DNA of 63,653 nt, the filler included, from Reticulomyxa filosa (lineage: Eukaryota; Protista; Foraminifera): the NCBI GenBank assembly GCA_000512085.1. It is 14 parts of 14 records of this genome, joined end to end, with 100 filler letters (N's around TTAATTAATTAA, not from the genome) between each part and the next. Parts side by side here need not be neighbours in the genome. Positions count along the whole stretch, not along the records: positions 42,564 to 48,126 come from ASPP01034136.1; 13 more parts are not named here. The stretch is one strand, 5' to 3'. Below are positions 1-63,653 of this stretch, in pieces (position 1 is the stretch's first letter; every line of letters starts with the position of its first letter). The notes below the pieces were generated by a model. That model had not been told where the DNA came from and made no database searches. It worked only from the letters and a program-made list of their open reading frames with translations. Position numbers and translations under genes: made by a program.

Positions 1-205
1 TTTTTTTGTATTTCAATATACACCATCGTCATCATGACTCTCTTTATGTTATTTGTAACATTATCAAGTCGTTTTTTTTGCTTGGAAATAAATAAATAAA
101 AGAAACACCTAATTGATTTATTACTTTCGGTTCGTGATTTGAAAAAAGCTGTTTTGGCCTCTTTTCCCACGAGTTTTGTTTTTTCATCGATGTTGTTCAG
201 TGCAT

Positions 206-2673
206 TCAGCATGTGCTTTGTATTGTTCTCAAGCCCAACTGTCGAACACGATGGGACATCGCCATTGCTCCGCCAAAAATGTGACTCTTTTGTAGACCAT
301 TGTTATCACTTTGACTAAAAAAAATGTAATTAATACATATACACACATGCATATACATATATATATGTATATGTAATATCAAAACTGGTAACAAGATTAG
401 TCATAAAGTCGTGTGCATAAGACCACAATATCTTTTCACAAAAAGCGACACAGGCTCCGGACTTGCCCTCGCTTCTCATCACTGCACATCGTCGCAAAAC
501 TTCAAAGGCAGATATGACATTTGACGTTTGACTGTTGCATAAAAATACAAAAGCAAAAGTCCTAGCCATTGCAAACTCAATTTGTTTATTATTGAAAAAC
601 AAGTAACAATAGCGAAAAGGCAAAAACTGATTGGTAATTCGATGAACGCTCAGCTGATTCGAAGAAATATGCGATTGTTGAATGGGATGCTGACATTCGT
701 TGGTCTTTTTTTTTAGACGATTCCACGCACTGTACAAAACGCGTCTTGCACTTCCAGGGAGTTTAGCACGTTTGGATACAATTTGCAGCTTCGTTGGCAT
801 CCACATCCACATCCACATACACATACATGTATATACACGTATAAGTAAACATATACGTATAATTGTTGTAACAAGCACTCAGCCAAGTGAAGTGAACAGT
901 GTTGTTAGTGGTGCGTAACATACCTACCTACCTGATTGTTGGACGCCAAAATCAGGTCTGGCAGAGTCAAAATGCCTGAGTCTTGACACGAGTGCTTTAA
1001 AGTGTTGGCAAACGCCTTGGACGTTTTTTCAAACTCGAGTTCGTCGATCCAAACGTGTAAGGCCTCTTCACTTACTTGCGAGGGATGCGATAGCTGCGGG
1101 ACCTCCAACGACACTGCCTGCGTGTGATATTGAGAGCGTGAATGAGAATAGGAGTGTGCATGCAGATGAGAGTGTGCATGTTGATGTGCATGTGAGTGTG
1201 AATACGAATGCGAGTGCGAATGGGAATGAGAATGAGAATTAGAGTGCAAATGTGAATGCGATGGATGAAAATGAGATTGAAATGGAGAAGTGGATAACAT
1301 GGTAGAAGGTGTCGTTGGTGTATGCACATGCACTCGTTCTTTGTCAATCACTACTTGTTGCGAATTTGAATGTGTTGTATCATTTTTTTTATTGTTTTGA
1401 GTATCTTCACTCGATTGCTGATTTTTATCTGAAACCAACTGCGTCAATTCAAAAAAAAATAGTACACACATAAATACGTACATACAAAAGCATAGTGTGC
1501 TTACAATTTTTTTTTTAAAAAAAAGTAACGTGGCTAGTCTCTTGTAATGAATGTCTTGCAACATAATATTCGTGTCTATCGTTGGACTTTGCGATTGAAG
1601 CGTTGTCCATTTGTGCACATTGAAACGGCTCTTCGACGCAATTGTATGTCTCCTGGACCTCTCGATAGTCACTAGGACTTTGTCCACTTATTGCTATAAC
1701 TGCAGCTGCATGTACTTCCTTTGTATCCTTCCCTGTTTGCTCCGTTATCAAAATACTCGCTGTCTTTGATCCGTCGTTGCATCGTTCCGATTTCGATTGC
1801 ATCGATATCCCTTCATCTCCTGCTTCCATCGATTGCATTTCCGGCAACGATATCCTTTCCTTGCTTCCACTCACACTGCCTCTTTCATCCGCTTTGATAC
1901 CTTTCCATCCATTTATCATTTGTACATTTGACCCTTCTGCATGTCCATGTGTTCCTGTCATTCCATTACTTGGCTCTTCACTTATCATCGGCAGGGGAGG
2001 AACCATTTTTACACTGATATTTTTCTCTGCATCTGTCATTTTTTTTCCGTATACATATGCATATATTGGAGCATACGACAAGTAATTATTCATCTTTTTC
2101 TTTAGGGAAAAAAGTTCAAAGTCTCCCTTTTTTTAATATTCAGCAATGGTGTTGGAACAGTTTTAAAAAAGCAAACAGAGGTGTAATCCACACCAGAGAA
2201 TATTGAAGGAGAGAGCTGAGAAATGGAAGTGATGTGAGTGCTACGATGATGAGATGGTATAGTATCAATTGTCACAGAACTGCTATGACTGATTGTCAAT
2301 TCCTCAAAAAAGTGATCTTCATTACTACTTTTAACTTCATCATTGTCATGATGGGAACAATTAGTTGAAATATTTTTATCTAAAAAGTATTTTTTTGTAA
2401 TGTTTGCTTATTTACAAAGAAATATGCATATAATATACATATGCACATATAAAATCACCAACGTCCAAAACTGAGTAAATCATCACGTTTGATGTGTAAT
2501 GAGCAGATATTGATATTGACGAAAGGAGATTGTTGTGAAAGTGATGGATTGGCACATGGTTTTGTTTCATTATCGCTTTGTTCGTTACTATTCTTGTCTA
2601 CCACTGTATTCGTGTTATTTGATTCTCCATTATTCATTGCTATTTTTTTCGTTCCTGTCCCGAATCCGTTCAT
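206..2673 (-). CDS. Multi-exon hypothetical protein with a His/Ser-rich tract and a possible SAM-like domain; start uncertain
   Basis: Several minus-strand coding-like ORFs (2455-2676, 1515-2093, 905-1687, 330-878, 206-394) are separated by AT/CA-rich intron-like segments. HSHSHS tract at about 1130-1270. LHVWIDELEF...GILTLPDLILASNNQ / LQIVSKRAKLPGSARRVLYSAWNRL resembles a SAM helical bundle. Confidence 0.45.
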
Positions 2674-3424
2674 CACTGTTTTATTGTTATTATTACACCT
2701 TTTTTTTTATCATCATTTGCAAATTCTCAAAAAAACAAAAAGTTCATTTCGCTGTGCTTAAGAAAAAGTTTGAGTCATGAGGACACAGTAGAGGAAAAAA
2801 AAAACAAAGATTGCTGGAGCCAACAATTCTATCCAGAATACATGCTTTTGTCAAACATATTGGCTTGTATTTACGCGGCAGGATGTAAAGTGCATCAAAC
2901 TTTGTGCAAGATATCGCCTTTCTTTTTCCAGGGGGAGGAGAGAAAAGGGGTAGTGAGGACCTGAAAACGCCAAGATTTTGGAATTATATATTTCGCTACG
3001 ATAACCTAAGATTTGACAAAAATAGATATCTCAAAGCTTTGCAAGCTAGAATATCTCAATAAATTATAAAAGCTCACACCAGGCTATGCTCCTTTGTGTC
3101 CTCGTTCGTAGTAACTAACACTTCCTTGCAGTTTTGCTAAGATGACAGTTTTCACGTTTTTGTTTAAGATTTAATAACAGTGAATTGAATTGTTAACTTT
3201 GATAGAAGAAAAATAGTAAACGAGTTTTAATTTATAAGTTTGATTACAACAAAAAAAAAATACACCAAGAGACATTGTAAAAAACGTTGATTATTATCTG
3301 AAGAAATTTCAAAAAAGACGGAAAAAACAGACAGAATGCACTAAAAAAAAGGAAATCACAGCACAGAAATAACGTCATATTTGTGTAAAGATTTGATAAA
3401 ATTTTCACAATTTTGCTCTAAACA

Positions 3425-5590
3425 ATGACAAGAGAGCTGGGCTATTCTTTCGGGAATCCTCAAAATGAGGTGATATCAGGACATCTTGTGCTGTCAAACA
3501 ACCAGCAGTCGAGCTGTAATGTTGCAATAATCGATATCCCGCCAAAACTGACAATGATAGAAGTGTGTGACTTTATGGGAAAGTCGATAGTGGCAAGCAA
3601 CATAACGCATTTACAAGTGATGAGCCAAACGCAAGAGTCGACAAACAATTACTGTGTGTTAATCCACTTTGAACACGAGTCATATGCGGAAGAGTTTTAC
3701 GGAGCATTGAATGGCAAGCCTTTTAATACGTTGGAAATCGATTTGCGTTGTCAGATTTATTACGTATTGGAGTGTATGATCGACAATATCGCGACACATT
3801 ACTCGTACCGTCCTAAGCCATTGACACCAAAGTCGGTAATGAAGCCAATGGAAACAGGAATGAGTCAAGATAAGGCCAACGAGATGAAATCGAGTGAGAA
3901 TCAATGTGTTGCGTCTGTGAGTGCATTGGAATCCTTGCCACTTGACACTAGCAATAATAACAATAATAATAATAATAATAATAATATGAAAAATGTATTA
4001 TCTATTAACAAAACCAAAATGAAGAAACTTGTATTCCCACCCATTCTTAACAATACTTTGCATTGTCAGACGAGTAATCCAAACACAACGACGACTATCA
4101 ATGTGAGTACAATTGTGAATGATGATACCAATAATATTCCGAATTGTGTATTTTGCTTTGAATTGGTATTACCGCCTTGTGTCCATGACACTATGAAAGG
4201 AAATCAACCGCCACTTGCAAAAGTGCAACACAAACATTCCAGTTCATCACAGCAACAGCAACAGCAATTGGATTCAAATGCCAAAGTTAGCATTGGCAAC
4301 GAGGTATCAACGCGTAATTCGGTGAAATGGTATGAAAGGTCGAATAGTGTGATCATTGTGCTGTGCTATCATGTGTTCCATGTAAAATGTTTTATGCAAT
4401 CGAAAAACAATGCGTGTCCGATTTGTCGACATGTGATGTTCCCAGAAGATTGTAGCTGCTGTGAGGACTGCGGACGATTCACCAAAGACCTGTGGATGTG
4501 TCTGGTTTGTGGACACATTGGATGTGGACGTCAGCAGCAATCACAATGCGCAGCCAAACACTTTGAAAAAACAGGACACAGCTACGCCAAAAACGTCTTG
4601 GAAAGCAGCAAAGTGTGGGACTACATTAGCGACGACTACGTATATCGCATGATGCAAAACACGGAGGATGGCAAATTAGTGGCTTTGCAAACCAGCAGTT
4701 GGGACGGTATTGATGGAATGCACAAGCATTTAAGCACAAACATGGACATGTGGTCCAGCTTCAAACAAGAAAATATGATCTTTGAATACAACTTTTTGCT
4801 TACTAAACAATTAGAAGATTTACAAAGCTATCATAAGTCTCGAGTATTTTTTATACAAAAAACATAACAAGTCTTTTGATTACATTTTCACATTTCTTAT
4901 AAACACATACACACGAAATAGTTGGCTCGAGTTTGCGACTTTGGCGAACAGAGAATGGAGGATTTAGAAAAAAAAGAAAAAGGAATATTGGAATTGATCG
5001 CCTCCAAAAAAACACAATTGAAAAATCGCTTTGACAATGCCAGTCGTCTGAAAGAGTCCATTACAAATGAAACAAAAACTGAAAATGAAAATGACAATGA
5101 CAGTGAAAATAAAAAGGAAAACGAAAATGCAAATGAAAATAACAAACATTTGAAACACAACGAACAAATTGAAGTGTTGGATGACGCTTCCTTTTTGTTA
5201 GGTCGATTGGAAAATGAAAAAAAACAACACGAAAAACTCAAAATGTTACATCACAACTTGTTAAAAGATCAAAGAAATTGGAATAAATCCATCGAAGAAT
5301 TCAAAGAACAATTACGACATGGACTAAGTGTCAATGAACAAATGCTAAATGTCAAGTTGGCCCAATTACAAGAGGAGTGGAGAGATATCAGTACTCATTT
5401 GAAAACACAACAAAAATGTAAAGCCTCTATGAAAGACGAGGAAATTGATAATGCCTCTTTTCGATTACAACAAGGAAAATCAAAAAATAATTATAAAAGA
5501 GATTTAAAACAAAAGGGAATTTCAGGAAAAAAACATAAAAAACAAAATAAAAAATTAAATAAAAATCCAAAAAGTTCTGAAGATAAATGA
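3425..5590 (+). CDS. BRAP: BRAP2/ETP1-like E3 ubiquitin ligase (BRAP2 domain, RING-H2, zf-UBP, coiled coil); 2 exons, about 695 aa
   Basis: BRAP2 domain NYCVLIHFEHESYAEEFYGALNGKPFNTLE. RING CVFC...LCYHVFHVKC...CPICR. zf-UBP CEDC...LWMCLVCGHIGCGR...HFEKTGH...VWDYISDDYV. A phase-0 GT-AG intron at 4844-4921 joins the two ORFs in frame. Confidence 0.9.
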
Positions 5591-6437
5591 TTTTTTTTTG
5601 GAGTGTTATTGTTATATGGGTAGAAAACTGGCAACAATTCATTTTTTTTTAAACTCAAAAACAGTCAAATTATATATGATTTACTCATCGAATCAGCTTA
5701 TTACTATACTAATATTTGACGAAACTGAACGTATGAAAATGTAATCCATAAATAAATCAACAAATGTTTGATTATATTTACTTTTCCATTCAAATGAAAA
5801 GTATCTTCTCTATGGAGCGCTGATTGCTTTAACTTGCACAAAGTGTAATATCAAAGTATGCACATTAGCGACTTTTCAATAAAAAAAGCAATTAAATCAA
5901 TTGATCATTCTTTCTGTTTTTTGATGTTTGGACGAAGATAGTGTTTTTATATCATCAAAACATAGCTCTTTTTTTTTCTTTTAACTTTGTCTTTTTTTCT
6001 CTTACCAAATCATCCTCCAAATTTCATTGTTTCGCATCTTACTTTATGCTTTTGAAAAATATATACAAAATATTGTACTATTTTTTTCATCCAGCGTTTT
6101 TCCTTGTTTTGATGATTGATTTCATTTTTGAGACCCAAGCGAAATGTCATGACAAAACAAAGTTTTTTTTGAACGCGTACAATATCGACACTTTCTATTG
6201 TAAGTATGTAGTATAAGTTTAGAAGTATAACACGACAATACTCTTATTGACAGCAGTTTTCACAGAATAATGACAAACAAAAAAATGAAGATATTTTTGT
6301 AGAAGTTTAACAAACTGGGGACTAGTCAGTCGTTTGTAGTTTTACTAAGCAAAGATTTAAAAGAAATGAAAAAACTATTTTAAAATGTGTATCTGAAGTG
6401 TAAACGATTTACAAATTTATAAATATATATATATATA

Positions 6438-6537
6438 TTTTTTTTTTTTTAAAGCTTTTGCACCGGGAGGGCGTGAAGGTGTCCGACTACTCCTTGCTTC
6501 GTCATTCACTCATCACTGTTATTAGCCCTAACTCCTA
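6438..6537 (-). mobile_element. Probable 3' end of a poly(A)-tailed retroposon, cut by the contig end
   Basis: About 87 bp of GC-richer sequence ends (minus strand) in ...CCCGGTGCAAAAGCTTT plus A13, next to an (AT)n microsatellite, at a contig break. Confidence 0.4.
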
Positions 6538-6637
6538 NNNNNNNNNNNNNNNNNNNNNNNNNNNNNNNNNNNNNNNNNNNNTTAATTAATTAANNNNNNN
6601 NNNNNNNNNNNNNNNNNNNNNNNNNNNNNNNNNNNNN
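6538..6637. other. Artificial contig linker (first of 13)
   Basis: 44 N + TTAATTAATTAA (stops in all six frames) + 44 N. Identical linkers at 6538-6637, 8544-8643, 10987-11086, 21024-21123, 22149-22248, 23722-23821, 30914-31013, 41250-41349, 42464-42563, 48127-48226, 52057-52156, 54127-54226 and 62127-62226. Confidence 0.98.
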
Positions 6638-7912
6638 AAAAAAAAAAAAAAAAAAAAGACCTTTTTTTCTTAAGTAAGACAAAAATGGACAACTAATAAA
6701 TATTTATAAAAAAGATGTAAATTTGCATTTTTTGGGAATATTTTCACATTTTTGACAAAAAAAATAATTGTTCAAATTTTTAAATACTATTTCATTTTTT
6801 ATTTGTGATTCTAAAAACAGGTTAACTGCAAATAATTCAAATTCAAATTTTTTTTAATGAATCTTACTTTTTCTTGACTAATGACTATCTGGAAGAAAAA
6901 GTTTTCCCTTTTTAGAAAAAGTTCTTGAACATTATGAATGTGGTTTGGCTCTTCTCTCTTCAACAATCTAACAAGCCAAAAGTTGCAACATGGGAGCTCG
7001 CTTTTCAAGTATTCCTTCTCCAATTCACTCTTCTGCAAAACTGCAACAGTTACCGAAAAGAAAGAATAGAGTCAGTGAAATCCAAAACATCCAAAATAAT
7101 GATACTATTCAAAAAAAGTGCTGTCATCACAGTCTAGCAAACACGTTTGTCTACTGTGGTCTTTCCTGATTGGAAATATTTAGGTGGCGTTGTATATCTA
7201 TCTTCACAATCAAAGTGATGATATTAATTTTGTTTGTTTGTTTCGAAAGTGAATAACACGTGAAATTATTAATAAATAAATAAATTAGATATCCGATCAT
7301 GCACCATTTTCATAATCAAAAATAAAGTGTACAATATTATTTTCTGTTCATCGATCGAAATTGATTGTCCATCGACTGTGTCTTGCTTAAAGACAAGACC
7401 ATGGGTCAGTCTCAGCTTTTCTTCCAAACATTTTCTCTGCTTTAAGCATTTCAACTTTGAGTATATCCAAAAAGAATATATATATATGAAAGGAATCAAT
7501 AGAAATAAAAGTATTGGATAAAGCACTCGCTCAACACCATAATAGCAAAAGCAAGTTTTCTACAAGACATGGCTGACGATAAAGACATTGACAAAGTGTT
7601 CCTACAATTATCCGAACTGAGCTTGTATGCAGCGATATGCAGTCGAATCGCGAATATTTGGTCGTGTCTACATGGACTTTGATGGAATTGAGAAAAGACC
7701 AACAAAGAATCTCTTGAAGTGGAACTGTACGAGTGATGGTCGGGGCATTCAAAGGATGTAAATCCCAATATAGGAGCATTTGTCTATTGATATCAAGTAA
7801 TCAAATACTAGGACATTATTGGATTGAAAAATGGAGGTGATTGGAATGTAGATATCAAAAAGTATTACATCACGGAATTTGGCAAAGACATATGGGTCGA
7901 ACTCGTGTTTGA

Positions 7913-8543
7913 ATGACTTGTCGGCCAATGCCATGGACCAGCACAGGCAAGAACGTTGTTGACTTTAGGACGTATCCATATCGAGGATTTTTTCGCGCAC
8001 GCCAAAGCATCTCATCGAAAACTTGGGGTTCGATTATCAACCAGCCATTTAACATAGCGCCGCAGGCCAATAGCGTGAAGCGCGACATCCACTTGAGCGT
8101 TGGAGACCACATCCTGTTGGCAGAAGGAGGCACCCCAACGACGGAATATTTGATGGACAAACACTGTTTCAAATCAAAATGGGAAGGGACGACAGTCAGT
8201 GTTTCAAGTGTTGTCGTCCAAGTCCGACGCAGAATCATTGTTCAAAGAAGAAAAAGCAAAAGAAAAAGAAAAAGAAAAAGAAGATCACGTTTTGTCGCAT
8301 TCGAGCGAAGAAGGAGGGTTTATCACATTGGCCGACGTGAAGTAAAACTTGGACAAATATCAAGAATTGCTGAAACATCTGCATTGTTGATGCAAGGACG
8401 GATTGGCAAGGTAAAGTACATTGACCCTTGTGAGCGACGAATCCTGAAATTATTGGTATCAAAAAGGGAACTCATAGAATCCCAATTAACACAATTGGCA
8501 AAAGGTCTTTTTACTGGCTCATATTTTACAAAGCGCTCCGATA
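7913..8543 (+). CDS. Hypothetical protein fragment
   Basis: Open frame of about 210 codons running into the linker; no recognisable motif; strand and frame uncertain. Confidence 0.3.
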
Positions 8544-9059
8544 NNNNNNNNNNNNNNNNNNNNNNNNNNNNNNNNNNNNNNNNNNNNTTAATTAATTAAN
8601 NNNNNNNNNNNNNNNNNNNNNNNNNNNNNNNNNNNNNNNNNNNGCTGTCGTCATATAAGTGTAATGGAACCATAAAAAGAAAAGCTAGAACTCAATGCTA
8701 GTTGTATTTTCAATAGCTCTAAGTTTTCTTCAGCTGTCACAAATTTTTAAATAATTTTTATAATTTTTTACCAAGTCAAAAAAAGACTTTAAAGTTATAT
8801 TTCGATAACTTTCGATATTTTATCTTAAAAATGAATGAAGGAATTATGTTACAAGTGCGCAAGGCAAAATGTTTGTACTTTTTGTCGACTTAAAACAAAT
8901 ATTCATAAAATAATGAGTGATAAAGAGATCACATTTTTTCTACCACAAGGAATCCTGTACTTTTCAAAAACCACAAGTACAAACAAGAGTTTATTTTTGA
9001 AATTCCTTTTTCTGGATTTGTGTAAATTTGGAATTTTTATTCAACAAGACAACCAAAAA

Positions 9060-10083
9060 ATGTCAGACTCTGACATAATCACAGAAAAGGGAAATTATTG
9101 TGGGGAATTACATCTGCCAAGAAATCGATATAAGTCAGGCAAAGAAGAGTCAAAAGAAGACAACGACTCAGGCCAGGACGTTAAGCGCATTCGTATTGTG
9201 CACATTAGTGATACCCATCTCAAGCACCAAAGATTTGAGCAAAATATACCGGACGGAGATATATTGATTCATTCAGGTGACTTTAGTGACAAAAAGGGGA
9301 ATTCACGTTTTATGAAATACCCAAATGTCGACACGATCAAAGACTTCAATGAATGGTTGGGTGCACGTCCTCATAAGTTCTGCAAGACGAGTGTATTTCA
9401 AAAGATGTATATGCACATACATATACGTATATACGCATACAAATAAATATAAATATACACATTTATTAATATATTTTGGTCTTTTGATCAGATACAAAAT
9501 TTTTGTTTCTGGAAATCATGAAACCAATTTAATGCAGTATAACGCACAACAAGTGCAAGAACTGTTGACAAACTGCATATATTTGCAAGACTCTGGCGTG
9601 GAACTGTTTGGAATAAATTTCTATGGGAGTCCTTACATGGCCCGTCTGCCCTTAAAAAATGCTTATGCAACAACCGAGTCGATATTGCGTGGCAAATGGG
9701 ATGCCATTCCTAGCAATACCGACATTTTGATAACGCATACCCCGCCCTTCAATATCTTGGATTTGGCTTGGGGAAAAGACTACGCCAATAACGACGCGTG
9801 TGCTCATTGTGGAGATATTCATGTAAAATATGACCATTGGGGTGACAGCTATTTGAAAACGCAAGTTTTGAACCGAATTCGCCCTTTGGCTCATTTGTTT
9901 GGCCACGTTCATGACGACTTTGGATTCAAGACCCATGAAGGTGTTTTATTCGTCAACAGCTCCATGGACTTGAGTAAAAACTGCCATTACATGGATGTCA
10001 TCTTTGACCTAGACAAGGAAAAAGATACTTTTGTGTCAACTCAAGATCGACAACATCACACTCGAAAATGTGTTGTCTTGTAA
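9060..10083 (+). CDS. Calcineurin-like metallophosphoesterase (MPPED1/2-like) with a C-terminal CaaX motif; 2 exons, about 302 aa
   Basis: Motifs HISDTH, HSGDF, SGNHE, LITHTPP, FGHVH. Phase-2 intron at 9377-9491. Ends in RKCVVL-stop. Confidence 0.9.
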
Positions 10084-10524
10084 CCTAATTATTAGCCTTT
10101 TTTGTTTATAATTTTGTAGCAAATGTCTAGCAAAATACTTTTTTTAAACACTTTCTCGTATTATCTATTCAAGTAAAAAAAGATGCCATTTACAGAAAAA
10201 TCACACCGTGCAAATTACAAATTTTTCTTATTTAAAGTACACTGTTTGGAATATCTTCTTGCAATGGTTTCGAGCAAGTATTGACTTTAATTAAAAAGGG
10301 GACCCTAGTGTATGCCTAAAAACTCCGAAATATAAGCATGTCAATAATTTTTCGGTAATTTCGGACTTCCAATTAACAGTGAGTTTGCTTAACTTAATTA
10401 TATTTGAATAAGTTACAAAGTTTCAATGCAATTGGAAATATTTTCTTTTCATTTGTTTTGATAACAAAGTAACAAACAGTGAAACAGATGGGAGGCTAAC
10501 AATTTTTTTTTAAGTAGGAATAAA

Positions 10525-10986
10525 ATGCATGGTGTAAAAAAAAGTGATTTGACACCAGAGCGGTTGGAGCAAATTCAAAAGAATGTTGCCAAATATAAAA
10601 AATGGAATATCTTTATTCTTGAGCAAGTAAAAAGTAAATTTGCAGTTTTTTGGTTTAAAAAAAAGACAAATAAATAAAAATAAACAAAAGAAAAAGAAGA
10701 AAGTGTACACAAAAGAGATATTGGAAAACTGTGATCAAATATTGAGCATAAACTCAGAGCATTACACAGTTTGGAATTACCGTCGAGAAGTGCTGCTTCA
10801 TCTTATTTGCACAAGGGCAAGTTATATATGTATGTATTGAAGGTTCAAAAAAAAATTTTTCATTTCAGCACAAAGAGATTTTGGAGAGAAAAAGGAATAT
10901 AATTGAAACACTTGTAATTCAGAGCAGAACGAAAGCCGTTGCTGTATCATGAATTAGAGACCATAGAAAAAACATTAGCTCGCAAT
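10525..10986 (+). CDS. RABGGTA: Rab geranylgeranyltransferase alpha subunit (BET4/RABGGTA), 5' part; truncated by the contig end
   Basis: Starts MHGVKK (family N-terminus is MHG-x-K). Prenyltransferase-alpha repeats ILSINSEHYTVWNYRREVL and ELETIEKTLARN. Phase-0 intron at 10627-10690. Confidence 0.85.
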
Positions 10987-11963
10987 NNNNNNNNNNNNNN
11001 NNNNNNNNNNNNNNNNNNNNNNNNNNNNNNTTAATTAATTAANNNNNNNNNNNNNNNNNNNNNNNNNNNNNNNNNNNNNNNNNNNNACTGTAATACGAGA
11101 GGTGTTTACTAAGAAGAGAATATTGATTTCGTAAAACAAAAGAAATTGAAATAATAAAACAAGGTAACAAAAGAAAAGTGAATAGAATCAAGAAAGTAAG
11201 AAGTAAGTTTGTTGATGAAGTTTAACCTACTGTTGATTCCTCCGTTCACTTGACGTTCAGATACTCATAATATGGACTTGCCATACACTTTTTCAAATTT
11301 TTTCAATAACTTTTGATTTTTTTGCCTTTGTAATTTTATTTTTATTGTTTACTAATATTTGCAATATTAATTTTATTAGCTTTGTATAGTTTTCTTCAAA
11401 CTAATTCATTATTTATTTGCCTTATTGCATGCATTATATGAAGTCTTTCTAATTGAAATTCTAAGGAAAAAAGAAATTTAAATATAAAAACTACAATATT
11501 TGTATATATTTTTTAAATGGTATAAACTTTCGTGTTATGTAAACATATTGATGCAAGCGGTTTTAATAAAGCTTTCACACTCATATTTATAACTTCTATT
11601 GAAAATGATTTATCAAGTGCAATACATAGAATTTTCATATTTACCAATTTTGCATTAAAGTCTTAGCCGTGTAGTTGCGTATTGAATAATATTCAATAGC
11701 CTATCATTGTATAGGAAAAAACGAGTGTGCGAGCGCTAATCCAAAGCAACAATACAGTATCGTACGTTGAACAAGGGTCCTTACGGAAAAAAATTATACG
11801 CAAGTTGCGTAGAATATTTGCTCAGCTGCAAAGATATAATAAAAGATACTTATACTGACGTGTAGTAGAAATGCGAAACAAATTGTCATCAAATGTATTT
11901 GGGTTAGTGTGAGAAGGGAACGAATGCACGCGCGCAGCGTGTAGAAGAGTTTTTTTTTTTTGG

Positions 11964-14900
11964 ATGCAACAAGGAATTATGACAAATGTATACTCATGTG
12001 ATGACCAAACTACAACTTGTAACAGGAACAAGAATATTCTAAGATCAATAGATCTGATGTGCGTGTTTGCGACTGGGATTATATTTTTCGCAATGTCAAT
12101 GGTGGTATTTACCTCGACGCATTTGTTTGTGACATCAGTATATTCGAGCAAACTGCATGCTCCATTTGAAGTAACAGTAGAATCGTTGCAGACGCAAATG
12201 ACTATGAAGTTTGCCAAGTATTCGCCAGTGATCCAGAACGCATGTAAGAGCTATTTTTCAAAGAGATTAGCATCGCGATTGTTGCTGGAATCACTTTCAG
12301 TGGAAAGCAATTTTTTGAAAAACAACACATCGCGGATCAAAGCACGTATCCCTGTATCGCCACCGCTGCAATGCACAGTACACAGTCCAGACCACATGAA
12401 AAGGTTTGATAACGCATTTGCGTATTTGTCTTTTCACGAGAGCATGTCAATGAATAACGGTACATTGATATTCAATTTCCTGACACCAGCAAATGAGTAC
12501 TTTGACGAAAACGAAGTGGTGATTATTTCCGTCCATGACGACGACAAGTCGAAGAACGTTACACACGTTCAATCTGAAACACAAATAAAAAACAAACAAA
12601 ACATTGTTTTCCAAGCAAAGAAAACGAGACGAGAAATAGAAGCATTGGAGAACGAAATGACCACAAATTTATGCCAAAAAAGATTTTTATGTGTGCTGCG
12701 TGATCATCAACTTGTGTCGCCATCATCGAACAGCAAAAGATTGGAACCTTTGATTTTTTTCAGCAAACCCATTGAAAGCCAATGCCAAAGTCTCAGTCCT
12801 TCATCGATGTCTCCTGTCATTGTGTATTGTGACATGCTGGATGAGTGGACCCTGGCCTATTACTCGCATCATCATCACGCCGGAAATGACGACGATGTGA
12901 ACGACTATCTGCTGTCGTATTTGAATCAAGTCCAACATTACAGTAACGCCATCCTACAAAGTGGCGAGGAGACCCGAGTCACTCTTGAGCTATTTGACAT
13001 CCGACCTGTCGAGTATCTACAACAATTGGGTCTTTCCAATATCAATATCAATGCCAATACCAATAAATGGCTCTTTTGGTCGAGTGGGGCTGTGCGGCCT
13101 GTCTGCAGCACTTTTTTGGTCAACCAAAAACAATTGCACAGACATGACCCACCTCTGTGGCTTCCCTCAACTAACACCCTTTGGAACACACATGCAACAG
13201 CAGCGGCCAAAAGACAGGCGCAAACACCAACGCCGTCTCGAAAATATCTCATTTCCGCTTGTGTCATGGTGCATCCAATTCATAAACGTAATCGTCAGCT
13301 TTCTCAGCTTCTGCTCAATTGGATTGAATTCCATCATTGGATTGGTTCGTGTCTTTTTTTAGTCGCAAAAAAAAATTTCATACTCTTTTTGTTTTCGCTT
13401 TTATATATATACATACATACATATATATTTTATTATTATTTATTTATTTTTATATTTATACTGACAAAATACAATTTATTTATTTATTTTTTTTTTGTAT
13501 AGGTATTGAACATTTTTATGTGTACGATCACACGGGCGGTACGTATCCTGATGATTTTACCGTTTGGGACACGTTGCTAAGCAATGGGTACGTTGAGAAT
13601 GAATTGGTAACTTATGTGGACTGGAATGTAAAGGAATTTAAACAGAATGGTTTATCACATCGCCTCGCTCAGATGAACACATGCTTGAAACGCTTCCAGT
13701 TTGAATCGCAATATATTGTTATCTTGGACTTGCAAGAATTCTTATTTGCGGGCATGAAAACGATCGAAATGGACGAAAATCCATCCGTTGGGACTGACGA
13801 AAGAGGAGAGAATACCAATGCATTGGAAACAAAAATTAAAAAAATATATCGATACTCACTGGCCAATGCAATGAACCACATCCAACAACGGCACTCGTCG
13901 TATGTGAGCTATTATGTCGTTCACAAGCATCAAGGCTTACCTTGTCGCAATCTCTTGGCAAAAACGAACAAAGCAATTTCGTGCAACCAAACCTATCCTT
14001 CGTATCTGGACAAATATCGATGCACACGCAACACTCCAAGCAAATACGACATATTTATCACTGACCCATTGTTCATACACTCGTCATCGCTACATCTTGT
14101 CCACATTCATAACGATTTGCTGATGTATCGTTTCATGCTCACTGATGGCACACAAATTGGATGGAATGGAAACGAAACCAACAGATTTTGGCTCAAAAAT
14201 GAAAATCTTTCGCAAGGGGCTGAAAAACGAAATGAGTCCGAACATGTCGTCCAAATATTTTTCTGTACGTTAATTACGTTTTTTGTTTGTGGTTTGTTTG
14301 ACCGATAAGATCACACTGGGGAAATTCCACTTGGGGAATTGTATACGTACAGACAATGGTGGTAATTCCTTGCATTGTATTGACACAACCGACGAGAAGG
14401 ATGACCTGATTCGTCGAGAAGAGAAAATTCTGGAACCACCAGTTGTAGGCAATATGCTGGATGAATTCCACGACTTTATACAAAAAAATATCCGAAAAAA
14501 CTTGACAATTCATGAGCAGTTGAATGCGAGTACAACACATTGTCAAAAAGAGAAGAGAAAAACGGAAGTGGTGACATCGAACAGTGGCGATCTGTCTGAT
14601 ATGCAAAACATTCAAAAAACATTGTTCCATTATTTGTGGTACTTTATAAATGTTAATGGCCGCAAAGACAGAAAAGAAAACAAGTTTACTGATAAATTTG
14701 TCAAGTTTGTCAATTTAAGCCAAACCATTGCAAAGAGTATCCCATTGCACTGGAACACACTGCGGAATTCCAAAAACGTGCCAGGTACCGATTTCGACCT
14801 GGAATATGTAAAGATGCGAGAAATGCGAAGGACGTGGATGATCATTGAGCAATTTTACTTTGAAAAACGTTTGCTAAGTGTTGAAGATACATATCAAAAA

Positions 14901-16602
14901 GTCATTGACGCGTTTCAATGGATTGATAAGCAATTGAAGTATCTTTTTTTTTTAAATGACATTGTCTTTTCTTTTTTACACATATACGTATACATATGTG
15001 TATTGACTACTTATTATGTACTATGTTTCCAAGTTTACATATTAAATGTTTATTTGTTACAATAACAAATCTATTCATTTGAGGGGGGGGACCAAAAAAA
15101 AAACACACACACAAGTGCTCAAATTCGTAAAAAAATGCGGTTACGTGGTGACAGCAGGATTACATTTGGAATGAAACCAGTTCAATTTTTACACATTTCT
15201 CGCAGTGCTGGAACAACAGTATGCCAGACAGTTAAAAAGTTGGGCTTGGCGACAAGCAATGAACGGTTTTTCAATTGCAACATTGCACCTTGTTGCCGAC
15301 ACGCGTTTCAGAACATACCGGACCCTTCCTCCAATTGGACATGCGCATGGAAGTATGAACACGTAAAAGCACGCCGATATAACTTTTTTGGCAAAGAAAA
15401 TGCCTGGGAGTATCACAAAGAAGACAACATGCACAATTGTTATAAACAGTTCTTGAACATGGTCGTAGTGCGAGAACCACTTGAGCATGCAGTGTCTTGG
15501 ATCAGTTTTCGAATGTTGTTGTATTACCATGGTGCGTTATACAAAAGATACCAATTATCCGCTTTGTATAGTGGAGAAGTACAGATTGATTGGGTAACAT
15601 TACATGAAAGAGGTTTGCATTTTATTTTATTTTGTTTTGTTTTTTCAATATGATGAAATCAACTAATAACCTTTTTTTTTTATTTTTTTTAATAAAAATA
15701 AAAATTAAAAAAAAACAAAACAAGGTATTAAAGCAAAGTCGGTTGATGAATTACTTTGTTTGGGATTGCCAAGTCGACCGAATTTGAAGTTGATTTTTGA
15801 CCCTTTTTCTGAAACGATGGCAACCAATTTGGAACGAAATGTGTGGGTTGCTTGTTATGTGATTGGCGAAAGATGTGTGGAAGGACTGATTACAGCCTTA
15901 TTCCATGACGTGTCCTCAATAACACAGTCCCGTCACAAAATACTGTCCAATGGGCAGATTCTGGATCACAGATATGACTATAAGGTCGCCGATATATCTT
16001 CGGATCAATGTCAATCTGTCAAACCGTATTTGCGTCCTCCCAAAAATCTCTCGATAATTATGGATTGGTTTGGCAGTGAATACTCCCTGTTTGGGATGAT
16101 GCTGGAAGATAAAAAAGATCCGTTGAATTTAGATATGTTCCGTGCCTTTTTGAATGAGATCACGGCACGAAGTATTGGCATACCTCATAGAAGTTTGAAC
16201 GTTTTGTACGATAGTTATTATATTGCTCCAAAAGATTTGCTCCGCAGACATCGACAATTTTTAACTCAGTCCTTGCGATTCTTGTTCGAATTTGATTTTG
16301 TGTTACCCTTTCAATCGAAGGCATTTAAATTACAAGATTCCAAAATGCAAATTTGGTCGCATTTGTTCGACGAAATCCGAAATTTCGCTCTTCGAACAAA
16401 AAAGGTCGACAACACATCCAACTCAATTATCACGTTCTGGAGCAAAGGAGACGAACAGTATGCCGGCTTTGATACCAAAAAAATTTATGAGGCTATCAGC
16501 TCTGAGGAATGGCAAATACTGCGGAAATACAATGTTATGGACACAATATTATTCAACGTCAGTCAATTAATTGGTGAGGTAGATAGTCAATATTATTATT
16601 GA
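11964..16602 (+). CDS. Type II membrane protein with a GT92/DUF23-like glycosyltransferase domain and a C-terminal PAPS-dependent sulfotransferase domain; 5 exons, about 1367 aa
   Basis: N-terminal TM segment (VFATGIIFFAMSMVVF). GT92-like ISACVMV...NWIEFHHWIGIEHFYVYD...QMNTCL...ILDLQEFL. Sulfotransferase motifs FLHISRSAGTT, VVREPLEHAVS and LRKYNVMDTILF. Frame-consistent GT-AG introns at 13345-13502, 14265-14352, 14939-15115 and 15613-15724 give 4104 coding nt. Confidence 0.75.
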
Positions 16603-16955
16603 CCTTGCTTGATCCTTTTTCATACAAGTTTACAATTTTGTTTCTTTGTTTGTGTTACAATGTCTCTATTTTTATCTTTTTTTCTCTTTTGTGATGTATC
16701 CTTTTTTATTCTTTCGTTTTTAGGTGTTCTTTTTTAAATGTGTTGTCCTCATTTGCTTTGGTTATCTATTTAATTTAGAATTTTAAGAAACCACCGCTTT
16801 CGCTGTCACTTTTCATGAAAACTATTAACTTTGAAAAGAGTTACTGCTTACCTTAAAAACTTGTTTTGTGCCTTAAAGACATTTCTTTTCTGTTTGTGTC
16901 GTTCGCAATAAAATGATTAAACAAAAAAAAAAAGGTAAGGAAGAAAAACGAGTTT

Positions 16956-18678
16956 GTGTCTGGGGGACCAAAAATGTCTTTCTTTTTGTTTCCAATAAGT
17001 ATCACGCGGCAGCCACAATGTTTGAATATACCAATTCAATTGATAATTCGTAGGTTTAGTGAAGTGGCTTTGGGAACGGGAAAAACATGCCAGGAAACAG
17101 TTCGAAAGTCAATGGGAAAGCAAATGAAGTATCGACATTCGCCAGCACTTCCGACAATGGTTGACATGCATCGTCGCCGAGAATTGTTGGGGACCAACAA
17201 AGACACAAATGTAACGAACAAATTACCACCAGAAAGCCTGCAAGCAATTGCTGAAATTGGCGAACTGTGGCAGCATCCAGCAACAATGTATGAATATCTG
17301 CTGAAATGGAACGGCACCGACGAACAAGTATTCGGACATGCAATAATGTTATGTTTGAATACATTCAATTTCAAAGCAGCTATTGATATAATGGAACTCG
17401 CATTGAAAAAACGTCAATCACAAGAAATGTCGATAAATAGAGCATTGTTTGCCAAATTTTTCCAAGTGTTATGCAAATGTGATCGATTAGAATATGCACT
17501 ACCATATTTGGATCTGATGACAACCAAGTATGGTATTACACCAAATAACATAATTTTCAGTACTTTGATCAGTGGATGCAAATTTCGTGGTTTGATTGAT
17601 GCTGCTGATCATTTGTTGAATTTGATGACTAACGAGTTTGATTTGGAGCCAGATTTTATTACGTATGGAGCTTTTCTTAGCGTGTGTGCAAAAAGTGGAG
17701 ACCTCAAAAAAGCCGAGCGAGTATTTTTGCACTTACTGCAACAAAGTAAGGTCAACATTGCCATTTTGGGAGCAATGTTGGATGTATATTCCAGCAATGG
17801 ACATATTTCAGAAATGGAAAGCTTATTTGAGCATGCTTGTACTCAAACTACATTTGCACATTTGGAAATGAATGAGGTCATTTATAGCACCATATTTAGT
17901 GGATATTTGAAAGCTGGAAATCCTCAAAAAGTTATCGACTTGTTTCAGCATATCAAAGATGGATGGAACAATGGAACGCTTGCAAACCAGCCAAATCTCT
18001 GCAGAGGAGGACATGAAACAACAGTTTGCACAAGTCAATATCCATTCGGAACGGTTCAATGCCTTGGCTGCGGTTGCATGCTACTACTTACAAGTGCAAT
18101 CAATAAAAAATGGAGAGTTTGAAACGGAGACCCGATGGCATAATCGTGTGAAAGATCTCATTCATGAAATATCCACACACACTCCAGAACTTGACAGAAA
18201 CAGTGTCGGGTTGCTTGTCAAAAGCCATTTGACACACTATCACAAAAATTGGCTGGATTTCGTTCCAGTGTTTGAAAAGGAAATTTTGACAAAATATCCC
18301 CAATATGACGTCTCGAAAGATTACATGACAAAATCTCATCTCAAATGTATTGATTTGCATTTTTGTGATCACATTGAAGCAAGATTTTTGCTACGTTACT
18401 TGTTGGGTTTCAATAGGGACCAATTCTACACTAAGTCAAATGGAGAAATTTTGATTTTATTTGGAAAACGTAAACACAGACGAGAAACTGTAAACAAAAA
18501 GGACCTTCTTCATACAATTGAAAATGAACTTTTGTCTTGGGAGCAGCCTTTACGACTGCTTCCTTTCAATGATGATCCTTCTGTGAAAAAAATTGATCCT
18601 CAAGATCTACAAAGTTTTACAACAAGATTTTTGCCTCGCGATACTTCCTTTTGTTCCTCAGAAATACCTTTGTTGTAA
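16956..18678 (+). CDS. PPR-repeat protein with a C-terminal Smr-like domain; one frameshift near 17990; start uncertain
   Basis: About 35-aa PPR repeats (TPNNIIFSTLISGC, EPDFITYGAFLSVCAKSGDLKKAERVF, NEVIYSTIFSGYLKAGNPQKVIDLF). Smr-like CIDLHF...EARFLLRYLL...ILILFGKRKH lies in the +1 frame ORF 17959-18678. Confidence 0.75.
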
Positions 18679-18888
18679 TTATTTGACTCTATTATTAGAT
18701 AATTTAAGCCTCGTGCATATTTCAACTAAACTTAGAAGTATTTATGTTCATTGGACTGAGATCCAATATTTTGCTTGTTTATTTCAACCACTTACAAAAC
18801 TTGACAAAAATAAAGCGAACAATTAGGAGAAAATTTAATAAATTGTTGATTTAAGTAAAAGCTATGACAGTTCCCGGTGAAAATGAAG

Positions 18889-20962
18889 TCATTCTCCTTT
18901 CTTTTTTGATATTGGGTTTTTTTGCTTGACTAAGGAAGTTAGAACATTTTTATGGACTTGTCGTGCCTCTGAAGACGTTGACATGTACTGTTCACTGTGC
19001 CCAATAGGCATATTTAGAACGAATAACTGTTCTGGACATGCAACAATGTGTTTTTCCAATTCTGTTTCTACTTCACTCAACAGTCGGTGATATGTATTAA
19101 TCAAATGTTCGATGTTACGTTGCTCCGTACTCGCAACTTTTGCGAAATGCTCACTAACACTTTTCGCTGTTTTCAGTATTTCCAACAATTTCTGTGTTTT
19201 GTAAGAAAAATCCTGTGTCGGTATAGACACATAGACATCTAATTCCAACTCACATTCTCAACATTTTCTAGATCCTTCAAGTGTTCGGTCCAGTTTTCTT
19301 CTTTCTTTTCGGTTGGATTTGTCTCCAATCCTGCCATAATAATGCTGAACTTCCCCTTTTTTTTTAACAATTAATGTGTTGCGGACACTCAAGATAACTT
19401 TGTGATAAAAAAGAGGCTATTTAAAGAAAAAAGAAAAAATTCAAAATTGCCAACTTACGATTTGTAAAAGACTGTTGAAATTAAAACATTGTTTCTCGAA
19501 ACGTTTGGAAATCACAAAGTTTCAGTTACAGCTAGGCCTTCACAAACTCTTTCAATTTCCTCCGTTATGGATATTTCAGAGAGAAAGATGATAATGAAAA
19601 GGTAAAACAAACAAAAAAAAGAAAATACACGCAATAAAATCGATTCTTTGTCATGAATACAAAACGCAATAGTTCCAAAAAAAGTTACGACGTGTCTTCT
19701 TCCTATTCAGTAGCAATCCAAACGTTCGAAACAACATTTAACAAATCAAATAAATCAAAAAGAGTTTATAAATGTTTACTGCCTGTCTCTGATGTTTATT
19801 TGTGACATAATTAATCGCAAACGTTTCGTGTGTCATATGTTGCTTTTCATCATCTTCGTCATGAATCTCGTTCGAATTGAAAGAACTGGCGTGCGGTGAA
19901 GATAACTGGCCACTCTCATCTTGCTCAGCAATATTTTGAAGATTCGTGGGGTTGCTGTACAAGTTGGGAGATGAGCGCTGAAGCAAAAAAGAAGGAACCG
20001 GTGGTAGTGGAGGCGGTAATGGAGGAGGAATCAACGAAGCGTCTGAGCTAAAAGACTCTGAATAAGAGGGAGCAATTGTCACATAATTTCCACGCACTTC
20101 AAACGAATGTCTCTCAGGCAAAAATGGAGTAGCCTTACTAATGACAGCGCCAATGTCAGATGGCGCAATGTTCGAGGTATATGAACAAGAATAAGCGTTG
20201 CTCTGTGCAAAAAAAAAAAGGGGAGGTTTATCGATATTGCGTTAATGTATACATTACAAAAAATAAACGAAAAGCAATTACTTAACGTCATTTGTAACAA
20301 TCTTTGGCACGACCACGGGTGTTCTTGTAGAATGCCCCATGGCAATAACAAAGTCTTTGCCACCACAAACAGTACGAATTCGATATGCTCGCAGGTATTG
20401 TAAAATCTTTGCTTCCTTGTATATTGTTTCTGTCACGGGTTCTTTGCCCCACATTAATACGCACCCTTTTTTTTTTTTTTTTTTATTAAAAAAAATTGTA
20501 AGTAGTAAAAACAAAGAAAGATAACAACAACTGTCTTACATAATAAAAAATGAAAATACCATCTTTGGTAATGGCAAACGTGCGACTTTGCACGCACTCG
20601 ACATTGGCAATGTTAGGCTCACTTCCAATGGGGACGAGAGTTGGATTCCAATAGGTGTTTTCGTTGGCTTGGCCTAGTCGATAAAGCGTCCCCAACCCAC
20701 ATGTGAACAGCTCTCCTTTTTTGCTGACGAAGCCGCTGTGATACTCTGCAGCGCTAATGTCAATAATTTTGGAGAGTCGTCTAATTTGAACGGGTGTTGT
20801 GACTTCAGATGGACCTGCATCAATACCCATCCGTCCGTGTTCGTTGCGTCCACACGCAAATACATGTCCATTGCTCAACAGCAGCAGAGTGTAGCCTACC
20901 CCACATTCGATCTTGGCCCACGAGAGTTTGGATTTGTATGCATTTGTATCTACGCTCTCTGC
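18889..20962 (-). CDS. RCC1-repeat protein with a Pro-rich linker and a C-terminal coiled coil; multi-exon, 5' truncated
   Basis: RCC1 repeats IECGVGYTLLLLSNGHVFACGRNEHGRMG, ISAAEYHSGFVSKKGELFTCGLGTLYRLG and VCGGKDFVIAMG. Confidence 0.8.
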
Positions 20963-21123
20963 AAACAATGACAAGCAAAAGCACATTAATACATATATAT
21001 GTGTATATATATATATTTTTTTTNNNNNNNNNNNNNNNNNNNNNNNNNNNNNNNNNNNNNNNNNNNNTTAATTAATTAANNNNNNNNNNNNNNNNNNNNN
21101 NNNNNNNNNNNNNNNNNNNNNNN

Positions 21124-22148
21124 TTTTTCAATTCGTTTCGCAATGTCAAGTTGGTGGCAATGGCTCGACGCAATGCGGCTCTCATCACATCGGGTTTTTT
21201 CGCTTCTTCGGCGTTCAATCGTTTCTTGCGTTGGATATCCTGCAGAGCGGAACGGAAGTGCGGCTTGACCAACGGATCATTGAGCAGGTCTTGCTCTCGT
21301 TGTGCTCGTGATTGGAAGCGTTCCAAAGGTCGAACGTAAAAGACGCCACGATAAGCTTCGCCACTGTCCAAAAACTCTTCCAACAATTCTTGTCGATAAC
21401 GCACCAAATGTTTCCAAACGAACCGCAAATGAATCGCCGACTTTGTGATGCGCAGCAGCTGTTCGATCAATTCATCTCGCTTCGTAATTGCGCTTTTGTT
21501 TTCGTCTCCATGCATAAGTTCGTAGTGGTACCATCGCCATAGCACTCGCGGCGCTTGTCTGCTATGCAGCATTACATCGTGGTATTCTTTCAAAGTGTCA
21601 ATTTCTTTCCACAACAACGCACGAGGATAGCGTTGGCGAATGCAATTCGAATACTTGCTGTGATATTTCCTTACCAAGTTCTCCAACAATAACATGGCAC
21701 AATGGTCATTTTCAATTATGCGCAAACCTTCATTGTCCACCAAATTCACATTCTTCAAGGCTTGCAAGATATATTGAATGCCTTGTTTGACAATTGGGAC
21801 TTCGTAGCAACGATATCGCAACGACCCTCGATAGGTGGTGTTGTATACGATTTGAGTTCCCGTCAAGAGCAGTCCTTCAATTTTGGGACCCAACTTGTCT
21901 TCCGGCATTCCACTGGAAGGTCCCTTGTCCAAATTGAACGTGAGCAATGTGCTGGTTTTGCTTACTTTGGCTTCGATCCAGTGTCCTCCCCAAATCCATT
22001 GTTCCAACATATCCGCGCACCAAATGCCTTGTTCTGTCGTCCAACATTCTCGTTCAGCGTCCGTCCTGAATAGCGAGGGTGGTACTGCCGACTTTTCATT
22101 TTGCTTGCGAGCGTTTTCGCGACGGACTGCTTCTTCACGGAACAACAA
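21124..22148 (-). CDS. Hypothetical protein, internal fragment spanning the whole contig
   Basis: About 340 uninterrupted codons, open at both ends; no motif recognised. Confidence 0.7.
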
Positions 22149-25100
22149 NNNNNNNNNNNNNNNNNNNNNNNNNNNNNNNNNNNNNNNNNNNNTTAATTAA
22201 TTAANNNNNNNNNNNNNNNNNNNNNNNNNNNNNNNNNNNNNNNNNNNNGCAAAACTTTTCGAATACCACCATGAGATGTACAGCATCGATTTCTTCTTCA
22301 CTCGGATAGTAGCAGACACGGATCCAGATAGTGTTGATGAAATGAAATACTCCAAAGTCTTTACAACGTATTCCAATTTGATAAGTAAAGATGATGATAA
22401 CGATGACAATGAGGATATCAAGGTAGATTGTGGAGCAGTTAAAGCCATTTTTGTAACGATATTTGGCAAATAGTGACTATTTTATAATGCAGTTATATCC
22501 AACAGCTGCTCCAATAATTGCACTGGCTCTTTGTTTGTCGCTTCACTTGGATTATTGTTCTTGCTACCTTTGGTGTCTGTGTTGATAATAAAAATATTGT
22601 CGATATTGGTATATGCATTCAGTCTTGTATTTATGGAGGCCTTTGCTTGTCTTAGCTGTTTGTTAAGATTGTGTTTGTCATTGTGGCTGCTGCAATAGTG
22701 ACAGCAATATGGCATGTGACAACCTAGTTTCTTGGTTTTCGCTTGGCCTTTGTCATGTCGAACGAGCCAATACTTTTCCAAGGCTAAATGCTGGTCTCTC
22801 AATAACGAGTAACGCGTTGTAAAGGACAAGGTATCCATCTGTAATAAGTCCAAACCCTTTTTCAGTACATACGCCTCCTTTTCCTCATAAGATATTGGGT
22901 TCACTTATTTTTCTGTGACACTAGACGTAACAGAATCGGATGCACATTTATGAACAAAGAATTCAACAATATATCAAAAACTCTTTGACACAGTTCCAAA
23001 ACGATATTGATCCAGGAACATATTGAAAACAATATATTATGAACATTGAAGTTAGCACAATATGGACAGAAAATAATGTCTACAGTTGAGATAAAACCAA
23101 ATTATCGAAGAACTTGGAAAGAGCAAAGCTACATAGTAACACTATCGAAAACATAACAAAATTAATTGAACGATTGTATGGAAGAAAGCAGTCAATTGCA
23201 GGGCGGTTCAACTCTAGACAGAAATTAAATTATTAGAAACCAAAGAACAAGAAGCAAGGATTCTTTCTATTCAGTTTTCAGAAAAAATTAAGTCTATTGT
23301 CGAAGAATGTGTCAACAAGTGTTGACTTATTGAAAGAGGAAGAAGTTGCACATGTTTCATTTAAGAATGGTAAAAGCAATTCACAATTCAAAGATAATCT
23401 TATCTTATTTAGGAATTTGTAATAAACATTTTTTTTTCATGATAAAAAATAAAGTGAACCAAAAATTAAGAAAGCGGTTGTATTGTTTTGGAAAGGCATT
23501 TTAATCTAAAATTTCTTAAACCACATAAAAGGTAATGGCTTTTGATGTTGTTTTTTCCATTCTTGATATGCACATTGATATGCACTAGCACAATAGCGCC
23601 ACGTCAATGACTGATATGGAAAATATTCTAATAGATTGTCAGGGATACATTGCTTTAACAAATGACTAAATTGAGAGTTTTCATCTTGTCTAATCTGTCC
23701 TTGTTTATAAGCGACTTCACGNNNNNNNNNNNNNNNNNNNNNNNNNNNNNNNNNNNNNNNNNNNNTTAATTAATTAANNNNNNNNNNNNNNNNNNNNNNN
23801 NNNNNNNNNNNNNNNNNNNNNTTTAGTCTTTTTAAGTGAAAAAGATTTTTTAAAAAAGACCAACTTTTTCTGCATTGACTTATAACGAGTGTACATAAAA
23901 CAACAAATTACATTTTCTAATAAACTTGGCATTTCTATAAATCGCTTGTAATCCATTTACATTTTACAAATATATTCGCTTGCAACAAACTTTTTTATTT
24001 TTATCTAAAATGGCTTTATTGCTCGTTTGATTAGGTGGGAGGGGGCAAACAAATGAGAAAATATTGAGTGGTTATTCGAACAGCAGCACAAAAGCGTTGT
24101 TATTGTTGGTGGCAATGCATGAATTAAATGCATTTGTGGTGGTGTTAAGCGCAAATGATATGAACACAAGAAATTGCAGCAAGACAAACGGACAAGTACA
24201 TCTCAATCAACACATCAATATAAATATATTGATAATGTCATGTGACACGTTGCTCAACGTGTGGAGATGTGATCAATGTCTACAATTCTACAATGACATG
24301 GCATACGAATCGACATTGCAAATTTGCACCAATGGATTGGTGCTATTAAAAATCGAAATTATACGTATTCTCCAAAGTACTATTGCTACAAATTCAAATC
24401 AATCCAAGAAGATCCTGCAAACCAAAACATCTCCAATGAATATGCTCCTATTCACGTCGTGTATATCATTGACGTTCTGCAAAGCTGCAACACTTAGGTA
24501 AATAACAGTGATAGAAAAAAGGGTGGTTTACGTATCGCAATAGATATTAAGGGGGATGATGTATTGTTTATAGTATTGGTTTGATATTTTTTAATAAAAA
24601 AAAATCAATAGGATATTAATAAATGGTGAAGTAGAAGAAATGGCAAGCATGCTACCGTTGAATAGAGGATGCAACAATCAAGAGCAAGTGTGTTTACAAT
24701 CAATTGATCCATTTACAACGTCACTGCCAACTGATACTTTAACCACCAATGCTGTCCAATCCAATATAGATCAAATGTCAAACTTCGCCGGCTATTTTGA
24801 ATGTATTGTCCAATACTGCAATGTTACGTTCCTTTTTTTTTTTTTTTGATTTCCTTTTTTTTGTTTAATAACAAATAAAAATTGATAGTGCGACTACGCG
24901 GTGCCGTTATTGAATGGAAAATGGACTAGCGACACATACGTTGACACATTGTCCAGCTGCATTGCTGGTACAAATGGTGACAGAAAGTTTGTTGTTGCAC
25001 TCCATCGCCCAAAAAACATTGTCTTTAGTGATAGAGTCGCTGCTAGTGTAAATGATGATACTGGGATACAACGTATCCGGCGATTAACCGGTCGTGGTGC

Positions 25101-26194
25101 CCATCATCTTCTATGCAAACCAGTACTCAATTATTAAAGGCGTGGTTTCTAATGGCACTTAGCCTTCAGCGTATGATATTGCACTCAAATAGCCGAACGA
25201 CTCACATTGCAAATAACTGCCTCTTCCACACAATGCCACTAGTCACACCAAATTATTTACATTCAATAGTACAAATCATTTGATGGCAGCAATGATTTGA
25301 ACGCTATGTCTTTAGCTCAATCCAAAAACGTCGACGATATCATTGGATGTTGCCAAGTTATTTTCGTTTTTTTTTTTTATTGTTGCAATTATAACATTAT
25401 TCTTTTGTTTATTGCTTGTGTATAGGAAATACTCGTTAGTATAGATGATGGCAGATAATTGGAACAAATAATTGTTGGAATTATATTGAATGAATACCAC
25501 CACATACTGTCGTTGTTTGCAATGTGGTCGTTGCATTACAATATGAAGCACCAAGAGAAGGTAAAGTATTTCATTTATGTTCAATCTATAATTATGATTT
25601 GTGCTTTTGTTTACTATAGAACACCATTCAATGTAATGAAAAGAACCTGGGGTAGAAACCACCTCCGTCTCCTCAAGGAGAAAAAGAGGTTTGTTTCTTT
25701 ATCTTTTTTTTCTAAATATGTCCAACTGTTGTATGATTTATAATATAGGTTCCCCACAATAAGTACAGATTACGCCTCTCCCTATATGCACACACAAAAA
25801 AAAAATGGGGTTGAAATCTACCCCGTATCAGAAAAAAAAAAGAAAGGTTTGTATATGTTTGTATTTATTTATGTATTGTTTTCTTATATAATTTGATTGT
25901 ACTTGTGATAAATAGGAATTCCCCCCTTCAAAGAAAAAATCATATATGTATATGTGCATTTATTTTGTATTTGTTATTCCTCTCTCCAAAAAAAAAACAA
26001 ACGTATTTAGATTGTTTACCACATGAAAAAAAATGAAATTGGATCGTGCTGCAATTATCACAGCTATAGATATATTTTTTTATTTGTTCTTTAAAATATT
26101 ATAAAATGTATTTTGTTTTTGTGTGTATATAGATATTCAAGACAAAAAAGTATATATATGTATTTTTTTAAATTGTATTTGTGAAAAAAGGGGG

Positions 26195-26244
26195 AAAAAT
26201 TTGGTGGCACGTGCTGGGAAAAAATTTGGTGACACGTGTTGGGA
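26195..26244. repeat. Two tandem copies of a 25-bp unit, each containing CACGTG
   Basis: AAAAATTTGGTGGCACGTGCTGGGA followed by AAAAATTTGGTGACACGTGTTGGGA. Confidence 0.85.
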
Positions 26245-29200
26245 AAAAAAGTGTAAAAAGTAATCATAAGAGGTAGAAAGAAAAAAAGGTAGTAATAAAA
26301 AAAAGAATAAAAAGTGATAGAAAAAAGAAAAAAAATGTAGAATGAAAAAGAAAAAAAGAATTGTTTGAAAAATAAGAAAGAAAATAAATAAAAAAGAAAA
26401 AAAAAAAGAATTAAAATAAAGAATAAAAATGGAAAAAAATTAATTGAATTGTAGTTTTTTAGTTTTTTTTTGATTAGAAAAAAATTATTGTTATCTGCTC
26501 GAAGATAACAACACCAGTTAAGTGTATATCCTTTTTGTCATTTGTATTTGTTAAACATAAACATACGTATAATATTATAGAAATTGAATCATACCATACG
26601 AACATCGCGACGACAATGACGACGATGATCGACAACATAAGGCAATGCCAATGACAAATGAAAACATCAACGAGAACTAAGAATCATCAATTTTGCAAAC
26701 AATGAAAACAAAGATTATTTGACTCGATAATACGCATAAGCAAGATGAAATGCAATTGGAAAATGGAAAACCTCAAATATGTGAAATCAGTACTTGTAGA
26801 AAGGCTCAGACGCAGTGGTATAATATTTCAATTTAGGATTCGTTTTTTATATTTAGTTCAAGGTAATGAAGATATCTAAGTGAATTGTTAGGAAGTGGCA
26901 ATGCACGAGATCCAATGATAACAATACAACTGACAATGCTACCGCTTTTATTATATGCGTTTAATTCAGTTGCTATTCCATTGTCTCCAACTTTTGTTCC
27001 AATATCGACATCTGTAGTATATCAATGTAAAGGGATAAACGTTAATTCATTGCTTGCATGTGCTACATTCAATTCAATGTGATATAATGTTAAAAGATTA
27101 ATAATACACTTCTAACAGACTTTTATTCCTGTATATTGAAATTTGAAACAAAGAATTTATTCGTTCAAAGCATAGTCGGGTATATAATACGCATTCGATT
27201 GCTGACAATATCTTGACTGAATCGGAAGCAGATGATACTGGTCATGATCTGTCTGAGCATCCGGTAATAGTGCTTCCTCTCCAAATCGTGCAGTCAATAT
27301 TGAATTTATTAACATGGCCTGCAGACAAATGAATCGGAACAAGTTTTAGCAATCTTGTGATCGGTTTCAATTGGAATTTGAGAAGCAATTTGCAATTGTA
27401 ATACCTGTCTTAAAATGTAACCTGTATTACACTAAGGTGACAAAGACAACATGCGCTATTTGAATGTGTATATTATTTGTATCGTATTTTTAGTTGTTGT
27501 TGTTGTCTTAATCAAAATAATGTAAACATACCTTTTCATTGTAGAATGATACTTTAGGTTTGGAGCGAAACAAGAAGATTAGATTAAGAGAAGGAAAAAA
27601 GAAAGAAGGGAAGCAAACACGTCGATCAATAGTACTAGTGACCCATGGGTGATATCAGAAAATGACAAGTAATAATGAGCCTTGCAAGGAGCATGAACTA
27701 ACGGAGAAAAAAGGAACAATGCGAATATGGTCAACATAATACATCAATAAAGGGTGTACGAATGGCTATTGTGCAATACTTTTACTCACTCAATCTAATT
27801 TATCAATGCGCCTAATTTGGTCAATCATCAGTCGCTGCTTTTTACATGAATTTGTAATTATGCATTATGTGACTTCAGATGTTGACACACCAAAGATCTA
27901 TGAAAAAGATTTCCAAGATACAATTGCTATGATTTTCGTGTTTGATTTGGTGGAGAATATTCTGCAATTGGGTTGATGACTGTACTGTTTTTTTTCATTG
28001 CAAAAAAATAGTTGTTATCATCATCATGTAAAATTGACAGGAAATAATTGGATTCATTGATTCGAATGTATTTGAAAGAAGATTGAAGTTAAAATGTATT
28101 GCCTATGTTTGCATTCCTTTTTAAACAATTTGAATTAATGTGTTGTTTTTGCAAGGATTAGAACATCAGATGAATCAATCAAAAATAACTTCTGCGAAAA
28201 CAAGCGCAATGAATTAGCAACTGAAAAGATTCGTCAAACCACTCGTTGGATATCAGAATACTTTGATTCTAAATATCTTTTGTGATTTTTTCTTATCTCG
28301 TGAAGTTCACCCATTAGCGATTCAATAATATCGTCCAATTATGTTAATTCAATTTCACTGATATCCTACACATCTTTATGTGGACAATTGTATTCAATAC
28401 TCTTGTATTTCACAAGAAATGATCATATGTTCCTATTTCAATCATTCACAAGCAACTTGTGACAAATGATCTATTTCCATTTCAAAAATAGTGAACATCA
28501 TTTCTTCATTTGGCATGTTTTCTATTCCATTCGACTTCATTTAATTCCATTTCATATACAATTTTACAAGTGTCATGTCATCACATTTACCAATATTCGA
28601 TGAAAATGATTTACCTTATCTTGCCACATAACAAAATAATCTCAAGTACAAAGATTTGTGACTCAATAATTTATTTTGCAATGTACCAACGCAATAGAAT
28701 CCAAATGACAACTTTCGCAAGTTCCTTTTATGAAGTACATATAATCACCACGAACCAGTATATACATATGAATTAAAATTAATCAAGAAAGAAATGACCA
28801 TTAAGGGCCCGAATTTGGATAAAACTGGAGGTATCATATTTTTATAAAAAATAAAAAAAGGTAGATACAAAATTGTGAATTAATGCCTTGCTACCACCCA
28901 CTCTTCTTTCAGATGGGTTTGAAAAAGAGCACGAAGACAGACTTGGGGAAGAGCACGAGTGCGATAAATGGAAAACAAAGCAACGTCGCAATTGGAAGAT
29001 AGTGAAAATGGCAATGATAACACGACGCCGATGGCGATGTTTACACACAATATCTCAAAAGATATCAATTCGCCGACAAAATTATTTAGAAATATCTAAA
29101 CGGATCTTTACAAGTTGACGTTATCAAAGCTATTGATTTGGATGCAAAGGATCGAAATGGTTAAACAAACAAATATATGCAATATAATATATACATAGTA

Positions 29201-31014
29201 TACATAATATGTGTAAATGATCGAATAGGTAAAAGTGATACTTATGTGAAACTGTCGCTGGGGAAAAGTAAAGGGAACACAAAAGTACAATCGAAAACTT
29301 TTTGAGGTGAGAAACAGATTGGTTATCAAGGTCCGTGACTAGATATGTGAACCAGAGACAACATCATTGGAAATTGTCTCCTTTTTGACCACTTTTTTCA
29401 TTGCTCGGGGTGGAAAGCTTGGCAACTGTCCTTGTTCGAAATCAAATTCGAAACTAAACCCAACTTCAAACTTTATATCAACTTATGGTAAGGAATTATG
29501 TGCGAAACCGAGATACCAAACAAAACAAAAAAATTGTTTTCAATTGTGAAAGTGTTTTCATTTGTTCTATACTTTTTTTTGTTTTCAATTGTAGAACTTA
29601 CTTGAAAATCTATTCCGGACTTCTTCAATATACAAAATTTTTTTTTGTTTAAAATCCTATTATCAAAAAGTTCTTGAACAGCTCAAATTAATGTCTCTTT
29701 CTGGTAAATTAACTTTACAATTTTTATTTCCCAAAATTACCAAATCTTTTATTTATTTTTTAAAATTTTTCGACTTCAAATATCACAACTTACGTTTCAC
29801 ACGTACCCACTTTTGTTGCTTTGACGAACTTTTTTCTCCCCCTTCATGCTTGTGCATGATAATCTTTTATCTTACATTAAAGAAGCTAAGAGATTTGTAC
29901 AACACACTAACGTTTTACTCAATTGCATGCTTACCCTGCTGTTTATTCCGCTAATGTGGCCTGACAGTACGTCAGTGCACTATCTCTCGTATGAGCACCC
30001 GTGATGCGCAATCCGGTGCGTTTCTAAAGACACCAACTTAATTTCATTGGGATTGCTGATATTCGTAATTTTTACCACGCAATGCCCAAATAATCCAATG
30101 TCATCCGGATAAGAAAATAAAGACACCTTTTTAATATTATCAGAACTCTCGCTTTCTAGTAACTTTTCTAGTCATTTGAGCATGCATTCCTCGAAAGTGT
30201 TTACTTTTGCTTTTTTTTTTTTTTTAAGAAAATAAACAAAATCCAAAAACAAAAGAGTAAAAGTTGACGAAAGGAGAGAGGAAGTTTTTTGGAAAAAGGA
30301 TTCGCCAGTTCAGGACGAACTTCTTTTTACACTTGACTATACCTTCGTACAAATGACCTTTTGAGTAAGTCTTAAAGCTGGTTTATCCACTTTGGCTTGA
30401 TTTTAATTATAAAATTAATAATAATTTGATTTTGTTTGTAAAGTTTGCATGTTTTATTTTTTTTTTACAACTTTTCAAAAATACTACAGCTGCTTGAGAG
30501 ATTACTCGTAACATTAAAAATAATTTTTATACCATTTTTAAAAAATGTGAAAATATCCTTTTGGGAAAAATATGGTCAAAAGTTTAACACCTTTTCGTTT
30601 ACGCACAATCTGTTTTTCAATCTAAAAAGGATTTTTGGACGCATCAATGAAAACAACTTCGGGGCTCAATTAACTTTTTTCCATTCTATTATATTATTTA
30701 AATATTTCTAAAATATTGACTTTTCATAAAAAAATTATTTCTAGGAGTTAATTAGTAAATTTTTTTTTGAATTTTTATTTTAAACTTAAAGCGAGACAAA
30801 TTAAACAAAATTGATTCAATATGCGAAATTGGGACAAATTGAAAAAGTATTAACTTTTTTTTTTCTCCGTCAGTCAATTGAAAATTTAACAATGGCGCAA
30901 AAGTGAAGAAAAANNNNNNNNNNNNNNNNNNNNNNNNNNNNNNNNNNNNNNNNNNNNTTAATTAATTAANNNNNNNNNNNNNNNNNNNNNNNNNNNNNNN
31001 NNNNNNNNNNNNNT

Positions 31015-31057
31015 ATAAGGTGGCATTTTAGGTATCAACTTTCTTTTTTATCCTACT
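31015..31057 (+). repeat. Dispersed repeat end, also present at 52157-52199
   Basis: ATAAGGTGGCATTTTAGGT(A/T)TCAACTTTCTTTTTTATC(C/T)TACT, 41/43 identical, at the start of two different contigs. Confidence 0.85.
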
Positions 31058-31614
31058 ACATGAATATAGTTGATTTTGTAATCTTTAACTTCCACATATA
31101 TTAACTATTTTTTGTCACCGCATATATGTTTGAATCTGCTTTTGTGTTATTTATTATTATGATAATAAATTGTTTCTGATCATCTTGCAGTTTCGGTATT
31201 CAATTTCCTTCAAATAAAACTTTTTTAACAAAATTTAATATAAAACTCATAACCCGATGAAAGTTCTACTATGTATATTATTCGAAAGTATTTTTAAAAA
31301 TATGATGTTTTATCAATAATATTTGGTTTGGGTGAAGACCAGGGACAAAAAAATGAGCCAGTGTTAAAAAAGCTCTTACAGAGAAAAAAGATTGAAGAAA
31401 CGCAAAGAACAAGGTGTCAAAAGAAAAGGGAAAAAAAAGGACTAACTAATTATTGTTAAAAAAAAAATTCACAAACAAGAAAAAAGGGCACACGCACACA
31501 ATTGAAAGTGACATTACATTTGATAAAATTAATGAATTTCCAAAAACATTATACCATCAAAACAAAGAATCGAGCAAAAAAAAAAAGGCAAAAAAAAAGT
31601 CATTTGTTGACGTT

Positions 31615-33171
31615 TCAATTAGGTTGCGTGGAATTAGCATTGTTATCGTTCGTTACAGTACTATAATTTGGGGTGTTCAATACACTCGCTCCTGGACTAA
31701 CATTTCCTGGCCACAGGGATGAGTACAAATTGGAAGGTAGCACACTAAATGTTGGTGGATAACTTGTTAGCAAATTAGGATCCAAAGTATTGCCTATTAT
31801 TCCCCCGTGGTCCAGATCTATTCTCATGACTTTATCTTTTGCACCAGCAGTACAATCACAAATAAAAGAGAGAGAAGACAAAACTGGTTATCGGTAAGCC
31901 CATCAGCGTTGAGTTGGGAAGAATAAACATAGAAGGGGGTGTTGATTGCAATGTTGGATTTGCTACCGGTTGTAGGTTTACGTTTCGTTGCTCAGTTTGC
32001 TGACTTGTCTCGGACTTTGTTTTAGTTGTTGTTTTGTGTCGTTTTCAAACAAGCAACAAAAGGAGAAAAAAAAAAAGCGTAACTTGTTTTGATTTCAAAA
32101 GTTGAACAAGCGTTTCACATTGTTGATCCAATTCGTCGGAATTGGAAAGTAGATTTTTAATGTGGCTTTCGTCTCCCTCGCTCATTGTCAGAATCATTCC
32201 TGTCAATTTAGCAACGTACTGAGGATATTTCCTTTTGATGCGCTGATATAATTGATCTCCAAGTTTCTGTTGGAGATAAAATCAAAGGAAATAAAAGAGA
32301 TAACTCAAAAAAACCGAAACAAAAAGAGTACTTGTTGTTCCAGAGTGTAGACGCGCTTTGGAAATGGATTCACTTGGGATTTGGACTTTGTTGTGACAAC
32401 CGGCTGTTGATTTACTGTGGTTGGTATCGCTGTCGTCGCCATCGCCGGGTTTTGTAAGTTGGTCGTTAATTTGGGGACAGTTGTAATCGTGTTGGGACTG
32501 GAATTCGTATTGGTGTTGACAAATTGCATGGGGACCGAAGTGTTCTGCAGTAGGAAGAGGGAAGTTCAATCATCCATGTATATGTGAATATATACATGAA
32601 TACACAAATTTATACAGATAAATAAGTCTGTGTGTGTATGTGTATTTAAACCAGAGGAACGCCGAGTGTATTCCACATGGGAGTTGGATATGTCCATTCG
32701 AACGTAGTCGGGTTGGTGGGATTGAACAAAGGGGGTGTTCCAGACATTGTTGGTAATGGATTGGCAGAAGGACTTCCACTCAAAACAAATGGATTGGAAA
32801 AGGCAGTTGGAGAGTAATTGACGGGGATATTTTTGCTAAAGTACGTGTTTTGAGGAACGATGACAGGAGTTGGATTGGTTGAATTCATGGCACTGGCAGT
32901 GGACGAACTGCTCATCACTGTCGATAGTGTAGTCCCACTTTCACCTTCAGTATCGGCCCTGGTCTCTTCACTCGAATAGTGTTGATTTTGTGTTTGATTC
33001 GTGTTGTGATTATGATTGTGATTGTGGTTATGGTTGTGATTATGATTGTGACTATGATTGTGATTGTGATTGTTGTGAGTATGATTATTACTTGGACTTT
33101 GGTTATGGTTTTGATATCTTCCACTCTGATGGGTCAAAGTTCACACGAAACAATACTGATATGACAATATA

Positions 33172-33207
<36 letters not shown>

Positions 33208-35182
33208 TAAAACATTGACAAATAATGTATTCAAGTGTGTTAACTGGATTCATTGAAACTCTGTGTCGTCCTCTGCTGCTGTTTTGTCTGTAAGTAAGCG
33301 CGTTGCTATCGCTGAAGAAAGGACAAAAAAAGAACACAATACAAAACTTGGAAAGTGTATGTACACATATTCGACAAAAAAAAAAAAAAAGAAAAGAAAA
33401 GCGAAACTAAAAAATGACTTTGGCGGATAAGGAGGTCGCAGACCCGTCAATAAATAGTCCGTGGATTTGTTTTGCAGCTTCTTCCGCGTCATCTGCATTT
33501 ACATATCTTGCAAACGCTTCGCCTGTTTCTTCGTTTATTTTCACGGCCGTTGGTTTGCCATACTTGGATACCAGTTTCTCGACGTCTCTTGCCATCATTT
33601 TTCCGGGTAAGTTTGTTATATGCACACAAAGACGATTTCTAGGATCGCCAATATCACTTTTTTTGTTATGTGTCACAATGTGTATGTATTGTATGTATGT
33701 TTCATTCACAAGTTTTTTTTTTAAGGATGAAAAACAAACTAATAAGCGAGCTTGACAACCAATGGCTCACTGTCATGAACACTTCGATTATGCAATCCCT
33801 CAATCGCCTTTTGTGCATCTTCTGAGCTTACATATCTGTGCAAAGTTGTTTGTATTCCACGCATACGCGCACATACGTACATACACAAACACGCGACATG
33901 GTTTGCAATGCAAAGCACGTGGAGAAAACAGAGGAGGAGGAGGAGGAGGAGAGGAGGAACAAAAGGGGATAACCTGACAAAAGCAATTCCGGAATCACCG
34001 AGTTTGGCACAAGAGATCTTCCCAAATTGGCCAAAGAGTTCTTCTAAATCGTGTTGACTCAATCCACGTGGTAAAAAGCGGACATACAAATTATTTTTAT
34101 TTTCTTTGTGAAAGGTCTGTCCCACACATTTTTTTTTTTGCAAATAAAAAAGATAATGTTTGAGATTTACTTGGATGGAACAAGGACTTATCGTAAAAAG
34201 AAAGAGAGTTGAACACCTGTCCCGTTTTGTAATGGTCAGCAGCAATCCTTCGAGTGGCAAACTTGACTTCCAATTGACATCCGTCAATTGTCTTTCCATT
34301 TAAGCTATCAATGGCCTAATAATAATTAATAATTAATAATTAATAATTGTGAATCATTTATGAAAAGTTAAACAACAATAAAAATAACTTTGGTAGCTTG
34401 AAAGTGATTGTCCAATCGAACAAAGGCAATTCCATCATTGGTAATACGACATTGCAAGATGGTACCAAACTCTTGAAACAGCTGACGCAATGTCTCTTCG
34501 TCCCAATGTTTGGGTATGTTGCGAACGTACAAATTGGTAGGCTCTTCGCTCAGCGACGAAGTGCGTCTTTCTTGTATCCACACTTTCAGTTTCCATTCAC
34601 TGTTCAGTTCGTAGTCTTTGTACTTCTCCAATGCCCGCTCGCAGTCTTCTGTCCTATCAAACTGGATCACCCCATAGCGGTCACGAGGGGTCGATCCCTT
34701 CACTAGTCGCAATCGCATAATCTTTCCAAACGGAGAAAACATCTCTTTCAGCTTTTCTTCTGTCATTTCTCTTCACAATCACACCCCAACCATCACATAT
34801 ATTTCACACCCCTTTTTATTTTTACATATATGCAACATTTTTGATTTTTCCTTGCTTACGGAGGGAAGTTCGAAATATGCAGTTCTGCTCCTGGATTAAA
34901 ATCGGTCCCCATTTTTTTTACTCGTCTTTGGTGATACTCTGATCCCATTGGAGCGGGTGACGTACTTGTGCTTATGTTTATACTTGTACTATGGTTTGCA
35001 CTCGGGCTAGTGCCTGTCAAATTGTCCAATGTTCTGTACACAGAGCTTTCCATCACCACTCTCTTTTGGTCTCCGTTCCCTGCTCTGCTTGTTTTTTTGT
35101 CTTCTTTATTGCCTGACACGTCTTCTATTGGAGTCACCACGTCTGCTTTGTCTTTTTTTTCATCTTTTTTTATTCCTTCCAT
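31615..35182 (-). CDS. Divergent polyadenylate-binding-protein-like gene (4 RRMs, low-complexity linker, PABC/MLLE-like domain); multi-exon
   Basis: RRM starts ELHISNFP, NLYVRNIP, NLYVRFLP and VHITNLP. Exon at about 32090-32268 reads KLGDQLYQRIKRKYPQYVAKLTGMILT (PABC consensus LGERLFPLI...AGKITGMLLE). The 3' end is less certain. Confidence 0.8.
33001..33090 (-). repeat. Coding hexamer repeat giving (His-Asn)n
   Basis: TGATTG/TGATTA/TGGTTA units translate to NHNHNHSHNHNHNHNH. Confidence 0.85.
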
Positions 35183-35619
35183 TTTGTTATTTGATTGCTT
35201 TTTTTTTTTTTTTTATTGTTGCCAAGCCGAAAACTCTGAGTTATTTGCTTTTAGTTTTTTTTTTTCCTAAATACCCTTTAGTAGCTCGTTCACTCTGTTG
35301 TCTTCAAGGCAAACGCCTTTGTTTTGTCAATTTAAAGGCTTCTCACTTTCCCATTTGATTCTTCGCAAATATTTCAAACTTTTTCCACTTTTCTTAGTAA
35401 ACTGGGCCCATTTTTGGAAAGAATGGATTTTTTTGCTTTAAATGATTAACGTTCGAAAGGTTACAAATTGTGTACAAGTAATTTCTCAAATTCTCAACAA
35501 AAAACGAGCCAAAAGGAGAACGAGAGGAAAAAGTCAGAGTGACCAGCAAAGCGGAAAAATCAAAAAACCTAAAACTATTCTCTATTCCTTGGCAACACAT
35601 TTGGAAAGATTTGCACAAC

Positions 35620-36851
35620 ATGTCCAATCCTAATAATGATGGCCTTATAACGACAACTGGAAATGAAGCGAAACCTACGTTGACTTCGGAAGTAGTGAAT
35701 AGCAACGGTAATGAACCATTCATGACAACATCAGATGCTAATGAAAAAAAGAAGGAAAAACGAGAAGCAAATGGAGTTGAAACATCGATCCATATAATAG
35801 ACATTCAACAAAACGATATTAAAAAAGTAGTATTAACGGAAATGGACGAATACAAAAGTGAAGATGAGCAGCGAGTATTCGATTATGGTTTATTTTTGGA
35901 CGAGTACAAGCGATTGAAAGAAGAGCACTATGAGACATGCGAAAAGTTATGTTTGAAAGCAATCAATATGACCCAATCGAACAAAGCGCTCCGCTCAAAA
36001 GTGTATAATTGTTTGGGGTATTTATATGAGAATGGAACGAAAGAAATGTCGTTCGATGACATCTTCGAGCGATATGTCTTGGCATTGCAACTAGACGAAT
36101 GTAATGCTGATGCCCATTTCAATGTCGCCAATTTTTTGATCGAGCAGGGAACACGACATTTGACACGCGGGATGGAATTGTTTCCGACACATGACAAATC
36201 GAAAATAAGATCTGTTGGACAAGTTCGACATACTTTCTTATTACAAACAAGATTTGTTTTTAAATTTTTGATTGGGTGAAAAAAATATTGTTTCTTTTTT
36301 AACGAATTACAAAATTCGATTTTCAGTTAAATATTGGAGACAAGATTTGGATGAATTCAAAAGAGTATCAAGTGGTGGACATCTCCAATGGTATATTTCG
36401 CTGTGAACTTGTAAATGAGACGCCAATGAGAAACGATAGTCAAGAGACGTGGCCAACGAACGATCTTGCAACGAAGGATCTTGCAACGAAGGACAAGAGG
36501 AATATAACGATAATTAACTGCAATGACAACAATGATATTCAAGTCTTACAAAAAATAGGTACAGAGACGGGTAATCACCAACTCAAACTATCTGGCGATA
36601 TCGGCAATCCCATTCCACAGACATTGCAAACACGTAACGAACGCACAGCCAATCCAAAGTATTCGACGGAGATTTGCGACAAACGACATCAAAGTACATC
36701 TATAAAATACGCATACTGCATTTACTTATGGCCATTGGCACTATTATTGACAACTGTACTTGCTATCGTTGGGATTGGAACGTTTGCTGGTACGACACAA
36801 CTAGAGCAAAATCAAATTTTATTTAAAAGCATCTGTACGTCTTTTTTTTGA
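35620..36851 (+). CDS. Hypothetical membrane protein with a TPR-like motif; multi-exon, probably continuing to about 37200
   Basis: SKVYNCLGYLYENG...ALQLDECNADAHFNVANFL is TPR-like. Hydrophobic segment IYLWPLALLLTTVLAIVGIG. In-frame 15-bp duplication (DLATK x2) at about 36454-36493. Confidence 0.55.
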
Positions 36852-39800
36852 GCATATAAAAAAAAAGACACAAATAAATAATGATAGAAGAGTACTTCAA
36901 TCAAGCAAAAGGGAAGTGCGTGAACGAAAGATATGTACTTGGGTTGGGCTCGGTTTTGCCACTCTCAATTTTAACTTTGAGTTGGGTCATTCGTACGTTT
37001 ATTCAAATCTTTTTTTGACTGCATATTGCTGATATTATCCCTTTTGTATGTACCACATGTCTCTTCGGCATACGTGCACATGTTCTTTTTTATTAAACAC
37101 AAATACCAAAAATTGAGTGTTCGATTTTTTATAATATTGGCACGTTCGAACTATCGCTGCGATAAACAAATACAACTGTATAGGATTGATTAGTCGTCTT
37201 ACAGATCGCAAAGTTAATTTGTGTAGCACTTTTTTTAAATTAATAAATCAAAAGTGAGACTGAAAAGGACATTGCGGACCAAAAGATAAAAAAAAATAGA
37301 GGGCATGAACTCTTTCTCTTCTATTCTTATTTTGGATCTCTGTGCGTGTATCCTCCATGCGTGATTATGTACATAATGGAGAGATTTTGTGCGTGTAAAC
37401 GCGCAGAGTTGTACAAATTGTGTTTTTTTTCCCACTTAGTTACATTTGAAAATACTTTTTCATTTTTTTTTCTTTAGCGTTTGATTTGCTTTGTCTGATT
37501 ATGGTAGAGATATTTTCCAGAAGAAAATAACCATTTTGGATTAGAATTTTGTTTTCTTTGTTGCCCTTTGAGCTTGTCACGGATAGAATTATGTATATAC
37601 GTTGATATTGCTTGCTTCGTGGAAGTGAAGAGGGACGAATGGGGGGGGAGAAAAGGACAATACCCTGCTGTTTTTTAGTGTGCCGTGTGTTCTTTTCAAA
37701 GTGGGTCTTGGGTTTTTAACAGCGCAAAATTTAATTTTGATGCATTAATTGTGTTTTTCTATGTGTTTTTCTCTGTTTTTTTCTCATAACTTTTGGGTAT
37801 TAAATTTTTTAATGAATACATATAATCTGTTTAATGATATCAGTAGGCACACCGTTCAAATGAACAAAAACAACATTGAAAAATTTTATAATTGATAATA
37901 TCCAATAAAATAAGTAATAACTAGTCCTTTTAAAGTTGCTCTGCTGGACAATCCAGTTATAACCTATTGATTGCAAAAAATCTGCTTGCATATCTTTTTT
38001 CATTCATAGCTTTTAAGGTATGACGATAGAAAATCAATATGGTCACGTTGCTGAAGCAGTGCAATATAAATAAAAGAACAAAAAAAACTGACAGTTTCAC
38101 ACTATGAATGCAACTTTACATTAAACAATTTCTTGAAAAACAGAGTTAATTATCATTAAGACCTTCTCAAAAGGAAAGAAAAATAGAATAATTACGAAAT
38201 TATTACCCATACTTCGCTCTTTTAACTTAAATTTGTATCTATGTGGTTCAGTTTTAATGAGCAACTTATTATCCATACTGGTAGATATATCTTGTAAAGT
38301 CTTTCTTAATTTAAACGAAGAAAAGTGTAGTTTAAATATGAAATGTTTTATAATAGCTTTCTTTTAGGAAAAAACACCAATCGCACAAAGATAAACTTGG
38401 TCTTATTCATTTTTAGGGTCACATGAATGTCAAATATCTATGTTTTTTTGATTGTTCCCAGTAAACATAATTGATTTGTTGTTTGTGTGTCAATTACTAG
38501 TCAATACTAAATACTTGACAAGTTCTGGTTCTTGAATTGGGGCATTATTCAAATGCAGATCCATCTTGAGTATTTTTTGTTCTTCATTTTAAATGACTTT
38601 CAATACAAGAAGATATGCAATTGCAGGATGCAATTGAACTTTAAAGAGATATGATTGATATTTGCGACTAAGATCATATGTCCAATTTATCATTAATTAT
38701 ATCCTCTTTTTAATTTGTTTGACGCATTTGGTTGTCCATTAGTTTTCTTTTGTCATTATAGAAAATAAATGAAGTTTTATAGCTTGCAGAACAGGGTAAA
38801 TAAAAAAAGTCGTAGAAAAGGTGATAATAATAAATGAACTAAAAGCGATGTGGATACATGGAAAGATAAAACAAGTATGGAAAGAATGGTGTTGGCAATA
38901 AGACAACACTGTTAAAAAAGACGTCTTTTCTACTTTCAAAAAAGCGTCGATCGTATAATAGTATTATATTGTGAAATATTGGAAACATATATTAGATTTT
39001 ACGAAACGACGGAAAAAAATAATATTACACTAATATCGAAAATAACTTAATGTACAATATAATGAAGATGAAGCTAATAAAAAAAATCAATATACAAGAA
39101 TTTTTTTTTAAGCTTTTGCAAAGTGAGATAATAAAGATATCAAACTAATACTTGCTTCTTCATTCATTTATCAATGCTATTCACACTTAATACTATAAAC
39201 TGAAAGTGCAAACTAAAGCAAGTTTAAGGTATATTGACCACGATGATTGTCACTACAATTAAGTCCAAAGAAATCAAATAAGCAATATAATTGATTAAGT
39301 TCATTAGATTTAGAAACAATAATGCGTTGATAATAAAAGTATTAGCGCATATATTTTCTGGAAATTTCAGTATATTATTTGAAATTGATATTAATTAGAA
39401 GAAGCTAATTCAACTATATCAAAACTTAAATGATACCAAGAATGGAAAATTTGAACAAAAAGAAAATCAAGATGACAAGCAAAGAATTTTAAGATAGCCA
39501 AGATTTGACATTTATTGAAAGACATTCGCTGCTGAACAAAAGAAAAAGCGGAAGAAGAATTGACTAATTATGAATTGAATATATATGTCATGTCTCGGTG
39601 AGTGTCACTAGCGAAAGCGATGATGAAATCAAGTAGACATTGTAAAATTGTAGATATCAAATACAAGAAGTTAAACGATTCCACAAGATAACAATTGTTA
39701 AAGAAAATAATATTTAGGATGTCGCTTTTAGCTAGCCAATGATGAAGAAGTGTGATATTTTTTTTTAGCAAATGTCTTAAGATAAATGCCACGTCCGAAA

Positions 39801-40196
39801 ATTTCCAGAAAATGTATGAACTAATACTTTTCTGGACAACGCATTATTGTTTCTTAATCACCGATGTTGCTGATTTAAGTTCTTTGGACTTGGTTGAAGT
39901 ACGACGGTCGTTGGCAAGAATTGTCAAAAAAAAAAAAAACAAACCAAAGCTCACTATACCATAATCAAAGACCAATTCAAATAAGTGGTCAAGTGAGATT
40001 TGAGAAAAAGGGGGAGATAAAGCACCAAGCAACCTCCATGGACATGCTGGTCATGTCGCTAATCTCGACATGGAGGATAAGATTAGGGCCAAAGAAGCGC
40101 AGTCCAGTGAAATCGGACAAAAAGAAACCCATAGTGGTCGCTGAACCCGAAGGGTTCGGCGTCGGGACCCCTGAGGGCGAGAAACATCTTTCAACT

Positions 40197-40271
40197 GCCC
40201 GAAGCAACGACAATGCCCTGAAAGGCCCGGAAGCAACGACAATCCCCTGAAAGGCCCGGAAGCAACGACAA
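40197..40271. repeat. About 2.5 tandem copies of a 29-bp GC-rich unit inside a structured island
   Basis: GAAGCAACGACAAT(G/C)CCCTGAAAGGCCCG at 40201 and 40230, with a partial copy at 40259. Confidence 0.9.
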
Positions 40272-41460
40272 AAGCGCCTGCAACTTTTTAAATTCAATTT
40301 TTTTTTGTTTGAGTTTTAGTTATTTTGGGGGTTAAATTGTAAGAAATTTTTTTTTTACTATCCTTAAGAAGAAAGAGGAGTTGCAGCAGAATGAAACCTC
40401 ATATTCTAGCACAACGCGACACTCAGCCACTCCACTGAGAATGCCTTTTATCTCCGTACAAGGGAGATCTAAAATAATTTATTTTTTTTAAATAAAAGAT
40501 TTTTTGCTATTTTATTTTGTTGTTAGTGAACATATTGTGTGTTTTGTGTAAACATTTTAATTAATTTGAATTTTGAAATAGATAAATTATGCTAAGGAAA
40601 CTTTTTGCTCCACTTGATACATTTCTGGAATAATTTCACTTCTTCTTGCTGCCTTCTCAATTTCAGAGGTGGTGATTGCGAGATGACATTCACGGTGTCA
40701 TATGACGTTGAGTTTTCAGTCCAAGAATCCTTCACATCGAAATCCTTTGATTTTTTTCCAGTCTTCGTTAAAAAAAAATAAAATATAATCCTTCATCATC
40801 GATATAAAATTTTGAAGGAATACAAGCACATAACAACTAGATACTGCAACATCTAGCAGTATCTGAAAGAAATTCGAAGTTAATCTTCGATTATTAACAA
40901 CGATTTTCGTCGTTAACAAGATTGTGGCGAAAACAGAAACAAAGACAAAGATACAAAGAAAAACTTCAAACTACTAAAAAAGAATTTTTTTTTAACAAAA
41001 TTTTTTTTTATTGTGATAAAAAAATCTTTTTACTAGTTGAAAACTTTCAGATATCTGATATTGCGATTTTACGCGAGATCAGATATACAAGATAACCACA
41101 CACAAAATGAACAGTCGATTAACAAGAAAGAATGACGAACAAAATTAAGACAATTTTCTATCGAAATGGCAATATAAACATTCTAATGCTTTTTTAAATA
41201 ATAAATGTTTAAATTTTATTTTTTGTTTTAATTTGCTTTAATTTGTTAANNNNNNNNNNNNNNNNNNNNNNNNNNNNNNNNNNNNNNNNNNNNTTAATTA
41301 ATTAANNNNNNNNNNNNNNNNNNNNNNNNNNNNNNNNNNNNNNNNNNNNAGCAATCTTTTCAGTCGTCGCTTGAACTGTTAATTTGCTTAATTTTCCAAG
41401 CTCATAGTCCTCAGCATTGATTTTTTCTTCATCTACCATTGCGCTAATAATGATATCATT

Positions 41461-42065
41461 CTAATCAATCTGGCATTTCTTTGCCAATTTGGCTTTCTTT
41501 TCTTGATAATATAAAATGAAATGAGTACAAGTTGGATCTCTACAACCACAGCGAATCGATATTGAACTACGGCAAAGTGGACAAACAGCATTACCATTAA
41601 CAGCAGCATGAACAAGAGTTGTTGCACACCCAATGTGGAAATGATGTCCAAAGCCAAATTTAACCAACTCACGAGCCTTGAAAATAGGTAAACGAGCAAT
41701 ACATTCATAACAAATCACACAATTTTTTTCATCGAACTGTAACCCCATTTCTTCGCGATACTTTTGAAGAAGCTGGAACTTTTTCTTTTTTATTTCTTCA
41801 CGCTGTTTCTCCAAACTTTTGTCGAATATCCACCGAGAGTTCGAACACAACTATCAATCGTATTGGCTTCATTAGTCTTGTTGTCACAGTTTTTAGACAA
41901 TAAATCATGTATTTTCTTACAATAAGGAATGTTTGATTCTTTAATTAGCTCTGGATGAGCATCGAAATCAATCTTAAAGTCTCTGGAGCTGTTAATAATC
42001 GAAGTGCGCCAATTGATACGAACAAAATCGAAATCCTCATGACGATTAGCGATGTCAAATGTCAC
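41461..42065 (-). pseudogene. RING-finger protein fragment with a frameshift
   Basis: CVICYEC...FGFGHHFHIGC...CPLCR has Phe in place of the third Cys ligand. Frame change near 41840. Confidence 0.55.
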
Positions 42066-42841
42066 CTAGCATGTATACGTAAATGCAAAACATTATTTTT
42101 TCGCACAAAAAAACAAATAAAATAAACTATTGGCTTATAGCAAGTGCGTCTTCATTATTTTTTGTTATATCTTTTATTTGTTCAGTTAGTTTGATATCAA
42201 CAGATTAAGTATTTGTTAAATAAATAATTTGATAATTTTAATTGTCAAAATCATAAGTTGTCATAACAACTTGTATACAGATCCTTGAAAACACTTTTCT
42301 GTTAATATATTTCGAAAAAAAAACTCATGATTCAGATAACATAGATAATTTTTTTTATAATGATACTTCTACATATTCACAAATTCAACAATTTGCTAAT
42401 TATTTCAACATATATTATTTTACTTAAACTTTATGTATCCTCAATTTCACTTTTCTATATAATNNNNNNNNNNNNNNNNNNNNNNNNNNNNNNNNNNNNN
42501 NNNNNNNTTAATTAATTAANNNNNNNNNNNNNNNNNNNNNNNNNNNNNNNNNNNNNNNNNNNNCTCAATTTCCCGTTAACCTATAAAACATGATTTTTTC
42601 ATAGTACACTGACTGTAAAATGATATACTCATAGATTGGAAAAAGGGCACCCTCTTGGCCTTAAATACTGAATTAATTTATGGTGCGCTTAATGCGCGCA
42701 AAACGCAAAGAAAATGGCCAAACCCTAAAGAACCCACACCCACTTGAGGCACATCGGGTATAGAGGTAGGTGGCTATACTCAATGCCTTCCCCGAGATGA
42801 AAAAATTTACACAAAAATTATTTCTCGCCAGTTTTGAAAAA

Positions 42842-43393
42842 TTATTGACAATGTGTGCAAAATGCAAGCGCGTTGCCTTTTTGTGGGGCAATGCTGATAG
42901 CACCGAAAACTTCGTTTTTGGCGTTCTGGAGGTCTCTACCTTCCTTATGTGATAACACTTCGGCTATCTTGTTGAAAACGTTGACTGCTTGCTGGTGCCA
43001 GGCGCCTGCTACTTCCGCGATTAATGGAACGTATGATGAGTTGGAATTGGCGAATAATGTTCTATATTTCCCTATCTTGAATCTTGAGTATTCGTCTGCC
43101 GCCCTTAATCTTCCTGCTTCTTGGTTGGTGATATTCTTATGGGTTACTCCGATATCGAAATAAGTTTGCTCACTGTCGTCGAACCATTTAATCATGATAT
43201 CCCCAGGTCTTTGACTGCTATTACCACTGGCCCGAACTTCCCGTTTATGATTCAATCCCGCACGCTTTAATAGGTTTGAGATGCATGAGGTGATTAAATC
43301 ATGACGGTGGATTCTGCCCTTACCGGATGGACATATCAACGCGTGGTCTCCTAGTTGGTCCATATGTGAAGTACAACCTGGGCCACATAACAT
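42842..43393 (-). pseudogene. CCHC knuckle and PD-(D/E)xK restriction-like endonuclease of the element
   Basis: CGPGC...DHALIC...RIHRHD...RPGDI...FDIGV...KIGKY...PLIAEVAGAW. Confidence 0.9.
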
Positions 43394-44106
43394 TTATCGT
43401 CTGCCGTTACTGGTTGCGACAGTCGGAACCGGATTAATGCTTGATATTCTTTGTTATCGAAGTGGGACTTGTTAAATTTATTCGGAAGCGCGTACAAGTA
43501 TGACGATGAGTGCTTGGCTTCTAAAGATGACAGGAGTGCTCTTGATCTTGGATTACAGTTACTAAGGAACCTTTTAGTATATTCGAGATGCTCTTGGATA
43601 AAAATGCTTGCTCCGGTAGAATGTTCAAGTCGATTATGTTGTCGTGGTCTGGTGTCCTCGAATTATAATCGTGAATCGCATTGTCCATTTCGATGGACGA
43701 CGTCCAACTAACGTTTTTGAATGTCGTATGTGAATTGATGGTAATAACCTTGATGCTGTTAATGCGGAAGCAATGAATGCGGCGCCAGCGTATGGAAGAG
43801 CTGTCCTTAAGCCGAGGCCACCTTGACGGATCGGGAGCTGACACTGGGTCCATTGTTGGTCGGTGATCGGGTGTGCGGTAATTGTTTCCATTGTTTGCTT
43901 CGTCTTGTCGTCGAATTTTTTCATCCAACCAGAGCCATAACCTGCAAAGTTCGATCGGATGAAGTAATTAACCTTTGATAGCTGCATCGAATTACGTAGC
44001 AAGAGGAGCATTGTTTGTGAATGCCTGAGTGCCATGATCTTGTCAAACTGCAATGACCACTCCTTTTGTCTATCCTCCATTTCATGGTGAACATGAGAGA
44101 CTTTCC

Positions 44107-44928
44107 CTATCGGGATGCTGACCAATGTTGTATCGTATGTGGTGTTATGTGTGATACCGATGAATTGAATTGGTGGTGGGGTAGCCCAATTTGATAACCA
44201 TTCCGTTTGGAATATTTGATTTCGATCCCATGCGAGTCTCTGAGGGCTTCTAGTGATGTCAAGGCCAATGTTAATGAAGCTGACGATGGTGACGCCATTG
44301 TGAGGTCGTCATGGTACGCTGCGTGGTATACATTGTCTAACCCGGAAAGTGCCGACTTTAATGCATCTGCAAGGACTATGGCGAACAATGCGCCACCTAG
44401 GGGGTCACCTTGGTGTACCCCCGCACAAGATTGGATTGTTGAGCGGCTTGGCAGGAATAACGGAACATGTGATGAATAGCATCCCTTAACATAACCATAT
44501 AATTCCGGAATTTGACCTCTGATTAATCGTAGTACCTTTGCGCGTTTGCACGAATTAAACGCATTCTTGAAATCCACCTTTATAGCAACTGCATCTTGCA
44601 TTGGCCGTATGTGTTGTAAGATTGCTTTAAACCCGTGCACGAATAATTCAATTCCCGCTTTCACATTAATTCCAAATTGGTTGTGTCCGACTATCGTCTT
44701 GATTTTGTCTGCGTGTCGTTTCATTAGGATAGTCCCTGCGGACCTCCTCAATAGTGACCCGATTGCAATAGGCCTGGGGCTGCCATCTGGTTTTGAGATA
44801 CCGATCAGTCTGGCTCCGTATGCCACATGGGTGGCATCACTACAAACGGTTCCTTTTATGATCAACGTAATAACTTTGGCCCAACTTGTCAGTGTCCCAG
44901 ATTCGAATTCGTATGGCGCGATATCCAT
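44107..44928 (-). pseudogene. Reverse transcriptase domain of the element
   Basis: RPIAIGSLLRR, DFKNAFN, QGDPL, and YHDD at 44305-44316; frameshifted at both ends. Confidence 0.93.
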
Positions 44929-45053
44929 TAAATGTTGTGCTGCGAAGAGGTCAACCCCCCAGCAGATGTTCTTCCAAGCCTTCTGATATAAGTGGTTATT
45001 TCGTCCGTCGATATGGGTTCCATTAATGGGATGGGGGCTATCCTATGTGATCT

Positions 45054-47144
45054 CTAATCTCTATCAATCGCTTGTAATATGGAAGCGGGCAATGGCTCGT
45101 ATGGATGTTTCTCTCGTAGTTGCTTGAATGTATCGTCGTTGTATAATACCGTTTGGCTAGGCGTTAAAGCTTTGAATGCCTTCGATAGCTCCCCCAATGC
45201 TGCCAGTTTAATTGCCTTGGCGTGAGTAGCATTTGTTCTTGCGATAGATGACAATTTTATTGGTCTTGGTTTATTCGGTGTTGGTAATGCGATTGAATGC
45301 TCGTAAAAATCATCCCATAATTTTTTAATATTACCTTCCCTCCATAACTTGGTTCTATTTATAACGCTGTTAGCAATCGAGTTGGCGTGCTTGGTTCCCC
45401 CCCTGCCTGGGTCCCATAAAATAAGACGGGTTAGCGATACCCATTTGGTCCATGCCGAAATATCGTTGTTATCTGCGATATCACGGAGCGCCCATGCGGT
45501 AATTGAAGCAAATGCGGCACGAGCGGCCTTCGGGACCCGGTCAATGATCTTTGCAGGCATGTTAATAATATCTTCGATTGCAGGCAATTGCCAAGGCACC
45601 ACTTCTTCCGACTTATGCTCAGTAGGCCGATGTGATCTTGATACATTATCACGACACTCTTCTTGTTGTCGAATCCATTCTTCGTGACATTTTCTGTGCA
45701 TATTATCAACAGCAACAGAAATTGGTAGGCTGCGATTGCACCGACAGCATAAAGCCCTTCCAAAAGCTTGGAAGTACGTTTGTGGGACTTGGCCTTTTGA
45801 GTGATTAGCGATATGCCCATTAACGTGGAGGTGCAAGCCTGCCTGTGTTTTGAGAGACGCATTACAACCGAAAACAGGATACTGGAATGTGCTTTGCGTG
45901 GGCTGCGAAGGAGCTGGAGGGTGCATGGGTGAGCTTGGTGGCGGTATTACAATATTATTGAATAATTCATCATGCTCGAATGAATGCTGGGATGGAGGAT
46001 GTTGGGTGTCGGTGTTGTCTTGTGGCTCCGAATCGCCATTGCTTGGAGCTCGTGTCATTTGGGCGTTGAATGACTCCACATTGTTATAACGCATCTGATG
46101 TTCGTCGGGGTCCTGGTCTCCGCCGATTAGTTCGCCATGGTGGAACATCGTGACCTGTGAAGAACGGATGGAGTCTTCTTTGATATCGAGGTTGCCGGTG
46201 TTGTCCTGAACCCTTTGAGGTGTTGTTACGACCTGCGGTGTCAAAATGTCTGGTATGGGTCGACAGTATTGATTGGTTTCCGGTGCTTGTTGGGGTGCGT
46301 GTACGGTAACGTGGTGGGATGAATGCACTTGGATCGGTTGAAGAGTTTCTTGTGGTGGCTCACTTCCATGCTTTGGCTTATTTGCATGTGGTGTATTGAG
46401 TGCGGGGGTTGATAATGCCCCAGATGGTGATGAATTGCATGCAATAATGGATGGCTCTTTGTGCGGGATGACGACGTATGAAATATCAGCTGCGAACAGG
46501 AGGGTATCATTGGTATGGGATGCTGCATTAATGGCCGGATTAATAGCAAATAAAATGGAAAGGTTTGATGTTTTTGTCAAACATGATAGCAATGCCTTCC
46601 TCCATTCACTACAACCACGTTGTTGACGATAATTAACCTTGAATTTGCTGTAATTCTTTATTATATCTTTGAATTGTTTTAACATTAGTGCGTTACAAGA
46701 TGATTCCAAACTAAGGAGATTCTCCACACGAGTATGGATTTGGTTTTTTGAATTTAAAAAGGGGAATGGTACATTACTTGAAGACTCACACACTAAATCA
46801 AAAAGAAAAATATTGCTTTTCATTTGCAGCATTTGCACGCCGTTCTTGATATGATTTTGACAAATTGCGATATCGTATATTGTGTGCCCGTGGATTGATT
46901 GGTATCCATATGTTTGGTTTCGCTCTGGGTTTTGTGGATGAAGATGGGATGCATTTTTAATATCAATTAATAAAATCTCGATATCAATGCTGTTGCCAAT
47001 GACTCTCTCTGATAGCTTTGAAAGATTGATGGAAGAATAGCCTTTCTTTTGATGATTGGATGAGGCTTGCGTGTTGCATGTATCCAATAAATCAAATACA
47101 CGAATTTTGGAAGGATTCGTTCCGTAATATTCCCTCGCAGACAC
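45054..47144 (-). CDS. Retroelement polyprotein N-terminal part: kinesin-motor-like domain, Pro/Gln/His linker, Zn fingers, pre-RT region
   Basis: 696 uninterrupted codons. The first ~220 aa follow kinesin motif order; the C-terminal part has GELSKAFKAL...TFKQLREKHP, typical of the pre-RT region of RLE elements. Confidence 0.75.
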   Translation of the reverse strand: MSAREYYGTNPSKIRVFDLLDTCNTQASSNHQKKGYSSINLSKLSERVIGNSIDIEILLIDIKNASHLHPQNPERNQTYGYQSIHGHTIYDIAICQNHIKNGVQMLQMKSNIFLFDLVCESSSNVPFPFLNSKNQIHTRVENLLSLESSCNALMLKQFKDIIKNYSKFKVNYRQQRGCSEWRKALLSCLTKTSNLSILFAINPAINAASHTNDTLLFAADISYVVIPHKEPSIIACNSSPSGALSTPALNTPHANKPKHGSEPPQETLQPIQVHSSHHVTVHAPQQAPETNQYCRPIPDILTPQVVTTPQRVQDNTGNLDIKEDSIRSSQVTMFHHGELIGGDQDPDEHQMRYNNVESFNAQMTRAPSNGDSEPQDNTDTQHPPSQHSFEHDELFNNIVIPPPSSPMHPPAPSQPTQSTFQYPVFGCNASLKTQAGLHLHVNGHIANHSKGQVPQTYFQAFGRALCCRCNRSLPISVAVDNMHRKCHEEWIRQQEECRDNVSRSHRPTEHKSEEVVPWQLPAIEDIINMPAKIIDRVPKAARAAFASITAWALRDIADNNDISAWTKWVSLTRLILWDPGRGGTKHANSIANSVINRTKLWREGNIKKLWDDFYEHSIALPTPNKPRPIKLSSIARTNATHAKAIKLAALGELSKAFKALTPSQTVLYNDDTFKQLREKHPYEPLPASILQAIDRD

Positions 47145-48226
47145 TTTTATTACTGGACTGCCACCTTGCTATCCGAATTGACTGCTATGTTCGTGAGCTT
47201 CGCGTTTGAAGGAGGTTGGAAGGTGTCGCAGTCAGCATCTGCTGTATATGTCATACAGGATGCCCGCGGGTCCGCCAACTCCTCGGTGAATTGAAGCTTG
47301 TCGCCTATCCCCGATGTTGGATGTGAGCATCCCATCGATGTTGCTTGTGAGGGGTGGCGCGCCGCTGTTGTTCGCAGGAGGCCTGCTCTAATATAATATA
47401 ATGTTGTGTTGCCGACTGCATGATGGTAACAAGAGGCAGGCTACGCTGAAGGTCAAAGTTAGGCTGTGTTGCATAGACTGGTTCGACTTGGCCGATGTCG
47501 AATTTCGGGGTTGAACACGGGGTTGATATGTCGTCGTCGACTGGAACAATGCTGTCAGGTTCTAAGGCGCGGGTTACATCTGGAACAAATACCTTCGCCA
47601 CTTCTTTTATCTGGATCTTTTTGTCTTTCGCATCACAGCGCGCCTCTGCGATAGCATTTGATCGATTCGGTCCCTACGACTACGTATTTGGGGGCTTTGC
47701 GTTTTTGAGTCTTTGTCACGACTGGTGCTATTCATAAAACGAGAATTTGTGTTTCTGGAGGGGAGCTTTTTAATAGCCAGATTTGGGACCCCAGCCCGGT
47801 CCATGTCTGAGCCAACGGGACTTATCTCGTAGTGGACGTGCTCAGTAGGACCCGACGTCTCATTCTCACCACACTCATTGTCTTTGCCTCTAGGCGCCTC
47901 CGGGCTCGGCAGTACATGTTGATGGTTCGATTTCGACAAATAGCAAGGCTAAATTCAGTCGATGTATTCTATTATTTGTCGAATCCTTAAAATCAACTTT
48001 ATATAATTAAATTTTTTCTTTATTATTTGCAGAAAACAAAATTTGAATATTCAATAATATAATTTTTGAAATAATTAAATTTTAATTATCATAATTAGAA
48101 AAAAGCAAAATTGAAGATACATAAAGNNNNNNNNNNNNNNNNNNNNNNNNNNNNNNNNNNNNNNNNNNNNTTAATTAATTAANNNNNNNNNNNNNNNNNN
48201 NNNNNNNNNNNNNNNNNNNNNNNNNN

Positions 48227-48980
48227 TCTTTGTTATTGGATAACGAGGCCATTTACGGGATCTGCCAAAAGCAATTGCGAATTGCCAAACCAGATATAGA
48301 TAACTTAAATAAATTAATTTCGAAGGTTATCTCCGCCATACTCCGTCTTTGCGATTTAGCGGTAATTAGACGTATACTTAACGAGTTGCAAACGAACTTA
48401 GTCCCTTTCCCTAGTTTGCATTTTATGACTACTGGAATGAGCCCAATTATTCCAAAAGTTGATGTGTCAACCGCGCCAAACGATATCCAAAAAATTACGG
48501 ATTGTTTTAAGCCAGCGAACTGGTTTGTGAAATACACTGAATTTGATCCCGCTGAAAATAAATTATGGCCATTTCCTTATCGTGGTAATATAAAATTGAA
48601 AGCAAACGCACCGGTCCAATGGTTGAAATCCAACAATAAAATAACGTTGGTCGAATGGTGTCAGGCTTTAGGACATGCTTAAACGAGGTACCAGCAGTAA
48701 CATGGAATCAGATGATATTGGAGCATTTTATAAAAATGTTGGATGATAGCCAACACACGGGCATTTCGCGAGTATTTGGTAAACGCATTGCCCAAAGTAT
48801 GATATTATGTACTCCCACAAGCGTTTGTGCATTGGTACGTAGAAGTATGAATAGAATGAGAATTTATTGAAGCTAGTGAAGGCTCGGGCTTCTTGGAAAA
48901 GATTATATGGTTGAGTGAACAACCAACGATGACGTGGGAGTTGAAACGCTGGCGACGCAGGTGACAAGGACAATGAGAAC
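48227..48980 (+). pseudogene. Divergent alpha-tubulin pseudogene, 3' half
   Basis: LDNEAIYGICQKQL, LNELQTNLVPFPSLHF, VEWC, FVHWYV and LEKDY lie in changing frames with deletions. Confidence 0.88.
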
Positions 48981-49605
48981 TTTTTGTTTGTGTGGAAGTG
49001 AAGCGGTGCAAACGAAATTAATATTTTTTTTAAAGCCAAGTGGTTGGCTTTCTTTTTAATTTAATTTTTTTTTTATTACAAGGTTAATGAAATGTTTTCG
49101 CAATATTTCAAAGTACCAGTTTACATGACTGCCTAAACAATCAAAAAATATATCTAACTACTCTTGGAAGTAGATCTATACTGTCACTATAGATGTCTTG
49201 GATAGCTGTTGACTTTTTTAGTTTTCTTTTTGGTCTTTGTGTCATTTTCTTGTTTCTCAAGTTTAAATCGAGAAAAAAAACCAAGGGTTTAAGCTAGTGA
49301 CATCAGTTCTAAAAAGTAATATTAGTTTGTGTTCGTGTAGCATGCATTGATAGTACAAAGTGAAATGGGCAATGAGAATCTTTCAAACTTTGAAAGGTTA
49401 GAGTATTGATGTTAACGAATTAGTCAGTAGATTTGCATTTTTTTAAAAAAGGATGAATGAATGGTTACAGTTTTGACAAACAAAAAACTGTGATGCAAAA
49501 AACATCAGAGCAAATGATGCAGAAATTTGAATTACAGTTTCATAGCATAGTTATTCTAAATGAAGAAAAAAAGCAAGTACAAACACAAAAAAAAAGAAGA
49601 ATAAG

Positions 49606-50875
49606 TCAAGTTTTATTTGATTGTGTCAATTTCCCAAATAGTATTTTGTCCCAAGGAAGCAGTTTTTTTAGATCGGGTCTGGTAATACTTTCAATTGAGT
49701 TTTTCGACACAAGTACTAATTCATGGGATTTGCATGAGAAAGTCGTTTGCAGTATGGACTGCAAGGTGAAAACCCTTTTTTTATATGTGTATACATATGT
49801 TTATAAAGTGTGGAGGCAAAAGATGGAAGATGAATTTTGAAAAGGGTCGATATGCAGAATAGAGTGAAAGAAAAAGCTCAACATTTTCTGTACAGCGCCA
49901 GGCAAATCGTCAGGATCTTTTTGAATCCAAGCAAAAAGTATAGCAGTGGTCAAGTCGCCAGTCCCATAAAAATGGGAACCAATTTTGCGGACTCGTAAGT
50001 GTCCAAAGTACTGCTCATCTTGTGCTATCATTGTCATTACAAAAAAAAATATATATATATGTACACATATATAATGTATATACATATATGTACGTAACAT
50101 TTCATGACAACAGAATCACTAAAGATAATATCAATAAACTGCTCTTGCAGTGGCAATTGAAGACTGGTGATGACGACATAACGGACGCCCAAGTCATGGA
50201 ATTTGCGACAGGCGAGACATCCATCTTCGATGGTATCTATCTTCATGTTGTCGAGCAAGAAAGAGGCTTCGGTTTGATTGGGTGTGATCAATGTCGCCAA
50301 AGGGATGATATCTTTCTTATATACGTCGACAAAAGACTGAAACGACTGTGAATACAACTTGCCATTGTCACCCATCACCGGATCGCATGCATAAAACAAC
50401 TTGCCTGATTTTTCCTTGCACTTTTTGTCCAATTCTTTTATCAATGTCGCCAGTCCTGATAAGCACTCGATCGATCCCATGTATCCCGTTATCACGTGTG
50501 GGTAGTCGAATATATCGTTTTCTTTCAATCCCAACACTAATTCGGACATCTCTTTCCCGGTTGTTTTGCTACCTCTGAAATGAGGGTATCCTTTTTTTTT
50601 ATAATATGCATATATGTATATATATACATATACGTATATGTATATGAATTAAGGGAGAAAGAGAATATGCGTCAATTAAAAAAAAACTTACCGGTGTGAT
50701 TGGAAAACTGCACGGTGTTAAGCGGAGAAACGTCAAACCCTAACAATTGCAGTGGAAACATCACCGACTTGTTTCCGACATAGCCTGACACCACTGTCGA
50801 CTGAATGCTCAACACTCTTGGCGGCAAAGCGGGAACATTCACTTTTTGTTTGCTTGAGTCCTCTATTTCGGACAT
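49606..50875 (-). CDS. PDXK: Pyridoxal kinase; multi-exon
   Basis: [58 protein letters not shown]. Last exon ends ...QSNKT-stop at 49606. Confidence 0.95.
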
Positions 50876-51185
50876 TTTCAAATTATAATGCAAGTGATTA
50901 ATATATATATATCAAATCGAAAAGATGCCCCTAAAAAAAAAAAGGGTAAACCATTAGACTTTAAAAAACAACAATGACAAAAAATAGACATCTTCCAATA
51001 TGCAAAAAAAGATTTTTGTAGTTACCTTTGAATGCATTTGCATCCTAATGAAAGTTTTGAAAAATAAGAACATGCAATTTTTGACTGGAGCAATCAACTC
51101 CAAGTTTATTACTCTTTTTTTTTTCCAGAGAAAAAAAAGGTGAAGGTAGAAGGGGTACCAACAAGTGAAAACAAAAACAAAAAAA

Positions 51186-52056
51186 ATGGGTGCATGTGTT
51201 TCTGTAGCAAATGTTGAAAAAGGCTCTTCTCCTCCCTCGCCAAGTTTGGATAATGAGACTGAAGACGTACCAAACCGAGGAGTGGTGACGCGAAAAGGTC
51301 CTCCTCCGACCGTACAAGCAAGCGAAGAGGAAGACAGCAGTAGTGATGAGAAAGTGTATGCGAATGCGAATGTATTAGAGATTAACGAAGATATAATCCA
51401 CAACAAGTTGTTTTTAGAAAAGACGAGCGACGACAACATATTTGTGATGTTCGTAAAGCCCGACTTGCGATTGGAATGGACAAAGATGTTGACATTGAAG
51501 CCGATGTTTGGATCGAACTGCAATAGCGGGGCACGCCTGACATCAATCGAAGACGAAGGGACCCTTTTGAAGTACGGGGACTATCCTCTGGGCAGTGTCC
51601 TTTTCTACATCGATGACATCAACGTCTTACTCCAACCCTTTCAAGACATCTTACGTTTGTTGAACACTGGCAACTTCCAAAAGCTCATTTTTCAAGTTTC
51701 TTATTATTATTAATTTTTTTTTTTTATAAAAAAAAAAAGGGGGGAGAAAATTGTAAGTTCAAAAAGATTGAAAATAAAATTTATATATATATATATATAA
51801 AAAGAAAGGGAACAAATTTGAAAAATGGTTTCAAACGTGGGGTTTGGACGACATATTGGAATATGGGACAAAGAATCACGCGGAGCTGGAACAGCGACTG
51901 CCGATGGAGTATGACAGATATTCCCAAAGATATGGCTGGATTGATGCCAACATCAATGCAAATGGCAGTGGCAATAATAGCAATGACAACATCGATGGCG
52001 ATCTCGAAGCTGGTGCCACTGCAACTGCAAACATCAATACCAATACCATTATCAAT
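51186..52056 (+). CDS. Hypothetical protein with an N-terminal MGAC acylation motif and a PDZ-like segment; 3' truncated
   Basis: Starts MGACVS. GARLTSI...PLGSVLFYIDDINVLLQPFQDILRLL resembles the second half of a PDZ domain. Intron begins at about 51697. Confidence 0.55.
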
Positions 52057-52156
52057 NNNNNNNNNNNNNNNNNNNNNNNNNNNNNNNNNNNNNNNNNNNN
52101 TTAATTAATTAANNNNNNNNNNNNNNNNNNNNNNNNNNNNNNNNNNNNNNNNNNNN

Positions 52157-52199
52157 ATAAGGTGGCATTTTAGGTTTCAACTTTCTTTTTTATCTTACT
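52157..52199 (+). repeat. Dispersed repeat end, second copy of 31015-31057
   Basis: 41/43 identity to 31015-31057. Confidence 0.85.
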
Positions 52200-52743
52200 G
52201 GAACGGTTTATCAGATGGTGCAACAAACAACTACACCAAGAGTTGTATACGTTCCAATACAAAAAAAACACGAGATAATAATCAATTTATAACACTATCA
52301 ATATTTCAAAAATTGCTCAAAATAGAGAATAAGTTGAACAAATGATTGCAATTTTTTGGTTTGAAAAACTACGGTATTGTATTTCGAAATGTAAACAATC
52401 TTTTGTGCTGTGCCCTCAATGATGAGCTTATTGTCACTTTTGTTTTACACACTGTGAAAATAAAAAAATCGTAAAATGAAAAGTGAAAAGAAAAAAGAAA
52501 TAGCTGCAATTTAGCGTCAATGCGATCAATGTGAAAGCACACTATTTTCGTCTAATTTTATGACAGAGGTTAAAATTTGTTTAATGGAGATGGATAAAAA
52601 ATATTGTTTCAAAACGAAAAATTTGACATACAACCCATACATGCCAAAAAAAAAATCTAGGTGGAATTTTGAACAAGTATTTCCGGTTCGGTGTTCAAAG
52701 TGAACATTATCTTACGATTTCAATTGACTATTGGACGTTGTCC

Positions 52744-54039
52744 TTAAAATGGCGGCGCCCTTTCCTCTCGGTTCCCGTCTGATATTGTAATAACACATAT
52801 CTTTGCAAAAAAGGAAAAACATAAAAGCGGTGCGACACACAAAAAACCAAACTCATCTTTCGAAGGAATAGGAGCAGCCGGTTCCGCGGCGAGAGATTGA
52901 TAAGTTTTACTTTTGTTCAGCCGATAGGGTACACTATCGTTTTTATAACTACGCGAAGCAGGTTTGAGTTTGGGTGTACTTTGTGAGGACTTAGTTTTCC
53001 ACCTGGCAGTGATAAATTGCCATCCCGGCACTGCAATAATTGCAAACAAAACATTGGCAATTTGTTCAAGGACGAGTCTTCCAAGTTTCAAAAGCAAGTG
53101 CAAGATGGTTAACGACGGTTTCACCGTGTCAACGATTTTTTGTTGCCACCTCCATATGGTCTGTGCTTTGTTTTGATCATTTGTCTTTGGAGTGGCCGAA
53201 GATTGTGACTCATTGGGATTGTTATCATTATCATCATTGTTGTTGTCGTTGTGGTCCTTGTCTGTTGTTGTGTTTGCTTCGGTTGATCCCGACAAAAGCT
53301 TGCTGGACAATTTGTCGTGAGAAAAGTACCACGTGGACCAAGACAAAAACCCTTTGACAAGCCATAGTAGAAACTGGCTGACTTTGGAATAATAACAGAG
53401 GATGACAAGTCCATAACACAGCACGAGTGCATAGCACGTGCGATAAATGCACAAATACAAGTCCACTGCCAACAAGGCACAGACTACGTATTTTGTGACC
53501 CACACGGTTTTCCAATTGCACAGATCAAAGTATGCTTGCAATAGCACATTACTGTACGTCAACAAGTCCTGATACCACCACAATAGCTCTGACATGCCAC
53601 TGTAACGCATCAAATGATTTCCAACACGACTAACGAATTTCGGAAACGGCTCAAATATCCAACAAAACAAAATTTTTAATCACACAAAAAAAAAAAAAAA
53701 ACAGCATATATTATTGAGAGTGAAGAGGGGGGAGGGGAATCACTTAAAATCATGTTGATATGAATATTGTGAAAAAGAAATATGAGTGTTGCTAACCTCA
53801 TTGTTACGCGGACTGTCGAGGTCATCTTTGTCCACACTTTCAATGAGAGGTTTGCTCTTATTTTCATTTGTTACGATGCGCGCGGGAGTGGAGGCCTGTG
53901 GCTTCTTTTCTTTCGGTTCTTTGGTCTGAACAAACGAAAGTGGAATAATTCCCAAAAGAGTACATATGCCATGCAAAATCGATGGCAGTTCCAAACTACT
54001 GCTTTTGCCAGTTTTCGTTTCTCGCTTTTCACTTTGCAA
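52744..54039 (-). CDS. Hypothetical membrane protein; multi-exon, ends uncertain
   Basis: 308-codon ORF with long hydrophobic helices (YVVCALLAVDLYLCIY, YALVLCYGLVILCYY) plus an upstream exon-like ORF at 53740-54039. Confidence 0.55.
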
Positions 54040-54265
54040 TACTTTTTGGTTCTTTTTTTTTTTTTTTTTTGGATAAAGGATTGAATCTGCAATTCATAAT
54101 ATCATAAAAAAAAAAAAAAAAAAAAANNNNNNNNNNNNNNNNNNNNNNNNNNNNNNNNNNNNNNNNNNNNTTAATTAATTAANNNNNNNNNNNNNNNNNN
54201 NNNNNNNNNNNNNNNNNNNNNNNNNNAAAAAAAAAAAGGTTTTGTGTACAAAAAAGCTTCAAAAT

Positions 54266-55273
54266 TTAAGCCTCATCTTCTTCAGCTTGTTCAGAAGTCC
54301 ACAAGGTCAAATTGTCTCGCAACAATTGCATAATCAAAGTGGAATCTTTGTAGTTGGTGTCAGTCAAACCATCTAATTTTTCAATGGCTGCATCAAACGA
54401 TTTCTTGGCAAGTTCACAAGCTTTCTCAGGTTGTTTCAAAATTTCGTAATAGCAAACGCTAAAGTTCAAGGCCAAGCCCTATTTGTTTGTAGAAAAAAAA
54501 ACATTTTTTTAATCGACGTATACTTTTCAACATAAAAAACAAAAACTTTACCAAGCGAGTTGGATGGGTTTCAGGGAGGTGATCTTGAGCAATGTCCAAA
54601 GCTTTTTGGTAGTATTCCTTTGATTTTTCCTTGTAGGAGTCATTGCCTTGTCTGAATTCAGCCAAGTAGCGATAATAATCACCAATCATTTTCAAGTAGA
54701 AAACTTCCGTTTCATCTTTCTTGTCACTGACTGTTTTCAACAAATAGTCAACCAACAAAGAAATCACCTCCTTGCAAATGTTTTCCAATTCGGTTTCAAC
54801 AATTCCTTTATATTTCTCAATCAATGCCTCATCAGCATCATCAAAGCCTCCACTCAATGTTCGCCATGATGCTCGTTTGCTGCCAACCACATTCTTATAC
54901 GCAACAGACAACAAGTTTCTTTCTTCCACATCCAAGCCTTGGCCTTTCGCGGTTTTGGTTTCCACCAAAGCCTTCACGAATTTGCACACTATTTTTTTAA
55001 AATTCACAATTAAGTTTAGATATCTATTTTATTGGAAGGAAAAAAATGACTCGTGCAATATTATCTTAACTGTCTTCATATCTTTCCGCTGTTTCGGCTA
55101 CTCGGACTAATTCAACCAATTGAGGAGCTTCCAATGATCTGTTGTGTTTTAATTTCAATTTCAATTATTTTATTTTTATTTCTCCCTACCTATCCATTTT
55201 TCAATTGACCACCCCTTTCGCGTACAACATAAAACAACACATACCCAAATGCAGCTAATACTGGGTTCGACAT
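54266..55273 (-). CDS. 14-3-3 protein; 4 exons
   Basis: [79 protein letters not shown]. First exon is 55245-55273. Confidence 0.97.
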
Positions 55274-55772
55274 TATTTGCACTTATGGTAGTGTTTATGG
55301 AAGAAAATAATTGAAACTTTAAAAATGAAACACAAAAAACAGTTTTCAAACTAGGAAAGAGAATTTTTTAAACTTAGAAAACACCTTCAGTTTCATATCG
55401 TAGTTTACAGGTTTAGCGCGTTTCTCTTGTAAGACCTCCAGACTATTCGCCTTTGCATTGCTTGTTCACTACGACGTCTGTTTAAATTCTAAAAATTTCA
55501 ATTACAAAATTCTTTTTATCGTGTTATGTTAGTTTCTTTCGAATGAGGAACCATAGAAAAATGTCTTTTGTTTTATTGTGTGCTGAATTTAACAATCGAA
55601 AGTGGTGGAAGCAAATTAGACTCATAAAGACGATAGCTACTGCAGAATGGAACGAAATGATATTTTTTTTTCAATATGACTTAAAAAACTGTAGGTTGCA
55701 TGATGAAAAGGTAGAACAAAAGGAAAAATTGACACTCATCAAGCCTCCTCATTTTTTTTTAAAAACTATTGT

Positions 55773-56676
55773 TTACGACTGCATTAATTTTTGCAACCTA
55801 TTTTCAAGTGCACGTTCTTCATCAGTGACGGTGGTTTCCGGTTCCTTATTTTCTTTGACTTCGTGCGTGGCAACCCCAGCTTCTTGGAACATTTTGTCAA
55901 CATCCATAGCATTTTCAGTAGCAATCTCTTTCAATAGTGCATCGACCTGGCGTTCGTCAAATGTTGTGGCGGTCGTCGTGTTCAAAGCATTTTCCATCAC
56001 TTTGCTTTCGATATCTAACTGTTCAAATTTCTCGGTGAATTGATCCATTGTGCGAGTCATTCTGGTGTGTTTTTTTTTTTACCAAAAAAATTTGCTGGCT
56101 AAGCAAACAATAAAAACACATACAAAAAAAAAAAAAAGAAACTGTGTCAATTGTTCATCAGTAATAGTTTCACCCATGGTTTTGCTGACGTTGGCAAGCA
56201 GCTTGGATGCTTTTTGCATTTGTTCCGCGCTTGTGATTTTCGAATATACTGCGTCCAAGCGTGATGACAATTGCAATGTTTTGTTTGCCATGTTTCGTTG
56301 ATGAATTGCTGTTCCGGCGTGTATCTAATTTATATTTATTTTATTTTAGGTTTCAATAAAATCGACCATCTTTTAATAGACTCGGCGTAACTCTTGCTAT
56401 GTCAAACTGTCCTTTTTGCATTGCCTCTGCTGCTTTCTTCTTGTACTTGTCATGTTCTTTCTTCGCAAAAATAAATCAAAACAAATTCAAATGTTTACTC
56501 CAAGTGTCTTCCAAGGGGGGGGCCAAACAAGTTTGCACCCCTTGAACTACTTTTCATTATTATATCATTTTTTTCAAACAACTAACCTCAAACTTTTTGC
56601 TTTGATTGGCCAATTGTTTGGCATTCCATCGTAGTTGAAATTTTTCTTCTTCTAATTTTTGAGCGTCGTTCCCCAT
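55773..56676 (-). CDS. CHMP1: ESCRT-III CHMP1/Did2/Vps46-like protein; multi-exon
   Basis: FQLRWNAKQL, IHAGTAIHQRN, LQLSSRLDAV, MDQFTEKFEQLDI, QVDALLKEIA, and a C-terminal MIM1-like LENRLQKL. Confidence 0.88.
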
Positions 56677-57424
56677 TTTTTATTTTTTTTATTTTTTTTT
56701 TGAGGGTTTGGGACCCTTTTAATTTTTTATCACACTTAGAACGTGCACAAGTAAACTGTTATATTTCGTGATGTATTATGATTTGATAAACGGAGACACG
56801 ATATGGCCAAATTATTTCAGACATAAAGGTAAATTTATGAACAAAGAATTTTTGAATATACTTGTTGACGGTAATATTGAAATAGATAAGCGGCCTGAAG
56901 ATGCAACGTGATAAAAATCCGTGCTGCGCACAATTGCGGGATCGCTTTAAAACTTTTTTCTGATCCCAAAAAAAATAATTAAATATAAGTAAACATGAAA
57001 TATTGTTCAAGTAAGTGTTTTAAACAAAAGAATATTTTCAAAAATATTTTTGCCACCTTGTTTAATTAATTCAACTTATTTAGTTTAAAAATAAAAAATG
57101 AATATGATTGATCAGATCATCGATAGTTGATGATTTTTGATAAAAGATATAACAGTTAGAGTATATTTAGTTGAGTACCCAAAGTGAGACTTTGGATTGT
57201 TGGGCTATAACTTTTGTTTTGTTTATAGCTTAATGAAGCATTTTTAAGTATTTACACTTACACAAGAGTGTGTTTATCAAATATTTAAGTCTGCAAGAGA
57301 TGTAATTTTCTCAAGATTTAATGAGAAAATCATTGATTTGTTTTTGATGTCCCACAAAACTAGTTTAAAAGAACTCACGTCCAACAAAACCAAAAAAAAA
57401 GCAAATTTATGTCGTGTTGGTGTC

Positions 57425-58630
57425 ATTTAGCGCAAAAGTAATATCACAAAGTGGTATCTTGAGTTTCTATACAATAACATTCTCACATGTTACTGTTTCG
57501 AATTTGATACAGCATTTGATTTAATGTATATTTTTTCTTGTACATGTCAGTAACCACATGTTTAAAAGTATCGCTAAACAAAGAAGAATCACTGACTAAA
57601 TTTCCCTTAGTGGTGGATCAAATAGTCAGAAAGCCATCATCATTGTGTCCATACATCTTACGTTGGAAAAGCAAAGTATGTTCATTACCTCGCAACACAA
57701 TTTCATGAGAAGTGGGATTATTTCGACCATCCACGATAAATATTTTTGGATGAATTCATTTGGTTACAATTGAAAAAGGATCGAATAACATCAATTGAAA
57801 CAAAATCATCATCACTGGTCACCAAATGCATTGTCATTATCCCCATGTCCACAAAGAATAAGATCTTTTTCTTTCATATTTTTCAAATTTGGCCAATTTG
57901 TCATCTTATCATATTCACTAATTGCAATCACCATCACCAATGCATTTTTCACCAATTTCTTCTCTTCGTCTTTTCTCTAGCTAATTATCAATATTGGCTC
58001 TTTTTCTTTGAATATCTTCACAACATCTTCATTCGATTCAATCACATGTCCCTTCATATCCATCGCATCCATTTTCATTTTTGATATTTCCTCATAGTCA
58101 TCACTTTGTAACAAATCATAGATTTGGAGGCGCAATTCCTTCAATGTCAATCTTAGCAATAGGTTTTTGCCGCTGCGCTTCCAACTTATTACTCCATTTT
58201 TTTTTTTTGTGGCTCTCTCGTTATCCCTTTTCATTAACTGTATTACTTGAGAAATGTGGGGATTGATCCCTTTCCCATATTTCAAATTTCTGTTTCAGGA
58301 AGTTCAAAGACAAGAAAGTCCAAGGGTGCAAGAGGCAAATAATACGTAATATACACAAAAATTAAAAAAGGCCGTTTTTTTTAAGGCTCAAGTTATAAAA
58401 GTGGCTGTTTATTGTGATAAATGGTTTACAAAGGAGATCGAAACAGATATAACCTCTATTCTTTGGTCTGCTGCAGTCGTAATGGCCATGCCTGACCAGA
58501 GGTCTTCTGCGTTTGGCCAGTGTTCCACTTTATTATTACTCTGTATGTTGTTCATACATCCGCACAGCATCATTTTGACAGTCAAAATCATATTTTCTTC
58601 ATCAAACAAACCATTTCTTACGGTATCACA
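57425..58630 (-). pseudogene. Caspase-like (peptidase C14 fold) pseudogene
   Basis: Across several frames: NALVMVIAISEY...WPNL, LILCGHG (57841-57860), LVTSD...SIDVIRSFF, PKIFIVD, DGFLTI-stop-STTKG. Stops and frameshifts present. Confidence 0.65.
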
Positions 58631-59870
58631 AAAAGATGATAAAAGGCGTGTTTAATTTTTTTTTAAAGAACCTCCTGGTCTTTCTTACAAAAAAGAAAAA
58701 CTTTGAAGTGTTAGTGGATATCAAAAATTAAAGTGGATCACTGTAAATTTAAAATGAAATATGAGATTTACCAACTTGTTCTATCATTTAACATTTCGAT
58801 TTTAAATTGTTTTGGTTGAAGGATTGTTCTCGTAAAAAATAAAAAAATGAGTCTGTGAATTTAGCAAGCAGGTCACAAACATTTCAAAATTGGCTTTTTT
58901 GCTTGAATCTGTTTTGAATGTTTTACACAGACTTTCTTATCGAAAGATGATGTTATACTCGGAGGTGTCTTGACTTTTCACAATATCTTTTTTACTCAAT
59001 GTTACAAGATATTAGGATAGATTTGTAACAAAGTTTAACGGATACCGTGCTTATATTTGATATTACAACATTTTTAACGTATTAACTCAATAATGACATG
59101 TTAGGCACTTGATGTCCTTTTGCAGCTGACCATATGATCAAAGATTCATCGTTAGTGTTACATATATTTCACTTTCTCGTATTGTAGTAGTGAGACTTTG
59201 AAATTTTTTCATCATATTAATGGATAAAATTTGTTTTTTTAAAATTAGTTTTTCAAAAAAACCTCGTGTGTTTACTTTTTTTGATAATTGGTGTCATAGT
59301 TTTGAAATATTTGTCTTAAGATGCAATTCGGTAAAATATTTTTCTTGTCATTGTTTTTTGTTAAAAATATATGCAAAGTAACTAGCTTTTTTGTACCAAT
59401 GGAACAGGTATTCAAATAAACCAAGGTACGTCTCAAAGTCCCATTAGTTAGATTTAACAAACAGAAAAATTTTCTAGAATCTCGCAAAAGCGCACGCACA
59501 CATTCACTTTTCTCTTTTTCAAATCTTATATTGTGGTTTTTAGGAATTATAATTGACGATGAAAAAGGAAACAAGGAGAAATGGCTTGAGGTTTGTTTTT
59601 TTTTTTTTTAATAATGAAAAATAAGACAAGGTTTTGTAAAAAAAAAGATAAGAGCTAATGGCGATTGCTCTTTAGCAATATCAAATCTGATGGAATTTTA
59701 TCAAAATGTTGCCTATAATGGGGAAGCTGGAAGATTGTCACCAGCATATTTTCAAAATAACAGTTTATGAAATCAACAACAATAACAAAAACAAATAAAA
59801 TGCTTTTTTTATGAATTATGAAAGATAAAAGATCGTATTTTCACTAGGCAAAGCGAGATGTAATGGAGGA

Positions 59871-62126
59871 ATGCAAGAAAGCGGCAATAATAATAACACT
59901 ACAAGTGAAAAAAGTCGAACACATACAAAGGAAATAAAAGTACTAATTCGACTATTCGGTGATTCAGTTAACAAAGAAGAATTACAACAGAAGATGGAAT
60001 ATCATAACGGTAATATCGAATTAGTGATTAAAGATCTTGTCCAGCAATCTGTTGAAAAAGAAGTATGAAAGGAGACACAACATATCTTTCTATTATCAAT
60101 ATTCAATACCTCATTGCCTTTTTAACATAAAAAAAGGATAAATTAGAATCAGAAAATATAATCAACGAATTAGAGAAGACAGAGCAGGTAATAGTAAATT
60201 ATTTTATTTATTTTCATGGCATTTACTTTTTTGTTTGTTTGAAATAAAAAATAGAAACAAGAACAAGAAAATACAGTGAATAATATCAATAGTATACAAA
60301 AGGAACTTGAAAAAACAGAAATTGGAGAAACAAAGCCAGGAATTAATCTGCAAGGATATTGTAGCAACGAAACCTGTTCGGCAGCAAAAGCCAAATTACC
60401 ACATGGATTAATATCGAATTTGATAATATTACATTTATTTCAAATCAAACATCTTTTATTTGTCCTAATTGTAAAAAATCAACTGTCAATTTAATTATTA
60501 AAGCAATGTTCTACAATTCTGAGCATTCCATTTGCGCAAGTGATGATTCAATACCTGTGAAAGATAATCATTATCAATGTTCATATACAATCAAATCCGG
60601 ATTGTCTTATGAATTGAAAGCAAAAAAAATAAGACAACATGCAAAGAGTATTGAAGATTTAATGGAGCGAAGTGAGAATGCAATGAATAGCATTGAAATA
60701 AAGAATTTAGTGACTGAATTACAGAAATACGAAATTACAGTCGTAAAACCATCCAATTTAAAAGAAAATGAAAGATTATCAGAAAAGATTAAAACAGATG
60801 ATAATGGTGATTTTAATCAAGCATTTGATATTGGAAGATTTACAATTTTATGTGATCATCCAATAAAATTACAAACCGCAGTTGCAGTCATAAAGAAAGC
60901 AGAACAGTTTAATTTGGTTGTATCTGAAGATAAAGATTTCTTCAATAAACAATCAAAGACTCACCATCGTTTTTATAATATTAAATTGTATGTTCCAAAA
61001 TATGATGTATATATTGAAATGCAAGCAACATTGAAAAATTTTTCAACAATAGAAGAATATGCTGTAGTTGAAAATCCAAAATTAGGTCATTTATTTTATA
61101 CATATATTCAATCATGGAAACCTAACAACCATTCAGAAGAAGAATTAAAAAAGGTAAGTGAAGAAACATTGACTAAAATTAATGATATTGTCTGTGAATG
61201 GATTGATGAAAAAGAAATTAAAAAAATTGCAAATCGTTATAAATCACATTCTGAAATTCAAATATTGAAACCTCCACAATTAAAGGAAGAAGAAATCAAT
61301 ACCAAACATGATATTTCATTGAAATTAACAAAATTTGTTTATGATCAACTTTGTAAATTCAATCCAAGGGAAACGAAAGGACAAGCTATTTATGTAACCT
61401 TACTTGAATATTTCAAGAAATACATTATGGGTGAAATGAATCCAGCAAGTTGTGCTGATGTCATATTAATTTTAAAGGAATCAAGGAAGCAAGAATTAGA
61501 AGAGGATACAACTGTGTTACAAGCTCTTGACACATATATACCATTAAAAGCAAATAACTACCCATACACAGACAGTGATGAAAATAAAAAAAATAATTCA
61601 TATGATTGCCATCAACATATAATTGATTTATTAAGAGAAGAAAAAGAAGAGAAAAAAGTTGAAAAACAAGTGATAGTATTACAAGGAAAATCAGGGTCAG
61701 GAAAAACTTTGTCCTGTCGTCATTTAGAAGAGGTATTATGGGAACTATATTTAAATGGCTCCACAACATCTGTACCTGTTTATATCTCATTACCAAAATA
61801 TTATAATGAATTAAATGAAAAACAAATCATTTCTCAAGCTTTACAAATGAAACAAATCAATAAAGAGATAATTGATGCTATTCGTGAAAATATGTCATTT
61901 GTATTTCTTTTGGATGGATTTGATGAAATATTTGACAAATATAATAAAAATAATAATGATGAAAAATATTTTTACGATCGATTCAATTTAAATGAATGGA
62001 ATGCAAAAATAATAGTAACGTGTCGAAATCATGCATTAAATGATGAAGATATCAAACACACTTTAATTGGTTCAAATAATACAACAACATCAATGATATA
62101 TTTGTGGCCTTTTTCAAAAGAACAAA
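59871..62126 (+). CDS. NACHT-type STAND NTPase with N-terminal CUE-like, Cys-rich and RelA/SpoT-like nucleotidyltransferase domains; frameshift near 60402; 3' truncated
   Basis: Walker A VIVLQGKSGSGKT (61685-61708), Walker B FVFLLDGFDEI, sensor KIIVTCR, and LWPFSKEQ. Upstream: LKENERLSEK...DIGRF...HRFYNIKL...IEMQATL...GHLFY. Introns at about 60063-60137 and 60188-60254. Confidence 0.85.
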
Positions 62127-62226
62127 NNNNNNNNNNNNNNNNNNNNNNNNNNNNNNNNNNNNNNNNNNNNTTAATTAATTAANNNNNNNNNNNNNNNNNN
62201 NNNNNNNNNNNNNNNNNNNNNNNNNN

Positions 62227-62459
62227 CAGAAATTGATCTTGATGATGTCGTCGGGCGTGCCGCCGGCCGCTTCGACGCAGAGCCTGATGTGCTTGAAGAT
62301 GTTGGTAACCTGCGCCGCAAGATCGGCCGGGATGTTCCGTGTGCCGGGCTCGGTGCCGTTCATGATGCTCGACATCACGATGTTGCCGATGCGGCTGGCA
62401 TTCGGGATGGGATTCTGGTGGCTGTAGCCCGGGTAGTTGACGCTCTTGCGCTGGGTCAT
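62227..62459 (-). CDS. Bacterial RidA/YjgF-family protein, 5' part
   Basis: HQNPIPNASRIGNIVMSS...DLAAQVTNIFKHIRLCVEAAGGTPDDIIKINF; GGAGAG Shine-Dalgarno-like site upstream. Confidence 0.85.
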
Positions 62460-62486
62460 CGTTTCTCTCCCTTGCTCGTCAGAATG

Positions 62487-63439
62487 CTAGAGCAGATTCC
62501 GGTTTGATAGAACATAGCCGGCGTTCGCGAAGTAGTTTGCGCATTCTGTTGGACTGAAGCGTTGGAGGAGCATGCCGACGGCATCCCATAGAGTGGTAAC
62601 GGTACGTGCGGCAGCTTTGCGAAGTAGTGCCTTGAGCTTGGCGAAGGCCTGCTCGATGGGATTGAGGTCGGGACTGTAGGGCGGCAGATACAGGAGACAC
62701 GCACCGACGGCCTCGATGGCGGTGCGGACGGCGGGCCCCTTATGGGAGCCGAGATTGTCCATGATGACGATGTCACCCGGGGTCAGGGTCGGCACCAGGA
62801 ACTGCTCGACATAGGCCGTGAACGTCTCACCGTTGATCGGGCCGTCGATCACGCATGGCGCCGTGATGGTGTCGTGGCGCAGGGCGGCGAGGAAGGTGCT
62901 GGTCGTCCAGTGTCCGTGCGGCACGGAAGCGACAAGGCGCTGGCCACGCGGGGCCCGGCCGTAAGGCCTGGCCATGTTGGTCTTGATCCAGGTCTCGTCG
63001 ATGAAGACAAGCCGTGCCGGGTTCAGGTGCGGCTGGGCTTCCCGCCACGCCGCCGGGCCGCGGCGACGTCGGGCGCTCTTGCTCCGATGCGTGGAGCGTC
63101 TTTTTTACGCGTCAGGCCCAACGCCTCCAAGTAACGATGCACCGACGTACGGCCAACCGTGATCCCCTCAGCCGTCAGCCGATCCCACAACTCGTCGAGC
63201 GTCAGGTCGGGGTGGGCCGTCACAAGGCCACGCACCAACTCCTCGTGCGCCGCCAGCGCGAACGACTTCTTGGCACCTTTCCGCGGAGCGACGCTGCCGG
63301 TGCGCTTCCAATGCTGCACCAGCTTGATCGCACAGCTCTCACTGACCGCGAACCGCACCGCCGCTGCCCGGCGCGAAAGCCCAGCCTCAACCGAACCAAC
63401 GATCCGGCGCCGAAGATCCAAAGAATGAGGGCGTGCCAT
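62487..63439 (-). CDS. IS630 transposase in two frames (HTH ORF A and DDE ORF B)
   Basis: MARPHSLDLRRRIV HTH; catalytic FIDET, MDNL and YSPDLNPIE; A-run at 63101-63106 at the ORF junction. Confidence 0.93.
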
Positions 63440-63535
63440 CCATGCTGGCCTCCTCGGTTCCAGCCCTCAGTTTGAATCACACTTCAAGCCTAACGGGAAT
63501 CCCCCATCTCGATTCCTGCAAACCGGAATATGCTC
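62490..63535 (-). mobile_element. IS630-family insertion sequence (1046 bp) with TA target duplication
   Basis: Terminal inverted repeats GAGCAGATTCCGGTTTG (62490-62506) and CAAACCGGAATATGCTC (63519-63535), 16/17 match. TA at 62488-62489 and 63536-63537. Confidence 0.95.
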
Positions 63536-63653
63536 TAGAGCCGCTCCAGCGCCATGTCGCGCAGGCGGCCGCGCTGGATCTTGAAGCCGTTGGGCGAGGG
63601 TGTCTTGGGGAAGTCGTCGATCGCGAAGATGCGCATCGGCACCTTGTAGTTGG
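63535..63653 (-). CDS. AMP-binding (acyl-CoA synthetase-like) enzyme, C-terminal end only
   Basis: NYKVPMRIFAIDDFPKTPSPNGFKIQRGRLRDMALERL-stop matches the adenylation C-terminal YKxP...P.T...KI motif. Confidence 0.8.
   Translation of the reverse strand, partial: NYKVPMRIFAIDDFPKTPSPNGFKIQRGRLRDMALERL

Follow-up and report, generated by a model that had tools for sequence, protein, structure and literature searches.

A kinesin-derived domain within an R2-like non-LTR retrotransposon of the foraminifer Reticulomyxa filosa

The window analyzed here is a 63,653-nucleotide stretch of Reticulomyxa filosa DNA, joined from parts of 14 records of assembly GCA_000512085.1, the assembly from which the related R. 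filosa contigs discussed below were also retrieved. One of its parts, a 5.5-kb contig (ASPP01034136.1, positions 42,564 to 48,126), carries on its minus strand an R2-like non-LTR retrotransposon of the restriction-like endonuclease (RLE) type, in the form of a dead copy (Table 1). A sequence-only reading of the window had described a 696-codon frame running from a kinesin-like region into the zinc fingers of a retrotransposon. That frame exists (45054-47144, minus strand, 696 aa). Its first ~235 residues correspond to the C-terminal half of a kinesin motor domain by both PF00225 and phmmer, and a Pro/Gln/His-rich linker, a C2H2 finger and the region preceding the reverse transcriptase (RT) follow in the order described. 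The same reading had taken this copy for a working example. It is, instead, a defective, dead deletion derivative, damaged by a 385-nt deletion, a nonsense codon and at least seven other frameshifts; because of a 1-nt deletion, the RT lies in a different frame. The closest relative, on contig L004 (89% nucleotide identity), possesses a single open frame of 1828 codons through all domains. A second R. filosa lineage, L002, is ~50% identical, and its ORF2 stays open over 1379 codons, as far as the contig extends. A telomere-like (GCCCTAA)n array is found ~270 nt from L002, the one hint of a specific target site.

Table 1. Features of the retrotransposon copy, in window coordinates
Feature	Position	Strand	Basis and remarks
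AT-rich sequence 5' of the element copy	47940..48126		Composition and sequence; genomic flank (copy 5'-truncated within ORF1) or 5'-UTR-like region
Low-complexity ORF1 tail, frameshifted remnant upstream of ORF2	47274..47939	-	tblastx and blastn; three broken frames
Conserved N-terminal peptide of ORF2, DPRASCMTYTADADCDT	47222..47273	-	Outside the kinesin domain; 81% nt identity to L002 3541-3592
Breakpoint of the 385-nt deletion	47153..47155	-	Window versus L004 alignment and indel table; N-terminal half of the kinesin-like domain gone
Kinesin-like domain, C-terminal half	46440..47168	-	PF00225 E 0.003; phmmer to true kinesins; alignment A1; dN/dS 0.13 versus L004
Elements in the C-terminal half			beta4, L8, alpha3, dead switch I, beta6-7, dead switch II, alpha4, L12, alpha5, beta8, alpha6
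Pro/Gln/His/Ser-rich linker, presumably disordered	45987..46439	-	No family match; dN/dS 0.42
C2H2 zinc finger, degenerate in the window	45813..45887	-	First Cys to Tyr: FQYPVFGC versus FQCPVFGC in L004 (ORF translations)
Zinc-finger and pre-RT (N-terminal extension) region	45057..45986	-	52-53% aa identity to P0003; dN/dS 0.17
Premature stop codon ending the 696-codon frame	45054..45056	-	Window versus L004; the intact relative continues (…IDRDERSH…)
Reverse transcriptase domain with AYHDD	44107..44928	-	Pfam RVT_1 7e-17; 95% aa identity to L004
Thumb/linker between RT and endonuclease	43394..44125	-	Several frameshifts (versus L004); ORF fragments; dN/dS 0.13
C-terminal CCHC motif and RLE domain	42842..43393	-	Invariant C, H, C, RH, E, D, K columns; AlphaFold model of the L004 homologue
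3' untranslated region, incomplete at the contig end	42564..42841	-	42624-42689 97% identical to L004 5603-5668

The assignment of the element to the R2-like, RLE-type non-LTR retrotransposons comes from both enzymatic domains. Among solved proteins, the nearest to the RT, with its RVT_1 match (7e-17) and catalytic AYHDD, are those of R2 (profile E 5e-22). In the RLE, alignment A4 contains nine invariant positions (C45, H61, C65, R74, H75, E96, D125, K151 and K154), and the top seven Foldseek/PDB matches to the AlphaFold model of the L004 RLE are all R2 proteins (E 3.5e-6 to 6.7e-5), with Prp8 following weakly. No Pfam scan yielded Exo_endo_phos, the signature of an AP-type endonuclease. The C2H2 finger is present in both L004 and L002, and UniRef names P0011 and P0016 "C2H2-type domain-containing protein." The zinc-finger/pre-RT region is common to the kinesin-less relatives P0012-16 and to P0006. 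The linker of L002 has roughly twice the length of the one in the window, and the two cannot be aligned.

The 5' end of the copy is where the sequence-only reading needs most revision. The copy begins inside the ORF1 tail: window 47909-47667 corresponds to L002 2610-2852 (tblastx), and the remnant is 85-89% identical to L004 1-658 (blastn). The AT-rich sequence beyond it weakly resembles AT-rich L002 87-181, with a local score of 56 where shuffled sequences average 27 and reach 49 at most. A P-loop had been placed at 47220-47270. We reject that assignment: the segment has homologues at L004 592-643 and at L002 3541-3592 (in L002, the ORF2 frame starts with an ATG at 3539), and it encodes a peptide conserved upstream of the kinesin domain in intact copies. 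The L004 counterpart, DPWVSCMTYTADADSDT, lies about 50-60 residues before kinesin beta1; the intact L004 domain takes up ORF residues ~262-630. An RNA motif was also considered for this conserved 52-nt stretch and was rejected, as the coding peptide explains its conservation; Rfam searches of the window piece, L001 and L002 returned nothing, or chance snoRNA-like matches at E 0.2-0.4. Nor does a single frameshift separate this peptide from the kinesin-like frame. The 385-nt deletion, equivalent to L004 792-1176, took the N-terminal half of the domain. Specifically, window 47209-47154 matches L004 737-792 and window 47154 onward matches L004 1177 onward, and the lost segment extends from beta1 to alpha2, the position of the P-loop included.

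What remains of the domain is recognizably kinesin. Residues 16-221 are collinear with positions 138-324 of the 327 in PF00225 (E 0.003), and the score of 17.1 bits falls under the gathering score of 29.3 bits because half of the domain is deleted; P0011 (40.6 bits), P0002 (31.8) and P0006 (87.7) pass it. A phmmer search of 1.8 billion representative proteins with the window stretch retrieved genuine kinesins, namely P0005 (4e-8) and, more weakly, P0006, P0007 and P0008. Against PDB sequences, phmmer gave only a chance repeat match and no kinesin; homology was reached via profiles and sister copies. A profile search of the PDB supports it. The AlphaFold model of the intact L004 domain (pLDDT 73.8, pTM 0.80) has kinesin motors as all of its top 50 Foldseek/PDB matches (E ~1e-17, TM 0.6-0.75); the input alignment held true kinesins, which may bias the L004 model toward their fold, and the window copy retains the C-terminal half only. 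The fold proposed from the sequence thus finds its match in the intact copy. Among the motifs aligned by eye, beta4 (VIKVSAREYYG...FDLL), switch I (QSIHGHT versus SSRGHT), switch II (FDLVCES versus DLAGSE) and beta8-alpha6 (SILFAINP...TLLFAADI) hold up, while the pairing of HTRVE with QTRxEG is ~8 residues off the aligned LESSC/LEAGC.

By sequence comparison, the donor is a divergent clade of N-terminal-motor kinesins shared with foraminifera. Its members (P0007 of Bolivina argentea, and P0005 and P0008 from metatranscriptomes) are collinear with the element domain across the whole motor core and share with it both the predicted fold and a set of signatures (SA.E.YG…FDL, KKG, LE.GC and …LF..SP…TL.FA). 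In contrast to these kinesins, the R. filosa element domain has no coiled-coil stalk; the disordered linker and the RT follow instead. A kinesin-13 affinity, suggested earlier, is rejected; in the PDB the clade comes closest to kinesin-1 and kinesin-5, with values of only ~1e-28. With respect to a single versus a double capture of the kinesin, the RT/zinc-finger tree is a polytomy. In the kinesin tree, the domains of the metagenome contig L003, contig_74177 of ENA ERZ25039484, group weakly with Bolivina, but the AU test does not reject a monophyletic group of all element-borne domains (p 0.12).

Could the fusion be an accident, either of insertion into a kinesin pseudogene or of assembly? The window copy alone is under the Pfam cut-off and broken upstream, and mosaics do occur in the R. 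filosa assembly: L001 is 96% like L004 up to ~1425 and 97% like L007 thereafter. L001 could have arisen by recombination or by chimeric assembly, and thus the short-read assembly is not free of flaws. But the same junction and the same order of kinesin, linker, zinc finger, RT and RLE are found on L001, L002 and L004 as well as in the window, and kinesin, zinc-finger/pre-RT region, RT and RLE recur in that order three times on the unrelated contig L003, which belongs to another organism and another assembly. Across the two assemblies, independent contigs thus agree that the fusion proposed from one copy is shared and is not chimeric, and we reject a one-off event, to which we assign practically no probability. 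The kinesin-derived domain is part of the retrotransposed unit, located between the short conserved N-terminal peptide and the linker. It is quite improbable, too, that these copies constitute a multi-copy host gene family, that is, a domesticated RT-kinesin protein. Long open frames under purifying selection would suit such a family, and neither a poly(A) tail nor a target-site duplication nor an insertion polymorphism is seen, as the contigs end too early. Against it stand the many diverged copies in varied states of decay, with the window copy as an example; the retention of catalytic RT (YHDD) and RLE residues; and the arrangement of the three L003 copies, found in both orientations along a single 16-kb contig. 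In L003 copy B, moreover, a 5' truncation falls within the kinesin domain, which would be expected if the kinesin sequence is reverse-transcribed with the element. Finally, the same genome contains an intact kinesin-less sister element (P0012/L008, 1801-aa ORF). By hhalign, the N-termini of the kinesin-less relatives P0012-14 and P0016 harbor no kinesin remnant. A homology search with the P0006 zinc-finger region matched only proteins of P0006's own contig, and the look-alikes in the ESM Atlas were all generic RVT_1 clusters that lack kinesin.

LINE-type elements are known to take up host sequence, and a host exon gained by transduction or template switching could ride along as a neutral passenger; the destroyed ATPase motifs of the R. 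filosa copies would fit this explanation. Comparison between copies, proposed along with the original observation, makes it very improbable. Between the window and L004, the C-terminal half of the kinesin domain has a dN/dS of 0.13 (Sd 45.5, Nd 29.5, p 9e-14 against neutrality), far under the 0.42 of the adjacent linker (Fisher p 0.007); the RT has 0.05. Among the L003 copies, dN/dS is 0.24-0.31. Frames stay open in lineages ~50% identical, and conservation follows structural elements. Purifying selection thus holds the kinesin-derived domain even where lineages share only ~50% identity.

The pattern of conservation indicates what selection may be maintaining. The P-loop (GxxxxGK[ST], canonically GQTGSGKT) is deleted in the window and reads YGHHPIVNSS in L004 and L001 and YGQLLAPG in L002. 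Switch I (SSRSH) has become QSIHGH in the window and SPPSGH in L002, and switch II (DxxGSE) has become DLVCES and NLVGET, respectively. Since all three motifs are destroyed in the R. filosa lineages, we predict their domain to be ATPase-dead and unable to work as a motor driven by ATP. L003/P0006, by contrast, retains GQTGSGKT, SSRGH and DCAGSE, and the P-loop is intact in L003 copies A and C; the L003 element may be an active motor. Between L004 and L002, residues on the ATPase side are poorly kept (P-loop 3/14, switch II/L11 4/17) and those on the putative microtubule side are well kept (alpha5 9/9, L8 29/43, L12 9/16), where "microtubule-facing" relies on alignment position and general kinesin knowledge, because the host kinesin clade has no canonical HIPYR motif in L12. 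The earlier notion of a dead ATPase with its microtubule face preserved matches this pattern.

Because L8/beta5, L12, alpha5 and alpha4 are the best conserved parts, the domain is most likely a nucleotide-independent binder of microtubules or tubulin. The explanation we favor, and consider probable, is that of a built-in, selected kinesin-derived domain that would tether the element's protein-RNA complex (RNP). R. filosa is a giant multinucleate cell with a very active microtubule network. In our model, the ATPase-dead domain would bind microtubules or tubulin without nucleotide, the bound domain would tether the complex to that network, and tethering would help the element to reach, or remain near, nuclei. 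A selected domain could, alternatively, do another job, such as docking to a host kinesin or other partner in heterodimer-like fashion, serving as a scaffold for folding or oligomerization, binding RNA, or acting as a decoy against a host factor. We judge such a role unlikely, though a serious competitor. The ATPase motifs are gone, a fold that is kept and selected does not by itself specify tubulin as its partner, the tubulin contact being predicted from sequence, and disordered surroundings such as the linker are typical of interaction hubs. Nonetheless, it is the tubulin-contacting segments that are best conserved, with alpha5 identical throughout, and the complete ATPase site of the metagenome relatives fits an ancestral motor or microtubule role.

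Beyond tethering in R. filosa, we tentatively entertain a broader possibility: a retrotransposon lineage of foraminifera and their relatives that carries its own cytoskeletal module, probably an active kinesin motor in L003 and an ATPase-dead microtubule binder in R. filosa, with which the RNP would be moved along or anchored to microtubules within giant multinucleate cells. A corollary would be that part of the published expansion of kinesin domains in R. filosa is retrotransposon copy number. Amplified kinesin-domain genes have been reported for this species, as cited in PMC4758236. The GenBank models RFI_20893, RFI_29435 and RFI_32957 are retrotransposon copies, and since Pfam scores the first two as kinesin, kinesin-domain censuses in R. 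filosa may be inflated. The series from intact ATPase motifs in L003 to dead but conserved ones in R. filosa makes it possible to test why a kinesin fold stays after catalysis is lost.

Mobile elements and viruses usually get to nuclei on host motors, via short adaptor motifs. An element with its own kinesin domain would allow a direct test of how a retrotransposon deals with a centimeter-scale syncytium and microtubule-based transport. Full-text literature searches for such an element returned nothing relevant and, as far as we know, a kinesin domain inside a mobile-element polyprotein is unreported. The element shares with R2/RLE-type elements such as R2Bm and R2Tg an R2-type RT, a C-terminal CCHC motif and PD-(D/E)xK-type nuclease, an N-terminal C2H2 finger and a pre-RT extension. 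It differs from them in the ~350-aa kinesin-derived domain and long disordered linker before the zinc finger, in the separate 1103-aa low-complexity ORF1 that overlaps ORF2 in the L002 lineage, and in that no rDNA or other specific target is seen in the short flanks available here. Non-LTR retrotransposons can carry accessory domains, among them the esterase and PHD domains of CR1/L2-type ORF1, RNase H and, in some, cysteine proteases; we know of no report of a cytoskeletal motor domain among these. The R. filosa element resembles such cases in that a host-derived domain was added and selected in one sub-lineage and sister elements, here P0012/L008, are without it. The closest parallels for the domain itself are Vik1/Cik1 and other nucleotide-free or rigor kinesin-like domains, in which the fold is retained without a nucleotide site, as in the R. 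filosa element. The motor-homology domains of Vik1 and Cik1 keep the kinesin fold without a working nucleotide site, and Vik1 still binds microtubules. Those, however, are proteins of the host, which use a coiled coil to pair with the catalytic kinesin Kar3, whereas here the kinesin-derived domain is fused to a reverse transcriptase.

The usable piece of the window is a 5563-bp contig at 42564-48126. The protein predicted from it and every close relative trace to Reticulomyxa filosa GCA_000512085.1, and its coding signal lies exclusively on the minus strand. The piece carries an R2-like non-LTR retrotransposon of the restriction-like endonuclease (RLE) type. Specifically, R2 proteins are the closest solved relatives of its reverse transcriptase (RT), they alone top the Foldseek/PDB list for an AlphaFold model of its C-terminal domain (Prp8 follows weakly), and no domain scan of the element proteins found an AP-endonuclease domain. 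The R2-like RT, the CCHC/RLE C-terminus, and the absent AP-endonuclease domain thus yield the same class that the sequence-only reading had proposed.

Features of the element copy in the window
Feature	Position	Strand	Evidence
Broken frames	47940-47170	-	ORF scan
696-codon ORF	47144-45054	-	ORF scan
RT fragment	44928-44107	-	Pfam RVT_1 7e-17
Further ORF fragments	between RT fragment and C-terminal ORF	-	ORF scan
C-terminal ORF	43393-42842	-	CCHC / RH / E / PGD / D / K layout (alignment)

That reading had also seen a degenerate kinesin-motor-like domain in the 696-codon frame. On its own, the window copy matches Pfam Kinesin marginally (E 0.003; 17.1 bits, cut-off 29.3), collinearly along ~200 residues (profile positions 138-324 of 327), and phmmer of its kinesin-like stretch against PDB sequences gave no kinesin match. 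Searched against 1.8 billion representative proteins, a 240-aa stretch retrieves true kinesins: the metatranscriptome host-type kinesin P0005 at 4e-8, and also P0008, of the same type, P0007, a kinesin of the foraminifer Bolivina argentea, and P0006, an element protein from a metagenome contig (L003). Pfam Kinesin scores reach 31.8 bits, above threshold, in the R. filosa element protein P0002/RFI_20893, 40.6 bits in P0011/RFI_29435, which has RVT_1 within the same protein, and 87.7 bits in P0006. For the complete domain of L004, the closest intact copy, AlphaFold gave a model (pLDDT 73.8, pTM 0.80) for which the top 50 Foldseek hits in PDB are without exception kinesin motor domains (E ~1e-17, TM 0.6-0.75); because the input alignment contained true kinesins, this match is supportive rather than independent. 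True-kinesin matches, sister copies, and modelled fold together argue that the proposed homology is correct.

A retrotransposon inserted into a kinesin pseudogene, or a chimeric contig, could each have produced such a fusion in one copy. L004 (ASPP01025516.1) matches the window copy at 89% DNA identity across the whole element and carries one open frame of 1828 codons running through an ORF1-like tail, a conserved peptide, the full kinesin-like domain (aa 271-622), linker, C2H2 finger, pre-RT, RT, and RLE. L002 (ASPP01029371.1, RFI_32957) shares only ~48-52% protein identity, yet its order is unchanged, with ORF2 open for 1379 codons until the contig end. L001 (ASPP01018238.1) has kinesin, linker, and zinc finger (ZnF), and L007 begins within the homologous linker. 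From an unrelated ENA assembly comes the 16-kb contig L003 (L003:1-16081; ERZ25039484 contig_74177), which holds three copies in this order, one of them inverted. The kinesin part thus recurs in L004, L002, L001, and all three L003 copies, and this common order in independent copies rules out both alternatives. By this comparison, the kinesin-like domain belongs to the element. Copy B of L003 is 5'-truncated within the kinesin domain, as expected if the RNA that is reverse-transcribed includes the kinesin sequence. L001:1-2297 is itself a mosaic: 1-1425 (kinesin and linker) is 91-96% identical to L004, and 1425-2297 (ZnF/pre-RT) is 97% identical to L007 and only 67% to L004, reflecting either subfamily recombination at the linker/ZnF border or chimeric short-read assembly.

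Comparison with L004 also revises details of the window copy. The supposed P-loop at 47220-47270 is instead the conserved peptide (DP.xSC..YTADA..DT), homologous to L002 3541-3592, where an in-frame ORF2 ATG precedes it, and to L004 592-643, ~50 residues ahead of kinesin beta1. The 696-codon frame starts mid-domain because a 385-nt deletion (L004 792-1176; breakpoint ~47154) removed beta1 through alpha2. With a stop at 45054-45056, where L004 continues open, at least seven additional frameshifting indels, and a mutated first zinc-finger cysteine, the window copy is dead. In its 3' UTR, ~60 nt (42690-42750) have no counterpart in L004; the UTR on either side is 97% identical.

Between the window copy and L004, with the L004 frame as guide, dN/dS is 0.13 for the C-terminal half of the kinesin domain (233 codons; Sd 45.5, Nd 29.5; p 9e-14 versus neutrality), 0.17 for ZnF/pre-RT, 0.05 for RT, 0.06 for RLE, 0.42 for the linker, and 0.45 for the ORF1 tail; kinesin part and linker differ (Fisher p 0.007). 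Among L003 copies the kinesin part gives 0.24-0.31. These ratios indicate that the kinesin-like domain is maintained as are the protein's other functional parts.

The R. filosa sister elements P0012-14 and P0016 have homologous ZnF/pre-RT/RT/RLE (42-49% identity) and low-complexity N-termini from which the kinesin domain is absent. One such sister, L008:98-5503 (RFI_30218), has an intact 1801-codon ORF with a ~750-aa low-complexity N-terminus where the kinesin domain would be. The RT/ZnF tree has a four-way polytomy that joins L003, the group lacking the kinesin domain, P0016, and the kinesin-bearing R. filosa elements. For the kinesin tree, the AU test could not reject that all element-borne domains descend from one origin (p 0.12); one capture plus loss, or two captures, are both possible. 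As to the donor, the kinesin-13 affinity first suggested is rejected: the element-borne domains cluster with a divergent clade of N-terminal-motor kinesins (P0005, P0007, P0008), for which the closest solved proteins belong to kinesin-1 and kinesin-5, at only ~1e-28. P0007 (EukProt), a host-type kinesin, ends in a second partial motor-domain repeat (residues 501-563, P-loop to beta4); tandem duplication or a wrongly joined transcript could explain it.

Upstream of and overlapping ORF2, L002:315-3644 encodes a low-complexity, Ser/Thr/Pro/Gln-rich ORF1 of 1103 aa with no family match. Its end overlaps the ORF2 frame in the region 3527-3650, where ORF2 may start at an ATG at 3539 or at one at 3641, which forms ATGA together with the stop of ORF1. 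A homologous ORF1 tail is fused in frame to ORF2 in L004; thus, the two lineages would express the kinesin-RT protein differently. No ORF1-like gene occurs on the 16-kb L003, which carries an unrelated Lys/Glu-rich ORF of 511 codons (10919-12451). As oriented, L002:1-330 comprises approximately nine telomere-like GCCCTAA repeats, then ~270 nt of AT-rich DNA before ORF1, so the element's 5' end faces a possible chromosome end. This single case recalls telomere-associated retrotransposons.

The element class is already known; a kinesin accessory domain is, to our knowledge, new for any mobile element. Full-text literature searches pairing kinesin with retrotransposons, or Reticulomyxa with retrotransposons or RT, found nothing relevant, the R. 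filosa genome paper lying outside the literature searched. The GenBank models RFI_32957, RFI_29435, and RFI_20893 present retrotransposon copies as spliced host genes, removing in-frame stretches as "introns" (for example, an 84-nt segment in the L002:3965-4050 region that codes for the dead P-loop part of the domain). Pfam gives a kinesin-domain label to two of these models. PMC4758236 cites a reported amplification of kinesin-domain genes for R. filosa. That amplification may stem partly from kinesin-bearing retrotransposon copies, and deserves re-examination.

Alignment of the element domains with true kinesins separates the two sources. L003 domains, which are under purifying selection and much nearer host kinesins (45% identity to P0005), keep the P-loop (GQTGSGKT; copy C, GQMGSGKT), switch I (SSRGH), and switch II (DCAGSE). 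R. filosa copies read YGHHPIVNSS (L004, L001) or YGQLLAPG (L002), QSIHGH or SPPSGH, and DLVCE or NLVGE. From these motif states, ATP-driven motility is possible for L003 and predicted to be excluded for R. filosa. Between the two deep lineages of R. filosa, conservation is highest in alpha5 (9/9), L8/beta5 (29/43), and L12 (9/16) and lowest in the P-loop (3/14) and switch II/L11 (4/17). L8, L12, alpha4, and alpha5 form the kinesin tubulin interface. Such conservation is consistent with microtubule binding that does not depend on nucleotide, a functional step that we infer, and in that capacity the R. filosa domain would be comparable in principle to the motor-homology domain of Vik1/Cik1.
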